A stretch of 64,000 nucleotides of DNA, from contig OX597814.1 of the NCBI GenBank assembly GCA_951406725.2, positions 99,572,001-99,636,000 of the forward strand, given 5' to 3'. The notes beneath the pieces are model-generated. The model was not told where the DNA came from and ran no database searches. It saw only the letters and a program-made list of their open reading frames with translations. Position numbers and translations under genes: made by a program. Source of the stretch: Octopus vulgaris. Its lineage: Eukaryota. Below, piece by piece: positions 1 to 64,000 of this stretch (positions within the stretch are counted from its first letter, which is position 1; the number at the start of each line of letters is the position of its first letter).

Positions 1-113
1 TCATTTCGTTTCTGTCGAATTTTATCCCTAATTTTGTGGTTATGGAACCTAGCTGTTCTTTCTAGCGTGTTGAATCCCACGAGTGGATTTCTCATGTGGT
101 CAAATGTACACTG

Positions 114-157
<44 letters not shown>

Positions 158-189
158 TGTGTATAAGAGTATGTGTACATGAGTATATG

Positions 190-248
<59 letters not shown>

Positions 249-372
249 TTAATAAGAGTGAGAGAATTAGATACTAATTTAATAGTATATCTATTCAACA
301 CCAAGTGGCCCAGTGCTCCGAGAAACCTGGATTATTATAATATTTTATAATATATTATAATATTTTTACAAA

Positions 373-769
373 AATAAATATAAGAGAGTGGTCACTATAT
401 GGCTCACTCTAGCACTAGTTAATCCAAAAGGTTTCAACCACAAAAATACATGTTTCCCATGAAAGTCAGTACGATTGTTAGCTCACACGAACAGGGCAAA
501 TAAAAAATAACAAAAATACAGATTATTTTGGGACAATTGTTTCGCTATTAATGAATTAAATGTAATTTTACTTACAAAAAAATCCACTTGTAGCTCCTCA
601 GCCAAAACTATCTGGATGAAATCCACTCAATCACACGCCAGATTTTACCATAACGATAAATACACGTGTGGTTCAATTGATTTGGGAAACATGTATTTTT
701 GTGGTTGAAACCTTTTGGATTAACTAGTGCTAGAGTGAGCCATATAGTGACCACTCTCTTATATTTATT
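373..769. repeat. 87-bp inverted repeat (373-459 / 683-769) enclosing a hammerhead motif; PLE pseudo-LTR or retrozyme-like remnant
   Basis: Arms are exact reverse complements (AATAAATATAAGAGAGTGG...CATGTTTCCCA); flanked by (TA)n. Confidence 0.8.
526..607 (-). ncRNA. Type I hammerhead ribozyme
   Basis: Minus strand TTTTGG-CTGAGGA-GCTA...TAGC-GAAAC-AATT-GTC-CCAAAA: core CUGANGA/GAAA, stems I and II paired, short palindromic stem III. Confidence 0.8.
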
Positions 770-1083
770 ATATATTATATATATATATATATGAAATACC
801 TAATGGTTTCACTTCGCTAGTCCCATAATTTAATAACATGTCTATTGTTTTGTATATCACCATTTATCGTATTTTGAATAGGTATGTATACATTAACATT
901 ATTGTTATTTATATTAATTTATGACAATAACTATTTTTATAACTACGTATTTTTATATTATGTATTAACTTTAATGGTGCACTATATTTTTCCGCTTTGA
1001 TTATTTAATGTTTTCCAGTTTGATTATCTAATGTTTCCATTGTGTTTTCATTATGATATATATAAATTTCCTTACTCGTTCTT

Positions 1084-1184
1084 CCCTGATGATATTCTAG
1101 CTTATAATAATTAGCCAAACGGATTTAAAGAAATTAAATTTGATTGACTTTATACTATAAGCAATGAACTGAAACAATTGTAGG
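1084..1184 (+). ncRNA. Candidate hammerhead ribozyme with weak stems
   Basis: CTGATGA (1086-1092) ... GAAACAATTGTA (1171-1182); GCTTATA/TATAAGC pairing in the extended stem II; stem I only 2 bp. Confidence 0.4.
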
Positions 1185-1362
1185 TCTTGCGAATGTACTG
1201 ATAAATAAATTTTGTATTCATATTATCTCCATCTTCTATCTTGTTTTTATATATATATATGTATGTGTGTGTATGTGTGTATGTTGTGTGTGCGTGTGTG
1301 TATTTATATATGTATATATATTTATATAAAGATATATATATATATATGAATATATATTATAT

Positions 1363-1425
<63 letters not shown>

Positions 1426-1780
1426 ATGTATCTTTATATTTATATGGGGAAGGTAGTTCTAGATAGAAGTCATGCTCAAATGCATATGCATCAAGGTATT
1501 CTTCAACCCTCTACGTTCTACCAGCCTACATACTGAAACCGACAGGGAAGCGAATGAATGTATGCGTGAATATGCCCTTACTTGGGATTTTAATATTTCA
1601 AACATATCTGGTGTGAGAGCTTTCCTATAATTGCGGGGATAATCTCAAATTAACAATTTTCGCTTAACTATTCTATATATGACACCCTATCTTATTTTTT
1701 ATCTCGTACTCTGAACGCTATCTGCAGATATTTTCCCTGGCCCATGTGTTTTATATTCCTTATTACCTCACTACATTCTC

Positions 1781-1855
<75 letters not shown>

Positions 1856-2054
1856 CATAGAGAGAGAGAGAGAGTGAGAGGGATAGCGCACAGGGCATAT
1901 GAATTTAACATTTAATTAATTCACTGCGTATTCATTGAAACAGCTGTAAAGGATGAATTTTCGATTTGTTGTTAATAATAAACAATTAACTTCCCAATTT
2001 CCATTTTCTTCTTTTATATGAATATATAATATATGGTTATATAAATATAACGGA

Positions 2055-2334
2055 CTCTCCCGTCGCTAGACAGCATATGAGGGATCGACAATATCTTACC
2101 ACACAGAGGATTTGCTTACAGTGATCAAATGTTCATGTAGACATAAGCTCACTCCCTCCATCCAATCACCATTTCCTGTACAGGTACAACTGCGTGCCAC
2201 ATGACAGATGTCGAAATGATCGCAGAGCAACTTGAAATGAAGTGCTTTGCTCAAGTACACAACGCCCGGTCTGGGAATCGAACCCACGATCTCGCAATTG
2301 TGAGTGCAACATCCAAACTACTAAGCCATGCACC

Positions 2335-2340
<6 letters not shown>
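2055..2340 (-). mobile_element. tRNA-derived SINE (family 2)
   Basis: Minus strand head GTGAAGGTGCATGGCTTAGTAG...GGTTCGATTCCC (A and B boxes); related copies at ~11400-11650 and 55918-56214. Confidence 0.7.
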
Positions 2341-2414
<74 letters not shown>

Positions 2415-2769
2415 AGTGCATTTATATAAATATACATATATATATATAAATAGATAGATAGGTAAATAGTCAGATAGATAGATAGGGGTTGGTAGGTAGG
2501 TAGGTAGGTAAGTAGGTAGGTAGAATGAACAATGAAAAGGAGAGTCCACAGTGGGGCGCAGTTTAACAAGTACAGTAATAGCTTAACGCTTTGAAGGATA
2601 GACAGTGTCATAACGTTTCACTAAAAGATAAAGAAAAGCGTAGGAGTAGTGAGAAAAAAGGACTGTTCCATAAGAAGGGGAGAAAAAGCAGATTAAAAGA
2701 GATGGAAAGGTGGAAACCAGCTGAGATATTTCGATTAAGAAAAGGAGTTATCCCTAGAAAGTATGAAAG

Positions 2770-2970
2770 ATGACTATCATTTCCTTCAAACTTTGCTTTT
2801 GTTACATTTATTCAAACCCCAAAGAATTCCTCTCAACAGATGGCTATGTTGCTCCCCAACAAATTCTGCTCAGGATCAGCCACTAAGGGACATGCTCAAG
2901 TGGTTATGGTCAAGTAATTGACACGTACATTTATGCTATTGAGTAGAATATTTGCCATAACGATATTTCT
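2770..2970. repeat. Interspersed repeat fragment, unclassified
   Basis: Reverse-complement similarity to ~52860-53030 (AAAGAATTCCTC.CAACA.ATGGCTATG). Confidence 0.55.
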
Positions 2971-5900
2971 ACTTCAGCAATAAAGTGTTAAATCTGTCTG
3001 GAGTGTAATGGAAAATAGGCCAGATCATAAAAGCAAAGTTTGAAGGGAATAGCTGACATTTGCTTTGATTTCTAGGTGGAATCCAATAGAAGATTGTAAT
3101 TACTGAACAAAGACAAAAAATAAATAATGAAAAAGAAAGAAAACAGAACATTTTGTTAGATAGCGTAATTAGAAGAGCACTTAGTTATGTTAGTAAATGT
3201 TTAAGTAACAATCTGAAAAGCCTCTGAAAAGCTAACACATGCAAGTCTTTTCAAATGTTCAAATTGAAAACTTAACATTCTTGTTGCTTCAACGACAGAC
3301 ATTTTGTTACTTTCTTAGAAACTGGTTCCTGTTTTTCTTAGAAGAGCTTAAATAATTCAAAACGATAATACTATGTATTTATACAAACATACATGTTGAA
3401 CATATATTTAAATGCGTAAATCATTTTGGGAACTATACAAAATTTGTCTTTACTAACTTACAAAAAGCATGTACTAATTTTCGGCAGAATGTTGCGACCA
3501 CGCCACTAAAATATATCTATTGTGTAAGCTTTGTTGACATGCCTTAATTAAATTCTGCTTGTTTATTTAACGATATATTGGTTTGCTTTATTCCTAGCCT
3601 TTAACATGTGGACAAATGAATTTATTGTTGTTTAGTTTTTCGTCATCTCTCCTCTAACAGACATTTGATCAAAAGCATTCTAACTATGACCGTCGCTGTT
3701 TTAGTGGTAGCAAGGATTACATTATCCAATGTATTCCACCCTGTTGAAGATGGTGGTTTTGTTTTGTTGTCTCCAGCTGGTCGAGTATCCATGAAGTAGC
3801 TTTGTTTCTAGCTATACAGTATACACGGTATAAATTACAGAAGTCTGTCCGTCTAAATATTTTGTGGAAAACATTAGACTACATCTGTTAGTGAAGCTCC
3901 AGTTTGGAAGTTCAGTAGTACATGGATTATGGCATTATTATTTAGTTACTTTTATTTCCTGACCACTCTGGTTCATAGTAGCCGTGAATGTCAGGAGCTC
4001 CTGGCGAGTAGCAGAAGAGAAACATGTAAATAAGGCATACGGGACTCGAAGGCGGATTGATCCTGAGAAATGCATCACATATGACCACCAGTTTATTGAC
4101 ATGCTCTAATGAGATAGAACGTTCCCTGACTCTTAAGTGTAGTAAGCTTGAGAGTCTAGCAGAGTATATTCTAAATAAACTGGCAGAAGGTGCAGGGATC
4201 TACTGCTTTTTCTTTCTCATGAAAAATCATAAATCTTCAGATTTTGGTATGAAAATCCATGATTATCGAGACCTGTAGTCATAGCACATGTAGAGAGTGG
4301 ATGAGTGAATAAGTGAGTGAGTGAGGGAGTGAGTGAGCGAGAGAGAGAAACAGATAGACAGAGAGGGAGACCTCAATATTTTTCTTAGCTGTCTGTATAA
4401 CATCCACTAGCAAATCTATTGGTTATCTAAACAGCAAGTATTTGCTCCTTCAACATCTATGCCATTGAATCAGCTCTAATTCAGCAAACTATTTCATTCG
4501 CCACCTTATTAGTTGCTCTTTCAATCCACCTATCAGTTATATATCTATTTACTTGATAGAAACCAAGCTAACGAAGGAATCCAGGCACAAATGCAATCAA
4601 CCACCAAACCATACATCTGCCATCCAGCAAATTATCTTGCTGGCAGCTAACCACAATGCCAAACAGCTATCTCCCTGAACATCCCATGACCTTCCCTCCC
4701 CCCATCTATCCGTCCATCCAACCATTCATTCATCCATTCATCCATTCATCTCTCCTTCCATGCTTCTTTCTATCCATCCATTCACCTGTCCTTCAATCCG
4801 TTGCTCCAAATGAGAAACCAGTGAGAGAACAAGACAGACAACCAGCCAGCCAGCCGGACAACCAACCAGCCAGCCAGCCCGGGCAACTAACCAGCCAGTC
4901 TTCAACCAACCAATTTTCTTGCTAGCAGTCAGCCTTAACTACCTTGATATTAATTAACTTTTTTGACCTCTTTCGATGATATTGACTGTCATACATTTAC
5001 GTCACGCACGCACACACACACACATACACCTACAAATATACAGACACACAAATATTCACGCACACAGAAGCAGACATAAACGCGCACACACACACACGCT
5101 CTCTCTCTCTCTGTCTCTTCTCTCGTCCTCACTCTCTCTCTCTCTCTCTTTCATACGGAGGACTGCTACTAAGAGCTGTTGAGTTGTTTCCAGTTGAACG
5201 AGTGCCACTCGCACCTAAGGAGCACATTAGATATTTAGGATTCAAACTCACCAGATTAGTAAGTCCAGAGCAAGAATGTTCTAAACGTCTTATATTCATT
5301 CTATCACTACAGATATCGTCTTTCCTTCTGTCCTTTTTCATTTTAATTACAGATTCTATCATCTTAGGTCAATGGTTTCCAAAGACAGCGCCTGGACACG
5401 GACAGTTTTAGAAGAGCTTTATTTCTAATGTGACAGCGAAATAACATCAAGTTAAATGTTTGGAGCCTTCCAGTAAAAAAAAAGAAAAAGAAATATAAAG
5501 TAAATAAAAATAACAAAATATCAAGAACACACACACAAACACACACACGCGCGCGCGCGCACACACACACACACATATATTGAAAGGCTAAATAGTGGTT
5601 GACGAAATGATGTGATGCTCGAGGGAACTGGCTGCTATATATCAATGAGACAGAGACTTACTGACAATGCGAGAATATTTTATGTCTTCGTAGATTGGGG
5701 ATTTTGCGAAAATTGGATTATTGTTGTGATAACTTGGAAGAAAATGAAGAAAAAAGGTAGCGTTTGTTTACATTGCAGTTAACGACATTACTTGATATCT
5801 AAAGCAATAAACAAGAAATTGTAATGGAAATAGACAGAGGGTGGGTGGTTGATATATGGAAATATGAAGTGGGAAATGTGAAAATATTATAGAAAAATGG

Positions 5901-6629
5901 AAAGAACTGACGCGAGAATAAAAACCAATAAGGAAAATATTATGAAGAGAGAAAATGGTGAAATAGGTGGGGGGAAAGAAATTCAATGATAGAATAACAA
6001 AGAAATTGCGGAAGAAAAATAAAAATTAAATAAGTAAAAAGTAATGAGAATAAGACGAAGAGAAAACAGGAGAGAGAAAAAAAACGTACCTATAAAGAAA
6101 TATCTATTAGAATTAAATGTAGAGTAGGTGAATATATGAAATTTACGAAAGTTATAATCAAAAAAGATATGTAGTCGAATTGAAGAAGAGCTGAAGTTTA
6201 AGTCACAAGTGTGAGAAATGAAAAAAAAAAAAAAAAAGAGCACGAGAGAGAGTGGGATACTTAAAAGAGATGAAGAATTAATATTTTTGAACAATAGAGA
6301 GCGAGTGAGTGAGTTTAAGCGAGAGAAATTTAAGAGGTAGAAAAGACATATAAAAACCGAAGAGGGAAAAATAATCGAAAAGAAATTGAAAGTAGTCTAT
6401 TAATGGTGTTATCACTACAAAAAAAAAAATTAATATATAACTTCACTCTTATATACTATCTTTCATTCCTATCTGTCCGTCTATCACTATGTATGTATAT
6501 ATGTTTGTATGTATGTATGTATGTATGTATGTATGTATGTATGTATGTATGTATGTATGTATGTATGTATGTATGTATGCATGTATTTATGTATACATAC
6601 TGTATATACAATACATACATATTTGTATG

Positions 6630-6673
<44 letters not shown>

Positions 6674-6824
6674 GGGTGAAGAGACACCAATAAAAGCTAA
6701 GAATAGATAAGCAACGCATTAGCGCTCGAAGCGGCCTTAACTCTTAAATTCCAACGTCCTAATCACGAGAAAGATATGCCAGCGGAAGAAGAGTTGGCTA
6801 TAAGGAACGCATAGATCGATTGAT

Positions 6825-7020
6825 TAATAATGGTTTCAAATTTTAGCAAATGGCCAGCAATTTTAGCGGAGGGGTAAGTCGATAAAACCACCCCTAGTGT
6901 TAAACTGGTGCTATTTTTTCTCTCGACCCTAGCGCTAAACTGGGACTGTTTTTATCTATCGACCCCGAAATGGTGAAAGCCGGACGAAATGCTGCTAAGC
7001 ATTCTGCCAGCTCGTCGTGT
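6825..7020 (-). mobile_element. SINE (family 3), degenerate
   Basis: Carries the reverse complement of the TTTCGGGGTCGAT...GCTTAG..GCATTTCGTCC domain seen at 25065-25245. Confidence 0.55.
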
Positions 7021-7045
7021 TTAGTCGATCATCGATTGATCAATA

Positions 7046-8150
7046 ATACTGAGATAAATGCCACAGTGGTGATGAACATGGCTGACTACTCTGAAAAATT
7101 GGCTAGTCTTATAAGTGATGGTAGCTACAGCAAAGAAAAGAAAGATCCAACTCTGAAAATAGAGAGGAAGTTGTCACAGATCTTGATCAAGAACCAGGAT
7201 CACTACACCAATAAAGTACAGACAACTGACTCAACACTACAGTAAACTACCACACAACTACGGTCTCCTTAAGATTCACAAGGATGGTATTCCATTAACA
7301 CCTATAGTGAGCTGTTGAGGTTCAGCATGTCATCCACTAAGCCGCTTCCTTGTGGATATAATCAGCAGGAAAGTCAACATCGTACGTGAAGAATTCCACC
7401 TACTTCACAGAATTGATCAAGCATACTCCCATTGAATCCAACCAGATGGTAAATCTAGATGTGATAGGTTTGTTCACCAAAGTCCCAACTGGTGAAGCAC
7501 TATCGGTGATTCAAGAAAAACTAGTGACAGGCACCCATCTAAGAGAACGCACTAGTATATCAACAAGAAACTTGATGGAAATGTTGACCTGTGTAGAAAC
7601 TACCTACGTCAGTCCGGACACTGATATATGACGACAAAAAGAGGGTTTAGCTATGGGTTCGCCATTATCACCGATAATAGCCAATATATACATAGAATAC
7701 TTTGAGAATTTGGCTTTACGATCAACACCACTAAAACCAACCCTATGGCTGCGATGTGTTGATGACACCTTTATACTCTGGCCCCACCAGGAAGATTCCA
7801 AGTGCTGTTTGATCATGTGAACTCAATAAAGCCATCCAAACAGTTCACAATGGAAAAGGAAAAAGACAATCAGCTAGCATTCTTGAACGTATTAATAAAA
7901 CGCACCAAGTATGGATCCAGGACATCCGTGTACCGAAAGCCGACCTTCACTGGACGATACCTCAATTTCAATTCCCACCATCCAAACAGTGTAAAGAGAG
8001 GGACTGTTCAGTTCCTAAAACATCGTGCAAAGAATATAAGTCGCGATCGGATACACACCACGAAGAAATGATCAAGCTCAGTAACAATCTATTAAGCAAC
8101 AACTACTCCAAAAATATTCCAATTATGAAGAAAAGAGAGATTAAAACCAA
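7046..8150 (+). pseudogene. Penelope-like element reverse transcriptase, truncated and disrupted (Poseidon-type by motif recall)
   Basis: ATVVMNMADYSEKL, KIHKDGIPL.PIVS, LDVIGLFTKVP, GLAMGSPLSPIIANIY, RCVDDTF, VYRKPTFTGRYLNFNSHHP; stops and frameshifts present. Confidence 0.85.
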
Positions 8151-8553
8151 TAATAATAATAATAATAACAACAACATCGAATAATACCTTAGGAACAAGA
8201 TGAGGACAAATATCCTTCATATGTAAATAACGTACATAATTCCTCATATATATGACGTTTCGTGTTCGATGTAATTGGCTTATTGTCTTCCCTCAAAGCG
8301 GCTGTCTTTGTAAAGCTGAAAAAAATTCTAATGTTAGTTAACAAATCAGTACCGAATGTATGATTCAAATTTATCATAAAATTTAATTTAATTAGCTGAG
8401 ATTTTTACTAGAGGGACGAATCTGACGAGTGTTTCGTGTCAATCAACTTGTCAAACTACACACTTCCTCACTTTATCAACCTCCTGTCATCCTGTCTCTC
8501 TTTGTTCTCCTCCCTAATGAAGCTTCGGTATAAATCGATATAATAAACATTCC

Positions 8554-8831
8554 GTATGAGAATTTTCGACGAAATTTATCCAATCGGTCTTTTCTTGTCA
8601 CTGACATTTTATATACATTAATGTTAATTAAACACTCACCTACTCCGACACATATCCATAAACAAAACTTTCTACATGCAGTCTCTATACCTGGCAAATA
8701 ATATATCTATAATCATATAAATGTGGATTCCCTCACACACATACACACACACTCACACACGATATATGGTATGAGAATTTTCGACAAAATTGTCCAGTCG
8801 GGCTTTTCTTGCCACTGCAATTTTATATACA
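8554..8831 (+). repeat. ~63-bp diverged direct repeat (8554-8617 / 8769-8831)
   Basis: GTATGAGAATTTTCGAC...TTTTATATACA occurs twice downstream of the PLE RT. Confidence 0.7.
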
Positions 8832-9123
8832 GAAATTATGTGTGTTGGAAAATGGATTTACGTTAATTAAGCACCTGTGTGACTATCTATTTGTCTATCT
8901 ATCAATCAATGTGTCTTTCTGTCTGTCTGTCTATCTATCTGTCCACTCAAAAACAAACACATCCAAAAGATTGAATTAGAAAGAAATGCAATTTTTATTT
9001 GCATTACCATCTGACTCGTCTTCGCGCGTGTGGGTGTGTTAATATATGCGTGTGTATCCTGATATATTAATATATATATATATATACATATATATGCGTG
9101 TGTTTGTATGTGTATATGTACAT

Positions 9124-9167
<44 letters not shown>

Positions 9168-9215
9168 TATACACACAATATATCATTTGAATATACACAG
9201 AAAAATATGTATGTA

Positions 9216-10520
9216 CGAGGGACGTTCAATAAGTAATGCCTCTGACCCACTAGCAGTGATGAAAAGAATGCCATTCTGAACATTTTGGCCGCAACTGTAT
9301 ATATATTTATATCTCTATAGAGTAAGTGGCAAATTACAGCTCTGAATTAATTGTGGTTTCTGATTTACAGGTGTTTGAACCGAGTCAAGTGTGAAATGGA
9401 GACTGTTGAGTGTCGAGCAGTGATCCGGTTTTTGTATTTGAAAGGACGCACACCACGGGAGACTTTTGATGAAATGAAAGTAACTTATGGTGATGATGCC
9501 CCATCATATGACCTTGTAAAACGCTGGCATCGTGAATTCAAACATGGTCGGAACTCTGTGGAAACAGCTCCCAGATCTGGTCGCCCTCTTCTGCCATTGA
9601 TGAGGCATCTGTCCGTCAAGTTGAGGCTGCCATTTTGGAAGATCGACGCATAATTATTCGCCAAATAGCCCATGAGGTCAAGATTAGTACCGGGTCTGTG
9701 GAAACTATCATTCATGATCATTTGCATATGCAAAAGGTGTCTGCCAGATGGATTCCCAGGTTGGTCACGCCTTTCCAGAAGCAAGAACGCGTCGAGTGCT
9801 CGAGGGTGAATTTGGAGATGTGCCAAGAAGATGAGTCAAAATTTTTCAAAAGACTGATTACACAGGATGAAACCTGGGTCCATCACGATGATCCAGAGAC
9901 CAAAGCCCAGTCAATGCAGTGGAAGCACCGTGACTCACCCCCTCCAAAGAAGGCAAGGGTGCAGCCCTCCGCTGGCAAGGTCATGCTCACAGTCTTCTGG
10001 GACCAGGACGGAGTAGTGATGACAGATTTCCTGGCAAATGGTACCACAATTGCAAGAGCCTATTATGCTTCACTTTTGAGGAAATTAAGAGAAGTTATCA
10101 AAATCAAGAGGCGGGGTAAGATCAGCAAAGGCATCCTCCTCCTGCAGGACAACGCTCCGGTCCACAACTCGCTTGTCGCCAGATCAGAAGCACAGGCGTA
10201 TGGCTATGAACTCCTCCCCCATCACCCCTATTCTCCTGACCTTGCACCCTCTGATTTTCACCTCTTCCCAGCCATGAAGTTGTTTTTGAAAGGAAAACGT
10301 TTCCCAGATGATGCAGCATTGATTTCTGAAGTCACGTTGAGGTTGGGGGACCAAGCTGGGTTCTTCTACAAAAACGGTCTCCAGAGCCGCATCAAACGAT
10401 GGGAGAAATGCGTAACTCTGGGTGGTTCCTATGTAGAAAAAGACTACTAACTGTGCCAAGTTTCGTTGCTCTACAGCTATGGGAAGTGGGTCAGGGGCAT
10501 TACTTATTGAACGCCCCTCG
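9216..10520 (+). mobile_element. Full-length mariner (Tc1/mariner, DD34D) DNA transposon
   Basis: ~36-bp TIRs CGAGGG.CGTTCAATAAGTAATGCC.CTGACCCACT, TA target duplication at both ends, ~1.3 kb. Confidence 0.95.
9396..10450 (+). CDS. Mariner transposase with one frameshift near 9585
   Basis: N-terminal HTH region, WIPRL, TQDETW, QDNAPVH, YSPDLAPSDFHLF. Confidence 0.9.
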
Positions 10521-10660
10521 TATATATAAAAAAAGTTTTGCGTAATGAGATAAAAAACAAAGGCTGTGTAGATATTAGAACATTTATAGATAGAAGGTCT
10601 TACAGCTGTTTCCAGGATATTTATTAATTATATCCCTTCAACGGAGATGGTGTGAGTTTA
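10520..10660 (-). repeat. PLE-terminus-like repeat with a degenerate hammerhead
   Basis: Minus strand TCT-CCGTTGA-AGGGATAT...ATATCCT-GGAAAC-AGCT-GTA-AGA; similar to 40190-40300. Confidence 0.45.
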
Positions 10661-10684
10661 GTAATAGTTAGTTTGTATATGTAT

Positions 10685-10854
10685 GAGTGGCTGTGTGGTA
10701 GGTAGCTTGCTAACCAGCCACATGGTTCCGGGTTCAGTCCCACTGCGCGGCATCTTGGGCAAGTGTCTTCTGTTATAGCCCCGGGCCGATCAATGCCTTG
10801 TGAGTGGATTTGGTAGACAGAAACTGAAAGAAGCCTGTCGTATATATGTATATA

Positions 10855-10898
<44 letters not shown>

Positions 10899-11120
10899 CG
10901 TGTGTGTGTTTGTGTGTCTGTGTTTGTCCCCCTAGCATTGCTTGACAACTGCTGCTGGTGTGTTTATGTCCCCGTTACTTAGCGGTTCGGCAAAAGAGAC
11001 AGATAGAATAAGTACTGGGCTTACAAAAGAATAAGTCCCGGGGTCGAGTTGCTCGATTAAAGGCGGTGCTCCAGCATGGCCGCAGTCAAATGACTGCAAC
11101 AAGTAAAAGAGTAAAGAGTA
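10685..11120 (+). mobile_element. tRNA-derived SINE (family 1), target site unoccupied
   Basis: TGGCTGTGTGG A box, GGTTCAGTCCC B box, internal (TA/TG)n, tail GGTGCTCCAGCATGGCC...CAAGTAAAAGAG. Confidence 0.9.
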
Positions 11121-11399
11121 TAAGATTATGCGTAGATATGCATAAGCACAATATAAGTACAAATACAAACATTTATTTGTACGATATGTGTGTGAGTGTG
11201 TGAATAAAAGTATTCCAGCAATATAAAAGCAAATTAGTAAATTAAGGCAAAAAACATGTATGTTAGTGATGTAAAAGTACATATAGAAATTAAAATATAT
11301 ACCGAATAACATACACAAATACACAAATTATTTAATTTTTTTCTTTTATTTGAGAATGTAAACCATCAATTAATTTTAGTGTCTAGTGTCTGAGAGAGA

Positions 11400-11650
11400 C
11401 AGTTCTGCAGTTTCTTACTGAACAGCCTACACAGATGATTTGTATATAGTGATCAATTTTTGTGCTGTGCATTAATTAGCTCACTACCACAAACACACCA
11501 ATGCTGTCTGTACAGATGCATAGTGTACCACACGTCAGATGTCAAAATGATCGTAGAGCAACGTGAGATGGAATGTTTTGCTCAAAAACACAAAGCATAC
11601 AGCCTGGTCCGGTCAATCGAGAGTGCAACACTACAGCTACTACGCCAAGC
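11400..11650 (-). mobile_element. SINE (family 2), degenerate
   Basis: Similar to 2055-2340 (CAGATGTC.AAATGATCG.AGAGCAAC). Confidence 0.55.
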
Positions 11651-11718
11651 GACTTGTCAATGTAAATATCGATGAATGGCGTTAACTGTAGCTAGCACTC
11701 TGAAAATTATATATATGA

Positions 11719-11755
11719 GGCGTAGGAGTGGCTGTGTGGTAAGTAGCTTGCTAAC
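11719..11755 (+). mobile_element. 5' part of a family-1 SINE interrupted by the retroelement array
   Basis: GGCGTAGGAGTGGCTGTGTGGTAAGTAGCTTGCTAAC matches the head of the SINE whose 5' end is at 51128 (minus strand). Confidence 0.9.
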
Positions 11756-12111
11756 TACGGTTTGGACGCGTTTTCTTCCCGGTAAGAGTTTTGCTGTGTT
11801 ATTAATTGTTGAATTCCTACTACTGAAAATTTGCCTTTAAACGTTGCTGAACTGTCTTGTTCTCCGGTTTTACCGGGAAATAATTGAATAATTTCTTACC
11901 GTTGAACTGTTAGCCACTGTGGCTTTTTATTTACGTGACTATATATAGTCCTGCCAGACTATTTTCGTGCCCCTCCCCCGAATGGGGGTGGGAATTGGAA
12001 TTTTTGAACTGCTTTTTTGAACTACTTTGGAAGAAAAACTTTCTATAGGTTTCCCAGTTTTGTGGGAAACCAATATTCGTAATTTTTGTGTTGTCTAATT
12101 TCAACAGAATA

Positions 12112-13514
12112 ATGTCTGTTGAAATTATTCACGAAAGTAGTGCTCTTGAGGAGAGCAATGTTAAAAAATTTTCTGAGGTAGCCGCAGTGGCTACCGAGAA
12201 GATTGACATCGATGTCAACCAGCTCGTCGAGCTATTTAAAAGAATGCAAGAGGAGGGTGGTGATGTTAAAATATCACCCTCCGCCAGTATCGTGGAGACC
12301 GAGAAGCGGACCGTAGTGTTTAAAACTTTCTGTCCACAAAGCAGAAGGTTCAAACACTTTGAAAAAAGCACCATCGAGAAATGCCTGTCCCCGATTTGGA
12401 AGGACATCGTGTACGTCGCCAGGGGACGGGCATATGGCACTGTGGATGTCCGCTTCTCGGGGGAAGAAATGGCCCGCGGGCATTCTGTGAACCCCCTAAA
12501 ACCAAGGAGGTGGTACTTTTTCCAAGCTATAGGGGACGCAGGTCGTCCCGGGTCAGGATTGTAGAAGCCCCGCCGGACGTAGATCCGGTAGAGGTAGTGG
12601 CCGCCCTGTTATATAAAAGGGCGGACAAAATAAAAATACTAGAAGTAACATGCTCTACCCCTCGATTTTGGCTCGGGCGTAACATTAATATATTAATTCA
12701 AGGAACAGCGGAGGACCTGCAGCTCCTTCCTGAGAGGGTGCTCGTGGGCGAGAACGTAGCCCTCAGGGTACAGGTCGAAGGCCGAAAACCCACCTGTTAC
12801 GCCTGCAGCAAAAAGGGCCACATTCGTGTAGACTGTCCAGACAAGCAAAAGAAACCGCAGACACCAGGCCCCTCAGATAATAAAAAAGTCCCTACCCTTG
12901 CAAACACACCTACCCCTACAAAAACAAAAATCCCACTCCTGCTGTTACGGTGCCAACCCCAAAACAGACTGAAGAAAAAAACCCAGCCCTCGCACTCACA
13001 AACCCCTACACTATTAAAACCTCCCACCCCCTAAAAACTGCGGCGCCTACCGAACAAACTATTGCTACCACAGACGATACCATGGAGGTATCAGAGGGGG
13101 GATTTACACCAGTTCGTAAAAGAATTCGTGCAGCATCCCCGTCCACATCCCCTACAAAAAATAATAAAAACAAAGACACACCACAGACACGGAAAAAAAA
13201 AATCCCGCTCAACTGGCCCAGAAAAAGAAGACAAAAAAGAAAATGAACTCATATTAATTGAATTCGACACACAAGACAAATACATAAACGATATTGTGGT
13301 TCAGCATCAGTCAGCAAGACTGTACAACAAATACAAAGATCGAAATAGACACGCGTGGATTGCGGAAACAACGTTCAAACAATTAAAAGACAGACACCCA
13401 AACGCCATCCGGCATATCGCGAACTTGCCGGACTATCTGAAGAAAGAGGAGAAAGAAGGGGCCCACAAACGTGTGGTGAGGTCGGCCCCCACCTCTCCAA
13501 CGAAATGTAAGTAG
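12112..13514 (+). CDS. A1 ORF1, gag-like nucleic-acid-binding protein with zinc knuckle (3 homopolymer frameshifts)
   Basis: CYACSKKGHIRVDC knuckle, P/T/K-rich linker; the frame fragments join at A-runs. Confidence 0.85.
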
Positions 13515-13530
13515 AACCTTTACTTTTGTA

Positions 13531-16500
13531 ATGGCTTCGCTTAACCTTGGTTGTTTAAATGTACGTGGTCTGAGTTCGAAGTGGAAGCAGGCTTGTTTCC
13601 TCGACGACCTCAGATCACATGATATACATGTGATGGTTGCTACAGAGACCAAGCTGGACAGCCTACAAACCTTCTCGCTTCTCCTGAATGGCTACGAGAA
13701 AATCATGTCTCCTGGCCAGACCGGAGGGCGAGGGGGCGTAGTGGTACTGATCCGTAAAGACTTGGCTCTACAGACAAGTACAGTCTATGTAGACCCAGAA
13801 GGTGGGCTGGTCGTCCTTGATGTGACATACAGCAGTAAGGCCTTCAGGTTGATCGGACTCTATGCACCTTGTGCTAGAGGTTTCCAAACTGATTTTTATC
13901 GGCGCCTAGAGGGCTTTCTCGTGACGTCGAAGACTTTAGTGATATTAGGGGACTTTAATGCTATCGTTGACGTACACATCGATAGCGTTGGCTCGATCTA
14001 TAGGAAAGTGAACTCACGTCTCGTGGATCTGCTTAAGCGGTTTCAGCTAGCAGATCGTTACAGACTTGACCATCCGAACGTCCCAGAGTGGACCTGGATG
14101 AGTGGCGACGGAAGGTTCAAGTCTTATCTAGACAGGATAGTGATAAGAACTAGAGATAAGTCTAGTTTTAGTTGTCCACAGCTCGTCCAGGTGCCCTATA
14201 CTGACCATAGAATGGTCACGTGTAGACTGGACATAGATAGCACACTTAAGATAGGAACCGGCTACTGGAAGCTGAACAAGTCTATTTTGACACACGAGGC
14301 ATACCGTAGCCGGATTAAGGTGTTAGTGCAGAGGGCGTTAACCGGAGCCGTGGTTAATAACCGGTGGTGGTTCACCCTCAAAAGAGCCATTCGATTCGAG
14401 TCCATTAGATTTAGTAAACAACTAAGACTAGATAGGGCTAGAATAGAAGGGCAACTAGTTAAGAACTTAGAGGAGGCGTTGAGGTTGGGCTCTGCATCTC
14501 ACATTTTAGCGGCGAGAACGGCATTAGACCGTCACCTCAAAACCAAACATGAGGGATGTAGAGTCCGGGCTAAAGTACGAGCATTGGGCCGTGAGGGAAT
14601 TAATGTTGCCGGATGGGCCCGTACGATAGAAACACAGCGTGGAAACGATGCCACAATTGGGTCTCTTGTTGATGAAAACGGATGCACGATCAAGAAGCGG
14701 GACGAGATGTGTGAGGCACTCCACAAGCACTTCGCCGAGTTGTTCGGGAGGAGCGGGACGCTGGATCATGGTGAGGCCCTTAGGGACTTCCTGTCTGGTG
14801 GCCCGCGCCTCTCGACACGAGAGGCTGAGTGCTGTGAAGGGCCAATCACAGCCGAGGAAGTAATCGAGGTGTTGGGCAAGTGCCCCGGGGAGAAGTCGCC
14901 GGGTCTCGATGGTCTGCCCTATGAATTTTATAGAAGTATGCCAAACTTGTTCGTGCACCTGCTGGCTAGCGTCTACGCCAACTGGCAGCAGAATGGGAGA
15001 ATTCCCAAGTCTGCGAGCCGGGGGCGGTGACCTTGATCAGGAAGGACCCGAACAAGGGGGACGAGATAGGGAACTTCAGGCCCATAACTCTGTTAAACAC
15101 AGAGTTAAAGATTCTGGCCAAGGTGCTAGCAAAAGGTTGGCGCGGGTCGTGGACAAACTTGTCGGGGAAGCGCAAACGTGCGCTATCCCCGGCAGAACGA
15201 TCCACGACAATCTCCACCTTATACGCTACTCCTTAGAGAGGGTGGGGAAGCTTTCTGGCGCAGGGGGAGCACTGGTACATTTAGACCAGTCCAAAGCATT
15301 TGATAGGGTCGACCATCGGTACCTGGCGGCGGTCCTCGGAGAGGCTGGCCTAGGCCCGACCTTTCGAGGTTGGATCGCTGCTTTGTATAGCGACATCGAG
15401 TCTGTAGTCAAGGTGAACGGTTCCTTTTCGAAGCCGTTCAGGATCGAGCGTTCAGTTCGTCAAGGGTGTCCCCTGTCCTCGCTCCTATACGTATTGGCTC
15501 TTGAGCCTTTGCTGCGGAAGTTGGAGGCACTAGGGGCGCGCCGCATGATCTATGGTGTGGAAGAGGAGCTACGGCGTATGCGGATGACACCTCCATCATC
15601 GTGGCAGACGAAGGCCAGCTTCCAGTGGTGGAAGAGGCCATAAAAAGCTACGAGGCGGTGGCAGGAGCAAAGGTTAACAAGGACAAGTCGGTCGGTTTGC
15701 AACTCGGCACCTGGAGGGGCAAGCCGATGCCGTCCAATAACGTCGTAGGGCGTTGGACGGAAGGTCCTGTTAAGCTGCTCGGAGTCTGGTTCGGGCCAGA
15801 CCTCCAGATTGAGAAAAATTGGAGTGAGGTGGCCAACAAGGTGACCGCTCTAACCCAGACCTGGTCTGGGCGGGCGTTATCCCTGCTAGGGAAGTCGGGG
15901 GTGGTGCAGATGTTTATAGCATCAGTAATCACCTACCGTCTGACCGTGGTGCCTTGCCCCGATTTGTGGGTGAACAAGTTGGAGAGAATCCTTTTCCGAT
16001 TTTTGTGGAAAGGAGGAAAGCCACTTGTAAAGCGCTCTGTCTGCTGCCAGAAACCACTAAAGGGTGGGCTAGGGATGCCTTGGCTGAGGATGCGAAAACT
16101 CGCGTTAAGGTTGAGGCACCTCTGGCTTTACCTGGATGGAGAGCAGGTGTGGTCGCCGCACGTCCGGTTCTACCTTCCCCAGTTAACATCCCTAACGGAC
16201 ATCGGTGCATGGATCAAGCGGAGACCTAAACTGAGTGAATGGCATTTGGAGTGCCGTCAGGCGCTCCAGCTACTATCTCGGGTGGGCAACGCCGGCAACA
16301 GGAGTTCCACCACGGATTTCTATAGCGGGTTAGTGGAGATTAAGTCCGAAGACGCCTTGGGGAGACCCTGGGCTACGATGAAAATCAGTTGATCAACCTG
16401 TTCCGGAGGACGTTCGGGCCGGGGTATCTGGATAATTACCAGAAATCCCTAGCCTGGCAATGTTTCCGTGCGGCTTTACCTGTTCGCGACAAGCTGTCAA

Positions 16501-16928
16501 GGCACGGTAGTGCCGTCTCGCCGACATGCCCGCGATGTGAGCAGAATAGGGAGACCGTCTTGCACGCATTCGTGGAGTGTCCGGAGTTATCGGGACTGAT
16601 AGCTTTTGTAGAACAACTGTTGTCAGTGATGGGAAGAGTACAGCTATCAGCTGAGTCTATCATCGAGATTGTGCCGCCCCCTTTCCTTAACAGGGAAAGA
16701 AAGGCTTGTTTTTTCTGTGTAGTAGCCATATTGAAAGAAACAGTATGGAAGACGCGTACGAAAGGTATAGTGACAGGCACCTTTGTCTCCGGCCAGGGGT
16801 TGATTAACTTTTTTAGTTACCACCTCAGTAGCAAAATCAGGCTGGAGAAGAGGTGTCTGTCACAAGATATGTTTGTGAAAAGATGGAAGCCTGTGGCATA
16901 CAAGATGGGTATGTTTGGCACCAGGTAA
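13531..16928 (+). CDS. A1 ORF2, AP endonuclease + reverse transcriptase + C-terminal zinc-binding domain (4 homopolymer frameshifts)
   Basis: LNVRGL, ATETK, LGDFNA, YLDR, TDH, GYWKLN, KSPGLDGLPYEFY, FRPITLLN, LDQSKAFDRVDH, VRQGCPLS, AYADD, GGLGMP, CPRC..ETVLHAFVEC. Confidence 0.92.
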
Positions 16929-17171
16929 GTGTGACCGGATCAGAAAGTAAAGGTTCTACCCGGATGGCTGGGTGTCCGTCCTTCGACATGATCATTAATA
17001 TTTTTAAACATTGCCTTCGTAAAATTCATTGTTTATAATCTTATCCGTAATTTCATTCGAAAATTGTAACTGTGTTAAGCTACTTCACCCTTTATATTTG
17101 TCTGTCCTTGTTTGTCCCCTCTTTGTAAATGCCTAAATGGCAAATTATATGAAATAAAGTAGCTTGCTAAC

Positions 17172-19143
17172 TGCGCATGTGCGAGTCAGTGTTGTGTTTG
17201 CCACTGAAGCAGTGAAGATGTGCTTTTGAAGCCGTCTTGAATTGAAAACTTTGGAAGCCACATGTAAGGTAAGATTCTGTTTTCTGGGTCCAGTGGGAGT
17301 TTTTGTTGAGAATTATTTTTTACATGCAGGAAGTCCTACTGGATTCAGAATTCTGATTCTGCCGACATGTGGCAAATATATTTTTCTCGCTGAGAAAATT
17401 TTTGGGGCGTATCCGTCTTCGAATTGTATTGTGCTGTGAAGAACTACCAATTTTACACCAATTCATGTGGAAGTTGTGCGATCCTGGTTCGATTTAGGCC
17501 GGGAGTACCAAATGGCCAAAAGGATTTTGCTGCGTTTTTGACTTTCTTTTTAACTTTATTTGACTTTCTTTTCAACTTTATTTGACTCTCTCCTTTTTTC
17601 ATTGTGACTTTCTTCGGATTTCCTTTTCTTCTCGTCTTTTAGTTTTATTCTAAATACATTTATTTAAAAAAAAACAAAAAAACATGGCAACAAAAGAAAC
17701 CACCGCTTTGGAATGGGAGGTCATCCCACCCAAAACGTGGATTGAAAGTCTTGAGAAGAGGACGGTGGTCCTACGAACCTATTCTAGGTCGCGTGGAGCC
17801 ATTGCCCTCTTCGACAGGAATACTATAGAGAAAGAGTTGGGGGACTACCTGCCAACTATAAAATTTATTTCTCGGGGGACTAAATTTGTAACGGTGTGGT
17901 TGCTGTTTGGTACCCCCGAGGAAGCTAGCAGATTTGCTAGCGAGCCACTGGAGGGAGAGGAAATTTTGTTCCTCCTCTCGTATTGTGGCAGAAAAGTGAA
18001 AAGAGCCTGGGTGTGTGGGCTGCCCCCGGGCACGGAGGCGGAATGGATCGAGAAGACCATCCGGTGAGGCCTGGGGGATAGCGGACCCAGACTGCTGAGT
18101 GTGAAGGTGGCTCCCGCGGCCGCCTGGGAGGGGTCGAGGGCAACTTTAACCCTGTGGACACCGGTAGCCGTGGGAGAAATGAAATTCCCGGACTTCCTGA
18201 GAATGGCTGGGCACAGGTACCCGGTGATACTCGAGGGTCGCCCCCCCAAGTGTCACCTGTGCCTGAAGCCCGGACATATCAGGAGGAATTGTCCCAGGGG
18301 CCGTGGTGGTGCCCCGGAGCAGAGAGGGGAAAAGGCGCCCGCCGCCCCCTCATTGGAGGGGAGACGATGGAAGTCGTGGAGGAGGTTGCCTCCACGAAAA
18401 GAAAGAGAAAGGCGAGCAACAATGGTTGCCCGCCAAAGAACGCTCAGGGGGCGAAGGGGGATAGCAATCCCCCGTGTCTGGTGACGGAGTCCCCTGGGTC
18501 AGCAGTCTCCCCCAAAAGAAGGAGGAGAAAAAGGAGAGGTCGGACGACTGACGTTTCTGTGTCGCCGACGGAGCCGCGGGTGGGATGTGTGCCACCCGCG
18601 GACAAGGCTCCGCCAGTAGGAAGTGTGCCACTGACGGAGCAGTGTGAGGTCCCTCCCTGTGAAGAGGAGATGCTTCTCCTCCTTTACCACAAGGGAGAGG
18701 AGGTGGAAAGATTCTTGAATGGCTTGGGTGACCGAGAGCGTAAGGGCACGGTCGGCTCAAGGAGTCCGTTATGGCCTCCGCGGGTAGCTGCGGAAAAAAT
18801 AACAGAAGATACTTTGTCAAGGGTCGCAGAGACCTTTGAAAAGAAAGACTTTACTTTTCTCTTTGCAGGCCCTGACTTGTCGTCGCAGAGTTGTCTGCAG
18901 GCGGCAAGACAATTTGCTTCGGGGACCTGACGAGAAGAATTGTTGAACATTTTTTATGTAATTTGAATCATTGTTTATTGAATGTATTTATTGAAACATT
19001 GTTTTAGAGAAGCGAAAGTCGGCGGGCGCTTTCGACTTCTCCCATCACCATCTTCATCCACCACCACCATCATCCCTTAATGTCCTTGTCCAGCCCGTAG
19101 CTACTACTCTGTGTGCTGCCCTAGTGGCAAATTATATAAAATA
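17172..19143 (+). mobile_element. ORF1-only non-autonomous retroelement (element B) related to the Tx1 LINE
   Basis: Bounded by identical 15-bp target copies (17157-17171, 19144-19158); ORF1 homolog only; 3' end TGCC-N5-GGCAAATTATAT.AAATA shared with A. Confidence 0.85.
17684..18930 (+). pseudogene. Element B ORF1 with CCHC knuckle (in-frame TGA at 18065, frameshift near 18360)
   Basis: EKRTVV, TIEK.L, SY.GR, EGRPPKCHLCLKPGHIRRNC and TMEV align with A ORF1 but are strongly diverged. Confidence 0.8.
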
Positions 19144-19586
19144 AAGTAGCTTGCTAACCTCACTGACTGAAGAGTGACTTTGCTTACCTTACTACGGTTT
19201 GGACGCGTTTTCTTCCCGGTAAGAGTTTTGCTGTGTTGTTAATATTACTTCGTACCATCTGGAACTTGTTGAATTTTACTACTGAAAATTTGTTTTTGAA
19301 CGTTGTTGAACTGTCTTGTTCCTCGGTTTTACCGGGGAATAATTGGATAATTTGTTACTGTTGAACTGTTAGCCATAGTGGCTTTTTAATCTACGTGACT
19401 GTATATAGTCTTTCCAGACTATCTTCGTGCCCCTCCCCCGAATGGGGGGGGGGAATTAAACCTAATTTTTGAAATGCTTTTTACCACTCATTGAACTGGA
19501 AGAAAAACTTTTTATAGGTTTCCCAGTTTTGTGGGAAACCAATATTTGTATTTTTTGTGTTGTCTATTACTAATTTCAACAGAATA

Positions 19587-21002
19587 ATGTCTGTTGAGAT
19601 TATCCACGAAAATAGTGCTCTAGAGGAAAGCAATGTTGATAATTGTAGTAAAAAATTGTCGGCGGTAGCCGCAGTGGCAACCGAGAACATTGACATCAAT
19701 GTCAATCAGCTCGTCGAACTATTGAAAAGAATGAAAGAGGAGGGTGGTGATGTTAAAATATCACCCTCCGCCAGTATCGTGGAGACTGAGAAGCGGACCG
19801 TAGTGTTTAAAACCTTCTGTCCACAAAGCAGAAGCTTCAAACACTTTGAAAAGAATACTATCGAGAAATGCCTGTCCCCGATTTGGAAGGACATTGTGTA
19901 CGTCGCCAGGGGAGGGGCATATGACACTGTGGAGGTCCGCTTCTCGGGGGAAGAGGTGGCCCGCAGGCATTCTGTGAATCCCCTAAAAACTAAGGAGGTG
20001 GTACTTCTGCTAACCTATAGGGGACGCAGGACGTCCCGGGTCAGGATTGCAGAAGCACCGCCGGAAGTACATCCTGTAGAGGTAGTGGCCGCCCAGTTAT
20101 ATAAAAAGACGGACAAAATTAAAATATTACAGGTAACATGCTCTGTCCCTCAATATTGGCTTGGGCGAGACATTAATGTAATAATTCAAGGAACACAGGA
20201 GGACCTGCAGGTCCTTCCTGAGAGGGTGCTCGTGGGCGAGAATGTTGCCCTCAGGGTACAGGTCGAAGGCTGAAAACCCACCTGTTACGCCTGCGGCAAA
20301 AAGGACCACATTCGTGTAGACTGTCCAGACAAGCAAAAGAAACCGCAGACTCCAGGCCCCTCAGATAATAACAAAATCCCTACCCTTGCAAACTCACCTA
20401 CCCCTACAAAAAACAAAAAGTCCCACTCATGCTGTTACGGTGCCAACCCCAAAACAAACTGACAAAAAAACCCAGCCCTTGCACTCACAACCCCATCATT
20501 ATTAAAACTTCCCATCCCCTTAAAAACTGCGGCGCCTACTGAACAAAATATTGCTACGCCAGACGATACCATGGAGGTATCAGAGGGGGGATTTACAAAA
20601 GTTCGTAAAAGAACTCGTGCATCATCCCCGTCAACATCCCCTACAAAAAATAATAAAAACAAAGACACACCACAGACACCAAAAAAAAAATCCTGCCCAA
20701 CTGGCCCAGAAAAAGAAGACAAAGAAAATGAACTCATATTAATTGAATATGATACACAAAACAAATATATAAACGATATTGTGGTTCCGCATCACACAGC
20801 AAGACTGTACAACAAACACAAAGATCGAAACGAAAGATGTGCGTGGATTGCGGAAATAACGTTCAAACAATTAAAAGACAGACACCCAAAGGCCATCCGG
20901 CGTATCGCGAACTTGCCGGACTATCTGAAGAAGGAGGAGAAAGAAGGGGCCCACAAATGTGTGGTGAGGTCGGCCCCAACCTCTGCAACGAAATGTAAGT
21001 AG
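19587..21002 (+). pseudogene. A2 ORF1, disrupted
   Basis: Highly similar to A1 ORF1; CGA>TGA at 20271 just before the knuckle. Confidence 0.85.
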
Positions 21003-21019
21003 AACTTTTACGTTTTGTA

Positions 21020-24000
21020 ATGGGTTCTCTTAACCTTGGTTGTTTGAATATGCGTGGTCTGAGTTCGAAGTGGAAGCAGGCTTGTTTCCTCGACGACCTC
21101 AGATCACATGTGATGGTTGCTACAGAGACCAAGCTGGACAGCCTACAAACCTTTTCGCCTCTCCTGAATGGCTACGAGAAAATCATGTCTCCTGGCCAGA
21201 CCGGAGGGCGCGGGGGTGTAGTGGTACTGATCTGTAAAGACTTGGCTCTGCAGACAAGTACAGTCTATGTGGACCCAGAAGGTGGGCTGGCCGTCCTTGA
21301 TGTGACATACAGCAGTAAGGCCTTCAGGTTGATCGGACTCTATGCACCTTGTGCTAGAGGTTTCCAAACTGATTTTTATCGGCGCCTAGAGGGCTTTCTC
21401 GTGACGTTGAAGACTTTAGTAGTATTAGGGGACTTTAATGCTATCGTTGACGTACACATCGATAGCGTTGGCTCGATCCATAGGAAAGTGAACTCACGTC
21501 TCGTGGATCTACTTAAGCGGTTTCAGCTGGCAGATCGTTACAGACTTGACCATCCGAACGTCCCAGAGTGGACCTGGATGAGTGGCGACGGAAGGTTCAA
21601 GTCTTATCTAGACAGGATAGTGATAAGAACTAGAGATAAGTCTAGTTTTAGTTGTCCACAGCTCGTCCAGGTGCCCTATACTGACCATAGAATGGTCAAG
21701 TGTAGACTGGACATAGATAGCACACTTAAGATAGGAACCGGCTACTGGAAGCTGAACAAGTCTATTTTGACTCGCGAGGCATACCGTAGCCGGATTAAGG
21801 AGTTAGTGCAGAGGGCGTTAACCGGAGCCGTGGTTAATAACCGGTGGTGGTTCGCCCTCAAAAGAGCCATTCGATTCGTGTCCATTAGATTTAGTAAACA
21901 ACTAAGACTAGATAGGGCTAGAATAGAAGGGCAACTAGTTAAGAACTTAGAGGAGGCGTTGAGGTTGGGCTCTGCATCTCATATTTTAGCGGCGAGAACG
22001 GCATTAGACCGTCACCTCAAAACCAAACATGAGGGATGTAGAGTTCGGGCTAAAGTACGAGCATTGGGCCGTGAGGGAATTAATGTTGCCGGATGGGCCC
22101 GTACGATAGAAACACAGCGTGGCAACAATGCTACAATTGAGTCTCTTGTTGATGAAAACGGATGCTCGGTCAAGAAGCGGGACGAGATGTGTGAGGCACT
22201 TCACAAGCACTTCGCCGAGTTGTTCGGGAGGAGCGGGACGCTGGATCATGGTGAGGCCCTTAGGGACTTCCTGTCTTGTGTCCCGCGTCTCTAGACACGA
22301 GAGGCTGAGTGCTGTGAAGAGCCAATCACAGCCGAGGAAGTAATCGAGGTGCCCCGGGGAGAAGTCGCCGGGTCTCGATGGGCTGCCCTATGAATTTTAT
22401 AAAAGTATGCCAGACTTGTTCGGGCACCTGCTGGCTAGCGTCTACGCCAACTGGCAGCAGAATGGGAGAATTCTCAAGTCTGCGAGCCGGGGGTGGGGTG
22501 ACGTTGATCAGGAAGGACCCGAGCAAGGGGGACGAGATAGGGAACTTCATGCCCATAACTCTGCTGAGTTAAAGATTCTGGCCAAAGTGCTAGCAAAAAC
22601 GTTGGCGCGGGTCGTGGACAAACTTGTCGGGGAAGCGCAAACGTGCGCTATCCCTGGCAGAACGATCCACGATAATTCCGCCTTATACGCTACTCCTTAG
22701 AGAGGGTGGGGAAGCTTTCTGGCGCAGGGGGAGCACTGGTACATTTAGACCAGTCCAAAGCATTTGAAAGGGTCGACCATCGGTACTTGGCGGCGGTCCT
22801 CGGAGAGGCTGGCCTAGGCCCGACCTTTTGAGGTTGGATCGCTGCTTTGTATAGCGACATCGAGTCTGTAGTCAAGGTGAACGGTTTCTTTTCGAAGCCG
22901 TTCATGATCGAGCGTTCAGTTCGTCAGGAGTGTCCCCTGTCCTCGCCCCTATACGTATTGACTCTTGAGCCTTTGCTGCGGAAGTTGGAGGCACTAGGGG
23001 GGGGGGGGGCACCGCATGATCTATGGTGTGGAAGAGGAACTACGGCGTATGCGGATGACACCTCCATCATCGTGGCAGATGAAGGCCAGCTTCCAGTCGT
23101 GGAAGAGGCCATCAAAAGCTACGAGGCGGTGACAGGAACAAAGGTTAACAAGGACAAGTCGGTCGGTTTGCAACTCGGCACCTGGAGGGATTAGCCGATG
23201 CCGTCTAATAACGTTGTGGGGCGTTGGACGGAAGGTCCTGTTAAGCTGCTCGGCGTCTGGATTGGCCCAGACCTCCAGATAGAGAAAAATTGGAGTGACG
23301 TGGCCAGCAAGGTGACCGCTCTAACCCAGACCTGGTCTGGGCGGGCGTTATCTCTGCTAGGGAAAGCAGAGGTGGTGCAGATGTTTATAGCATCCACTAA
23401 TCATCTACCGTCTGACCGTGGTGCCTTGCCCCGATTTGTGTCTGAACAAGTTGGAGAGAATCCTTTTCCGCTTTTTGTGGAAAGGAGGAAAGCCACTTGT
23501 AAAGCGCTCTGTCTGCTGCCAGAAACCTCTAAAGGGTGGGCTAGGGATGCCTTGGCTGAGGATGCGAAGACTCGCGTTAAGGTTGAGGCACCTTTGGCTT
23601 TACCTGAATGGAGAGCAGGTGTGGTCACCGCACGTCCGGTTCTACCTTCCCCAGTTAACATCCCTAACGGACATCAGTGTATGGATCAAGCGGAAACCTA
23701 AACTGGGTGAATGGCATTTGGAGTGCCGTCAGGCGCTCCAGCTACTCTCTCGGGCGGGCAACGCCTGCAACAAGAGTTCCACCACGGATTTCTATAGTGG
23801 GTTACTGGAACTTATGTCAGAAGACGCCTTAGGGGAAGCCCTGGGCTACGATGAAAATCAGTTGGTCAACCTGTTCCGGAGGACGTTCGGGCCGGGGTAT
23901 CTGGATAATTACCAGAAATCCCTGGCCTGGCAGTGTTTCCGTGCGGCTTTACCTGTTCGCGACAAGCTGTCAAGGCACAGAAGTGCCGTCTCGCCGACAT

Positions 24001-24401
24001 ACCCACGATGTGAGCAGGATAGGGAAACCGTCTTGCACGCATTCGTGGAGTGTCCGGAGTTATCGGGACTGATAGCTTTTGCCGAACAACTGTTGTCAAT
24101 GATGGGAAGAGTACAGCTATCAGCTGAGTCTATCATCGAGATTGTGCCGCTTCCTTTCCTTAACAGGGAAAGAAAGGCTTGTTTTTTCTGTGTAGTAGCC
24201 ATATTGAAAGAAACAGTATGGAAGACGCGCACGAAAGGTATAGTGACAGGCACCTTTGTCTCCGGCCAGGGGTTGATTAACTTTTTTAGTTACCACCTCA
24301 GTTGCAAAATCAGGCTGGAGAAGAGGTGTCTGTCACGAGATATGTTTGTGAAAAGATGGAAGCCTGTGGCATGCAAGCTGAGTATGTTTGGCACCAGGTA
24401 A
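21020..24401 (+). pseudogene. A2 ORF2, disrupted
   Basis: APE, RT and zinc motifs as in A1, with stops, deletions and KAFD>KAFE, QGC>QEC changes. Confidence 0.88.
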
Positions 24402-24633
24402 GTGTGACCGGATCAAAAAGTAAAGGTTCTACCCGGATGGCTGGGTGTCTGTCCTTCGACATGATCACTAAGTAATACTTTTAAACATTGTCTTCGTAAA
24501 GTTCATTGCTTATAATCTTATCCGTAATTTCATTCGAAAATTTTAACTGTGTTAAGCTACTTCACCCTTTATATCTGTCTGTCCTTGTTTGTCCCCTCTT
24601 TGTAAATGCCTAAATAGCAAATTATATGAAATA

Positions 24634-25017
24634 AAATAGCTTGCTTATGAACCACATGGTTCCGGGTTCAATCCCACTGCGTGGCACGTTCGGCAAGTGT
24701 CTTCTACTATAGCCTCGGACTAACGAAAGCCTTGTGAGTGGATTTGGTAGACGGAAACTGAAAGAAGCCTGTCGTGTATGTGTATACATGTATCTGTGTG
24801 AATATGTTTGTGTCTGTGTTTGTCCCCTCAACATCGCTTGACAAATGATACTGGTGTGTTTACGTCCCTGTAACTTAGCGGTTCGGCAAAAGAGACTGAT
24901 AGAATAAGTACTAGGCTTACAAAGAATAAGTCCTGGGGTCGATTTGCTCGACTAAAGGTGGTGCTCCAGCATGGCCACAGTTACATAACTGAAACAAGTA
25001 AAAAGAATAAAAGAGTA
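24634..25017 (+). mobile_element. 3' part of the interrupted family-1 SINE
   Basis: Resumes AAATAGCTTGCTTATGAACCACATGGTTCCGGGTTCAATCCC (B box) and continues through the family-1 tail. Confidence 0.92.
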
Positions 25018-25064
25018 TATATATATTCTTTATTCTTTTACTTTTTTCGATTATTTGACTGCGG

Positions 25065-25245
25065 CCACTAAATGCTTAGTGGCATTTCGTCCATCCTTAC
25101 CTTCTGAGTTGAAATTCCACCCGAGTCAACTTTGACTTTCATCCCTTTCGGGGTCGATGAAATAAGTACCAGTTACGCCCTGGCCTCGATGTAACCGACC
25201 AGTCCTCTCCCCAAATTGCTTAGGCCTTGTGCCTACAGTAGAATA
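25065..25245 (+). mobile_element. SINE (family 3)
   Basis: GCTTAGTGGCATTTCGTCC...CTTTCATCCCTTTCGGGGTCGATGAAATAAGTACCAG; further copies in the window. Confidence 0.65.
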
Positions 25246-25474
25246 GACATTTAACTGAAACATTTTGAAATAAAACTCATTTTAATTCGTGCAAAGTGAT
25301 ATCCACATCCGTTTTTGAAATCATCAAATCTCACCAATGAAGAGTCTTCAACATATATGACTGCTTTCATCAATCCTAGAAATGTTTTGAAGCAGCAAAC
25401 AGTCCGAAAGAATTTTAGCCTGTTGCAATTTGCATCATAAAATATATCTCTAGTTTACTGTCAAAGATATTGGC

Positions 25475-25715
25475 TACAAATTTAACGCAAGGCCATCAGG
25501 TTTTGAGGGTAATCAATTAAATGACTAGTATTATCTTATCGATCCTGAAAAAGTGAAAGACAAAGGTGACGTTGGCGGAGTCTGAACTCAGAACATGAAG
25601 ACGGAACGTGAAGACGGATCATGAGGACGGAACGTAAAGACATAGCGTGAAGACAGACGAAAAGTATTTAAGCTTTCCACCTGGCGTGCTAACGATTTTG
25701 TCAGTTCACTGCCTT
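25475..25715 (-). mobile_element. SINE (family 3) with an internal ~13-bp tandem repeat
   Basis: Reverse complement of the family-3 domain; GAAC.TGAAGACG-like unit repeated about 5 times at ~25591-25660. Confidence 0.55.
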
Positions 25716-26364
25716 TGAACTTTCGAAGATATTAACATTTATCATAACAATTTTGTTTCCTTCCACAACTAAATGATAAGTTTGAATTAAAATACTACTC
25801 ACAGACGACTTTAAACCTATTTCCCTTAGATTACGCACACAAATATGCCATGCTATCATCCAGCGACAGAAATAATATTACATACATTGGCATTTACGAA
25901 ACGATTTGGAAATATATACATACTTTAATTATCTTATTTGCTTACTTGTTTCAGTCACTGGACTACACTCATACCTTGAAGGGTGTAGTACCTCACACTG
26001 ATCCCAGTACATACTTTTCAGAGTGCATACAGTTGTGATTGCGTAGTGAAAATTTTAAGCACACACCTATGCTACGATTGCTATATTATTCATACTCACT
26101 CGCTGCAATGCAAAGACCATCAGAACTAGACACACACACACACACACACAATACATACATAAATTTTTTGCCAAATAAACACACTCACTATACTATCGTT
26201 CTTCACTTTACACTTATTATTGATCATATATTGTGACCTTTGTCTGGGAAACTTTCGCGGCACATCCTGTGACATCTTCAACGACGCTCCATCCTACGTT
26301 TCTCCTCCTGTTCTGTAAAGTCCATTCTGTTTTTATACATATGTGTATGTGTGTGTGTGAAACT

Positions 26365-26656
26365 TTTACCTTTGATTTGTTTCAGTCATTAGACTCCGGT
26401 TATGCTGGGGCACGGCCTTCAACTTTTAGTCGAATGAATCTACCCCGGTTCTTACTGTCTGTTTGATTTTTTAAAACCTGGTACTTATTTTATCTCTGTC
26501 TTTTGCTGAAAGGCTACTTTATGAGTCGTAAACACACCAACACCAGTTGACATGCGATGGTGGGGGACAAACACAGAGACAAAGATACACACACATAGAT
26601 ACGTGTATGTATGTGTGTATATATAAATATATATACACACACGCACACATACATAC

Positions 26657-26693
<37 letters not shown>

Positions 26694-26820
26694 CGACAGG
26701 ACTCTTCTCGATTCCGTCAGCCAAATTCACCTATGAGTCCAGAAGGTGCCCAAATGCCCACAATAGGTCTGAACCTGGAACCCTGTGGTGGGATGCAAAC
26801 ATCCCTTGCCACAAAGCCAA
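26365..26820 (-). mobile_element. SINE (family 1), degenerate
   Basis: Reverse complement of the tail (TTGTTTCAGTCATT..., GGGGACAAACACAG) and of the head. Confidence 0.65.
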
Positions 26821-26908
26821 TATATGTATATATACATACATACATACATATATATACATATTTATATATGTATATATATATATACATATTTATATAAATG
26901 TATATATG

Positions 26909-26944
<36 letters not shown>

Positions 26945-27016
26945 TATATAAATGTATATATATATATATATGTGTGTGCATATACTTATGTGTATGTATG
27001 TACGTATACATATGTA

Positions 27017-27047
<31 letters not shown>

Positions 27048-27094
27048 GTATATATATATGTGTATATATATACATACACACACACACACATATA

Positions 27095-27135
<41 letters not shown>

Positions 27136-27958
27136 GTAGAAACACACGCACATATTAGTAAAATGTGTGATGCGCAAAGAATTTTGCGAATGAAGAGACT
27201 CTCAAATACAACAATATTCAGAGACATATTGTCACGTATTATCACATTCGAAATCGTAAAAACCAAATGTAGTCAAAACAAACATCATTCGGCTGTTTGA
27301 AAAGTGTAAGTGGGTATTTATATATGCATGTAAGCACAGACGTACAAATACATCATATGTGCCCCTGTATATACATATATAAGTATATACATACATATAT
27401 ACATATATCCATATATTTACACACACACACACTTATTTATATATATATATATATAAATATATTTATATAGGCATAAGTATATGTCTGTGCTTATATGTGT
27501 ATGTGCTTACTTATATCTGTATGTAGATTCTTATTCTTCTTAAAGTCTCTAGGGAAATCACGGTAGTAGTTGGTCGTTCTGATCAAATTAAATTTAGGAG
27601 TTTTTAGGCGAGAATTCATGTAGATTGCATCATTGTTTAGAGCAATGTATGTATGCATACATAAACACATATAACTATTTAAAACTACTTTTTGTATGCA
27701 TATACATACATGTAACATACATTTATATTCGTATCTATACGTACATATAGCTACGTTTTTATGCATACTGTATATATATACATGTGTATGTCTACATACT
27801 TATATTTACGCACGTATGTATATATATTTATTTGTGTATATGTGTGCATAAATATATGATATATATATATATATGTTTATATATTTATACATATATATTA
27901 TACGTGTGTTTGTATTATATGTATTTATGTTTATATTTATGTGTATATATATATACGA

Positions 27959-28015
<57 letters not shown>

Positions 28016-28494
28016 AATATATATATGCATAAATATATCTATATTATACACTCATATTGTCTTGTTTATGTGTGTGTGTGCATGTTTGTACGTGTGTGTG
28101 TGTGGTTGAGAAATTGGCACCTGTTTTTTTTTGTCTATTTGTGGGGTTTTTTTGTTTTTGTATTTAATCTTGTTTGCTAAAGTTTGTTGATTGTTTATCG
28201 TTTGTTTTTTTTTCGAATTTGTTTATTTATGTATACATTAATTGTTATTGTGGCTTCTATTGTGTGTTTTTTTTTTTCCTTATTCTCGTTGATTTTGCTA
28301 TAGTTTTTTTTGTTGTTGTGTCAAACAGATCGAAGCTGTTAACTGTAGCAGCTGTCTGGATGTGATAGATAGAACACTAAGATGCTAAAGAAGACGAAAA
28401 AAGACGTAGAAACATGAATGTGATTTTTTTTGTTGCAATAATAATAACGGTTTATACATTTTGGTTGTTTAAAATAAAAAGAATAATAAACGAA

Positions 28495-28536
<42 letters not shown>

Positions 28537-28593
28537 GCTGTTGTTGTTGTTTGTGGTGGTGCTGGTCTTCTTCTTTTTCTTCTTCTTCTTCTT

Positions 28594-28624
<31 letters not shown>

Positions 28625-28760
28625 TTATTATTATTATTATTATTGTTATTATTATGTTTCTACTAATACTACTATAACCACAATTGCTGCTGCTGTTGCT
28701 GTTATGTTATTTGCAGATTTTTATTGTTATTATTATTATTATCATCATCATCATTATTAC

Positions 28761-28809
<49 letters not shown>

Positions 28810-28863
28810 GTTGTTCTTGTTATTGTTATTTTTAATATTTTTATTATTTTTTATTGTTGTTGC

Positions 28864-28899
<36 letters not shown>

Positions 28900-29130
28900 G
28901 GTCGTCATCATAATCATCATCAGCATCATCATAATTTGTAAGCTGTAGTAGTGGAATGTGTTAATGCCGTTGATGATGATGATGATGGAGATGAAGAAAA
29001 TGATGATGATGATAACAAAGACGATGGCGACTGGCGACGGCGACGGCAACGATGATGTTGATAAGGTGGAGAGATCAGGAGGTTTGTGGTAGTGGTGAGC
29101 ATACAGAATAATCAATGTGTTGATGATGAG
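28495..29130. repeat. Compound trinucleotide microsatellites (ATT, CTT, GTT, CAT, GAT)
   Basis: Directly visible. Confidence 0.9.
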
Positions 29131-29473
29131 TTAGTTAAAGTGTAGATTCTATTAGGAAAACGAAAACACGCTACAAGCTGTAATTCTCGATAACTAGCGG
29201 ATGATAAACACCGCAAAACGATAGATATTGAATATTAAATAGAAAGAAAGAGAAGAACGTGAAGGAGAAGACAGACAGAGAGAGAGAGAGAGAGAGAGAA
29301 AGAAGAGAGAGGGGAAATTTTGCCAAAATGACAGAAGGTGTGTCAAAACGCAATAGAATGAAAACGTGAGGTACAGAGCGAGAGACGTATATGAAGTGGG
29401 ATGAGGTGAAAGGAAAAGATAACAGAAAAATGTATGAAGCAAAGTGGAAACTGGGAAATAGAAAGATAGATTT

Positions 29474-29542
<69 letters not shown>

Positions 29543-29788
29543 GATAGAGAGTGAGCGAAAGATAGAGAGTGAGACTAGGTAGAGAGAGGAGGAGTGAAAA
29601 AAGAAAAGGATAAAAGCAAAGGAGCCTGAAAGCGAGAGTGAATATGAAAAAAAGGATAAAAAGGGAAGGTAGAAAAAGTGTTTGAGAGAGGGTGAATGAT
29701 AAAAAAAGAAATAGGAAGCGACATCAGATTCTTTCGTTTCCGGTTTTTACATATCACATGTTTCTCTCTGTATCGATTCCCTCATTCC

Positions 29789-29823
<35 letters not shown>

Positions 29824-31168
29824 TTACTCCCATTCAGTGTTATACTACGTGTGTTATATTGTGTACGTGTGTTATATTACACACGTACACATCTATCTAT
29901 TATATTATTTAATATTCATCTTGTGGAACACTCGCTCCATGAGCGGCCGACTGAGAGTCTCATTGACTTCGATACTTCCCTACCGTATCGTTCCTTTAGT
30001 AGTGCAAAAGCATCAGCAATGCTATGGGCAGTCGGTATTTATTAATAGGAAGGTGAGCTGGCAACATCTTTAGCATGCCGTACAAACTGCTTAGCTGCAT
30101 TTCTTCCGGTTTTACGTTGTGGGTTGAAATACCATCGAAGTGAACTTCTTTTATCCTTTCGGTATAGTAAAATAAGAGCCACTTGAGCACTGATGTTGGT
30201 GTGATCGACTAACCTCTTCCCAACAAAATTGCTGTTCTTGAACCAAATTTAGAAAGAATTTCGTTTTACAACGTAGCACACTTCTGCAAAGACTTCCAAG
30301 TTGCTATCTTACTAATCTGAATGCATCCATACCCACTCTAACCATGCAGCAACTGTTTTGTTTACTTACTCTCTAGGGATTTTTTTCTTTACTCTCAGCT
30401 TGCTGTTTCTCTCACAAATATCTGCCATGTCTATGATGAACCACTTTTTCCCTTTCATGCTCATGCAGTTATTGATTAAATTTGGAGGTGTTATTGTTCA
30501 GAGATATGTTACACTTATGTACCCTAGAAAAGCATTTCCAAGAACACCTAAATAGATACACTTGATTTCAAAGTTTTACACGCATGAGTGAAGTTTAAAC
30601 TAGAAAACAACTCCAAATTTACTCAATAAAAATCTTCCGTAATATGTGACTTTGAAGTTTTGGAGCAGCTAATATTCAAATAAAACCAACAACTGAACCG
30701 AATAGCACGTCTGCTGACCAGCCTAAACCTTCAACATAACTACATTCCTTTGTGTGTGTCTGTAAGTGGTTCTATGACCTGAAGATGTCACACCTAAGTA
30801 TACAACCTGATAACAAAGTTCTACGCGCATGAATAAATTCTAAACAATACCACAACTCCGATTTTGATCAATGAAAGTTCCTATATAATATAACACCTTT
30901 TCATCACAAACTAACGTACGACTTAATTATCATTGGGCAGTATTTAGCTTACTCTAGAAAAGTTTAACTTCACAGAGACTCTATAAGGCTAAGGTGAACT
31001 CAAAATGAACCCCATTTCGTTGATGGGTAGGCCCGGTGAAAGTCGAAGTTACACTCAATATTACACTCAAATTTGTACTCTAACAAAGTTATTGAGCAAG
31101 CGTCCAATTTAATGTAAATTTGTTTTTATTATAACAATAAAGCAAAATTAATGTGTGTGTGTGTGTGC

Positions 31169-31213
<45 letters not shown>

Positions 31214-32567
31214 CGTAGTTAAAAGTGAGTCACAAATACTAAATATTAATAGCGTTGTTTCTTTCACTGTAGTTATCATAATTATTATTCCTTTCATTTA
31301 CTGGAACATTTTCTTATATTTTCTTATTATTTTCGGACAGTATATATATGTCCTTAGCTACCTTAAAAATATAATATCACAGTTCCCTGAAATCCTTAGC
31401 ATAAAGTAGCCTCATGTGATATATGACTTCGCTTCGAAAACACCTATCGAGATATTACAAGATTTGCTCTTGCAATTCCGCTTTCCTTTATGAAATTTAA
31501 CGTTGACAATATTTCATGAACTTGAAAGCAAGTTTGAGGTAAATTAAAAAATGAATCACATGAATTTTTATTCATTTTCTTTTTTCTTTATTTTTTATTT
31601 TCGTTGATGCATTTTAACTTACAATAACCAAACATATTGGAAACAACGAAGGATTATATTTTTTATAAACTTAATGCACACAAATTTTATAAATATCAGT
31701 TTCAGTTTTCGGTGAAACACTAAGAATTTTCAGGCTGTGTATTAATCGAAACTTTCGATTCTCGTACTTGATTGGTATTTTATTACTAAAGGGCGTTCCC
31801 CACGCATGCATAATTGTCTTACTACGCCTAGCTATAAGAGGTGACAGTCTACAGAAGTATGGATAATAAGTGAACCTATACTATAATTGTTATGAGAATT
31901 AGCCCATCAGGAGGAAATTTTAGAGTAACAGCTTATATGCAATGCTTTTGGTAGAGGCAGTGAATCTCTAGTCAAATGCTGCGTGATAGATGAAAGAAAA
32001 ATTGTCATCCACGCTTTTATGGTTGATTAAATTAGACCGTAAGCAAATAACATTCATGACACCAACGGTATCACGGGACATGTATATGGACTCTGTTCAG
32101 GATATGTGTTCATATTGGGAAGGCAAATTGGCAAAGCATATACCAATGGCATGTTTGAATCTCATACCACTAGAGACGATTGATACAAATACCTCGAAGT
32201 CGACGAGAATATTGCATTAGGGATTCTGTGAGAAGAGCTTGAGTGATAAAAAGAATAATTCACCAAACTTTAAAATATTTTGAAAACCAGTGCTTGTAGT
32301 CAATAAAAAAAACGTATCGTTTGCAGTTATAGTGCTAGTACCAAAATTTGGTTTCTAGCATGGCATTTATGAAACTGAGTGACAAGCGAGAAACTCCTGG
32401 TCCTAAAATCAGATCACTGTAACTGCTTAATTTGGAATACCACATTAGATGGTATAACTGGTATGCGAGGAATGAAAACGGTCTTACCTTTACCACAACC
32501 AGTAAGGAATACTTACATATGCCTATGGAAAAGTCAGGTGCAAAGTCATGAGAACACTAAAGTACCC

Positions 32568-39389
<6,822 letters not shown>

Positions 39390-40303
39390 CCCAAGGAAAA
39401 TCATTAAATAGTGCAATACAGAAGAATTACTTCCCAATTAAACGACGCTACAGTAATGCTAGATTATTCACATTTGGTTGTACATTTGGTTAATGTAGAT
39501 GCTAGTTAGAGTTTAAGCTCTTGGCAGGCTTACCCAAACCAGATTGAGTGATAGTTAGAATCCAAACGAAGCGCAATCTACTTTCACCTCAATCAGAAAA
39601 CCAAATTGCTACGGTAACTGCAAAAAAAAGGTTGGACGAGCTAAGATCTGAAAATGATACGTGAAGGAAGAAACGGAATCAATCGGTCTCTTTTGGTCTG
39701 AAATCAAGGAGGTAGTCTAAGAAGGTATTTTTTGGAGTTCATCTCCCTTAGATATGTCTTTCCGGTAAATTTCTTAATTTTTTGCTAGATCGTTTACCAA
39801 AATGGAGGCGAACAACTTTCTCCATGTGATCAGCTTGAAAAATTAAGATTCTTGGATATTTTCCCACTCTTAACATTAGACCAATGGTAGCCTTAATTCA
39901 TAAATAAAGAAGACCCCTTTGAATGAACAGCACATGGAATCTACGTCTCCATACTTTCCATTTGTAATGACAAAATATGAAGTCCTAACGGAATTTACAT
40001 ACCATTGACAAGAAGCATTTCTACCACTTCTACACACCACTTTCCTTGGATGATGAAACTACAACACCCTATATATATTTTTACTTTTATTCCCTTATTT
40101 CCCCTTATGCTTCTTATTCCCATGCTTTTCCAAAATAACTCCATATATTGAACTCTACTATTTCCCCTTTATTTAATTATCTCATATCATCTCTAATAAA
40201 GGAAGACCCCTAATATCCGAGAAACATCTGTAAGACTAACTTTCTCTGTATAAATGTCCTGAAAATTCCACAAAGCCTTGGCTTTGTTGTCTCATTTTAT
40301 TTA

Positions 40304-40334
<31 letters not shown>

Positions 40335-40367
40335 CTTTATTTTAAGCAGCAGAAAATTCAACAAAAT

Positions 40368-40405
40368 CTGTTACTCTGAGTTTCTCGTTGCCGTTCATCA
40401 GACAG
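40368..40405 (-). ncRNA. Hammerhead ribozyme motif (inverted arm)
   Basis: Reverse complement of 42246-42283. Confidence 0.7.
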
Positions 40406-40740
40406 TTTTTGCTAGAATGGAACATATATATTAATTCAATCTATACTCTTACAAACGCTACACCTTTAAAAAGAAATGGACTTGTTTGATTGGCCCTTTA
40501 GAAAAAACGGTCAATCTTCGAGCGATAAACAAAAAGGTCAAAAATATATGTATATATATATAAAAAACTTATAAAAATTATAAAATCCGAGGAAAAAAAC
40601 CGAGGAAAAAACCTATTGCCGTTAATGAAGACAGTACAAATTAATGCATAGAAATTAAACCTGTTATAAATACTGCAATACATATTTATATTAAAATCCA
40701 CATATATATATCAACATACACAAAAGGATGCGCGTAAACG

Positions 40741-41234
40741 TTTTGTGGTTCAACCCAGCTTTCAATTTGGCCGTAAAGACTAATATAGGTAAGGAATTTT
40801 TGAGATTAGTCTCTAAGCATTTTAGGCAGGGTCATAAATTCTACAGAATATTTAATAGAAGAACCCTGAAGGTTAGCTATTCTTGTTGCAGAAATTTCGC
40901 CTCTTACATTAGCCAACATAATAGGAAGCTAATTGAGATTAGACATGGTGCCGAGCCCATTAAGAAATGTAATTTCAAAAACGAAAGCTCCTGTCCGTTA
41001 GAAGGGAAATGTCTAGTGAAAGGAGTAGTTTATAGAGCCAAGGTGCAAGTGGAAGGCTCATCGGAATACAAGACATACACAGGGGCTTCAGAAAATTCAT
41101 TTAAAACAAGATTTTATTCTCATAAGAATTCTTTTAAATACAATAATTCTTTGAATCAAAGAAGTGAATTAATGAACTTATGTAGGCACACGGCTAAATT
41201 TAAAATGTCGAATATAAATATACCATATGGATAG
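40741..41234 (+). pseudogene. PLE linker + GIY-YIG endonuclease fragment with an internal deletion (Naiad-like by motif recall)
   Basis: WFNPAF..VKTNIGKEFL, KVSYSC, CPLEGKCL, VVYRAKV, YTGAS, FKTRFYSHK, LN.RSELMNLCRH. Confidence 0.8.
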
Positions 41235-42245
41235 AGTATATATTTTGTATTTTGATTTTTTTGATTTTGATTTTGACTCTTGAGCGCTACGACGGACCTA
41301 TAGCAAAGTCTTATTGTTTCTACATATATATTAGGAAAAACCTACAAACTTTGTTTTCATGTTATTGTATTGCATAAGATTACCTTGATTATTTATATTA
41401 CCTTGATTATTTATAAATGACCCAAAATAGGATGTTATATTTTATTTTATATGTCTTTCGTATATATTTTTATTAATGCACCCATTTTTTAAAAGCAATG
41501 TTTTTTTTAAAAAAAGCAATGTTGTCAAATTTAGAATGTTTATATAAGTTTGTGTATAGCAAAGCATATGTATTTGTAAGCATGCGTATCTGTGTATGTG
41601 TAAGTGAAAGTATGCTTGTGCTTAAGCACGCATACACACGACGGTATGTATATGTATCAATTCAAACTTGTGTATGTATACTGGCCTCTATAGATGCCAA
41701 TAATATCGCTACAAGTTTTTTCCCCACCCCTCCTTCATTCCTTTTTCTCTCTTTCCCTTTCTTTCGTTCCCCTCCTTGCTCAGTATATGAGAATTGCTAC
41801 ATAGATGAATTTTAGCTTGCGTGCGAGACGGTTTGCGTGAATATATGTACACATGCTTTTATGTGTATAATTTAGATTCATATTCATACGTCTGTATATG
41901 TATGTATGGCGTTTACGCGCATCCTTTTGTGTATGTTGATATATATATGTGGATTTTAATATAAATATGTATTGCAGTATTTATAACAGGTTTAATTTCT
42001 ATGCATTAATTTGTACTGTCTTCATTAACGGCAATAGGTTTTTTTCCTCGGTTTTTTCCTCGGATTTTATAATTTTTATAAGTTTTTTTATATATATATA
42101 CATATATTTTTGACCTTTTTGTTTATCGCTCGAAGATTGACCGTTTTTTCTAAAGGGCCAATCAAACAAGTCCATTTCTTTTTAAAGGTGTAGCGTTTGT
42201 AAGAGTATAGATTGAATTAATATATATGTTCCATTCTAGCAAAAA

Positions 42246-42283
42246 CTGTCTGATGAACGGCAACGAGAAACTCAGAGTAACAG
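42246..42283 (+). ncRNA. Minimal type I hammerhead ribozyme motif
   Basis: CTGT-CTGATGA-ACG GCAA CGA-GAAAC-TCAGA-GTA-ACAG; one mismatch at the base of stem II. Confidence 0.7.
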
Positions 42284-42388
42284 ATTTTGTTGAATTTTCT
42301 GCTGCTTAAAATAAAGCATATTACTCTACCACTGGTATTTGAGTACTCTTTTTTCCACCTTGTTTCACATTTATGTGTTTACTCCGGT

Positions 42389-42420
<32 letters not shown>

Positions 42421-42706
42421 GTATGTATGTATGTATGTATGTATGTATGTATGTATGTATGTATGTATGTATGTATGTGTGTATTATTGTACCTTGTATG
42501 TATGTGAATCAGTGAAAACCGGTGTGTGAGGTCTGAGTGCATTTACAAAAGATATATACTTGTATCCTTACAAAAGGTAAATGCATAAATGAAAACGATA
42601 TTTTAACAAGAACGCGTGCTGAACAAAGTAAAAGATAAAGCGTAAAAGCTCATCTATTCAAAATTAACACACACACTCACACACATTATACATATGTGTA
42701 TGTATA

Positions 42707-42781
<75 letters not shown>

Positions 42782-42818
42782 GTTTCTATGTATGTATGTA
42801 TGTATGTATGTATGTATG

Positions 42819-42870
<52 letters not shown>

Positions 42871-43720
42871 AAAGAAACATGAAAGAAAAGAAAGAAAACG
42901 CATTAAATTTTGATTAGAAAAACAAGAAGCCTTATAAGATTTGGAGCTTCAGTGTAGACGCTGTGATTTTAAATGAAGATAGCAAAATACACCAACTACT
43001 TTGGAAGCTAACTATTGTGATTTAAACAGCTACAGTACAGTGTGAGAAGGAGGGGGTAGAGTTAGAGAAAAGAAAAACGAAAGAAACCGAATTGACAGAT
43101 TTTAGATGGGGATTGTTTGGCTCCTTTGGAATTATTGAGGAAATGAATAAATAAGGTTAAAAGAGAAACAGTTATAAAAATAAGTAGATAAACAACAGAT
43201 TTATCTTGATGTTGGAATGTACTAACAAATGACAATAGTCGAGGAAGTTGTTTCAACAACATTAAAAGCATACAGACTTGCACACGTACATACATACATA
43301 CATACATACATACATGCGTATATATATATATATACATACATATATATATACACGCATGAATCTTTAAAGCAAGAGGGGAAAAATATTTAATGAAAGAGTA
43401 TACTGAAGGACACGGGAATAATGATGACTAAAAAGAATTAAAAGGAAAAATTACTGTAACTGCTTTAAAAATTGCTTAGTATTTTGTGTTGTTTTTAATT
43501 AGAGAAAAAAAATACAGCAAATGACAGTCAATCGATAAGGAAAAACAAAAAGCAGTGGAGGAAAGGAACGAAAAGAAATTAACACACGCACACAAACACA
43601 CATACGTACACACACATTCTCTCTGTCTGTCTGTCTCTCGCTCTCTCACGCACACATACATACATCTACGCACATCCGCAAACACACACCACATACATCT
43701 ACATATACGCAAATGCGTAA

Positions 43721-43748
<28 letters not shown>

Positions 43749-43751
<3 letters not shown>

Positions 43752-44137
43752 GCTGTGTGGTAAGTAGCTTGCTTACGAACCACATTGTTCCGGGTTCATT
43801 TCCACTGCGTGGCACCTTGTGCAAATGTCTTCTACTATAGCCTCGAGCCGACCAAAGCCTTGTGAGTGGATTTGGTAGACGGAAACTGAAAGAAGTCCGT
43901 CGCATATCTGTATATATATATATTTGCGTGTATATGTTTGTGTGTCTGTGTTTGTCCCTCCAATCGCTCTACAACAGATGCTGGTGTGTTTACGTCCCCG
44001 TAACTCAGTGGTTCGGCAAAAGAGACTGATAGAATAAGTACTAGGCTTATAAAGAATAAGTCCTGGGGTCGATTTGCTCGACTAAAGACGGTGCTCCAGC
44101 ATGGCCACAGTGAAATGACTGAAACAAGTAAAAGGGA

Positions 44138-44140
<3 letters not shown>
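43749..44140 (+). mobile_element. SINE (family 1), target site unoccupied
   Basis: GTGGCTGTGTGGTAAGTAGCTTGCTTACGAACCAC through the full tail. Confidence 0.9.
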
Positions 44141-44205
<65 letters not shown>

Positions 44206-44395
44206 GGCTATAAAATAATTAAGATGGCCATACGCAATTTAAAACGAAAAAGGAATTACTTCACCCTCACTAAAGTGGCCCAGAATGCAGTGATCATCAG
44301 CATTGCTAGAAATAAGAGTCATAGTCTCTTTGGCCACAGAGAGGACATATTCTATTGTGACATATTGTAACTTTTGCCGATGAAAATTTATGAAG

Positions 44396-44426
<31 letters not shown>

Positions 44427-44825
44427 ATATTTCTAACACTGAATACTGAATGTCAGTTAATAGTATTCGCATGTGCAGCCAACTAGGAAGGACATGACAG
44501 CGATAAGCCGGTACGAAAACAGGCCTCCACTACCACTCATATCAGTATAGCAAACACACTGTGTCAGCAAGCAACATGAATCTACCAACTCCTACAAAAC
44601 TGAAACGAAGGCGAACGGATGGGATGGTCTTAAAGTCGAATGTTTTAAACTAACGGAGACAACACTTGAATATCAGCTAAGGAAACACAACTAGATCTCA
44701 TTATGCCAACAAGCAGTTGCATAATACCTGTACTTTTGGATAACCACGTTGGGTGTAAACAATTCTGGTGATTAAAAAGTAACTGTCCAGCCGTACTCCT
44801 TGTTGCTGACTCAAATTTCTTGAAT

Positions 44826-44871
<46 letters not shown>

Positions 44872-45465
44872 TGTGTGTGTGTGTGAAAAATATATATAAA
44901 GAATTGCTTGTTACCACTTGAACATGTTTGTTCCGTACGGCACTCTACCTGTGCTTGTGTCTGATATATATATATATATACTAACATTAAAGACCCGTCG
45001 TTGCCGGGTCATAGTGCTAGTGCATGTATATATGTGTACATATTACATGTACATCTATATATATACATCTACACATAAAATACTAAATACAAAGTTATAT
45101 CTTGATATCGCTAGTGATAACAATACTCAAAATATATAACAGACTGGAATTGTTAGCCCGTCTCTAGTAATTTCGATCAATTGTATCTTGTCCTCCCTCT
45201 TGTATAGAAGTGTGTCTACAATCCAGCCTAGCTCTACTTCTGGAAGGGGGGGGGGTCATTAAAATTTTTTTTTTTTCGGGACGTAAAAGTAAAATATTTT
45301 CACTTTGCAAGCTCGAGTCGAGTACTCCCTTCCACGCTACGTTGACTCGAACCTTGTTTCTATTGTGGCGAATTTACCGTCTCTGACTAGAATATGCATC
45401 AAATTTTATCAAGATCTTGGCGATACCTGCTCAGCGGCCTACACAAAGTTACCAAAAATTTTTCG

Positions 45466-46052
45466 TCATCCTTGACAAAAAGAAGATCTTGTGCAACTGA
45501 AACCCGAGTGTCTCTTTGATCAGCTGAAAGCGGTTTTGGAAGATGTGCGTCTCATACCAAAATCTTCAGTGATAATGAACTGAACTGAACCGTAACTAAT
45601 CTGCACCTCCTCTAATAACTCATGGATGGTGATTCGACGAATTCTCCTCACAGCTGCACGCATAACTGCGATGTTTTTCTTAGTTCTGCTAGTTGCGGAT
45701 CTCCTAGAACTTTCGTCAATATCCACATTTTTTGGCCATCTTGGAAACGTCTGAACCACTCGTACACTTGTGAGCTGCTCATACACTACTCTTCATACAC
45801 TTTCTGCAACTTTGCATAGGCCTCTGAGCAGGTTTCACTATGACAACTTTCTCTGTCATGGTGAATGCGACGATCACATGCTACGCACCTTCCTTCCAAA
45901 CACTGCTGTTAACAGCATAGGTAAGCTCGAACGTTAACGCTTTGTGCACAAGCACAGCAAAGTGCGAAGTCAATCTTTCCCAAGCAGCTTCACTCTGCAT
46001 ACTTTAGCTTCGTTAAATTCGCAACAGTCCGGATACTTATTGATCAGACCTA
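45466..46052 (-). mobile_element. Degenerate mariner 5' half
   Basis: TIR-like TA-CTAGGTCTGATCAATAAGTATCCGG on the minus strand; RRITIHELLEEVQISYGSVQFIITEDFGMR HTH segment. Confidence 0.75.
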
Positions 46053-46591
46053 GTATATACTATAATTATTTCCAAGCTAGTGACAATTTTGTGGTAGCGG
46101 AATATATAGAAAATATAGAAAAATTAAAATGAAGGATATTTTGGGATCATCTTTTTCACAGGAAAGCCAAAGGAAGAAGAAGCCAAATATGAAGGCAAAC
46201 ACAAAAATTTATGAAAGTCTACAGAACAATAGAGGTATTTTTGTCTTCAGTCCTACTGCTCACTTAATCTTTGTGCATGCAAGTGTCTTCTCGTGTAATC
46301 CTTGGTCGACCAATCCCTTGTGAATGTATAAGATGGACGGAAAGTTGTGAAAGGCCATCATACATACATACATACATACATACATACATACATACATACA
46401 TACATACAAGTATTTTGGTGGTGGCAGCCAAATTTGAACAGTCTCAAGTGTAACTGACCGAAATTATAAGGATAATTTGGTAACCGTAGGTTTTTTTTTT
46501 GTCTGCCTCCGCATCGTCTATGTGTCCGGATGTTTTATTGTCGTCTGTTGCGTTCTTGTTCTTTTATATATATATATACACACCACACACA

Positions 46592-46765
46592 CACGAAGAG
46601 TTGCTGGAAAATTCCTGGCTTTAATGGTATCGCGAATGGCCTGGTTGGAGGCCAAACCTTCTGATTTCTTTTATAGGGATTAGAAAAACTGGAGGACAGC
46701 TGCAAGTAGTGTGTGAGTCTGTGAGGGGGAATATTTTGAATATAGTCATAATTAACTGATCCTGC
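46592..46765 (+). mobile_element. Internally deleted mariner derivative
   Basis: TIR-like CGAAGAGTTGCTGGAAAATTCC joined to a transposase C-terminal remnant (KLEDSCK*CVSL*GEYFE). Confidence 0.5.
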
Positions 46766-48279
46766 AGTGCCCCAGCATAGCTGCAGTCAAATGATTGAAA
46801 CAAGTAGAAGACAAAAAAAAGGCAAAACAAAATTAAAACGCTAATGGATAAATTATTTGTTTGAATGACGAAAACAAAATGAGAAATAATGGAAAACTGG
46901 ACATCTGTTTCAAAAAGTGAAGAAACAAGTAACGGAATTTCACGGAATTAATATAAAACTAATGAATCTATTGAGAAAACGGCTCAAAGATAATGGTTAA
47001 GTGGAATGATAAAGTAGAAAATAAAACGAAGAAAGAAAGATAGGAAAGAGTAAGAAATTTAGGAAGAACGGTAAAGAATAAAAAGCGAAAATGGAAGGAA
47101 TGAAAAGCAGAAGACTAAGAAAGAGGAAAGAAAAGAAAGCAGAAAGGAATGGAAAGGAAAATGAGAGGGAATGAGAAGAGACAAAAAAGAAAAAAAACAT
47201 GGAAGGTGTAAATAAATAAAAGGAATGAATTAGTGAAGACAAAAAGGAGTGGAAATTTAAGAGAAGATAATAAACGGATAAGTAATCGTGAAAACCATAA
47301 GAAGAATAAAGAGAAAAGTGTAAAGCAAAAAGCGTTGGTAAGAACGACAAAATGAATGAAATGGAAAGAATGAAGAAAGAAAACAAGGAAGGTACAATTA
47401 AAATAGAATGAATTGGGAAGACAAAATAGTGCTATGTATTAAAGAGAAGAATGAATGAAAACATAAATAAATAAATAAAGGGAGAAAGAAAGAAAATATA
47501 AAAAAACTATGGAATGAAAGATGGGAACTAATAAGAAGAAACGAATGAAAAAAAAGGCAGAAGGAAGTCACAAATTAAATAGAATGAATGAATTAGCGAA
47601 GCAAAAATTGAACAGAAATTTTACACAAAAAATATATATAAATTTTAAAGGTTTCTTATTTGTTTATAATGGTAAGAAAAAAATATATATATACATAGTG
47701 AAAATCAAAAGCACAAACAATAAAAGCTGAGAAGATTGATAATATTCGCTTTTACTTAAATGACTGAGCATCAATTTGCAGGGCTCGTTTATGTAATTAA
47801 ATATAAAATTAATTTTTAACAGGGAAGAGTTTAATTTCATTAAACTTTGGTAAATAATTGAAAGCAACACAGCGCCTGAAAGAAGAACTGTAATAGTTAA
47901 TCACATGAGCAAGAACATTAGATGTGATGGTGATGGTGGTGGTGGCGGCGGTGAGGGAAGAGGGAGACGCAAAGGAGGAGGAGGGAGAACGAAAGAGAGA
48001 TAAAGAATGAGATGAAGTGAGACAGAGAGAGATGAAGAGAGAGAGAGAGGGGTAGATGAAAAGATAAATAGAGGGAGAGAGAAGGAGCTGATCAATAGGG
48101 TGTTTAATAAGTAGTTATGGTAAGAACGAATGACGTGCAAGAAGGAGAAGCGATGGTGAATTTTTTTTTGTGGTGGTGGCGATTATCGAATACTTGGAGG
48201 AAAGTAAATTGATGTTACTAGTGAAAGGAAGGTTGGAAGAATGAAGATGGTCTAAAATTGAAATAAACAATAATTTATA

Positions 48280-48873
48280 CAGTAATCCCTCGACTATCGC
48301 AGGTATTACGCTCCCCAACCCCATTGATAAGTAAAAATCTGAAAAGTAGAAACAGTACTGTACCGTATACCTTATTTATTATGTTTATAATCTATATATA
48401 TAAAGCTGAAGTTGTCTGTGTGTGGCAGGTTTGGTAGCCTTCAACTAACATTATCTCCTCCGAGACCATGCAGTGCAAGTTGACCAAAATTGAGAGTATG
48501 ATAGAAGAAGGCTTGCTCTTCATTTCATAGGGGCTAAAATTCAGATCGGACCATGTTAACACCAAAAATTATTTACATCAAAAAGGTGCATTTTTTCTTT
48601 GAAAATCTCTATTTTTTACGATATTTTGACTGCTGTGTCGCCATTTTTCATTGTATTTCAACCAGAAAAATGTTCACTTAAAGAGAATAACAAGCTACAT
48701 AATGCAAAAATTCCAATTCTAAAGGGTCGAAACAAACCCAAGCAACGCCGGGCGATACTGCTAGTTTATCATAAATGCAAAACAATACCACGGAGGAATC
48801 GACGTAAGCTTAAATAATAAACCACGATAGGTGAACCGTGGTAAGTGAACCGCGATATGGCAAGTGATTACTG
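48280..48873. mobile_element. Tigger/pogo-like MITE
   Basis: TA-CAGTAATCCCTCGACTATCGC ... GCGATATGGCAAGTGATTACTG-TA imperfect TIRs. Confidence 0.7.
48391..48764 (+). mobile_element. Non-autonomous Helitron nested in the MITE
   Basis: A|TCTATATATATAAAG ... GCAACGCCGGGCG GC-rich subterminal hairpin, then CTAG|T. Confidence 0.75.
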
Positions 48874-49355
48874 TATTATAAATAGAGGAGAGAAAGTGTG
48901 GCTGGGAGAAATAGAAGTTAAAGTGGAAGTTGCTTTGAGTGTTACATACGTGAGGTGTTAAGAGAAGGAAGTGAATCAGAGCAGTCAGAAAGAAGAGAGT
49001 TAATAGAAAATTGAACTGTTAGAATAAGTGATTGAGATTAAGATAAAGTGTATAGGTGAAAGTAGTGGTGGGTGGGGTGAAGAGAAACATACAGGTGGAG
49101 TAAAAGAGAGAACGAGTGAGAAAAAGTAAAAAAGAAGAGGAAGCTATGTAAAGGGAAATAGTTTCAAAGCGAGTATTAGAAGGAGAGAAGTAAGAGGACA
49201 TGACATTTATAGAGAGAATGAAGGGGAGAGAGACGGGTAAAGATAAGGAGAGAAGTCTGAGAAGTGAATGAAACGAACTGGTAGATGAAATGGAAATATC
49301 AAACAGCATAGTATGGGAGATTTTAAGAGAAAACTATAGTTGATAATACGATGAA

Positions 49356-49426
<71 letters not shown>

Positions 49427-50194
49427 ATGAAAGAAAGAAGGAAAAAAAGAAAAAAGAAAAGAAAGAAAGAAGGAAACAAAGAAAAAAGAAAGAAAGATAA
49501 AAGAAAAGAAAGGAAGGAAGAAAGAAAGAAAGAAAAAAAAGAAGGAAAGAAATAGTAAGACAGACAGACCAACAACATTTCACTGATTAGTTTCGATCCT
49601 CAAGGCTTCTTTTTCAAATTCCGATAAACGTTGAATCTCTGCTAGATCAATAAACAAAGAACCAGTATCGTCATTGCAATTATTTTGTTCGGTTCTATCT
49701 TTAAAGTAATTAGATTTGTATATAAGTAAAAATAGAAAAGCAGGAACTGTAAAATGGAGCTGAGAAAGAACAAAAATAAAAGAAGTAATTATTAGAACAT
49801 CTTGCCGGCAAAGTAGGGTTTGATAATAGGGTCAAAGATGTTGACAAAGTCCCAGATGTTCAAGAAAGTTTATTTTATATACATTTATTTGTAAGAAACC
49901 CCGGAGTTAAGTAAAACAAAATGAATCTTAAATCAAACAATGAACTAAGAGCAGTTGAAAACAAAACAATACCAAACGAGGATTTAGTGCAGATCTTGCG
50001 ACCGTGTTTTCTGGTTTACCAGTGGTAGAAAAAAAAAGGGTAAGCTATAAATGAGGCCAGAGAAATGTGAAAGGTTGACGGTTGATTCTGGTTCGAAGAA
50101 CTGAAGAAAACATTATGATTCTAAACTCACGTCACTAGTAAATCGTAGAATTAGATCTATAGGCCCCGGTTTTACTGTATGGTTTAAAAAAGCT

Positions 50195-50600
50195 CACTTT
50201 GGAAGCACGGGCTTAGTTCCACTGCGTGACACCTCGGTCAGATGTCATCTACTATAGCCGTGGGCCAATCAATGTCATGTGAGCGAATTTGGTAACTGTG
50301 CAGAAGACCGTCGTATATGTGTGTGTCTGTGTGTCTGTGTGTCTGTGTGTCTGTGTGTCTGTGCGCCTGTGTGTCTGTGTGTCTGTGCGTCTCTGTGCGT
50401 TTGTGTATGTGTTTGTCAGACCACAGCTTGACAAACGGTATTGCTTTGTTTACTTCCTCGAAACTTAGCGGCTCGGCAAAAGAGACGTTATAATGAGTAC
50501 CAAATTTTAAACAAAAACATAAGTATTTGAGTTCATTTATTTGATTAAAAGGCGATGCTGCATAATGGTAGAGCAAATGCATTATACAGTAATCCTGCAA
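50195..50600 (+). mobile_element. SINE (family 1), degenerate
   Basis: CCACTGCGTG, CTACTATAGCC and AACTTAGCGG.TCGGCAAAAGAGAC blocks. Confidence 0.6.
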
Positions 50601-50785
50601 TGAAAGTGAACTGGCTGGCTTATGCAGCTTGTCGATGAGTTAAAGTTTACTTTTGCTATATATCATATATTCCTGTATTGTAAATTGTGATGGGAGTTTG
50701 ACTTAAATGAAATAGTTTATTATGGGACGAATGTTATTGCCAGATATTGTATACAAAGTAACAGACTGTTAGAAAGTAACAGACA

Positions 50786-50914
50786 TACTCTTTTACTCTT
50801 TTACTTGTTTCAGTCATTTGACTATGGCCGAACGTTACGGGGGCGTAAACACACCAGCATCGAATGTAAAGCGATTAGGGGGACAAACACAGACACGCAA
50901 ACATACACACACAC

Positions 50915-50946
<32 letters not shown>

Positions 50947-51128
50947 GTATATATATACATATATACGACGGGCTTTTTTCAGTTTCCCTCTACCAAATCC
51001 ACTCACAAGGCTTTGGTCGGCCCGAGGCTATAGTAAAAGACACTTGCCCGCGGTGCCACGCAGTGGGACTGAACCCAGAATCATGTGGTTGGTAAGCAAG
51101 CTACATACCACACAGCCACTCCTACGCC
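50786..51128 (-). mobile_element. SINE (family 1) with complete head and an internal deletion
   Basis: Minus strand GGCGTAGGAGTGGCTGTGTGGTATGTAGCTTGCTTACCAACCAC. Confidence 0.85.
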
Positions 51129-52246
51129 TACATGCTCATTTTCTTGACTGTTTTATATTAATTCTTATTAGGCAACATATATACAAATGTTTCAATTGCA
51201 ATGAAATGTCTAACGAAAAATAAGGTTCAGTTCTATAGTTTTCAACATGTAAACCTAAATTACATTTTGTTTTGTAGTATGTATTTATGAAGAATATGAA
51301 CGATCGAGTGGTTAGGGATGCATATTACTTGAAACTGAATCGACAGATCGGATGTTCGGATGTTCGAATCCCAAAATTGATCTCCATATGTGGCCCAAAA
51401 CATTTAATTTCCAAACGTTTCTGTTCATGTAACAAATAATGTTACAATAGAATTGTGGTAAGTTGATTTTCAAGTCAGATTCCGTTCTGTTACTATTAGT
51501 TTAAGCCCTCTAACCGAGCGATCTCTTTTATCAACGCAATTTCATTCATGACCATCCCGTCTCATTTATGGTTTTCAGAAATATACTATCGAATGAATCA
51601 TTTTATTATACAAGATGACCACGGTATGAGTTAAGAGATATTTAAGTATTTCTCGCAGATTGAAAGACTACTTCATTACTCCTGACTAGCAGCTTTGTAA
51701 AACTGACAAGTGACTTGCTCAAATCTTTTTGAAGAAAGAAGATTACTTCTACTAGATCTGGAACTCCGTCCGTTACTACGAGGAGTGTTCTAGTTGAACC
51801 GATCAACGGAACAACCTGCACGCAATATTAACGTGCACGTGGCTGAGCACTCCACAGACACACGGAAACTTAACGTAATGCATTCAGCATGACACAGAAT
51901 GTAATAAGGTTGACACTCTGAAATTCTATGTAAGGAATATATATTTTTTTTAGCCAAGACTCTGAAGAGGCTAATATGTATTGATGGGAATTTTCTTATG
52001 AGATTCACAAATTGGTGGCTTTATATGTGGTTTTTAATAATGTTTATGTTATATTATAAAATATATTTTTACAGTATATTATATTATAATGTAAATAAAC
52101 TTTTAGTTTGTCAATTGTATTTCTCTATTTCATTTAATATTTGTATACTGTAATTATACCCTTTTATCTGTGGTATCCAACGGTTGTACCAGTGAGAATT
52201 GGATGTGTTTACACCCCTTTAAAGGAATTGTTTTTCCTTCGTTTGA

Positions 52247-52304
<58 letters not shown>

Positions 52305-52306
52305 AA

Positions 52307-52374
<68 letters not shown>

Positions 52375-52759
52375 CTGTGCTGTTTCTGTTTTTGCAGTTG
52401 TTGATGTTGCTGTTTTTGTTATTTTTGCTCTCGCTGGTTCGTTGGTGTTGTTGCTGCCATTGTTGTTATTGTTTCTGTTATCGGTGCTGCCGATGTGTGA
52501 ATTGAGATAAGACAAACTACCACTATTCACTTTCATAGTCATTTCCCCACTAAAATGTCATACACTGCGATGGCTGTCATCTTGATTTTAAACATTAAAA
52601 TAAATGAGATGGTAACACTTTTGTTGTAAGACAGGCGCTCTTTAGAGCTGTTGCTTATTGTGTAGTTCTTTACATATTGAAGTAGGGGTCCTCATTTAAC
52701 CAAAAAACAAATAATAACAACAGCAACAACAACAACAACAACAACAATAATAATAATAA

Positions 52760-53325
52760 AGACCTTGATGCAGTAACGGGCGGTGGCTCTCCTGGCTTCT
52801 GATCTTAACTGATTGGAAAGTGTTATCATACGCATTGTTTTGTCTTGGTATAAAAGATGGGCTACAACAAATATTCTACCCAGTACCACAAATTTGCTTG
52901 TAAGTTGTTTGACCGTAACCAGTTGAACATGTCCCTCAGTGACTGATATGTGCATGTCTGATAACAAGCAGAAGTAGTGGGGGGGCGTCATAGCCATGTG
53001 TTGCGAGGAATTCTTTTGGGTTTGAATAATTCACCTCTGGAAACATAGGTATTTTATTCATCATCCTTAAACAAACCATTATCCAGGGACCTTTTGAGCG
53101 GGATGGGCTAGTCGATCTGAAAAAATTGCAACTGGGCCTCCACCTGCAAGGTTATCCGCCGTTTATCTTGATATGAGATCACCATGTCTTGCACATATGG
53201 TTGTGATGCATATGCCTGGTGTACCCTTATCAGACGGGTAGTCATGATGGGCATACTGGGCTTCGTATATTTGTACCCCAGTATCACTTTAATGGCATGC
53301 GCTGCTCTCTCACTCAATATTAATA
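52760..53325. repeat. Interspersed repeat, unclassified
   Basis: Shares sequence with 2770-2970; flanked by trinucleotide tracts. Confidence 0.5.
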
Positions 53326-53339
53326 ATGATCCTTTGTGC

Positions 53340-53525
53340 TACAGGCACACTCACTGAAAACGGGAATAGTCGATTATAACGACCCGCTCCCAGTGCTGAA
53401 ATGGTACTGAATCCATCGAATCCGAAAGGATGAAAGGCAAAGTCAACTTCCGCGGAATTTGAACTCTGAATGCATTGATTGACGAAATGATGCTCAGTTC
53501 TGTGTGCTAACGATTCTTGACAGCC
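53340..53525 (-). mobile_element. SINE (family 3), degenerate
   Basis: CCGAAAGGATGAAAGGCAAAGTCAAC...GGAATTTGAACTC is the reverse complement of the family-3 domain and B box. Confidence 0.6.
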
Positions 53526-53687
53526 ACAAAATGTAAAGCAACATTAATATTTTTTTAAAAATGTGATCGCAATATTCACAGTGAAAGGAACACCGAAAGA
53601 GATGACGCAGATGAAGAGACAACGACAATAATGATAATGATAATGATGATTATGATGCTGATGATGATGATGATGATAATGATGAAA

Positions 53688-53719
<32 letters not shown>

Positions 53720-53950
53720 GATAATGATGATGACGACGATGATCTGGTCATGATGATGATGATATTGAAGCGTAACAAGAATGAGAAAGTGTAATAATAG
53801 TAATAATACATCTTTCCTTGCTACTTGTTCTATCATTTTCCCCTATTCTCTGTGTGTCTAATTGACAGACTAATTTGGAAGAAGAAAGCATAGGAGGGGG
53901 AAGGGAAGCAGGAGAAGCATAATATAATTGTTGTAAAGTCTTCCTTACAT

Positions 53951-54008
<58 letters not shown>

Positions 54009-54982
54009 AATGTATGCATGTATGTATGTATGTATATATGTATGTATTTGCTCGTTGCAGACCACCCAGTTAATTGGTGGCATTGAAGTAAAATAGTAAC
54101 GTCGCCTTCACTTATTAACCTGCATCATTGACATTATGCTTTTCCTTCTTTGACAGGATAACTTCATCCGGATATTCTTCCGTCTTTTTAAAAAGCTACC
54201 ATTTCAGTTTTCATGATGTGTCTACCACGTCTACCTTCCCATTACCGTCAAACATCAGTTAGAAAACAGAAGCATCAGTTAAAACAACAGAGGCACGGTA
54301 ACGTATCACACCACGCCGACATTTTTTTCAAAATAATCACACTTATCGATTATTCAGTTTTTGTTATATTTCCCTCTCTCTTTTATATATCTATTTTTCA
54401 TTCAGATATTCGTTTTCTTACTTTATTTTCTTCCTTTTTTTATTTTATCTTTCTTTTCCTATCTCCATCATCATACAAGCATCTCATATTAGACTTGACA
54501 TAAATACGCAAGCTAATTCCATAGGCCAAACTCTAAACGGCTCCAAGAATCTTTCTCAGAAGTAGCTTCCATACAAGTTTGCTTGATTGTTTTGTCATGT
54601 TTTTCGTGGTTCAAATTGATGGTAGTGTTGTTGCTGATGTTGATTGATGATGATGATGATGATGATGATGATGTTGCTGCTGTTTCTGTTTTTGTTGTTT
54701 GTGTTTATGTTGGTATTGCTTTTTGTTGTCTAAAGATTTTAAGTTCTTAGAATTTATTTATACGCGTGCATGTACCCATGTATGTGAATGCGTATATACA
54801 CATATGGATTCGTATAAAGATATACAAATACACACACGTAAACACGCATGAATACACACACACACACATATCCATTCATTGAATGAACAGAATGAACAGA
54901 CATTTATATACGCATGTATGTATATATATATGTGTGTGTATACACGCACACACACATATCTATCTATCTATCTATCTATCTA

Positions 54983-55154
<172 letters not shown>

Positions 55155-55189
55155 TGCACGTGTGTGTGTGTATCTATATATATACACAT

Positions 55190-56597
55190 TTAGGGCTGGT
55201 TCGACAGTTTCAAGAAGAGGACTGGTGTTCATAGCGTCGTCAGTTATGGAGAAACAAAAAGTTCTGACACGAAGTCAGCTGAGGATTTAGTGCGTGAATT
55301 CCGTCAGCTCATTAGCAGCTGAGGGGTATGTCACACAACAGGCATTCAACTATGATGAAATTGGCCTTTTGCGGGGAAAAAATGCCCAGAAGAACCTACA
55401 TGACTGCAGAGGAGAAGAAATTGCCAGGCCACAAGCCTATGAAAGATAGGATAATTCTCGCTCTTTGTGCTAATACGAGTGGGGTCTTGAAGATTAAGCT
55501 ACTCCCTGTCTATCATTCCGAAAACCCACGAACGTTCAAATCACACAAAATTTTGAAGGAGAAGCTGCAGTTAATGTGGAAGGCAAACGTTAAAGCCTGG
55601 GCCACAGGCAACTCTTCACCGAGTGGGTCAACCTTATCTTCTGACCAGCAGTGAAAAAGTACCTTCTGGAGAAGGATCTTCCTCTCAAGGCCCCTCTCAT
55701 CCTCGGCGATGCTCCTACTCACCCCACTAACTTGGATGAATTTAAATTTATAAAAGTACTATACCTTTCACGCAGCATCACCTGTCTTGCAGCCCTTGGA
55801 CCAACAAGTGATTTCTAATTTTAAGAAATTGTACATCAAACACCTGTTTTGTCGGTGCTTTTAAGTCACCGAAAACACAAATCTAACCATTCGTGAATTT
55901 TGTAAGGAACACTAAAACAGTTTTTTGTTTCGCCCTTATCAAACCTAGCCAGGCTCTTGGGCCCGGTTTCCCGGTTTCTGTGACGCATGTGTTCCCCCCA
56001 GCTTGACGCAGCGTTACTCAAGAAACAGGAAGAGAGAGTGAGAGAAAGCTGTGGCGAAAGAGTACAACGGGTGTCGGTACCACCCCCTGCCGGAGCATCG
56101 TGGAGATTTTAGGTGTTTTCGTTCAATAAACACACACAACGCTCGGTCTGGGAATCAAAACCGCGATCCTCCGACCACGAGTCCGTGCCCTAACCACTGG
56201 GCCATTGTGCCTTCACACTAAAAGTGTTAACTGTCTGAAAATCATCAATATGGCCTGGCAGGATATAACGAGGAGAACACTGAATTCTGCGTGGTGGAAA
56301 CTGTGGTCTTACTGCGTATCCGACAACAGATGAACTCCTGCAGCTTCAGGAGCAGCAGCATTCGGATGTGGTGGAAGAAATTGGTTCTTCGGAGGAGGAC
56401 ATTGTAGTAAAAAAGGCTATCTCTAGGAGGACAGTGTAGCAGAAAAGGCTATCTCTACAAGATGACGGAAAGAGTTATATATATAAGGATTAATTATATT
56501 TTGATTAATTTCAATGGCAAAAATTGATTTGTAGAACGAGTAAATTGTAAAACGAGCACGGTCATGGAATGAATTAAACTCGTACTGCGTGGTATCA

Positions 56598-56600
<3 letters not shown>
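55190..56600 (+). mobile_element. Tigger/pogo (CENP-B-like DDE) transposon remnant, 3' portion
   Basis: KMPRRTYMTAEEKKLPGHKPMKDR..L.LCAN.SG..K.K...VYHSENPR; 3' TIR ...CGTGGTATCACTG-TA. Confidence 0.85.
55918..56214 (-). mobile_element. tRNA-derived SINE inserted in the Tigger remnant, 9-bp TSD
   Basis: TSD ACACTAAAA at 55909-55917 and 56215-56223; head TGGCCCAGTGG ... GGTTTTGATTCCC. Confidence 0.8.
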
Positions 56601-56643
<43 letters not shown>

Positions 56644-58644
56644 GTACAATTCGTGTCGTAATAACATGCATTTGTTTCTTAATTGCAATGCAGATCCTCA
56701 TATACGGTCACAATCAATCGCAACATCCAGTACATATCATGATTAGCCAAAGATAACCAAAGCACTGGGGTTCGGTTTCTCATCGTTTATGGTTATTCGC
56801 TGTTCTCTCCCGCTTTACCTATGAAATACTTGCTAGTATTGATTTTACTGATGTGAGAACGTGATTCACCTTATAATATTTTCATCCTAATATCTCTCTA
56901 TCATAATAAAAGCAGAAGTTTTAGTTTTTGTATATGTCTCAGAAAAGAACAAAAAGGGAAAATTTTGCAAAACCACAGAAAATTTCTTTGGAGAATGATT
57001 TAATCAAAGAAGGAGTAAACAAAAATATCATAGCTGCGTTTTTAAAAGAAATTAGTAGTGCTCTTTCTAGCAACCTTTGAAACGGCCATTGGAAGCGGCC
57101 TTTGCATGAAAGTGTGCGCGATTTTTCCCAATTGAAATGGTTAATTGCTATGATACCGTCTATTGCACTTTCAAGAATAGAGATGAGCTAAAATGTCGGC
57201 TCAAATAGTTGGACATGCCTCTGTTAATATAATTGTGTTCCAGTATATGATGCGGGGAAATACAAAGATAGGAATAAAGGGCATTTAAAACGATATGGAT
57301 TCATGGTTGGTCCTCATTTCTCCACTATACTATGACTAGTAATGCTGACAAGACATCAAATGTGGATAAATATCAGGATTATGTCGGATCTGTTCTCATT
57401 TTAGGGTGCCGATACAATGTGTATAAGACTGATGCTGCAAGACAAAAGGCCCATTTCCATCACCTGCTATAGTAGCAAACACTTCAGAGCGCCAGAACCC
57501 GAAGAACTGAAAACAATTGGAAAGAAGGCGTGTAAGTAAACCAACGAAAATATCTGTTAACAGCAGGTGCCAGTAACACCACTTCAATATTTTTGACAAG
57601 GGTCAATGTTTGAAGAGGGGAATAATTAAGGTAAAACATGGAAGGAGTAACAAGGAGAAAAGTCACCAGCTCCAGGAAACAAAAGCAAATGAGGAGCGAC
57701 ACTCTTCTCAAATCATAATTTGGGCCTCTTCTCTGAGTAACGATAAAGACGATGACAAGGAAGACTATGAAATGAAACCCATCATCCTTCAAAGATCAAA
57801 CCAACCGATAATTAATAACATCTCTTATCTGTAGTGCCAATGATACACCGGTGATTTAATAATGAACTCACGCTGGGATTTAGGAGACCAATTTGGGTTG
57901 AAACGTTACAAAGATTTTACAACCAACTAAAACCGAATTACCCTGGAAACCTGGGTAGCTACCTACACTAAATAACTGAAAAACGCTAACGGGAATTTTT
58001 GCAACAGCAACTAAATGAGCAATAGGAGAGTGCACACAATCGACCTAATCAATAGTTTCGCATCTTATTTCCTTGGAAATTCAAAATGTTTTGCATGTTT
58101 TATTTCCGCTTTAGCTTTCTGTGCCTAAATTAATGAGTGTTTTCTGTATATTTTTCATTAACTTTTATAAGATTGCTAGTTATATAAAATTTTACTTGTT
58201 TCCCATTTTGATTATGTAACGTTTTATAGCTCTGGATATTTCAGACCTACCCAATACAAGTTTGCAAGACTTCCGTTCTAGTAATACAGTCAAGCTTATT
58301 ATTATTACTATTGTTACTATTACTGTTATTGCCATTAGTAATATATATTGACTTCACTTACATCTACTGTTGCAATACTTTGACAAATAAATGCTTTATA
58401 CGTAATACACACTAAAATACATACACTCCCCCTGTTCGGCAACGGAATGCGTTGGAATATGTAACTGACTTTGAAAGTAAGTACTGGGTCTGATTCGTTC
58501 GTCTCAAAGCCTTCAAAGTGGTACCCTATCATTGTTGTAGCCCATGTCTGAAACAGATAAAAAATGAAAAAATATGTGTGTATGTATGTTCCTATCCATC
58601 TACATCACACACACATACATACATACAGACATACATATATACAC

Positions 58645-58695
<51 letters not shown>

Positions 58696-58791
58696 CATAC
58701 ATATACATATACATATACATACATACATACATACATACATACATACATACATAATATATATATATATATATATATATACATACATACATAC

Positions 58792-58852
<61 letters not shown>

Positions 58853-59170
58853 TTAACAAGCTTAAATTTTGTATGTTTAGTTTACATTCAACGCAGTTGC
58901 CGTATCTGTTTCTTCCCATATATCTTCTTAAGTCCCTTATTATTATTCAAGTCCTTGCCACTTATTTTTTAAATCACTCATTCCGCGCCGTCTTCCATAT
59001 TTTAATCTGTTTATTTTATAATTACTTCTCTCAGTCTTATTCTTTCTTTCAATCTTTATTTTTCTCGTTGATTATTTGTCACTCTTTGTCTCTTGTTCGT
59101 ATCTTACATCGTATTTCTCATTTTTTTCTGTTTGCCTTTCCTCTCATCCTCTAACGTAATACACACTCGT

Positions 59171-59202
<32 letters not shown>

Positions 59203-59359
59203 GAATAATCTTGTAGTAGATTAATCAAAAGTTTAACCGATACCTTAGTAGCAAAAATCACGGCAGTAAACAGCACGGTTGGAGGTACAACCATCTGGCG
59301 TTGCAACCGTGCGTTGGTGCGGATAATTGAAATTAAAACATTATTGGTGAATTGAAGAA

Positions 59360-59863
59360 ATGGAGCTGAACGCAGTGGAAAATAGAGTAGTAAGCGGCTG
59401 CAGGTCTCGGAACGAATATAGTGACAGGAACGCAGTTCTAATTTCAGAAACTAATCCTAGCAGATTAAGATTCACGTCGGCGAACTCCAAGATCAAAAAC
59501 GCCGTCTACCAATGCAAGGTTTACACGGACTCAGATGCCTTCACTTATGTAGGGGCATCATCCTCAAGATTGTCTTTGCGTGTCTCCAACCATTACGCAA
59601 CTTTTCGGGACGTGAACAAGCGCCAGACCACGGGACTCAGTAAGCTAATATGGCGACTGAAGGATGCGAACTTAAGCTATAGGCTGGAATGGTCAATTTT
59701 GTCGGTGGCCCTCCCATTTGATAGGGGCAGAAGACAGTGCAACCTTTGTGTCTCCGAACTCTTCCATATTTTGTTTGCCAGAGGCCGGATGGTAAACGGG
59801 CTTTTACAGTCGGCTTTTCGATGCCCCCATTGGCGGCGTTACACTTATCTGGCCTTTAAATAG
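59360..59863 (+). pseudogene. PLE GIY-YIG endonuclease C-terminal domain (Naiad-like by motif recall)
   Basis: AVYQCKV, YVGAS, R..NH..TF, TGLSKLIWRLK, W.IL..A.PF, CNLC..E, RCPH. Confidence 0.8.
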
Positions 59864-60470
59864 CGTTTATAAATAATACCGGCACCCATAGCCCTTGGTA
59901 ACAAATTCTGAAATAGCCTTTAAGATATCTACGATTAACCACTGCAAGGGGAATTACTCCTGTAAGACAAACGGGGCTTGGTTTTCTCACAGCGGGGGGT
60001 TTCCTTGACAAGGCAGGCTTAGATGAAAACACACACACACATAAAACATAATATATATATATTTTTTTATTTTTTTCTTTCTGCCACCCAACGGTTATCA
60101 CGGCAGTAGCCACTGACAGCCGAACGATCAAACGCACACACGTACACAAAAAATGTTTTCTACCCCTACGCCAACACACACATATATAGAACAGTATACA
60201 CACACACACGTCTCTAAGTAGATTTTTTCTCGCCTCTTATAAAACATCCAATATTCCTTAAATAGTCAGAACTTTATTCTCGGTCACAAAGAACATCTAT
60301 ACACCCTCACCCACATGATTGACCGATGCCTGACCCGTTGAATTCTTCAGCCACCGGTTCTCAACATACACTGATAAACAGTTTCGCCATGGGCTCTTAG
60401 GAGCACAGTTCGATTTGTTTTTTGCTCCGCCTCTGTTCTGTTTTTGTTTTTCCAACGGATTTCCTTTTTC

Positions 60471-60550
60471 TTCCTGAAGAGAAAGACACAATATGGTCCC
60501 ATTATTCAATCGGATTTTGGTAATTTGTGCCTTTCGAAACACGTGTAGAA
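60471..60550 (+). ncRNA. Type I hammerhead ribozyme in the PLE 3' terminal region
   Basis: TTC-CTGAAGA-GAAAG.CACAA...TTGTG.CTTTC-GAAAC-ACGT-GTA-GAA. Confidence 0.8.
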
Positions 60551-60629
60551 TGAAATAAAACGATTTCTGTTCAATCTGCGTTCAGCTCCATTTCTTCAAT
60601 TCACCAATAATATATATATATATATATAT

Positions 60630-61127
<498 letters not shown>

Positions 61128-61272
61128 TACTACAGCCTCGGGGCGACCAAACCCTTGTGAGTGGAATTGATATACGGAAACCGAAAGAAGCCCGTCGTAT
61201 ACATGTATATATATATATTTTATTTCATTTCATCTAGTTTCAGCTCACGAACTGTGACCATGCTGGGGCACC

Positions 61273-61310
<38 letters not shown>

Positions 61311-61312
<2 letters not shown>

Positions 61313-61581
61313 AAATACAAAATAGGACAGGAACGCAAAACATCTGGACAACTAGGTGATACAAAAGGGGACAACAGAACATCCAGATAAACGATACAAA
61401 AAAAAAACAACAAAAAAAACGCGGACGGGTCATTCGAAGCCTTTTATCTTGACGGAAGATAAAAGGGTCCGAGTGACCCGTCCGTGTTTTTTTTTTGTAT
61501 CGTCTATCTGGATGTTCTGTTGTCCCCTTTTGTATCACATAGTTGTCCAGATGTTTTGCGTTCTTGTCCTATTTTGTATTT

Positions 61582-61583
<2 letters not shown>
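61311..61583. repeat. 273-bp near-perfect palindrome inserted in (TA)n
   Basis: Arms TAAAATACAAAATAGGACA...CTTTTATCTT and its reverse complement, 5-nt loop at 61451-61455. Confidence 0.9.
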
Positions 61584-61637
<54 letters not shown>

Positions 61638-61952
61638 GCATATATATATTTATGTGTATGTGTGTGTTAGTCCACCCCACCATCACTTATCCACGTAACT
61701 TAGCGGTTCGGCAAAAGAAACCGATAGTATAAGTACTAGATTTACAAAAAACAAGTTCTCTTGTCGATTTGTTCGACTAAAGGTGGTGCTCAAGCATGGC
61801 CGCATCAAATGACTGAAGCAAGTAAAAGAATAAAAGAATTGTATAGATTTAACCGGTGTAGTATATGTCTTGAATAGGATTTGATTAACTATTATATATA
61901 TATGCGTGGTGTTCAATCAAATAATAATATAAATATGTATATGTATATGTAT

Positions 61953-61984
<32 letters not shown>

Positions 61985-62078
61985 ATGTAGTTATGTATGT
62001 ATGTATATATATGTATGTGTATATATATGAATATATATATATATTCATATATATACACATATATATATATATATATAT

Positions 62079-62149
<71 letters not shown>

Positions 62150-63409
62150 CTTGCATAAATATGCATATATGGGTACAGGACGTCACCAACAGTAAACAAC
62201 ATGAAATTCGAAAACAAACGAAAAAAGAAACAAATGGAAAACAGGACAGGTAACGCAAAGAACGACCCTTCAACAGTTGTCGGCTATCTACTCCTCATTT
62301 CGAGCATTGAACTGTAATATGAGTCTTCGAAGACAGTTGTTCCCATAAGTACCAAAGTAAAATTTAGGATTTGTCGAGGGTCACACTTGGGAACAAAACA
62401 GGACAGTGGAGAGATACAAGGAAACCGAACGAAAACGAACATGGAGTAATGGAGTGTATTTGTTCGACTAAAATCCCTCCATGGTGGTGCTCTAGCATGG
62501 CCGCACTCAAACACCCAAAACAACTGAAAGACTAAAAGAATATACTGCATTATTTTCCTTCTCTGGATTTATTCTGTATACTTCATTCTCCGTTCATCGT
62601 TCTCAAGATTCCCGCCTCTATCTCTTAACCTTTTTACTTCGTTACCTTCCTTACTTTATAATCTGTCTCCCACTTTTTATCCCTTTCTCCGACTGACAAT
62701 CTCTGTCTCTGATTACCTATTCGTATCTACATTAAATTGTTATTATTTTCCCCCACTTCCTTATCTACTCGAATACAGTTTATTCTGAGCTTCTCAAAAC
62801 TCTCTTCTCTCTTCCTCTTCTTAATCTCTTTATCACTCTTTCTCCTCAGTTCAAGCCTCACTCGCTCTCTCACGCCTTCTCTCTCACTCTGACATCTCTA
62901 CTTTTCATCTTTCTAATTTCCTTGTTAAATCGGTCAATCTCTCGTTTCAGGCCGTTTCCAAAGCTAAGAGAGAAAAGACGTCATCTAACACGCGATGTGG
63001 GACCCAGTTGCACCGTGGAAACTGACCAAAAGTTATTTTCATTATCTATACCGTTTCCCTTTCTTTCTCTCTTATTCCATTTCACTGCCTTATATCTCTC
63101 TCGCGCTCTCTCACCCTCTCTCTCCTTCACTTTCTCTCTCTGTGTTTCTCTCTCACTCTGCTCCCAGCATTTCGATCACACATTCACGCCAAAACATATA
63201 TTATTGTTTAAAGACATTCAATATATCTCTATAAATATATATGCATATATTCAAATCTCTCTCTCCTCTCTCTCTCTCCTCTCTCTCTTCTCTCTCTCTC
63301 TCTCTCCTCTCTCTCTTCTCTCTCTATCTATCTATCTGTAACTATATATGTGTGCAAACACATTTATAAATATACATACCTACATACATAGATACATGCT
63401 TACATACAT

Positions 63410-63543
<134 letters not shown>

Positions 63544-64000
63544 TAGCGTGTACGTCTATGCACGCGCGTGTGTATATACGTAGTGGGATTGTCTTTGTAT
63601 GCACGTAACTGTGTTTTGTATATGCGCATTATATATAGGTATATGTATGTATGCATGTATGTATGTATGTATGTATATATATATGTTTGTGTGTATATAT
63701 ACACAAGAATATACATATATAAATATATAATGCTTGTGACCATTTTCATTATCAAACTCCCCACCACTCACTATCACTATCCTTTCTACTTCCCCAACAT
63801 CACCACCATCCAAAACCACCACCACCACAACCACCAACACAGCCACCATCACACTGCCTGATGCTCCGCTTGTCTTGAAACTATGACTGACGAGGAATAA
63901 ACCCAAACATTATAACTGTCGCGATTGGGCAACCTGCCCATTAGTGTCATGTAATATCGTCCAAACATAGGATGCTACAGAACCTCAACGGCGTCAAATA

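Follow-up and report, generated by a model that had tools for sequence, protein, structure and literature searches.

A stack of three elements splits a SINE

The window analysed here, 64,000 nucleotides of the Octopus vulgaris genome (contig OX597814.1), contains a tRNA-Lys-like SINE split after base 23 by three elements, A1, B and A2, that lie head-to-tail on the + strand. The 5′ head of this host SINE (11718..11740, + strand) is colinear with intact copies, and its A-box-like motif TGGCTGTGTGG (11729-11739), together with the T that follows it (11729-11740), lies immediately 5′ of the break. The rest of the SINE, from the target site onward, resumes at 24634..25017 (+ strand) and carries a B-box-like GGTTCAATCCC at 24665-24675. 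A preliminary description had proposed both the split and the common orientation of the elements, and we agree with it: once 11741-24633 is taken out, the remaining SINE aligns colinearly with those at 10685, 43749 and 51128 (85.5, 87.7 and 88.8% identity over 163-169 aligned bases).

A1 (11756..17156; 5.4 kb) is a young autonomous LINE of what we call family A. Its ORF1 (12112-13514) and ORF2 (13531-16928) each contain 1-base indels, of which A1 has ten, mostly within homopolymer runs, and its 5′ end is 34 bases short of that in full-length copies. The 3′ end signal (17130..17156) consists of a TGCC-N5-GGCA hairpin and an AAATA end. B (17172..19143; 2.0 kb) is an ORF1-only non-autonomous element whose frame, at 17684-18930, is broken here and whose 3′ hairpin lies at 19117-19129. 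A2 (19159..24633) is an older, decayed full-length copy of family A with a fragmented ORF2 (21020-24401). Both A1 and A2 bear ORF1 and pieces of ORF2, whereas B has only the ORF1-like frame.

Each element has a short 5′ junction, at 11741..11755 for A1, 17157..17171 between A1 and B, and 19144..19158 between B and A2 (all + strand). The A1 junction combines target-derived duplicate bases with an element-borne leader, so that the target site is rebuilt, and the A2 junction reads CTAAC, whereas the host SINE has CTTAT. The 15-mer earlier reported from these junctions occurs without mismatch at 11741, 17157 and 19144 and with three mismatches at 24634. This last copy is diverged, as had been stated, but partly because of the host SINE's subtype and not through decay alone. 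With up to three mismatches allowed, the window holds 11 matches to the 15-mer versus 1.62 expected, a number reached in 0 of 100 shuffles.

By BLAST, A1 and A2 are 92.7% identical, and their divergence is 5.3%. A1 is 0.35% diverged from L073, a family A copy elsewhere in the genome. A2 is 5.3% diverged from L073 as well (293 substitutions and 23 indel events) and 5.1% from the C24 copy. Distances to the nearest sampled relatives are 0.35% for A1, about 1.1-1.7% for B and 5.3% for A2.

Family A encodes the domains of a two-ORF LINE

Pfam searches identified zf-CCHC (PF00098) in ORF1, found in A1, and Exo_endo_phos (PF03372), RVT_1 (PF00078, found in A1) and zf-RVT (PF13966) in pieces of ORF2. 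Family A thus has the two-ORF layout of Tx1 elements, with a CCHC ORF1 and an ORF2 that combines an APE endonuclease, a reverse transcriptase (RT) and a C-terminal zinc finger. Intact frames exist: ORF2 is open over 1133 aa in L073 and ORF1 over 467 aa in L069. Alignment to the L1 endonuclease shows the catalytic motifs to be present, and 3 of the 15 full-length family A copies checked pair these motifs with an open ORF2.

A homologue search with the endonuclease region returned no match at E≤1e-10, and the nearest clusters in the ESM Atlas carry the same three domains without a clade name. The viral contigs searched yielded no relative. Family A is covered by contigs of run X10, but that this run is RNA is only guessed, and we do not take the contigs as expression.

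Family A inserts at a single base of an abundant SINE

Genome-wide, AAGTAG directly follows the family A 3′ end in 104 of 108 exact copies (96%) and in 37 of 40 more divergent ones (34 by script, three by eye); the exact junction is absent in the other three. All 30 fetched 3′ flanks lie at the target, 27 of them in the SINE body and three in another element, with one lacking an A. The 5′ flanks agree (30/30), comprising 27 SINE heads and three cases of another element, the window's own copy included. For family B, AAGTAGCTT follows 30 of 30 fetched copies, again counting the one in the window. One report treats an element as target-specific when one sequence type makes up more than 20% of its flanks (PMC4494074), and by that measure families A and B are both target-specific. 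The flanks of other genomic copies are thus nearly always the target and not random sequence, and the proposal that a single nucleotide of a SINE is the target is borne out.

Exact junctions with the shared 3′ end form number 887 genome-wide, with 0 in the control, and five families (A-E) use the same target base. The target itself is far more abundant: a 29-base pattern from the SINE head matches exactly at 61,263 places or more, some of which are insertion 5′ junctions. The suggestion that insertion into this possible safe harbour inactivates the SINE consequently applies to the copy that is hit but is negligible for the SINE family as a whole (at most about 1.5% of sites). Young family A copies lie mostly in the CTAAC subtype of the SINE and older ones in CTTAC.

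The host SINE is high-copy and dispersed and has the features of tRNA-derived SINEs: a tRNA-like head, A- and B-box-like motifs and a short-repeat tail. Its head aligns best to the genome's tRNA-Lys(TTT)-like genes (z ~6 versus shuffles). The Rfam tRNA model matched neither an intact SINE copy nor the headless body, so the tRNA origin rests on the direct alignment; ARAGORN, applied to 50 of 80 metagenome loci, found no tRNA. Ohshima and Okada reportedly described octopus tRNA-derived SINEs in 1994 under the names OK and OR, and the tRNA-Lys-like head presumably fits the OK family. With those octopus SINEs (Ohshima and Okada 1994; OR2) the host repeat shares its abundance, its tRNA-like make-up and its setting in a genome of octopod type.

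ORF1-only families share the site and form arrays

Four ORF1-only families (B-E), with units of 1.5-2.3 kb, share the 3′ hairpin and AAATA end with family A. A single frame of 408-415 aa is open in copies of B, D and E (414-415 aa in two B copies outside the window), and C is broken in the three copies read. Their ORF1 proteins are 25-38% identical to that of family A (E 1e-18 to 1e-46), with B at 29-30% over about 200 aa. In this they resemble HAL1, a non-autonomous LINE derivative with only ORF1p, described for L1 in mammals (PMC5753468), whereas B-E are four target-specific families of a lineage that is Tx1-type by proxy. We rejected an assignment to HAL1 proper, since their ORF1p is related to that of family A.

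Arrays contain up to nine units, and seven besides the one in the window have like junctions. At 16-17 of 21 loci, B lies next to an element that was already there, whereas uniform choice of sites would give at most 1.4%. Such adjacency might arise if stacks were made in one event, by RT jumping between RNA templates or by read-through dimers moving together, and the large B arrays, which show no clean age gradient, would fit this as well. However, the elements in the window differ in age, and in B-A pairs the downstream A was more diverged than the upstream B in 10 of 10 comparisons, with different junction variants in the two partners. A single-event origin thus seems unlikely to us, and successive insertion is the reading that we retain. 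One B-C pair, L090, is at odds with the upstream element being the younger.

Relations among B units were judged from pairwise distances. Junction variants run within arrays (29 of 32 neighbors alike; 0 of 20,000 permutations), and even B units that differ by no more than 0.15-0.2% but lie on separate chromosomes each have the variant of their own array. Because near-identical internal pairs (0.05-0.1%) occur without an age gradient in the large B arrays, local duplication also contributes.

The 5′ junction contains element-borne bases

We tabulated the junctions of 36 insertions, 14 of them full-length and in non-matching hosts (nine of which were chosen for their type) and 22 in matching hosts. 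If the element brought no leader and simply duplicated 15 bp of its target, this would explain the 15-base junction seen in 19 of the 22 matching hosts (18 with the consensus sequence); R1 makes 14-bp duplications (PMC2718515), and a comparable repeat of 16 bases is found with Keno-type elements in U2. In non-matching hosts, however, the junction ends in TAAC in all 14 insertions and the host base at position 13 is copied in none, and therefore the last bases of the 15-mer are element-borne. Junctions one base longer occur in 11 of 14 non-matching hosts but in 3 of the 22 that match (Fisher p=2.4e-4). The 5′-truncated copy L078 has a duplication of only 9-10 bp, which is our sole estimate of duplication length, and truncated L297 has none. 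For family A, plain duplication could be reconciled with these data only if every 5′ junction had been altered by gene conversion, and we regard it as very unlikely. The repeat seen earlier is thus real at all junctions but is better described as a shorter duplication plus an element-borne leader.

The age of the LINE confounds the comparison of host types, as copies of the youngest clade lie mostly in matching hosts. Some junction variants may also come from the source copy, as the sisters L063 and L066 have near-identical variants. The 3′ hairpin was not more stable than shuffles (z -0.17 and -0.83), and folding of the junctions did not surpass shuffles either.

Relatives of family A

Family A scored 339 bits against lancelet and sea-cucumber proteins versus 229 against human L1 ORF2p. 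We built a tree from proxies (40 rows, unlabelled outgroup, long branches, fast search; L177 was dropped as too short). It groups the family A lineage with U2-flanked elements and with a neighbor of a TX1-named coral protein (SH-aLRT 96.6), and places 5S- and U1-flanked elements outside that group. The Tx1 assignment made previously is thus supported to the extent that family A falls among Tx1-type elements, with proxies standing in for curated Tx1 references. U2- and 5S-flanked relatives were recovered. One family, a sister with 65% ORF2 identity, has its insertions where U2 genes begin, at their 5′ boundary, and probably also at a hammerhead-like repeat.

We also considered whether the true target is a host RNA gene (tRNA or U2) that the SINE resembles, or whether family A descends from Keno. 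The SINE head is tRNA-like, the sister inserts at U2, and with the register fixed there is a likeness between the SINE site and the Keno site of U2, although this comparison was post hoc (55 of 20,000 random 15-mers were as good). Against this, the 3′ flanks read include no tRNA or U2 gene, the target is in 0 of 33 tRNA genes read (34 fetched of the scored subset), the Keno site is intact in all 27 U2 sites read of 69, U2 resemblance at free positions falls short of significance (1792 and 1399 of 2000 shuffles), and the family A lineage falls outside the U2-flanked clade. We find either possibility highly doubtful, with descent from Keno no more than a faint lead, and keep the SINE as the target. 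The intact U2 sites, the flanks and the tree also led us to reject identity with Keno, which inserts in U2 before nucleotide 39. Dewa, with its tRNA-Leu array spacer, was rejected because the flanks are dispersed SINE copies, and Tx1L and Tx1-Mar, with DNA transposon targets, because of the target's tRNA-like head, A/B-box-like motifs and short-repeat tail.

Insertions are independent

A SINE-LINE composite that arose once and was amplified as a unit would need no target choice. It would account for the SINE head that precedes the LINE in every case and for the correlation of LINE and SINE distances over 33 paired loci (rho 0.33). Yet 11 young copies show no such correlation (rho 0.13, p 0.36), and their LINEs are 0.37% apart while the host SINE bodies are 5.59% apart (n=11), a 15-fold excess that indicates independent insertions. 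The hosts of family A also represent several subtypes with unrelated outer flanks, truncated L078 and L297 still lie at a SINE head, and five families use the same base, which leaves joint amplification with almost no credibility. Equally improbable is an assembly artefact in the window: although the stretch is not crossed by any contig of the four public runs, and homopolymer indels like those of A1 are expected of sequencing errors, A1, B and A2 are distinct sequences (A1 and A2 5.3% apart), contigs of runs X2 and X6 contain a SINE-head|B-type junction, and like junctions recur in seven other arrays and at hundreds of loci on many chromosomes, making a local artefact unlikely.

Discussion

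Given these results, we are confident that the locus is best explained as a whole by a recently active, site-specific Tx1-type LINE that rebuilds its target with a leader, is stacked upon from the 5′ side and has B-E as partners; in the window, this explanation has A2 arriving first, then B, then A1. We propose that the family A endonuclease nicks the bottom strand at GTGGT^AAGTAG, the observed insertion site. Reverse transcription would prime at the nick, and the RNA 3′ end probably extends a few bases into the target, because poly(A) tails are absent and the AAATA end of A1 with the first two target bases completes AATAAA. Judging from one truncated copy, the top strand may be cut about 9-10 or more bases downstream. 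The DNA copies suggest that full-length RNA opens with a short target-like leader ending in TAAC, whose cDNA could pair with the target overhang. A matching target would then yield a seamless 15-16 base repeat and a non-matching one usually a repeat one base longer, as the junction pattern indicates. Since the leader rebuilds the junction, each insertion would leave the SINE head and junction, a new target, 5′ of itself, where later elements could stack, youngest first, as in the window and the B-A pairs. Families B-E, which have the family A 3′ hairpin and insert at the same site, most likely borrow the family A ORF2 protein. As for B's preference for occupied sites, our best guess is that chromatin is open where the resident element has its promoter.

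LINEs with strict targets are known from host RNA genes, microsatellites, telomeres and DNA transposons. As the preliminary description had suspected, the papers searched hold no description of a SINE-targeting Tx1 element or of family A, and so far as those papers go, a strictly targeted LINE has not been described from a SINE promoter before, which makes this promoter a novel type of niche. The closest parallels are Tx1-Mar, with SINEU in Mariner-N4_AMi of crocodilians, and Tx1L in Tx1D of Xenopus, which also target interspersed repeats and have non-autonomous partners at the same target in tandem insertions. Their targets, however, are DNA transposons or LTR elements and not a tRNA-like SINE promoter, and the insertions of Tx1-Mar fall in two regions, around positions 240 and 830 (PMC4494074), whereas family A uses one nucleotide in 96% of copies and its partners code for ORF1. 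Keno (U2), Mutsu (5S) and Dewa (tRNA-Leu spacer) are likewise APE-RT LINEs with a single site in a multicopy small-RNA sequence; their reported targets are host genes or spacers (PMC3706591, PMC4640811), whereas family A targets a SINE and spares the Keno site. Dada elements also insert specifically at or near a polymerase III A box but are DNA transposons in true tRNA genes (PMC8869645).

For stacking, the nearest model is R1 of Drosophila 28S rDNA, which forms tandem arrays by insertion into the 5′ duplication of earlier copies; its RNA is proposed to include target sequence from the flanks that anneals at either junction (PMC2718515). R1 and family A are both APE elements with a downstream top-strand cut and 5′ tandem stacking, although R1 belongs to another clade and uses another target. 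The 5′ target sequence in R1 RNA is from upstream of the nick and produces a deletion, while that of family A would be from downstream of the nick and rebuild the site.

We lean, with some reserve, toward regarding these elements as an octopod Tx1-type guild new to science: one LINE lineage with subfamilies and at least four old ORF1-only families, all single-base parasites of a major SINE promoter, whose 5′ leader rebuilds and converts the site, which prefer sites occupied by relatives and which have a 65% identical sister with another target. A SINE is a huge, dispersed and non-essential target that is itself evolving, so that target and endonuclease can be traced together. The sequence differences among hosts allow junction bases that come from the host to be told from those that come from the RNA in hundreds of natural insertions, and the 5′ junctions thereby give direct access to second-strand synthesis, a step of LINE integration that is poorly understood. 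The sister pair, if true, would be a natural system for mapping a change in APE endonuclease specificity; with the open ORF2 copies it provides a domain-swap route to specificity, and such swaps bear on site-specific LINEs as gene-insertion tools. For octopus genomics, these elements account for one class of SINE-nested insertions, 2-20 kb in length.

Three elements stacked in one SINE

Inside a single SINE in the window, two copies of LINE family A, A1 (11756-17156) and A2 (19159-24633), flank element B (17172-19143), which carries only an ORF1-like frame. All three lie on the forward strand. In A1, ORF1 carries a zinc knuckle, and ORF2 combines an endonuclease with RT and zf-RVT domains; the layout of A2 is the same but broken into pieces. 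Excising 11741-24633 rebuilds a SINE that is 85-89% identical to the three uninterrupted copies in the window, so the preliminary description of a SINE split by three elements of like orientation holds. The 15-mer that it placed at four junction positions is also present: the copies at 11741, 17157 and 19144 are exact, the one at 24634 has three mismatches, and the window contains 11 matches against 1.62 expected.

Across 12459-16358, 19 substitutions separate A1 from L073, a family A copy with an open 1133-aa ORF2, as do ten 1-base indels that fall largely in homopolymer runs; part of these differences may be assembly errors. Both A and B are covered by contigs from sequencing runs that bear the labels of three organisms. 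Two other organisms have the host SINE head at the window locus, and runs X2 and X6 contain a junction between the head and a B-type element. None of the run contigs examined spans the window locus. Elsewhere in the window are a Mariner-type DNA transposon (9216-10520), which is flanked by TA, bounded by terminal inverted repeats and has a transposase (PF01359, E 7.6e-23) that is no longer intact, and a 6.8-kb (AT)n tract (32571-39389), either genuine or produced by assembly.

Among 33 tRNA genes of the genome, called from 34 stretches, the tRNA-Lys(TTT)-like ones give the best alignment to the head of the host SINE (z about 6). Fifteen of the 33 calls (L305-L328) are dispersed tRNA-Lys(TTT) copies, variously diverged. 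Octopus tRNA-derived SINE families go by the names OK and OR, and a tRNA-Lys-like head would fit OK. The Rfam tRNA model does not recognise the SINE. The A box ends in a D-loop-like GGT, and the split comes directly behind it. Exact matches to the 29-base head pattern number 61,263 in the genome. In the window, an inverted pair (60632-60760 and 60980-61211) enclosing an AT tract belongs to a SINE variant whose head is different and whose site position reads AAGAAG; L243 is an A insertion into a copy of this variant.

Insertion at a single base

All 30 fetched A copies meet the target at their 3' end, where the SINE body follows in 27 and another element in three; one flank is short of an A. 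The target likewise precedes the 5' end in 30/30 (27 SINE heads, three other elements). Because both sets are best BLAST hits, we added a whole-genome count. The last 27 bases of A occur 108 times, with AAGTAG next in 104. A protein search added 40 lower-ranked copies (76-90% identity, two of them young by DNA), of which 37 use the same base, 34 scored by script and three by eye (L226, L255, L257); of the others, one resumes slightly further along the SINE and two have no junction. These counts support the site specificity that the preliminary description proposed. B sits at the target in 30/30 fetched copies, and a degenerate pattern of 3' end plus target matches the genome 887 times (control, 0).

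At the fetched loci, AAGTAG continues 110 of 113 distinct junction contexts, and no poly(A) tail was seen at the element 3' ends. The first AA of the target completes an AATAAA. Family A and four ORF1-only families, B to E, all end in TGCC-N5-GGCA...AAATA; the hairpin is conserved in sequence, yet its stability is no better than that of shuffles.

These insertions are independent of each other, because 11 young copies differ on average by 0.37% in the LINE and by 5.59% in the host SINE body, and the two distances are uncorrelated. Over all 33 loci they do correlate (rho 0.33), in our view because young copies favour one SINE subtype. The youngest A clade is mostly in CTAAC-type SINEs and older subfamilies are mostly in CTTAC-type SINEs, some older elements having CTTAC leaders (L221-L260 vs L281-L300). 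It is possible that A follows SINE subtypes over time.

A composite 5' junction

SINE subtypes vary inside the 15-mer (CTAAC, CTTAC or TTTAC). We tabulated both junctions of 35 full-length insertions and the window's A2, setting aside the truncated L078, L297 and L299. In non-matching hosts, whose own bases disagree with the 15-mer, TAAC closes the 5' junction in 14/14, and the junction is one base longer in 11/14. Matching hosts have a 15-base junction in 19/22 (Fisher p=2.4e-4 for the length contrast). L078 is truncated at base 10-11 and has a repeat of just 9-10 host bases; L297 has none. Together, the constant TAAC and the short or absent repeats in truncated copies show that the last bases of the 15-mer are element-borne. 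TAAC in every non-matching host contradicts a reading of the 15-mer as a plain target duplication.

LINE age confounds host type in this comparison, and arrays separate the two. Neighbouring units in an array tend to share a junction variant (29 of 32 neighbours are alike). B units from different chromosomes, although only 0.15-0.2% apart, each match the variant of the array that holds them. Both patterns indicate that the resident junction serves as template for the next. Some variants may be inherited from the source copy.

Arrays and ORF1-only partners

In seven further arrays, up to nine units occupy one SINE. They contain A and families B, C, D and E, the last four 1.5-2.3 kb long. The ORF1 proteins of these four share 25-38% identity with that of A, and some copies of B, D and E keep the frame open. 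In the window, distance to the nearest relatives rises from A1 (0.35%, to L073) through B (1.1-1.7%, sampled) to A2 (5.1-5.3%), and in five B-A pairs the A partner is the more diverged in 10/10 comparisons. This order shows that it is the 5' junction at which arrays grow. In large B arrays there is no clean age gradient and some pairs are near-identical, so local duplication contributes there.

At 17 of 21 distinct loci (L081-L110), another element lies directly downstream of B, a recognised relative in 16 and not in L100. Uniform choice among targets would give a neighbour at most about 1.4% of the time (887 over 61,263), far below the 16-17 of 21 seen for B.

Relatives of family A

The 1133-aa ORF2 is open in 3/15 full-length A copies checked, and its APE catalytic motifs are retained. 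The best matches of its RT are an Argonauta protein and one without a name, followed by a clade of unnamed proteins at about 50%; among named proteins, that of Argonauta hians comes first (63%). Unnamed proteins (P0004-P0067, about 45-50% identity) form a well-supported sister clade, some of them in clusters with hundreds of members. Among 20 metagenome loci scanned, six elements lie in U2 genes, one at U1 and another beside a 5S-like flank, judged by eye; the Keno-like (U2), 5S-flanked or U1-flanked APE-RT elements are L114, L115, L118, L120, L122, L124, L128 and L151. With these elements as proxy anchors, the RT tree places the lineage among Tx1-type elements and outside the U2-flanked clade, consistent with the proposed Tx1 assignment. 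The SINE site resembles the Keno site somewhat in a fixed register and not in a free-position test, and the Keno site is intact in 27/27 U2 sites examined.

A sister family, about 65% identical to A in ORF2, has its own single-base target. Ten of ten copies, from 40 listed (L355-L364; for example G000:C3:20790460-20790578, C23:43315536 and C4:124136885), end before AAA(T/C)TT(T/C)ATCG; in five of them the end lies at the 5' U2 boundary, 7 bases ahead of the gene's start, and in the other five in another repeat of similar sequence. One such repeat has a weak hammerhead ribozyme score (E 1.2e-4), which falls below the gathering score; another was negative. L361 is a tandem with a short U2-derived junction. 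A U2 gene cluster (L335-L337, G000:C3:20780100-20810000) has spacers with ORF1 remnants 24-47% identical to A-E, apparently amplified together with the U2 unit.

The sections covered of PMC4494074 list DNA transposons, LTR elements, U2, U5, 5S, satellites and microsatellites as Tx1 targets, and no SINE. For Octopus vulgaris, PMC13282606 counts 13 L1-Tx1 families with recent activity, with no mention of target sites in the sections covered. Related work, covered in part, includes PMC3706591, PMC4640811, PMC8869645, PMC5753468, PMC4758252 and PMC8967140. The preliminary description knew of no SINE-targeting Tx1 family, and none turned up in the searchable literature, which leaves most subscription journals, Repbase and Dfam outside its coverage.

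A proposed mechanism

Insertion occurs at a fixed base and leaves a composite 5' junction whose form depends on the target; stacking is polar in the window and in the B-A pairs, and the families share a 3' signal. In the mechanism we envisage, APE would nick the target, read-through RNA would prime at the 3' end and the leader would anneal at the target. B-E would be mobilised in trans, and chromatin may create hot spots. The nearest precedent, from the sections covered of PMC2718515, is the R1 model. Targeting resembles that of Tx1-Mar/Keno, array formation that of R1, and the ORF1-only partners HAL1; the system belongs to none of these named families. We conclude that the phenomenon seen in the window is real and was active until recently, with support far above what the window alone gave.

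What the first reader, a model, noticed from the sequence alone, without database searches (positions are those of the whole stretch)
13511..16959. ORF2 is bracketed by a long-range inverted repeat joining the inter-ORF spacer to the 3' UTR
Seen: GTAGAACCTTTACTTT (13511-13526, covering the ORF1 stop and most of the spacer before the ORF2 ATG) is the exact reverse complement of AAAGTAAAGGTTCTAC (16944-16959, 15 nt after the ORF2 stop). A2 keeps a 19-nt version (20999-21017 vs 24414-24432) with one G-U and one mismatch. Inference: an RNA duplex loops out all of ORF2. It could control ORF2 reinitiation, bring nascent ORF2p to the 3' end (cis preference), or promote RT skipping that yields ORF1-only elements like B.
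Basis: partly seen in the sequence, partly recalled or inferred. Interest (0 to 1): 0.7.

Follow-up and report, generated by a model that had tools for sequence, protein, structure and literature searches.

The report
RNA stem closing a LINE's ORF2
In this jumping gene (a LINE) and in 19 of 25 related families in the same genome, the sequence at the end of the first gene and start of the second is complementary to the sequence at the end of the second gene 3.4 kb away, with the letters differing between families, so the RNA is predicted to fold the whole second gene into a loop that likely controls how its reverse transcriptase is made.

Summary
Confirmed and larger than reported. The 16-nt inverted repeat (17 bp with G-U) is the outer helix of a predicted stem joining the ORF1 stop/ORF2 start to the ORF2 stop/first 60 nt of the 3' UTR of a target-specific L1-group (Tx1-type) LINE. 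In 19 of 25 diverged lineages of this genome the same two regions pair better than shuffles (median z -4.5; interior controls 0 of 24), each family with its own letters and with two-sided changes; 0 of 21 distant metagenome LINEs do. A second helix pairs ORF2's first codons with its stop region, and a U1-type GTAAGT sits at the stem's 5' side (33 of 50 lineages), independent of the ORF1 frame. No spliced or ORF2-skipped copies were found, and element B is not a deletion product of A. Best reading (inferred, about 0.5): a fold-back that brings the 3' end to the ORF1 stop and gates ORF2 reinitiation; main rival is U1/splicing control. Not found in print in the searches listed. The scan noted a similar Tx1 end-pairing in another genome before (e1-7810976).

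The parts
11756..17156 (+). LINE copy A1 (ORF1 with zinc knuckle; ORF2 APE endonuclease-RT-zf), broken by frameshifts, about 35 nt shorter at the 5' end than A2
   Evidence: at least 1457 first-look candidates for the 3' end, 566 for the junction
12112..13514 (+). ORF1 of A1 (frameshifted in this copy); stop TAG 13512-13514
13507..13512 (+). GTAAGT, 5' splice-site/U1-type motif (label recalled), conserved next to the stem in related lineages
13511..13527 (+). outer helix, 5' arm (ORF1 stop plus spacer)
13531..16928 (+). ORF2 of A1 (ATG 13531, stop TAA 16926-16928), broken in this copy; predicted loop of the stem
13538..13564 (+). inner helix, 5' strand (ORF2 codons 3-11), predicted; weak in A1 alone (z -0.7) but strong in many relatives
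16909..16931 (+). inner helix, 3' strand (last ORF2 codons and stop; holds a second GTAAGT at 16925)
16943..16959 (+). outer helix, 3' arm
17153..17158 (+). AATAAA at the element's 3' end, 193 nt after the 3' arm, overlapping the target-site duplication
17157..17171 (+). target-site duplication (15 nt; other copies at 11741-11755, 19144-19158, variant at 24634) in a tRNA-like SINE that is split at 11755/24649
17172..19143 (+). element B: ORF1-only family with the same target site; no ORF2, no GTRAG near its stop; not a deletion product of A
19159..24633 (+). LINE copy A2 (92.7% identical to A1)
20999..21017 (+). A2 outer helix 5' arm (GTAAGT at 20995, ATG 21020)
24414..24432 (+). A2 outer helix 3' arm (ORF2 stop 24399-24401)

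Best explanation
The inverted repeat is one helix of a family-wide complementarity between the ORF1-stop/ORF2-start region and the ORF2-stop/proximal 3' UTR, which is predicted to form an RNA stem with ORF2 as its loop and likely acts as a translation gate for ORF2. Shown: the complementarity, its position, its family-specific letters and two-sided changes. Inferred: (1) the fold-back would place the 3' end about 200 nt from the ORF1 stop instead of 3.6 kb, so ORF1 termination would look normal and escape long-3'UTR nonsense-mediated decay; (2) the stem would hide the ORF2 AUG region so that only a ribosome finishing ORF1 at the stem's base opens it and reinitiates, giving little ORF2p; (3) a ribosome reaching the ORF2 stop would open the other strand and release ORF2p beside the free 3' tail. 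The U1-type site would be a separate nuclear signal (protection of the intronless RNA) kept at the same spot.
For: Pairing z <= -2 in 19 of 25 lineages, median -4.5; interior ORF2 windows 0 of 24; own 3' window ranks first in 13 of 25 and the cognate diagonal beats 20000 of 20000 permutations. Two-sided changes in 5 of 33 (A group), 8 of 16 (second group, coding on both sides) and 5 of 12 pairs (third group); swapping partners lowers the paired fraction (2, 0 and 5 of 2000 swaps reach it). The inner helix (ATG-3..+21 with stop-21..+12) alone reaches z <= -2 in 16 of 25: the 3' partner is tied to the ORF2 stop, not to anywhere in a 200-300 nt UTR. Whole-ORF2 MFE folds keep the stem in 6 of 7 elements. 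ORF1-only B has 197-208 nt from stop to AATAAA and no motif (5 of 5 intact copies), close to the 193 nt left in A by the fold-back. Precedents: engineered fold-backs of 20-30 bp near a stop suppress NMD (PMC2689704, passages); SART1 needs structure downstream of its stop-start for ORF2 reinitiation (review PMC5972666, passages).
Against: No experiment; pairing is predicted. Sense versus antisense strand test was inconclusive (sense stronger in 16 of 25, p 0.31). 6 of 25 lineages miss z <= -2 (single decayed copies). A1's own inner helix is weak (z -0.7); scanning A1's 3' window over the element ranks the junction 4th of 336 windows (the reverse scan ranks it 1st of 235); L091's whole fold pairs other nearby segments. 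A terminating ribosome would melt the helix that starts at the A stop codon, and the tested fold-backs put the poly(A) tail much closer than 200 nt. Distant LINEs manage without it (0 of 21). The model does not itself explain why GTAAGT is conserved. Lineages are related, so counts are not independent; the consensus structures were derived from the same alignments.
Confidence: 0.5

Rival explanations
1. Nuclear control: U1 binds the GTAAGT site while ORF2 is transcribed (blocking premature polyadenylation), and the stem, formed only once the 3' arm exists, masks the site so that full-length RNA is released unspliced; or the stem bridges this donor to a 3' UTR acceptor so that ORF2 is spliced out for an ORF1-only mRNA, as copia-type elements do for Gag.
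For: GTRAG within 70 nt of the ORF2 ATG in 33 of 50 lineages versus 9, 2 and 11 of 50 in control windows; G precedes TAAG in 33 of 46 cases versus 16 of 55 before other TAA; 9 of 33 sites keep +6 T without a stop there; the ORF1 stop falls inside, before or after the motif in different families. Acceptor-like sites lie in the 3' UTR of 11 of 25 lineages. EVD precedent (PMC5580714, passages).
Against: Only 9 of 23 motifs have 4 or more of 6 nt paired with the 3' window. A1 has no acceptor-like site and L160 no AG at all between the arms and AATAAA. No retroposed spliced copy: 0 of 17 hits for the predicted junction of three families; 22 hits versus 20 control for family A, the one A copy unspliced. 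The motif is also a stop-codon cluster (24 of 33 carry a stop at +6..+8).
Confidence: 0.27
2. RNP assembly: the stem serves cis preference or TPRT by holding the ORF1-coated 5' half, the nascent ORF2p and the 3' tail together, or selects full-length RNA as template; translation rates are not its target.
Against: ORF2p already finishes at the 3' UTR without any loop; pairing of the AUG region is not needed for it. Not testable with these tools.
Confidence: 0.14
3. The stem promotes template jumping by the RT, giving ORF1-only elements such as B.
For: ORF1-only families with the same target exist in high copy (at least 1319 first-look candidates).
Against: 0 genomic joins of the A ORF1 end to its 3' UTR within 60 nt; B is unrelated to A at DNA level except about 40 nt. 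Such skipping would not be selected in autonomous families.
Confidence: 0.04
4. Chance or compositional complementarity (U-rich spacer against A/G-rich UTR).
For: Several outer arms are pyrimidine/purine runs; strand test inconclusive.
Against: Dinucleotide shuffles keep composition and are beaten in 19 of 25; cognate beats non-cognate partners; two-sided changes in coding sequence.
Confidence: 0.03

Closest known systems
SART1 translational coupling (Kojima 2005, known to me through review PMC5972666, passages)
   Same: Bicistronic non-LTR element; RNA structure at the ORF1/ORF2 junction, downstream of the stop.
   Different: The review describes a structure downstream of an overlapping stop-start; here the partner strand is 3.4 kb away at the ORF2 stop, and most families have a spacer.
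Poly(A) fold-back suppression of NMD (PMC2689704, passages)
   Same: 20-30 bp intramolecular pairing brings the 3' end near an upstream stop codon.
   Different: Engineered in human cells, partner placed next to the poly(A) signal; here natural, about 200 nt from AATAAA, function untested.
Ty1/Copia EVD U1 site and shGAG RNA (PMC5580714, passages)
   Same: Conserved 5' splice/U1 site at the end of the structural gene of a retroelement.
   Different: LTR element with a short real intron and premature termination; no splicing was seen here, and no long-range duplex appears in the passages read.
Calicivirus TURBS (PMC5972666, passages)
   Same: RNA element near an upstream stop that governs downstream ORF expression.
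   Different: TURBS is local and needs UGGGA; TGGGA is within 100 nt of the ATG in only 2 of 50 lineages.
Long-range RNA pairings of plus-strand viruses, yeast HAC1 5'UTR-intron pairing, Ty1 CYC5/CYC3 (recalled; HAC1 seen only as a search listing)
   Same: Kilobase-range base pairing that controls translation or replication.
   Different: None encloses exactly one ORF from start codon to stop codon in a LINE.
Tx1 clade LINEs (PMC4494074, passages)
   Same: APE-RT LINE with target specificity for repeats and microsatellites.
   Different: No such stem or U1 site in the passages read; clade membership not tested by a tree.

Membership tests
L1-group non-LTR retrotransposon | ORF2 with N-terminal APE endonuclease, RT and C-terminal zinc-binding region; nearest solved relative L1 ORF2p | tested here: met
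   Pfam PF03372, PF00078, PF13966; profile scores L1 ORF2p 370 bits, R2 142 bits
L1-group non-LTR retrotransposon | ORF1 upstream, target-site duplication, no LTR | tested here: met
   zf-CCHC ORF1; 15-nt duplication
Tx1 clade | Target-sequence specificity | tested here: met
   all 30 3' ends run into the same target motif, 28 of them into the SINE; other families end in microsatellites
Tx1 clade | RT groups with reference Tx1 elements in a tree | not testable with these tools
   no named Tx1 reference sequence was returned by any search
Conserved long-range RNA duplex | Pairing kept with changes on both sides | tested here: met
Conserved long-range RNA duplex | Acts on the sense RNA strand (G-U asymmetry) | tested here: inconclusive
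   16 of 25, p 0.31; commonest A subtype pairs over 19 bp only with two G-U
Conserved long-range RNA duplex | Forms in cells | not testable with these tools
   needs probing
EVD/copia-type spliced subgenomic mRNA | Conserved U1-type donor at the end of the structural ORF | tested here: met
EVD/copia-type spliced subgenomic mRNA | Spliced ORF1-only RNA or its retroposed copies | tested here: inconclusive
   none found; runs only guessed to be RNA, contigs drop rare forms
TURBS reinitiation | UGGGA motif 1 upstream of the stop | tested here: not met
   2 of 50 lineages

The most novel reading that the evidence does not exclude
A whole clade of LINEs zips the start codon of ORF2 to its stop codon across 3.4 kb, making a full-length sensor: only RNA that carries the complete ORF2 can fold, which at once neutralises a U1 site left exposed during transcription, rescues the ORF1 stop from decay, and lets one ribosome at a time through ORF2.
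Probability: 0.3. Interest if true: 0.88.

Novelty: new variant of a known kind. Interest (0 to 1): 0.72.

Why it matters
How bicistronic LINE RNAs survive a stop codon 3-4 kb from their 3' end, make very little ORF2p and favour their own RNA are long-standing questions with few defined cis elements. Here is a short element with natural compensatory variants across about 20 lineages and intact, young copies, so each question becomes a direct arm-swap test. It also shows RNA structure constraining both ends of an RT coding sequence.

Tried and rejected
Splicing in transcripts: no RNA holder is on record (RNA is a guess). Contigs of 8 runs were laid; listed contigs cross the GTAAGT at 13507 unspliced in 7 of 8 runs, and no listed joint or loose end starts there (one search hid 25 joints and 296 loose ends; one search hid 6 loose ends). 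A possible 5' UTR intron (11782-12108) was also crossed unspliced (X1, X4, X17). Contigs drop rare forms, so this is weak. Retroposed spliced copies: none. Arm-to-arm deletion copies: none. B as a derivative of A: rejected. Strand asymmetry: inconclusive. Viral contigs: no relative. Metagenome loci: 32 of 80 had an ORF of 900 aa or more, 11 lay at contig edges, 21 were tested, 0 reached z <= -2 and 2 had GTRAG; ATG calls there are rough and only 70 nt of UTR was tested; the four closer relatives were fragments. Null discarded (counted palindromes). Motif as pure stop cluster: explains part, not the preceding G. Literature: 8 searches listed nothing describing such a stem in a LINE; Repbase and subscription papers are not covered, and no supplements were read.

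Full report
Setting. The window lies in a 2.8 Gb genome (G000); the host is probably an octopus (recalled from the SINE and genome size, not tested). Three elements sit head to tail in one site of a tRNA-like SINE, separated by a 15-nt target duplication: A1 (11756-17156), ORF1-only B (17172-19143) and A2 (19159-24633, 92.7% identical to A1). ORF2 of intact relatives has APE endonuclease, RT and zf-RVT domains, ORF1 a zinc knuckle, and the nearest solved protein is L1 ORF2p. With target specificity this is a Tx1-type LINE by inference; no tree with named references was possible.

Observation. The 16-nt repeat is exact, the longest in A1, and extends to 17 bp with a G-U. Chance anywhere in such an element is 6 of 1500. 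Among the 30 best-scoring junction copies 18 carry A1's spacer and 7 a one-base-longer type; that type pairs over 19 bp with two G-U. Of 12 A copies held with both ends, 10 pair over 15 bp or more; A2 has a mismatch and L259 a deletion.

Other families. Protein and pattern searches gave many more families; I hand-picked 100 loci for variety. With A1 and A2, 98 of 102 had an ORF2 start (three were 5' truncated, L222 gave no hit); greedy clustering at 90% gave 50 lineages (imperfect: L154 and L249 were split, L245 merged with A), 25 with both ends. For each, the window ATG-80..+21 was hybridised with stop-21..+70. It beat dinucleotide shuffles at z <= -2 in 19 of 25 (median -4.5), against 0 of 24 for interior ORF2 windows; the family's own 3' window ranked first in 13 of 25 and no permutation of 20000 matched the diagonal. 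Alignments of three groups show two-sided changes in 5 of 33, 8 of 16 and 5 of 12 long-range pairs; in the A group, for example, an A-U pair of A1 is G-C in three relatives. These structures came from the same alignments and relatedness is not controlled, so the counts are not probabilities.

Anatomy. The stem has an outer part (ORF1 tail and spacer with UTR; z <= -2 alone in 13 of 25) and an inner part pairing ORF2's first codons with its last codons and stop (16 of 25; up to 15-17 bp in L143 and L100). In A1 the outer helix dominates. Whole-ORF2 MFE folds keep the stem in A1, A2, L143, L098, L101 and L235, not in L091. The last 200-300 nt, ending in AATAAA, stay outside. At the 5' side lies GTRAG in 33 of 50 lineages (controls 9, 2, 11), mostly A/G-GTAAGT. 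It overlaps stop codons, but G precedes TAAG in 33 of 46 cases versus 16 of 55 for other TAA, and 9 of 33 sites keep +6 T without a stop; the ORF1 stop lies inside, before or after it in different families (frameshifts in dead copies may add to this). A U1 site (recalled consensus) is the simplest reading. It is largely paired in only 9 of 23 lineages.

Reach. In 21 distant LINEs from metagenomes (24-30% identity) neither feature appears, so the stem in this position is clade-limited as far as tested.

Against. No sign of splicing or skipping (see Tried and rejected); the strand test is inconclusive; six lineages, single decayed copies, miss the threshold; the reverse scan in A1 ranks the junction 4th of 336 windows.

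Mechanism. Shown: conserved complementarity enclosing ORF2 from start to stop, with a U1-type motif beside it. Inferred: the 3' partner is pinned to the ORF2 stop and the 5' partner to the ORF1 stop and ORF2 AUG, which points to ribosomes. The fold-back leaves about 193 nt between the ORF1 stop and AATAAA in A, like the 197-208 nt of ORF1-only B, which lacks the motif; engineered fold-backs suppress NMD (PMC2689704, passages), and SART1 uses structure at its junction for reinitiation (PMC5972666, passages). I give this gate 0.5, U1/splicing control as in EVD (PMC5580714, passages) 0.27, RNP assembly 0.14, RT skipping 0.04, chance 0.03. The first three are not exclusive.

Novelty. Eight searches listed no such structure in a LINE. 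Seen: passages of PMC5580714, PMC5972666, PMC2689704, PMC4494074 and PMC13282606 (which lists 13 recently active L1-Tx1 families in Octopus vulgaris and has no occurrence of 'secondary structure'); abstract and section 10 of PMC5860796 (L1 splicing yields dead-end copies); others as listings only; no supplements. Long-range RNA pairing is a known kind, so this is a new variant, in a class of elements where I could not find it described.

Noticed in passing
window 17172-19143; e.g. G000:C1:223.69-223.71 Mb (L068-L090): B is a high-copy ORF1-only family with intact 414-415 aa ORF1 in several copies, forming tandem arrays with a 2 kb period and interleaving with A and with other ORF1-like families at the same target; shares about 25 nt of 3' end with A (HAL1-like, label recalled).
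   Followed up: partly
window 11782-12108: Strong donor-like site near the A 5' end and an acceptor-like site just before the ORF1 ATG suggest a 5' UTR intron; listed contigs cross it unspliced.
   Followed up: partly
window 16925, 24398; L154, L159, L242, L245, L249: A second GTAAGT/GTAAG overlaps the ORF2 stop in the A group and L159 and is paired in the inner helix.
   Followed up: no
window 11739: The SINE target itself reads GTAAGTAG, the same 8 letters as the A-family ORF1-end motif; probably coincidence, since microsatellite-targeting families carry the motif too.
   Followed up: no
L098, L100, L101, L091, L174 3' UTRs: A conserved acceptor-like stretch 30-60 nt after the 3' arm in the microsatellite-targeting families; two 5'-truncated copies (L183, L186) begin right at it.
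   Followed up: partly
L101, L169, L143, L254, L159: Stop-start overlaps (ATGA, TAATG, TGATG) at the ORF2 start in several families, and spacer lengths from 0 to about 70 nt.
   Followed up: partly
window 9728-10450: Mariner-type transposase fragment (PF01359).
   Followed up: no
window 32440-39400: About 7 kb (TA)n-rich microsatellite.
   Followed up: no
window 11975-11992 and 19432-19453: C-rich/G-rich hairpin in the A 5' UTR.
   Followed up: no

What the first reader, a model, noticed from the sequence alone, without database searches (positions are those of the whole stretch)
17172..19143. ORF1-only 'half-LINE' partner sharing the LINE's target site and 3' end
Seen: B has its own 5' UTR, a full-length CCHC ORF1 homologous to but strongly diverged from A ORF1, a ~210-nt 3' UTR and no APE or RT sequence. 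It is still bounded by perfect 15-bp target copies. Nucleotide similarity to A is evident only in the 3'-terminal ~65 nt, so B is not a recent deletion derivative of A. Established: mammalian HAL1 elements encode ORF1 only. Inference: B is an old HAL1-like lineage that supplies its own ORF1p and borrows ORF2p in trans, giving a three-tier SINE / LINE / half-LINE system.
Basis: partly seen in the sequence, partly recalled or inferred. Interest (0 to 1): 0.85.

Follow-up and report, generated by a model that had tools for sequence, protein, structure and literature searches.

The report
Octopus half-retrotransposons piggybacking on relatives
This octopus jumping gene has lost its copying enzyme but kept its RNA-packaging protein, probably borrows the enzyme from a complete relative that aims at the same spot, and nearly always lands directly in front of a relative that is already there.

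Summary
Confirmed and larger than reported. B (17172-19143) is one of at least 41 copies at 23 loci of a ~2.0-kb ORF1-only non-LTR element in an Octopus genome. It sits in the head of an abundant tRNA-type SINE, flanked by the same 15-bp site as the autonomous APE-RT LINE A. The window copy's ORF1 is broken (stop, frameshift); 5 of 41 copies are intact. B belongs to a deep ORF1-only clade (two RRM-like domains plus CCHC; omega 0.09-0.21; synonymous sites near saturation). 128 of 129 sampled units lack ORF2; the exception is a single-copy chimera. Every full-length ORF2-bearing family found at this target has an A-type ORF1. A second ORF1-only lineage (E) is separate. All families share a short terminal hairpin. 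The SINE is the landing pad, not shown to be a third passenger tier. Unexpectedly, at 19 of 23 loci B lies directly 5' of another element (family C: at most 3 of 100), although at least 58,384 empty targets exist. Inherited junction variants point to serial insertion at the 5'-most junction. It works like HAL1, HeT-A and TRE5-A.2 but belongs to none. Trans-mobilisation and the cause of piggybacking are inferred.

The parts
11717..11740 (+). 5' head of the host tRNA-type SINE, up to the insertion point
   Evidence: uninterrupted copies at 10681 and about 43740; 58,384 exact empty targets in G000
11741..11755 (+). leftmost copy of the 15-bp target
11756..17156 (+). A1: LINE A copy, ORF1 plus APE-RT ORF2, both frameshifted, 5'-truncated by 34 nt; youngest unit of this array
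   Evidence: 99.4% to an intact A copy; private divergence 0.2%
17157..17171 (+). target copy between A1 and B
17172..19143 (+). element B, ORF1-only, 1972 nt
17172..17683 (+). B 5' UTR, family-specific; no significant similarity to the A 5' UTR; promoter inferred
   Evidence: (score 58, shuffles 52 +/- 8)
17684..18930 (+). B ORF1 (415 aa in intact copies): two RRM-like domains, CCHC knuckle, low-complexity tail; broken here by a stop at 18065-18067 and a 1-nt deletion near 18357
18251..18292 (+). CCHC zinc knuckle
   Evidence: Pfam zf-CCHC E 0.03, below the curated cut-off
18931..19143 (+). B 3' UTR, 213 nt, no poly(A) tail
19008..19041 (+). predicted hairpin whose sequence is conserved across B-clade families and absent from A and E
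   Evidence: alignment and fold
19117..19129 (+). terminal 4-bp hairpin shared by A, older A, B-clade and E; candidate ORF2p recognition signal
   Evidence: commonest form in 151 of 180 parsed ends (190 examined), both-side change in 13
19144..19158 (+). target copy between B and A2
19159..24633 (+). A2: full-length, more diverged LINE A copy with broken ORFs; oldest unit of this array
   Evidence: 5.2% from its nearest sampled A copy
24634..24648 (+). rightmost, diverged target copy
24649..25026 (+). remainder of the host SINE
   Evidence: 86% to the SINE copy at 43762-44149

Best explanation
B is a young family in an old, self-renewing clade of ORF1-only non-LTR retrotransposons. Shown: it encodes only an ORF1 protein kept under purifying selection; it ends in the same short hairpin as the autonomous LINE A; it uses A's exact target in a SINE head; it spread at the same time as A; and it lies mostly 5' of elements already present. 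Inferred: B RNA is made from its own 5' promoter, starting 5-6 nt inside the duplicated target. It is packaged by its own ORF1p and captures A's ORF2p through the terminal hairpin. It is inserted by target-primed reverse transcription with a 15-nt stagger, one copy at a time, at the 5'-most junction of an array. For the preference for occupied sites my odds are: read-through 3' RNA extensions that pair with the downstream neighbour, so that the preference is inherited from the source locus (0.45); tethering or open chromatin at the resident element's promoter (0.35); template jumping in one event (0.1); other (0.1).
For: 21 full-length matches at 93-100% among 37 scored candidates. 41 canonical copies at 23 loci; median 1979 nt in 26 clustered copies. 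128 of 129 B-clade units lack ORF2. 0 of 18 loci picked by ORF1 similarity show ORF2 downstream, and 14 of 18 show the shared end plus target. A, the A2 variant, two older A copies and a still older family all have A-type ORF1. The B-clade is one group with support 100/100 on a 1.5-substitution stem. Omega is 0.09-0.21 in 11 of 15 comparisons and dS is saturated in the other 4. An intact A with 467-aa ORF1 and 1133-aa ORF2 exists. Piggybacking: 19 of 23 loci versus at most 3 of 100 for C and at most 11 of 100 for A, against 58,384 empty targets. Junction variants are copied leftwards: 4 of 6 versus 1 of 15, p 0.011.
Against: No transposition, binding or expression was shown. The census is partial: 190 ends examined of at least 881, and protein searches score only top candidates, so a rare or differently targeted autonomous LINE with a B-type ORF1 is not excluded. 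One locus joins a C ORF1 to an A ORF2. The read-through model predicts that B copies cluster by downstream neighbour; the two planned tests were not significant (p 0.07 and 0.16), and only a post hoc split was (p 0.011). One array (C9, near 0.94 Mb) has a young C 3' of an older B, against strict 5'-youngest order. Only 5 of 41 B copies have an intact ORF1.
Confidence: 0.82

Rival explanations
1. B is an internal-deletion product of a separate complete LINE family that has the same ORF1 and was not sampled or was recently lost.
For: The census is incomplete (190 of at least 881 ends). A C-ORF1/A-ORF2 locus exists. Other ORF1 types occur in the genome.
Against: The many B-clade families differ by dS of 1.5-3 and none shows ORF2; each would need its own unseen parent. 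The chimera is single-copy, with a 6-nt overlap, and keeps C's stop and part of its 3' UTR.
Confidence: 0.08
2. Arrays form in one event: the reverse transcriptase finishes one RNA and jumps to a B RNA, or B-X read-through transcripts move as one unit. B would then be a second-template hitchhiker rather than a seeker of occupied sites.
For: B's downstream neighbours are almost all families of the same age (A, B, C, E in 36 of 37). RNAs appear to carry target sequence at the 5' end. End-to-end template jumping is described for R2 (title seen in a reference list).
Against: Rare junction variants recur at every junction of an array, including the leftmost: 7 of 7 in one array and 0 of 8 in another. 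B copies within an array come from different sub-lineages, the youngest at the 5' end in three arrays. C copies next to B do not form a clade.
Confidence: 0.12
3. B-B runs and arrays come mainly from tandem duplication, unequal crossing-over or assembly error, and the piggybacking is an artefact of counting them.
For: Some neighbours differ by only 0.1%; within-array distance is 1.0% versus 2.0% between arrays.
Against: With one count per locus the bias is still 19 of 23, or 19 of 27 if four short stubs are counted as B. Array members have sister copies on other contigs. B-A, B-C and B-E junctions cannot be made by duplicating B.
Confidence: 0.05
4. B is mobilised by an ORF2p other than A's, or its ORF1p serves A (mutual dependence as proposed for HeT-A).
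For: B ORF1 is conserved although A has its own; ORF1p-mediated targeting is reported for TRE5-A and proposed for HeT-A (passages).
Against: B shares A's exact target, terminal hairpin and age; intact A encodes both proteins, so it has no evident need of B.
Confidence: 0.1

Closest known systems
HAL1 (half-L1) of mammals (PMC5753468, passages seen; Bao and Jurka 2010 not held)
   Same: Non-autonomous, encodes only ORF1p, arose several times independently, helper is an APE-type LINE.
   Different: ORF1 here is two RRM-like domains plus CCHC, with no Pfam match to a mammalian L1 ORF1 family. There is no poly(A) tail, there is a fixed 15-bp target in a SINE, and copies form hetero-arrays. The HAL1 contrasts are recalled.
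HeT-A and other ORF1-only telomeric Jockey elements of Drosophila (PMC13534243 abstract and passages; PMC6581046 and bioRxiv 10.1101/782904 passages)
   Same: Repeated loss of ORF2; ORF1-only lineages that give rise to new ORF1-only families; head-to-tail mixed arrays; dependence on ORF2 of other families. This is the closest functional parallel.
   Different: The niche is hundreds of interspersed SINE copies, not chromosome ends. Each unit is bounded by a target duplication. The helper has APE-RT-zf-RVT. No host function is evident.
TRE5-A.2 of Dictyostelium (PMC5391098, passages)
   Same: ORF1-only, site-selective, mobilised in trans by the autonomous partner; target tied to a tRNA-type unit.
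   Different: TRE5-A.2 is a derivative of TRE5-A.1, whereas B ORF1 is 29% identical to A's. TRE5-A inserts about 47 bp upstream of tRNA genes, whereas B inserts inside a SINE head at a fixed sequence.
Target-specific Tx1-clade LINEs: Tx1 in Tx1D, Tx1-Mar in Mariner-N4_AMi, Keno, Kibi, Koshi; SINEU as passenger (PMC4494074, passages)
   Same: Sequence-specific insertion into another repeat, with a non-autonomous passenger sharing the target.
   Different: The passages seen name no SINE-head target and no ORF1-coding passenger. A's placement in Tx1 was not tested by an RT tree.
Octopus tRNA-derived CORE-SINE OR1 (PMC4824008, passage)
   Same: Probable identity or relative of the host SINE: tRNA-like head and CORE-like middle, recognised from memory.
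   Different: No sequence comparison with OR1, OR2 or OK could be made.

Membership tests
ORF1-only non-autonomous LINE (functional class) | Multi-copy family of uniform length with ORF1 and no ORF2 | tested here: met
ORF1-only non-autonomous LINE (functional class) | ORF1 under purifying selection without ORF2 | tested here: met
   omega 0.09-0.21 in 11 of 15 comparisons, 4 saturated; shared variants 12 N versus 15 S in the N-terminal half
ORF1-only non-autonomous LINE (functional class) | Shares 3' end, target and age with an autonomous partner | tested here: met
ORF1-only non-autonomous LINE (functional class) | No autonomous family with the same ORF1 | tested here: inconclusive
   None in 190 ends or 18 ORF1-picked loci except one chimera; census partial
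ORF1-only non-autonomous LINE (functional class) | Mobilised in trans by the partner's ORF2p | not testable with these tools
   needs an assay
HAL1 (mammalian half-L1) | Encodes only ORF1p | tested here: met
   definition from PMC5753468
HAL1 (mammalian half-L1) | ORF1 of mammalian L1 type (feature recalled) | tested here: not met
   Model shows two RRM-like domains and a CCHC knuckle; Pfam gave only sub-threshold zf-CCHC
HAL1 (mammalian half-L1) | Poly(A) tail and dispersed insertion (feature recalled) | tested here: not met
   Ends run directly into one fixed target
HeT-A-like telomeric elements | ORF1-only units in mixed head-to-tail arrays | tested here: met
HeT-A-like telomeric elements | Located at chromosome ends | tested here: not met
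   Interior positions on many contigs, inside SINE copies
HeT-A-like telomeric elements | Jockey-clade origin | not tested
TRE5-A.2 type | Direct derivative of the autonomous partner with the same ORF1 | tested here: not met
   29% identity; separate groups in the tree
Tx1 clade (for helper A) | APE endonuclease plus RT plus C-terminal zinc motif | tested here: met
Tx1 clade (for helper A) | Target-sequence preference for a repeat | tested here: met
Tx1 clade (for helper A) | RT groups with named Tx1 elements | not tested
   None of the 120 listed homologues carried a clade name
SINE mobilised by A (third tier) | SINE 3' tail shared with the LINE | tested here: not met
   no tail match; one 26-nt match to the SINE interior (E 0.003)

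The most novel reading that the evidence does not exclude
A SINE head acts as a dispersed, telomere-like niche. In it an ORF1-only clade has radiated into many families and outlasted successive autonomous helpers for longer than synonymous saturation, and family B has become a specialist on occupied sites, several hundred-fold more likely per site to insert in front of a resident element than into an empty target. In the boldest form the preference is inherited through read-through RNA or set by ORF1p, so that one ORF2p endonuclease gives different passengers different insertion spectra.
Probability: 0.4. Interest if true: 0.85.

Novelty: new variant of a known kind. Interest (0 to 1): 0.68.

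Why it matters
ORF1-only LINEs were known to me from mammals, fly telomeres and Dictyostelium. [quoted passage not shown] Here the same syndrome appears in an interspersed, sequence-specific niche, which suggests that sharing one target favours ORF2 loss. A, B, C and E probably share one endonuclease and one 15-bp site, yet they differ sharply in landing context, and intact copies of each exist. That makes two open questions directly testable: why non-autonomous elements keep their own ORF1p, and whether ORF1p or RNA flanks can redirect target choice.

Tried and rejected
Expression: no listed holder was on record as RNA. Four contig sets were laid and covered much of B, but their RNA status is a guess, so this is no evidence either way. 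Rfam found no family at threshold for the SINE copy. B-C as one co-mobilised unit: rejected, since C copies next to B do not group. Clustering of B by neighbour: not significant in two planned tests. My first count, 43 of 58 B-type ends followed by an element, mixed in F-like families, one A variant and short stubs; it was replaced by the 41-copy count. In one search seven rows gave too few codons and were dropped (L064, L065, L085, L146, two older A copies, E2); the A and E values and that tree were discarded and the tree redone. The 9-10-bp duplication idea was dropped as the sole reading, because one locus repeats a rare target variant at all three junctions. One ORF2-bearing unit whose ORF1 had been cut off by the fetch was extended and proved A-type. 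No mammalian L1 ORF1p structure was among the fold matches listed; this absence is not a test. Earlier scan notes: nothing returned. Literature searches listed no paper whose title or abstract start describes this octopus system. Repbase, subscription journals and supplements were not seen, so a database entry may exist.

Full report
OBSERVATION. The window holds one SINE split by three head-to-tail units: SINE head (11717-11740), target copy, A1 (11756-17156), target copy, B (17172-19143), target copy, A2 (19159-24633), diverged target copy, SINE remainder. A1 and A2 carry endonuclease and RT matches; B carries none. B's ORF1 (17684-18930) is broken in this copy by a stop at 18065 and a 1-nt deletion near 18357. 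Intact B and A ORF1 proteins are 29% identical over the N-terminal 200 residues. At DNA level only the last 27-37 nt match. The genome is 2.8 Gb. Named homologues come from Octopus species and Argonauta.

B IS A FAMILY. A DNA search scored 37 of 2323 candidates and gave 21 full-length matches at 93-100%, the window included. After fetching flanks I hold 41 canonical copies at 23 loci, of which 5 have an intact ORF1. Mean pairwise divergence is 1.8% for B (26 copies), 1.9% for A (11), 2.6% for C (20) and 0.9% for E (4), so they were active together. One A copy has both frames open, 467 and 1133 aa, with APE, RT and zf-RVT domains. An AlphaFold model of B residues 1-204 (mean pLDDT 80) matches tandem-RRM proteins (Foldseek E about 1e-4 with low TM-scores; single RRMs at Z 7-8, rmsd 2-3 over 65-85 residues). 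The CCHC knuckle follows.

A RADIATION, NOT ONE ELEMENT. Two exact junction patterns gave 716 and 165 matches, with 0 for the reversed controls. Only the first 100 of each were listed. I fetched most of the first list and 20 of the second, plus the B loci, for 190 element ends in all. Of these, 129 have a B-clade ORF1, and 128 of them lack ORF2. 19 have an A-type ORF1, 18 with ORF2. 5 are E-type, none with ORF2. 37 show no ORF1, and 7 of these have ORF2. Of those 7, five are 5'-truncated, one is 98.7% identical to A, and one proved on extension to have an A-type ORF1. The single exception joins a C unit, through a 6-nt overlap, to the last part of A ORF1 and all of ORF2; it was the only full-length match among 40 scored. 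As a sample not conditioned on the junction I took 18 of 138 ORF1 hits (high-ranked rows, chosen to avoid family C): 0 of 18 had ORF2 in the next 1.2 kb, and 14 of 18 had the shared end and target. In a 50-row tree the B-clade (22 rows, including an Octopus sinensis protein) is one group with support 100/100 on a long stem, apart from the A group (4 rows) and the E group (2 rows). The backbone is unresolved and the root is arbitrary, so the order of origins is not shown. Against B, 11 of 15 B-clade copies give omega 0.09-0.21 (upper bounds at most 0.37) and 4 are saturated. Within B, variants shared between loci are 12 N to 15 S in the N-terminal half and 14 to 9 in the tail; singletons are 29 to 16 and 35 to 12.

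SHARED SIGNALS. All families end in a 4-bp hairpin followed by an A-rich spacer and the target. 151 of 180 parsed ends have the common form and 13 change both sides (related copies are not independent events). In 50 single insertions the left target copy has an extra base 9 times and the right copy never; left and right disagree at the subfamily-diagnostic base 8 times in one direction and once in the other (p 0.04). I infer that the RNA starts 5-6 nt inside the target copy. One locus repeats a rare target variant at all three junctions, so the stagger itself is 15 nt. The SINE tail does not match A, so the SINE is host, not a shown passenger.

PIGGYBACKING. The 41 B copies are followed by B 17 times, C 9, A 6, E 2, a C variant 2, an unidentified element once, and SINE body 4 times. 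Per locus, 19 of 23 have B in front of another family. For C, 1 clear and 2 unclear of 100 listed ends (214 in all) are followed by an element. For A it is about 7 clear and 4 unclear of 100 listed (114 in all). For E it is 4 of 7. Exact empty targets number 58,384. The rough per-site ratio is about 750, or 380 if four stubs are counted as B. Junction variants are copied leftwards (4 of 6 versus 1 of 15; 7 of 7 junctions in one array, 0 of 8 in another). Array members come from different sub-lineages, the youngest at the 5' end in three arrays, and the window fits this order (private divergence A1 0.2%, B 0.7%, A2 4.5%). One array does not fit. Serial insertion at the 5'-most junction is therefore the best reading. 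Why B, and not C, prefers such sites is open. Read-through pairing explains both with one rule, but its predicted clustering was not significant (p 0.07 and 0.16; post hoc 0.011).

COMPARISON. HAL1 is ORF1-only and arose several times (PMC5753468, passages); the primary HAL1 paper was not held. TRE5-A.2 lacks ORF2 and moves in trans (PMC5391098, passages). Fly telomeric elements lost ORF2 dozens of times, and ORF1-only lineages give rise to new ones (PMC13534243, abstract and passages; PMC6581046 passages; bioRxiv 10.1101/782904 one passage). Tx1 elements target other repeats (PMC4494074, passages). OR1 is an octopus CORE-SINE (PMC4824008, passage). B works like these elements but fails a defining feature of each family. 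Searches listed no description of this system; Repbase and supplements were not seen.

VERDICT. A real, young ORF1-only family in a deep ORF1-only clade that shares a SINE-head target with one autonomous LINE lineage: a new variant of a known kind. The strong, family-specific preference for occupied sites is the unexpected part. Interest 0.68.

Noticed in passing
L204 = G000:C4:70044300-70048100; also hits at C4:27.055-27.064 Mb: Tandem 1784-bp unit, 99.95% identical between copies, with a 443-aa ORF1 of the same protein family, no ORF2, an A-rich end and no SINE target: apparently a further ORF1-only lineage with another niche.
   Followed up: partly
L171-L185: A further ORF1 type (P0140-like): 0 of 15 loci fetched (of 112 matches) had an endonuclease match in the 1.5 kb after ORF1, one had an RT fragment, and three had a second ORF1 copy 1.4-1.8 kb away.
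   Followed up: partly
L043 = G000:C4:127352867-127358779: Single-copy chimera of a C unit and the ORF2 of A, preceded by a B copy; shows how an ORF1-only lineage could regain an ORF2.
   Followed up: yes
L023/L047, L024, L025, L027, L028, L004, L009: Modular swapping among ORF1-only families: C-type or F-type 5' UTR on a B ORF1, a B-type head on a C body, and B-type 3' ends on F-like bodies.
   Followed up: partly
5' heads: Older autonomous copies share 5' head words with older ORF1-only families (L070 and L053 with L054 and L074; L205 with family G). Many heads contain words resembling NRF1 and ETS sites; those motif names are recalled.
   Followed up: no
L187-L203: 9 of 14 junctions of some older families lie in a different SINE subfamily version of the target.
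   Followed up: no
L138 = G000:C1:111116887-111116972: Two element 3' ends with target copies on opposite strands, about 60 bp apart, with no element body.
   Followed up: no
window 9210-10526: Mariner-like DNA transposon: 42-bp inverted ends and a 240-aa transposase fragment at 9728-10450 (family name recalled from motifs).
   Followed up: no
window 32400-39400: A 7-kb (TA)n array whose G+C on the + strand is all G over 33001-39000 (GC skew 1.0).
   Followed up: no
window 40728-41234 and 59360-59863: Short ORFs resembling GIY-YIG endonucleases of Penelope-like elements (resemblance recalled, not tested).
   Followed up: no
window about 43933-43958 versus the A 3' UTR: 26-nt, 85% match between the SINE interior and A's 3' UTR just upstream of the terminal hairpin (E 0.003); may be chance in T/G-rich sequence.
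   Followed up: no
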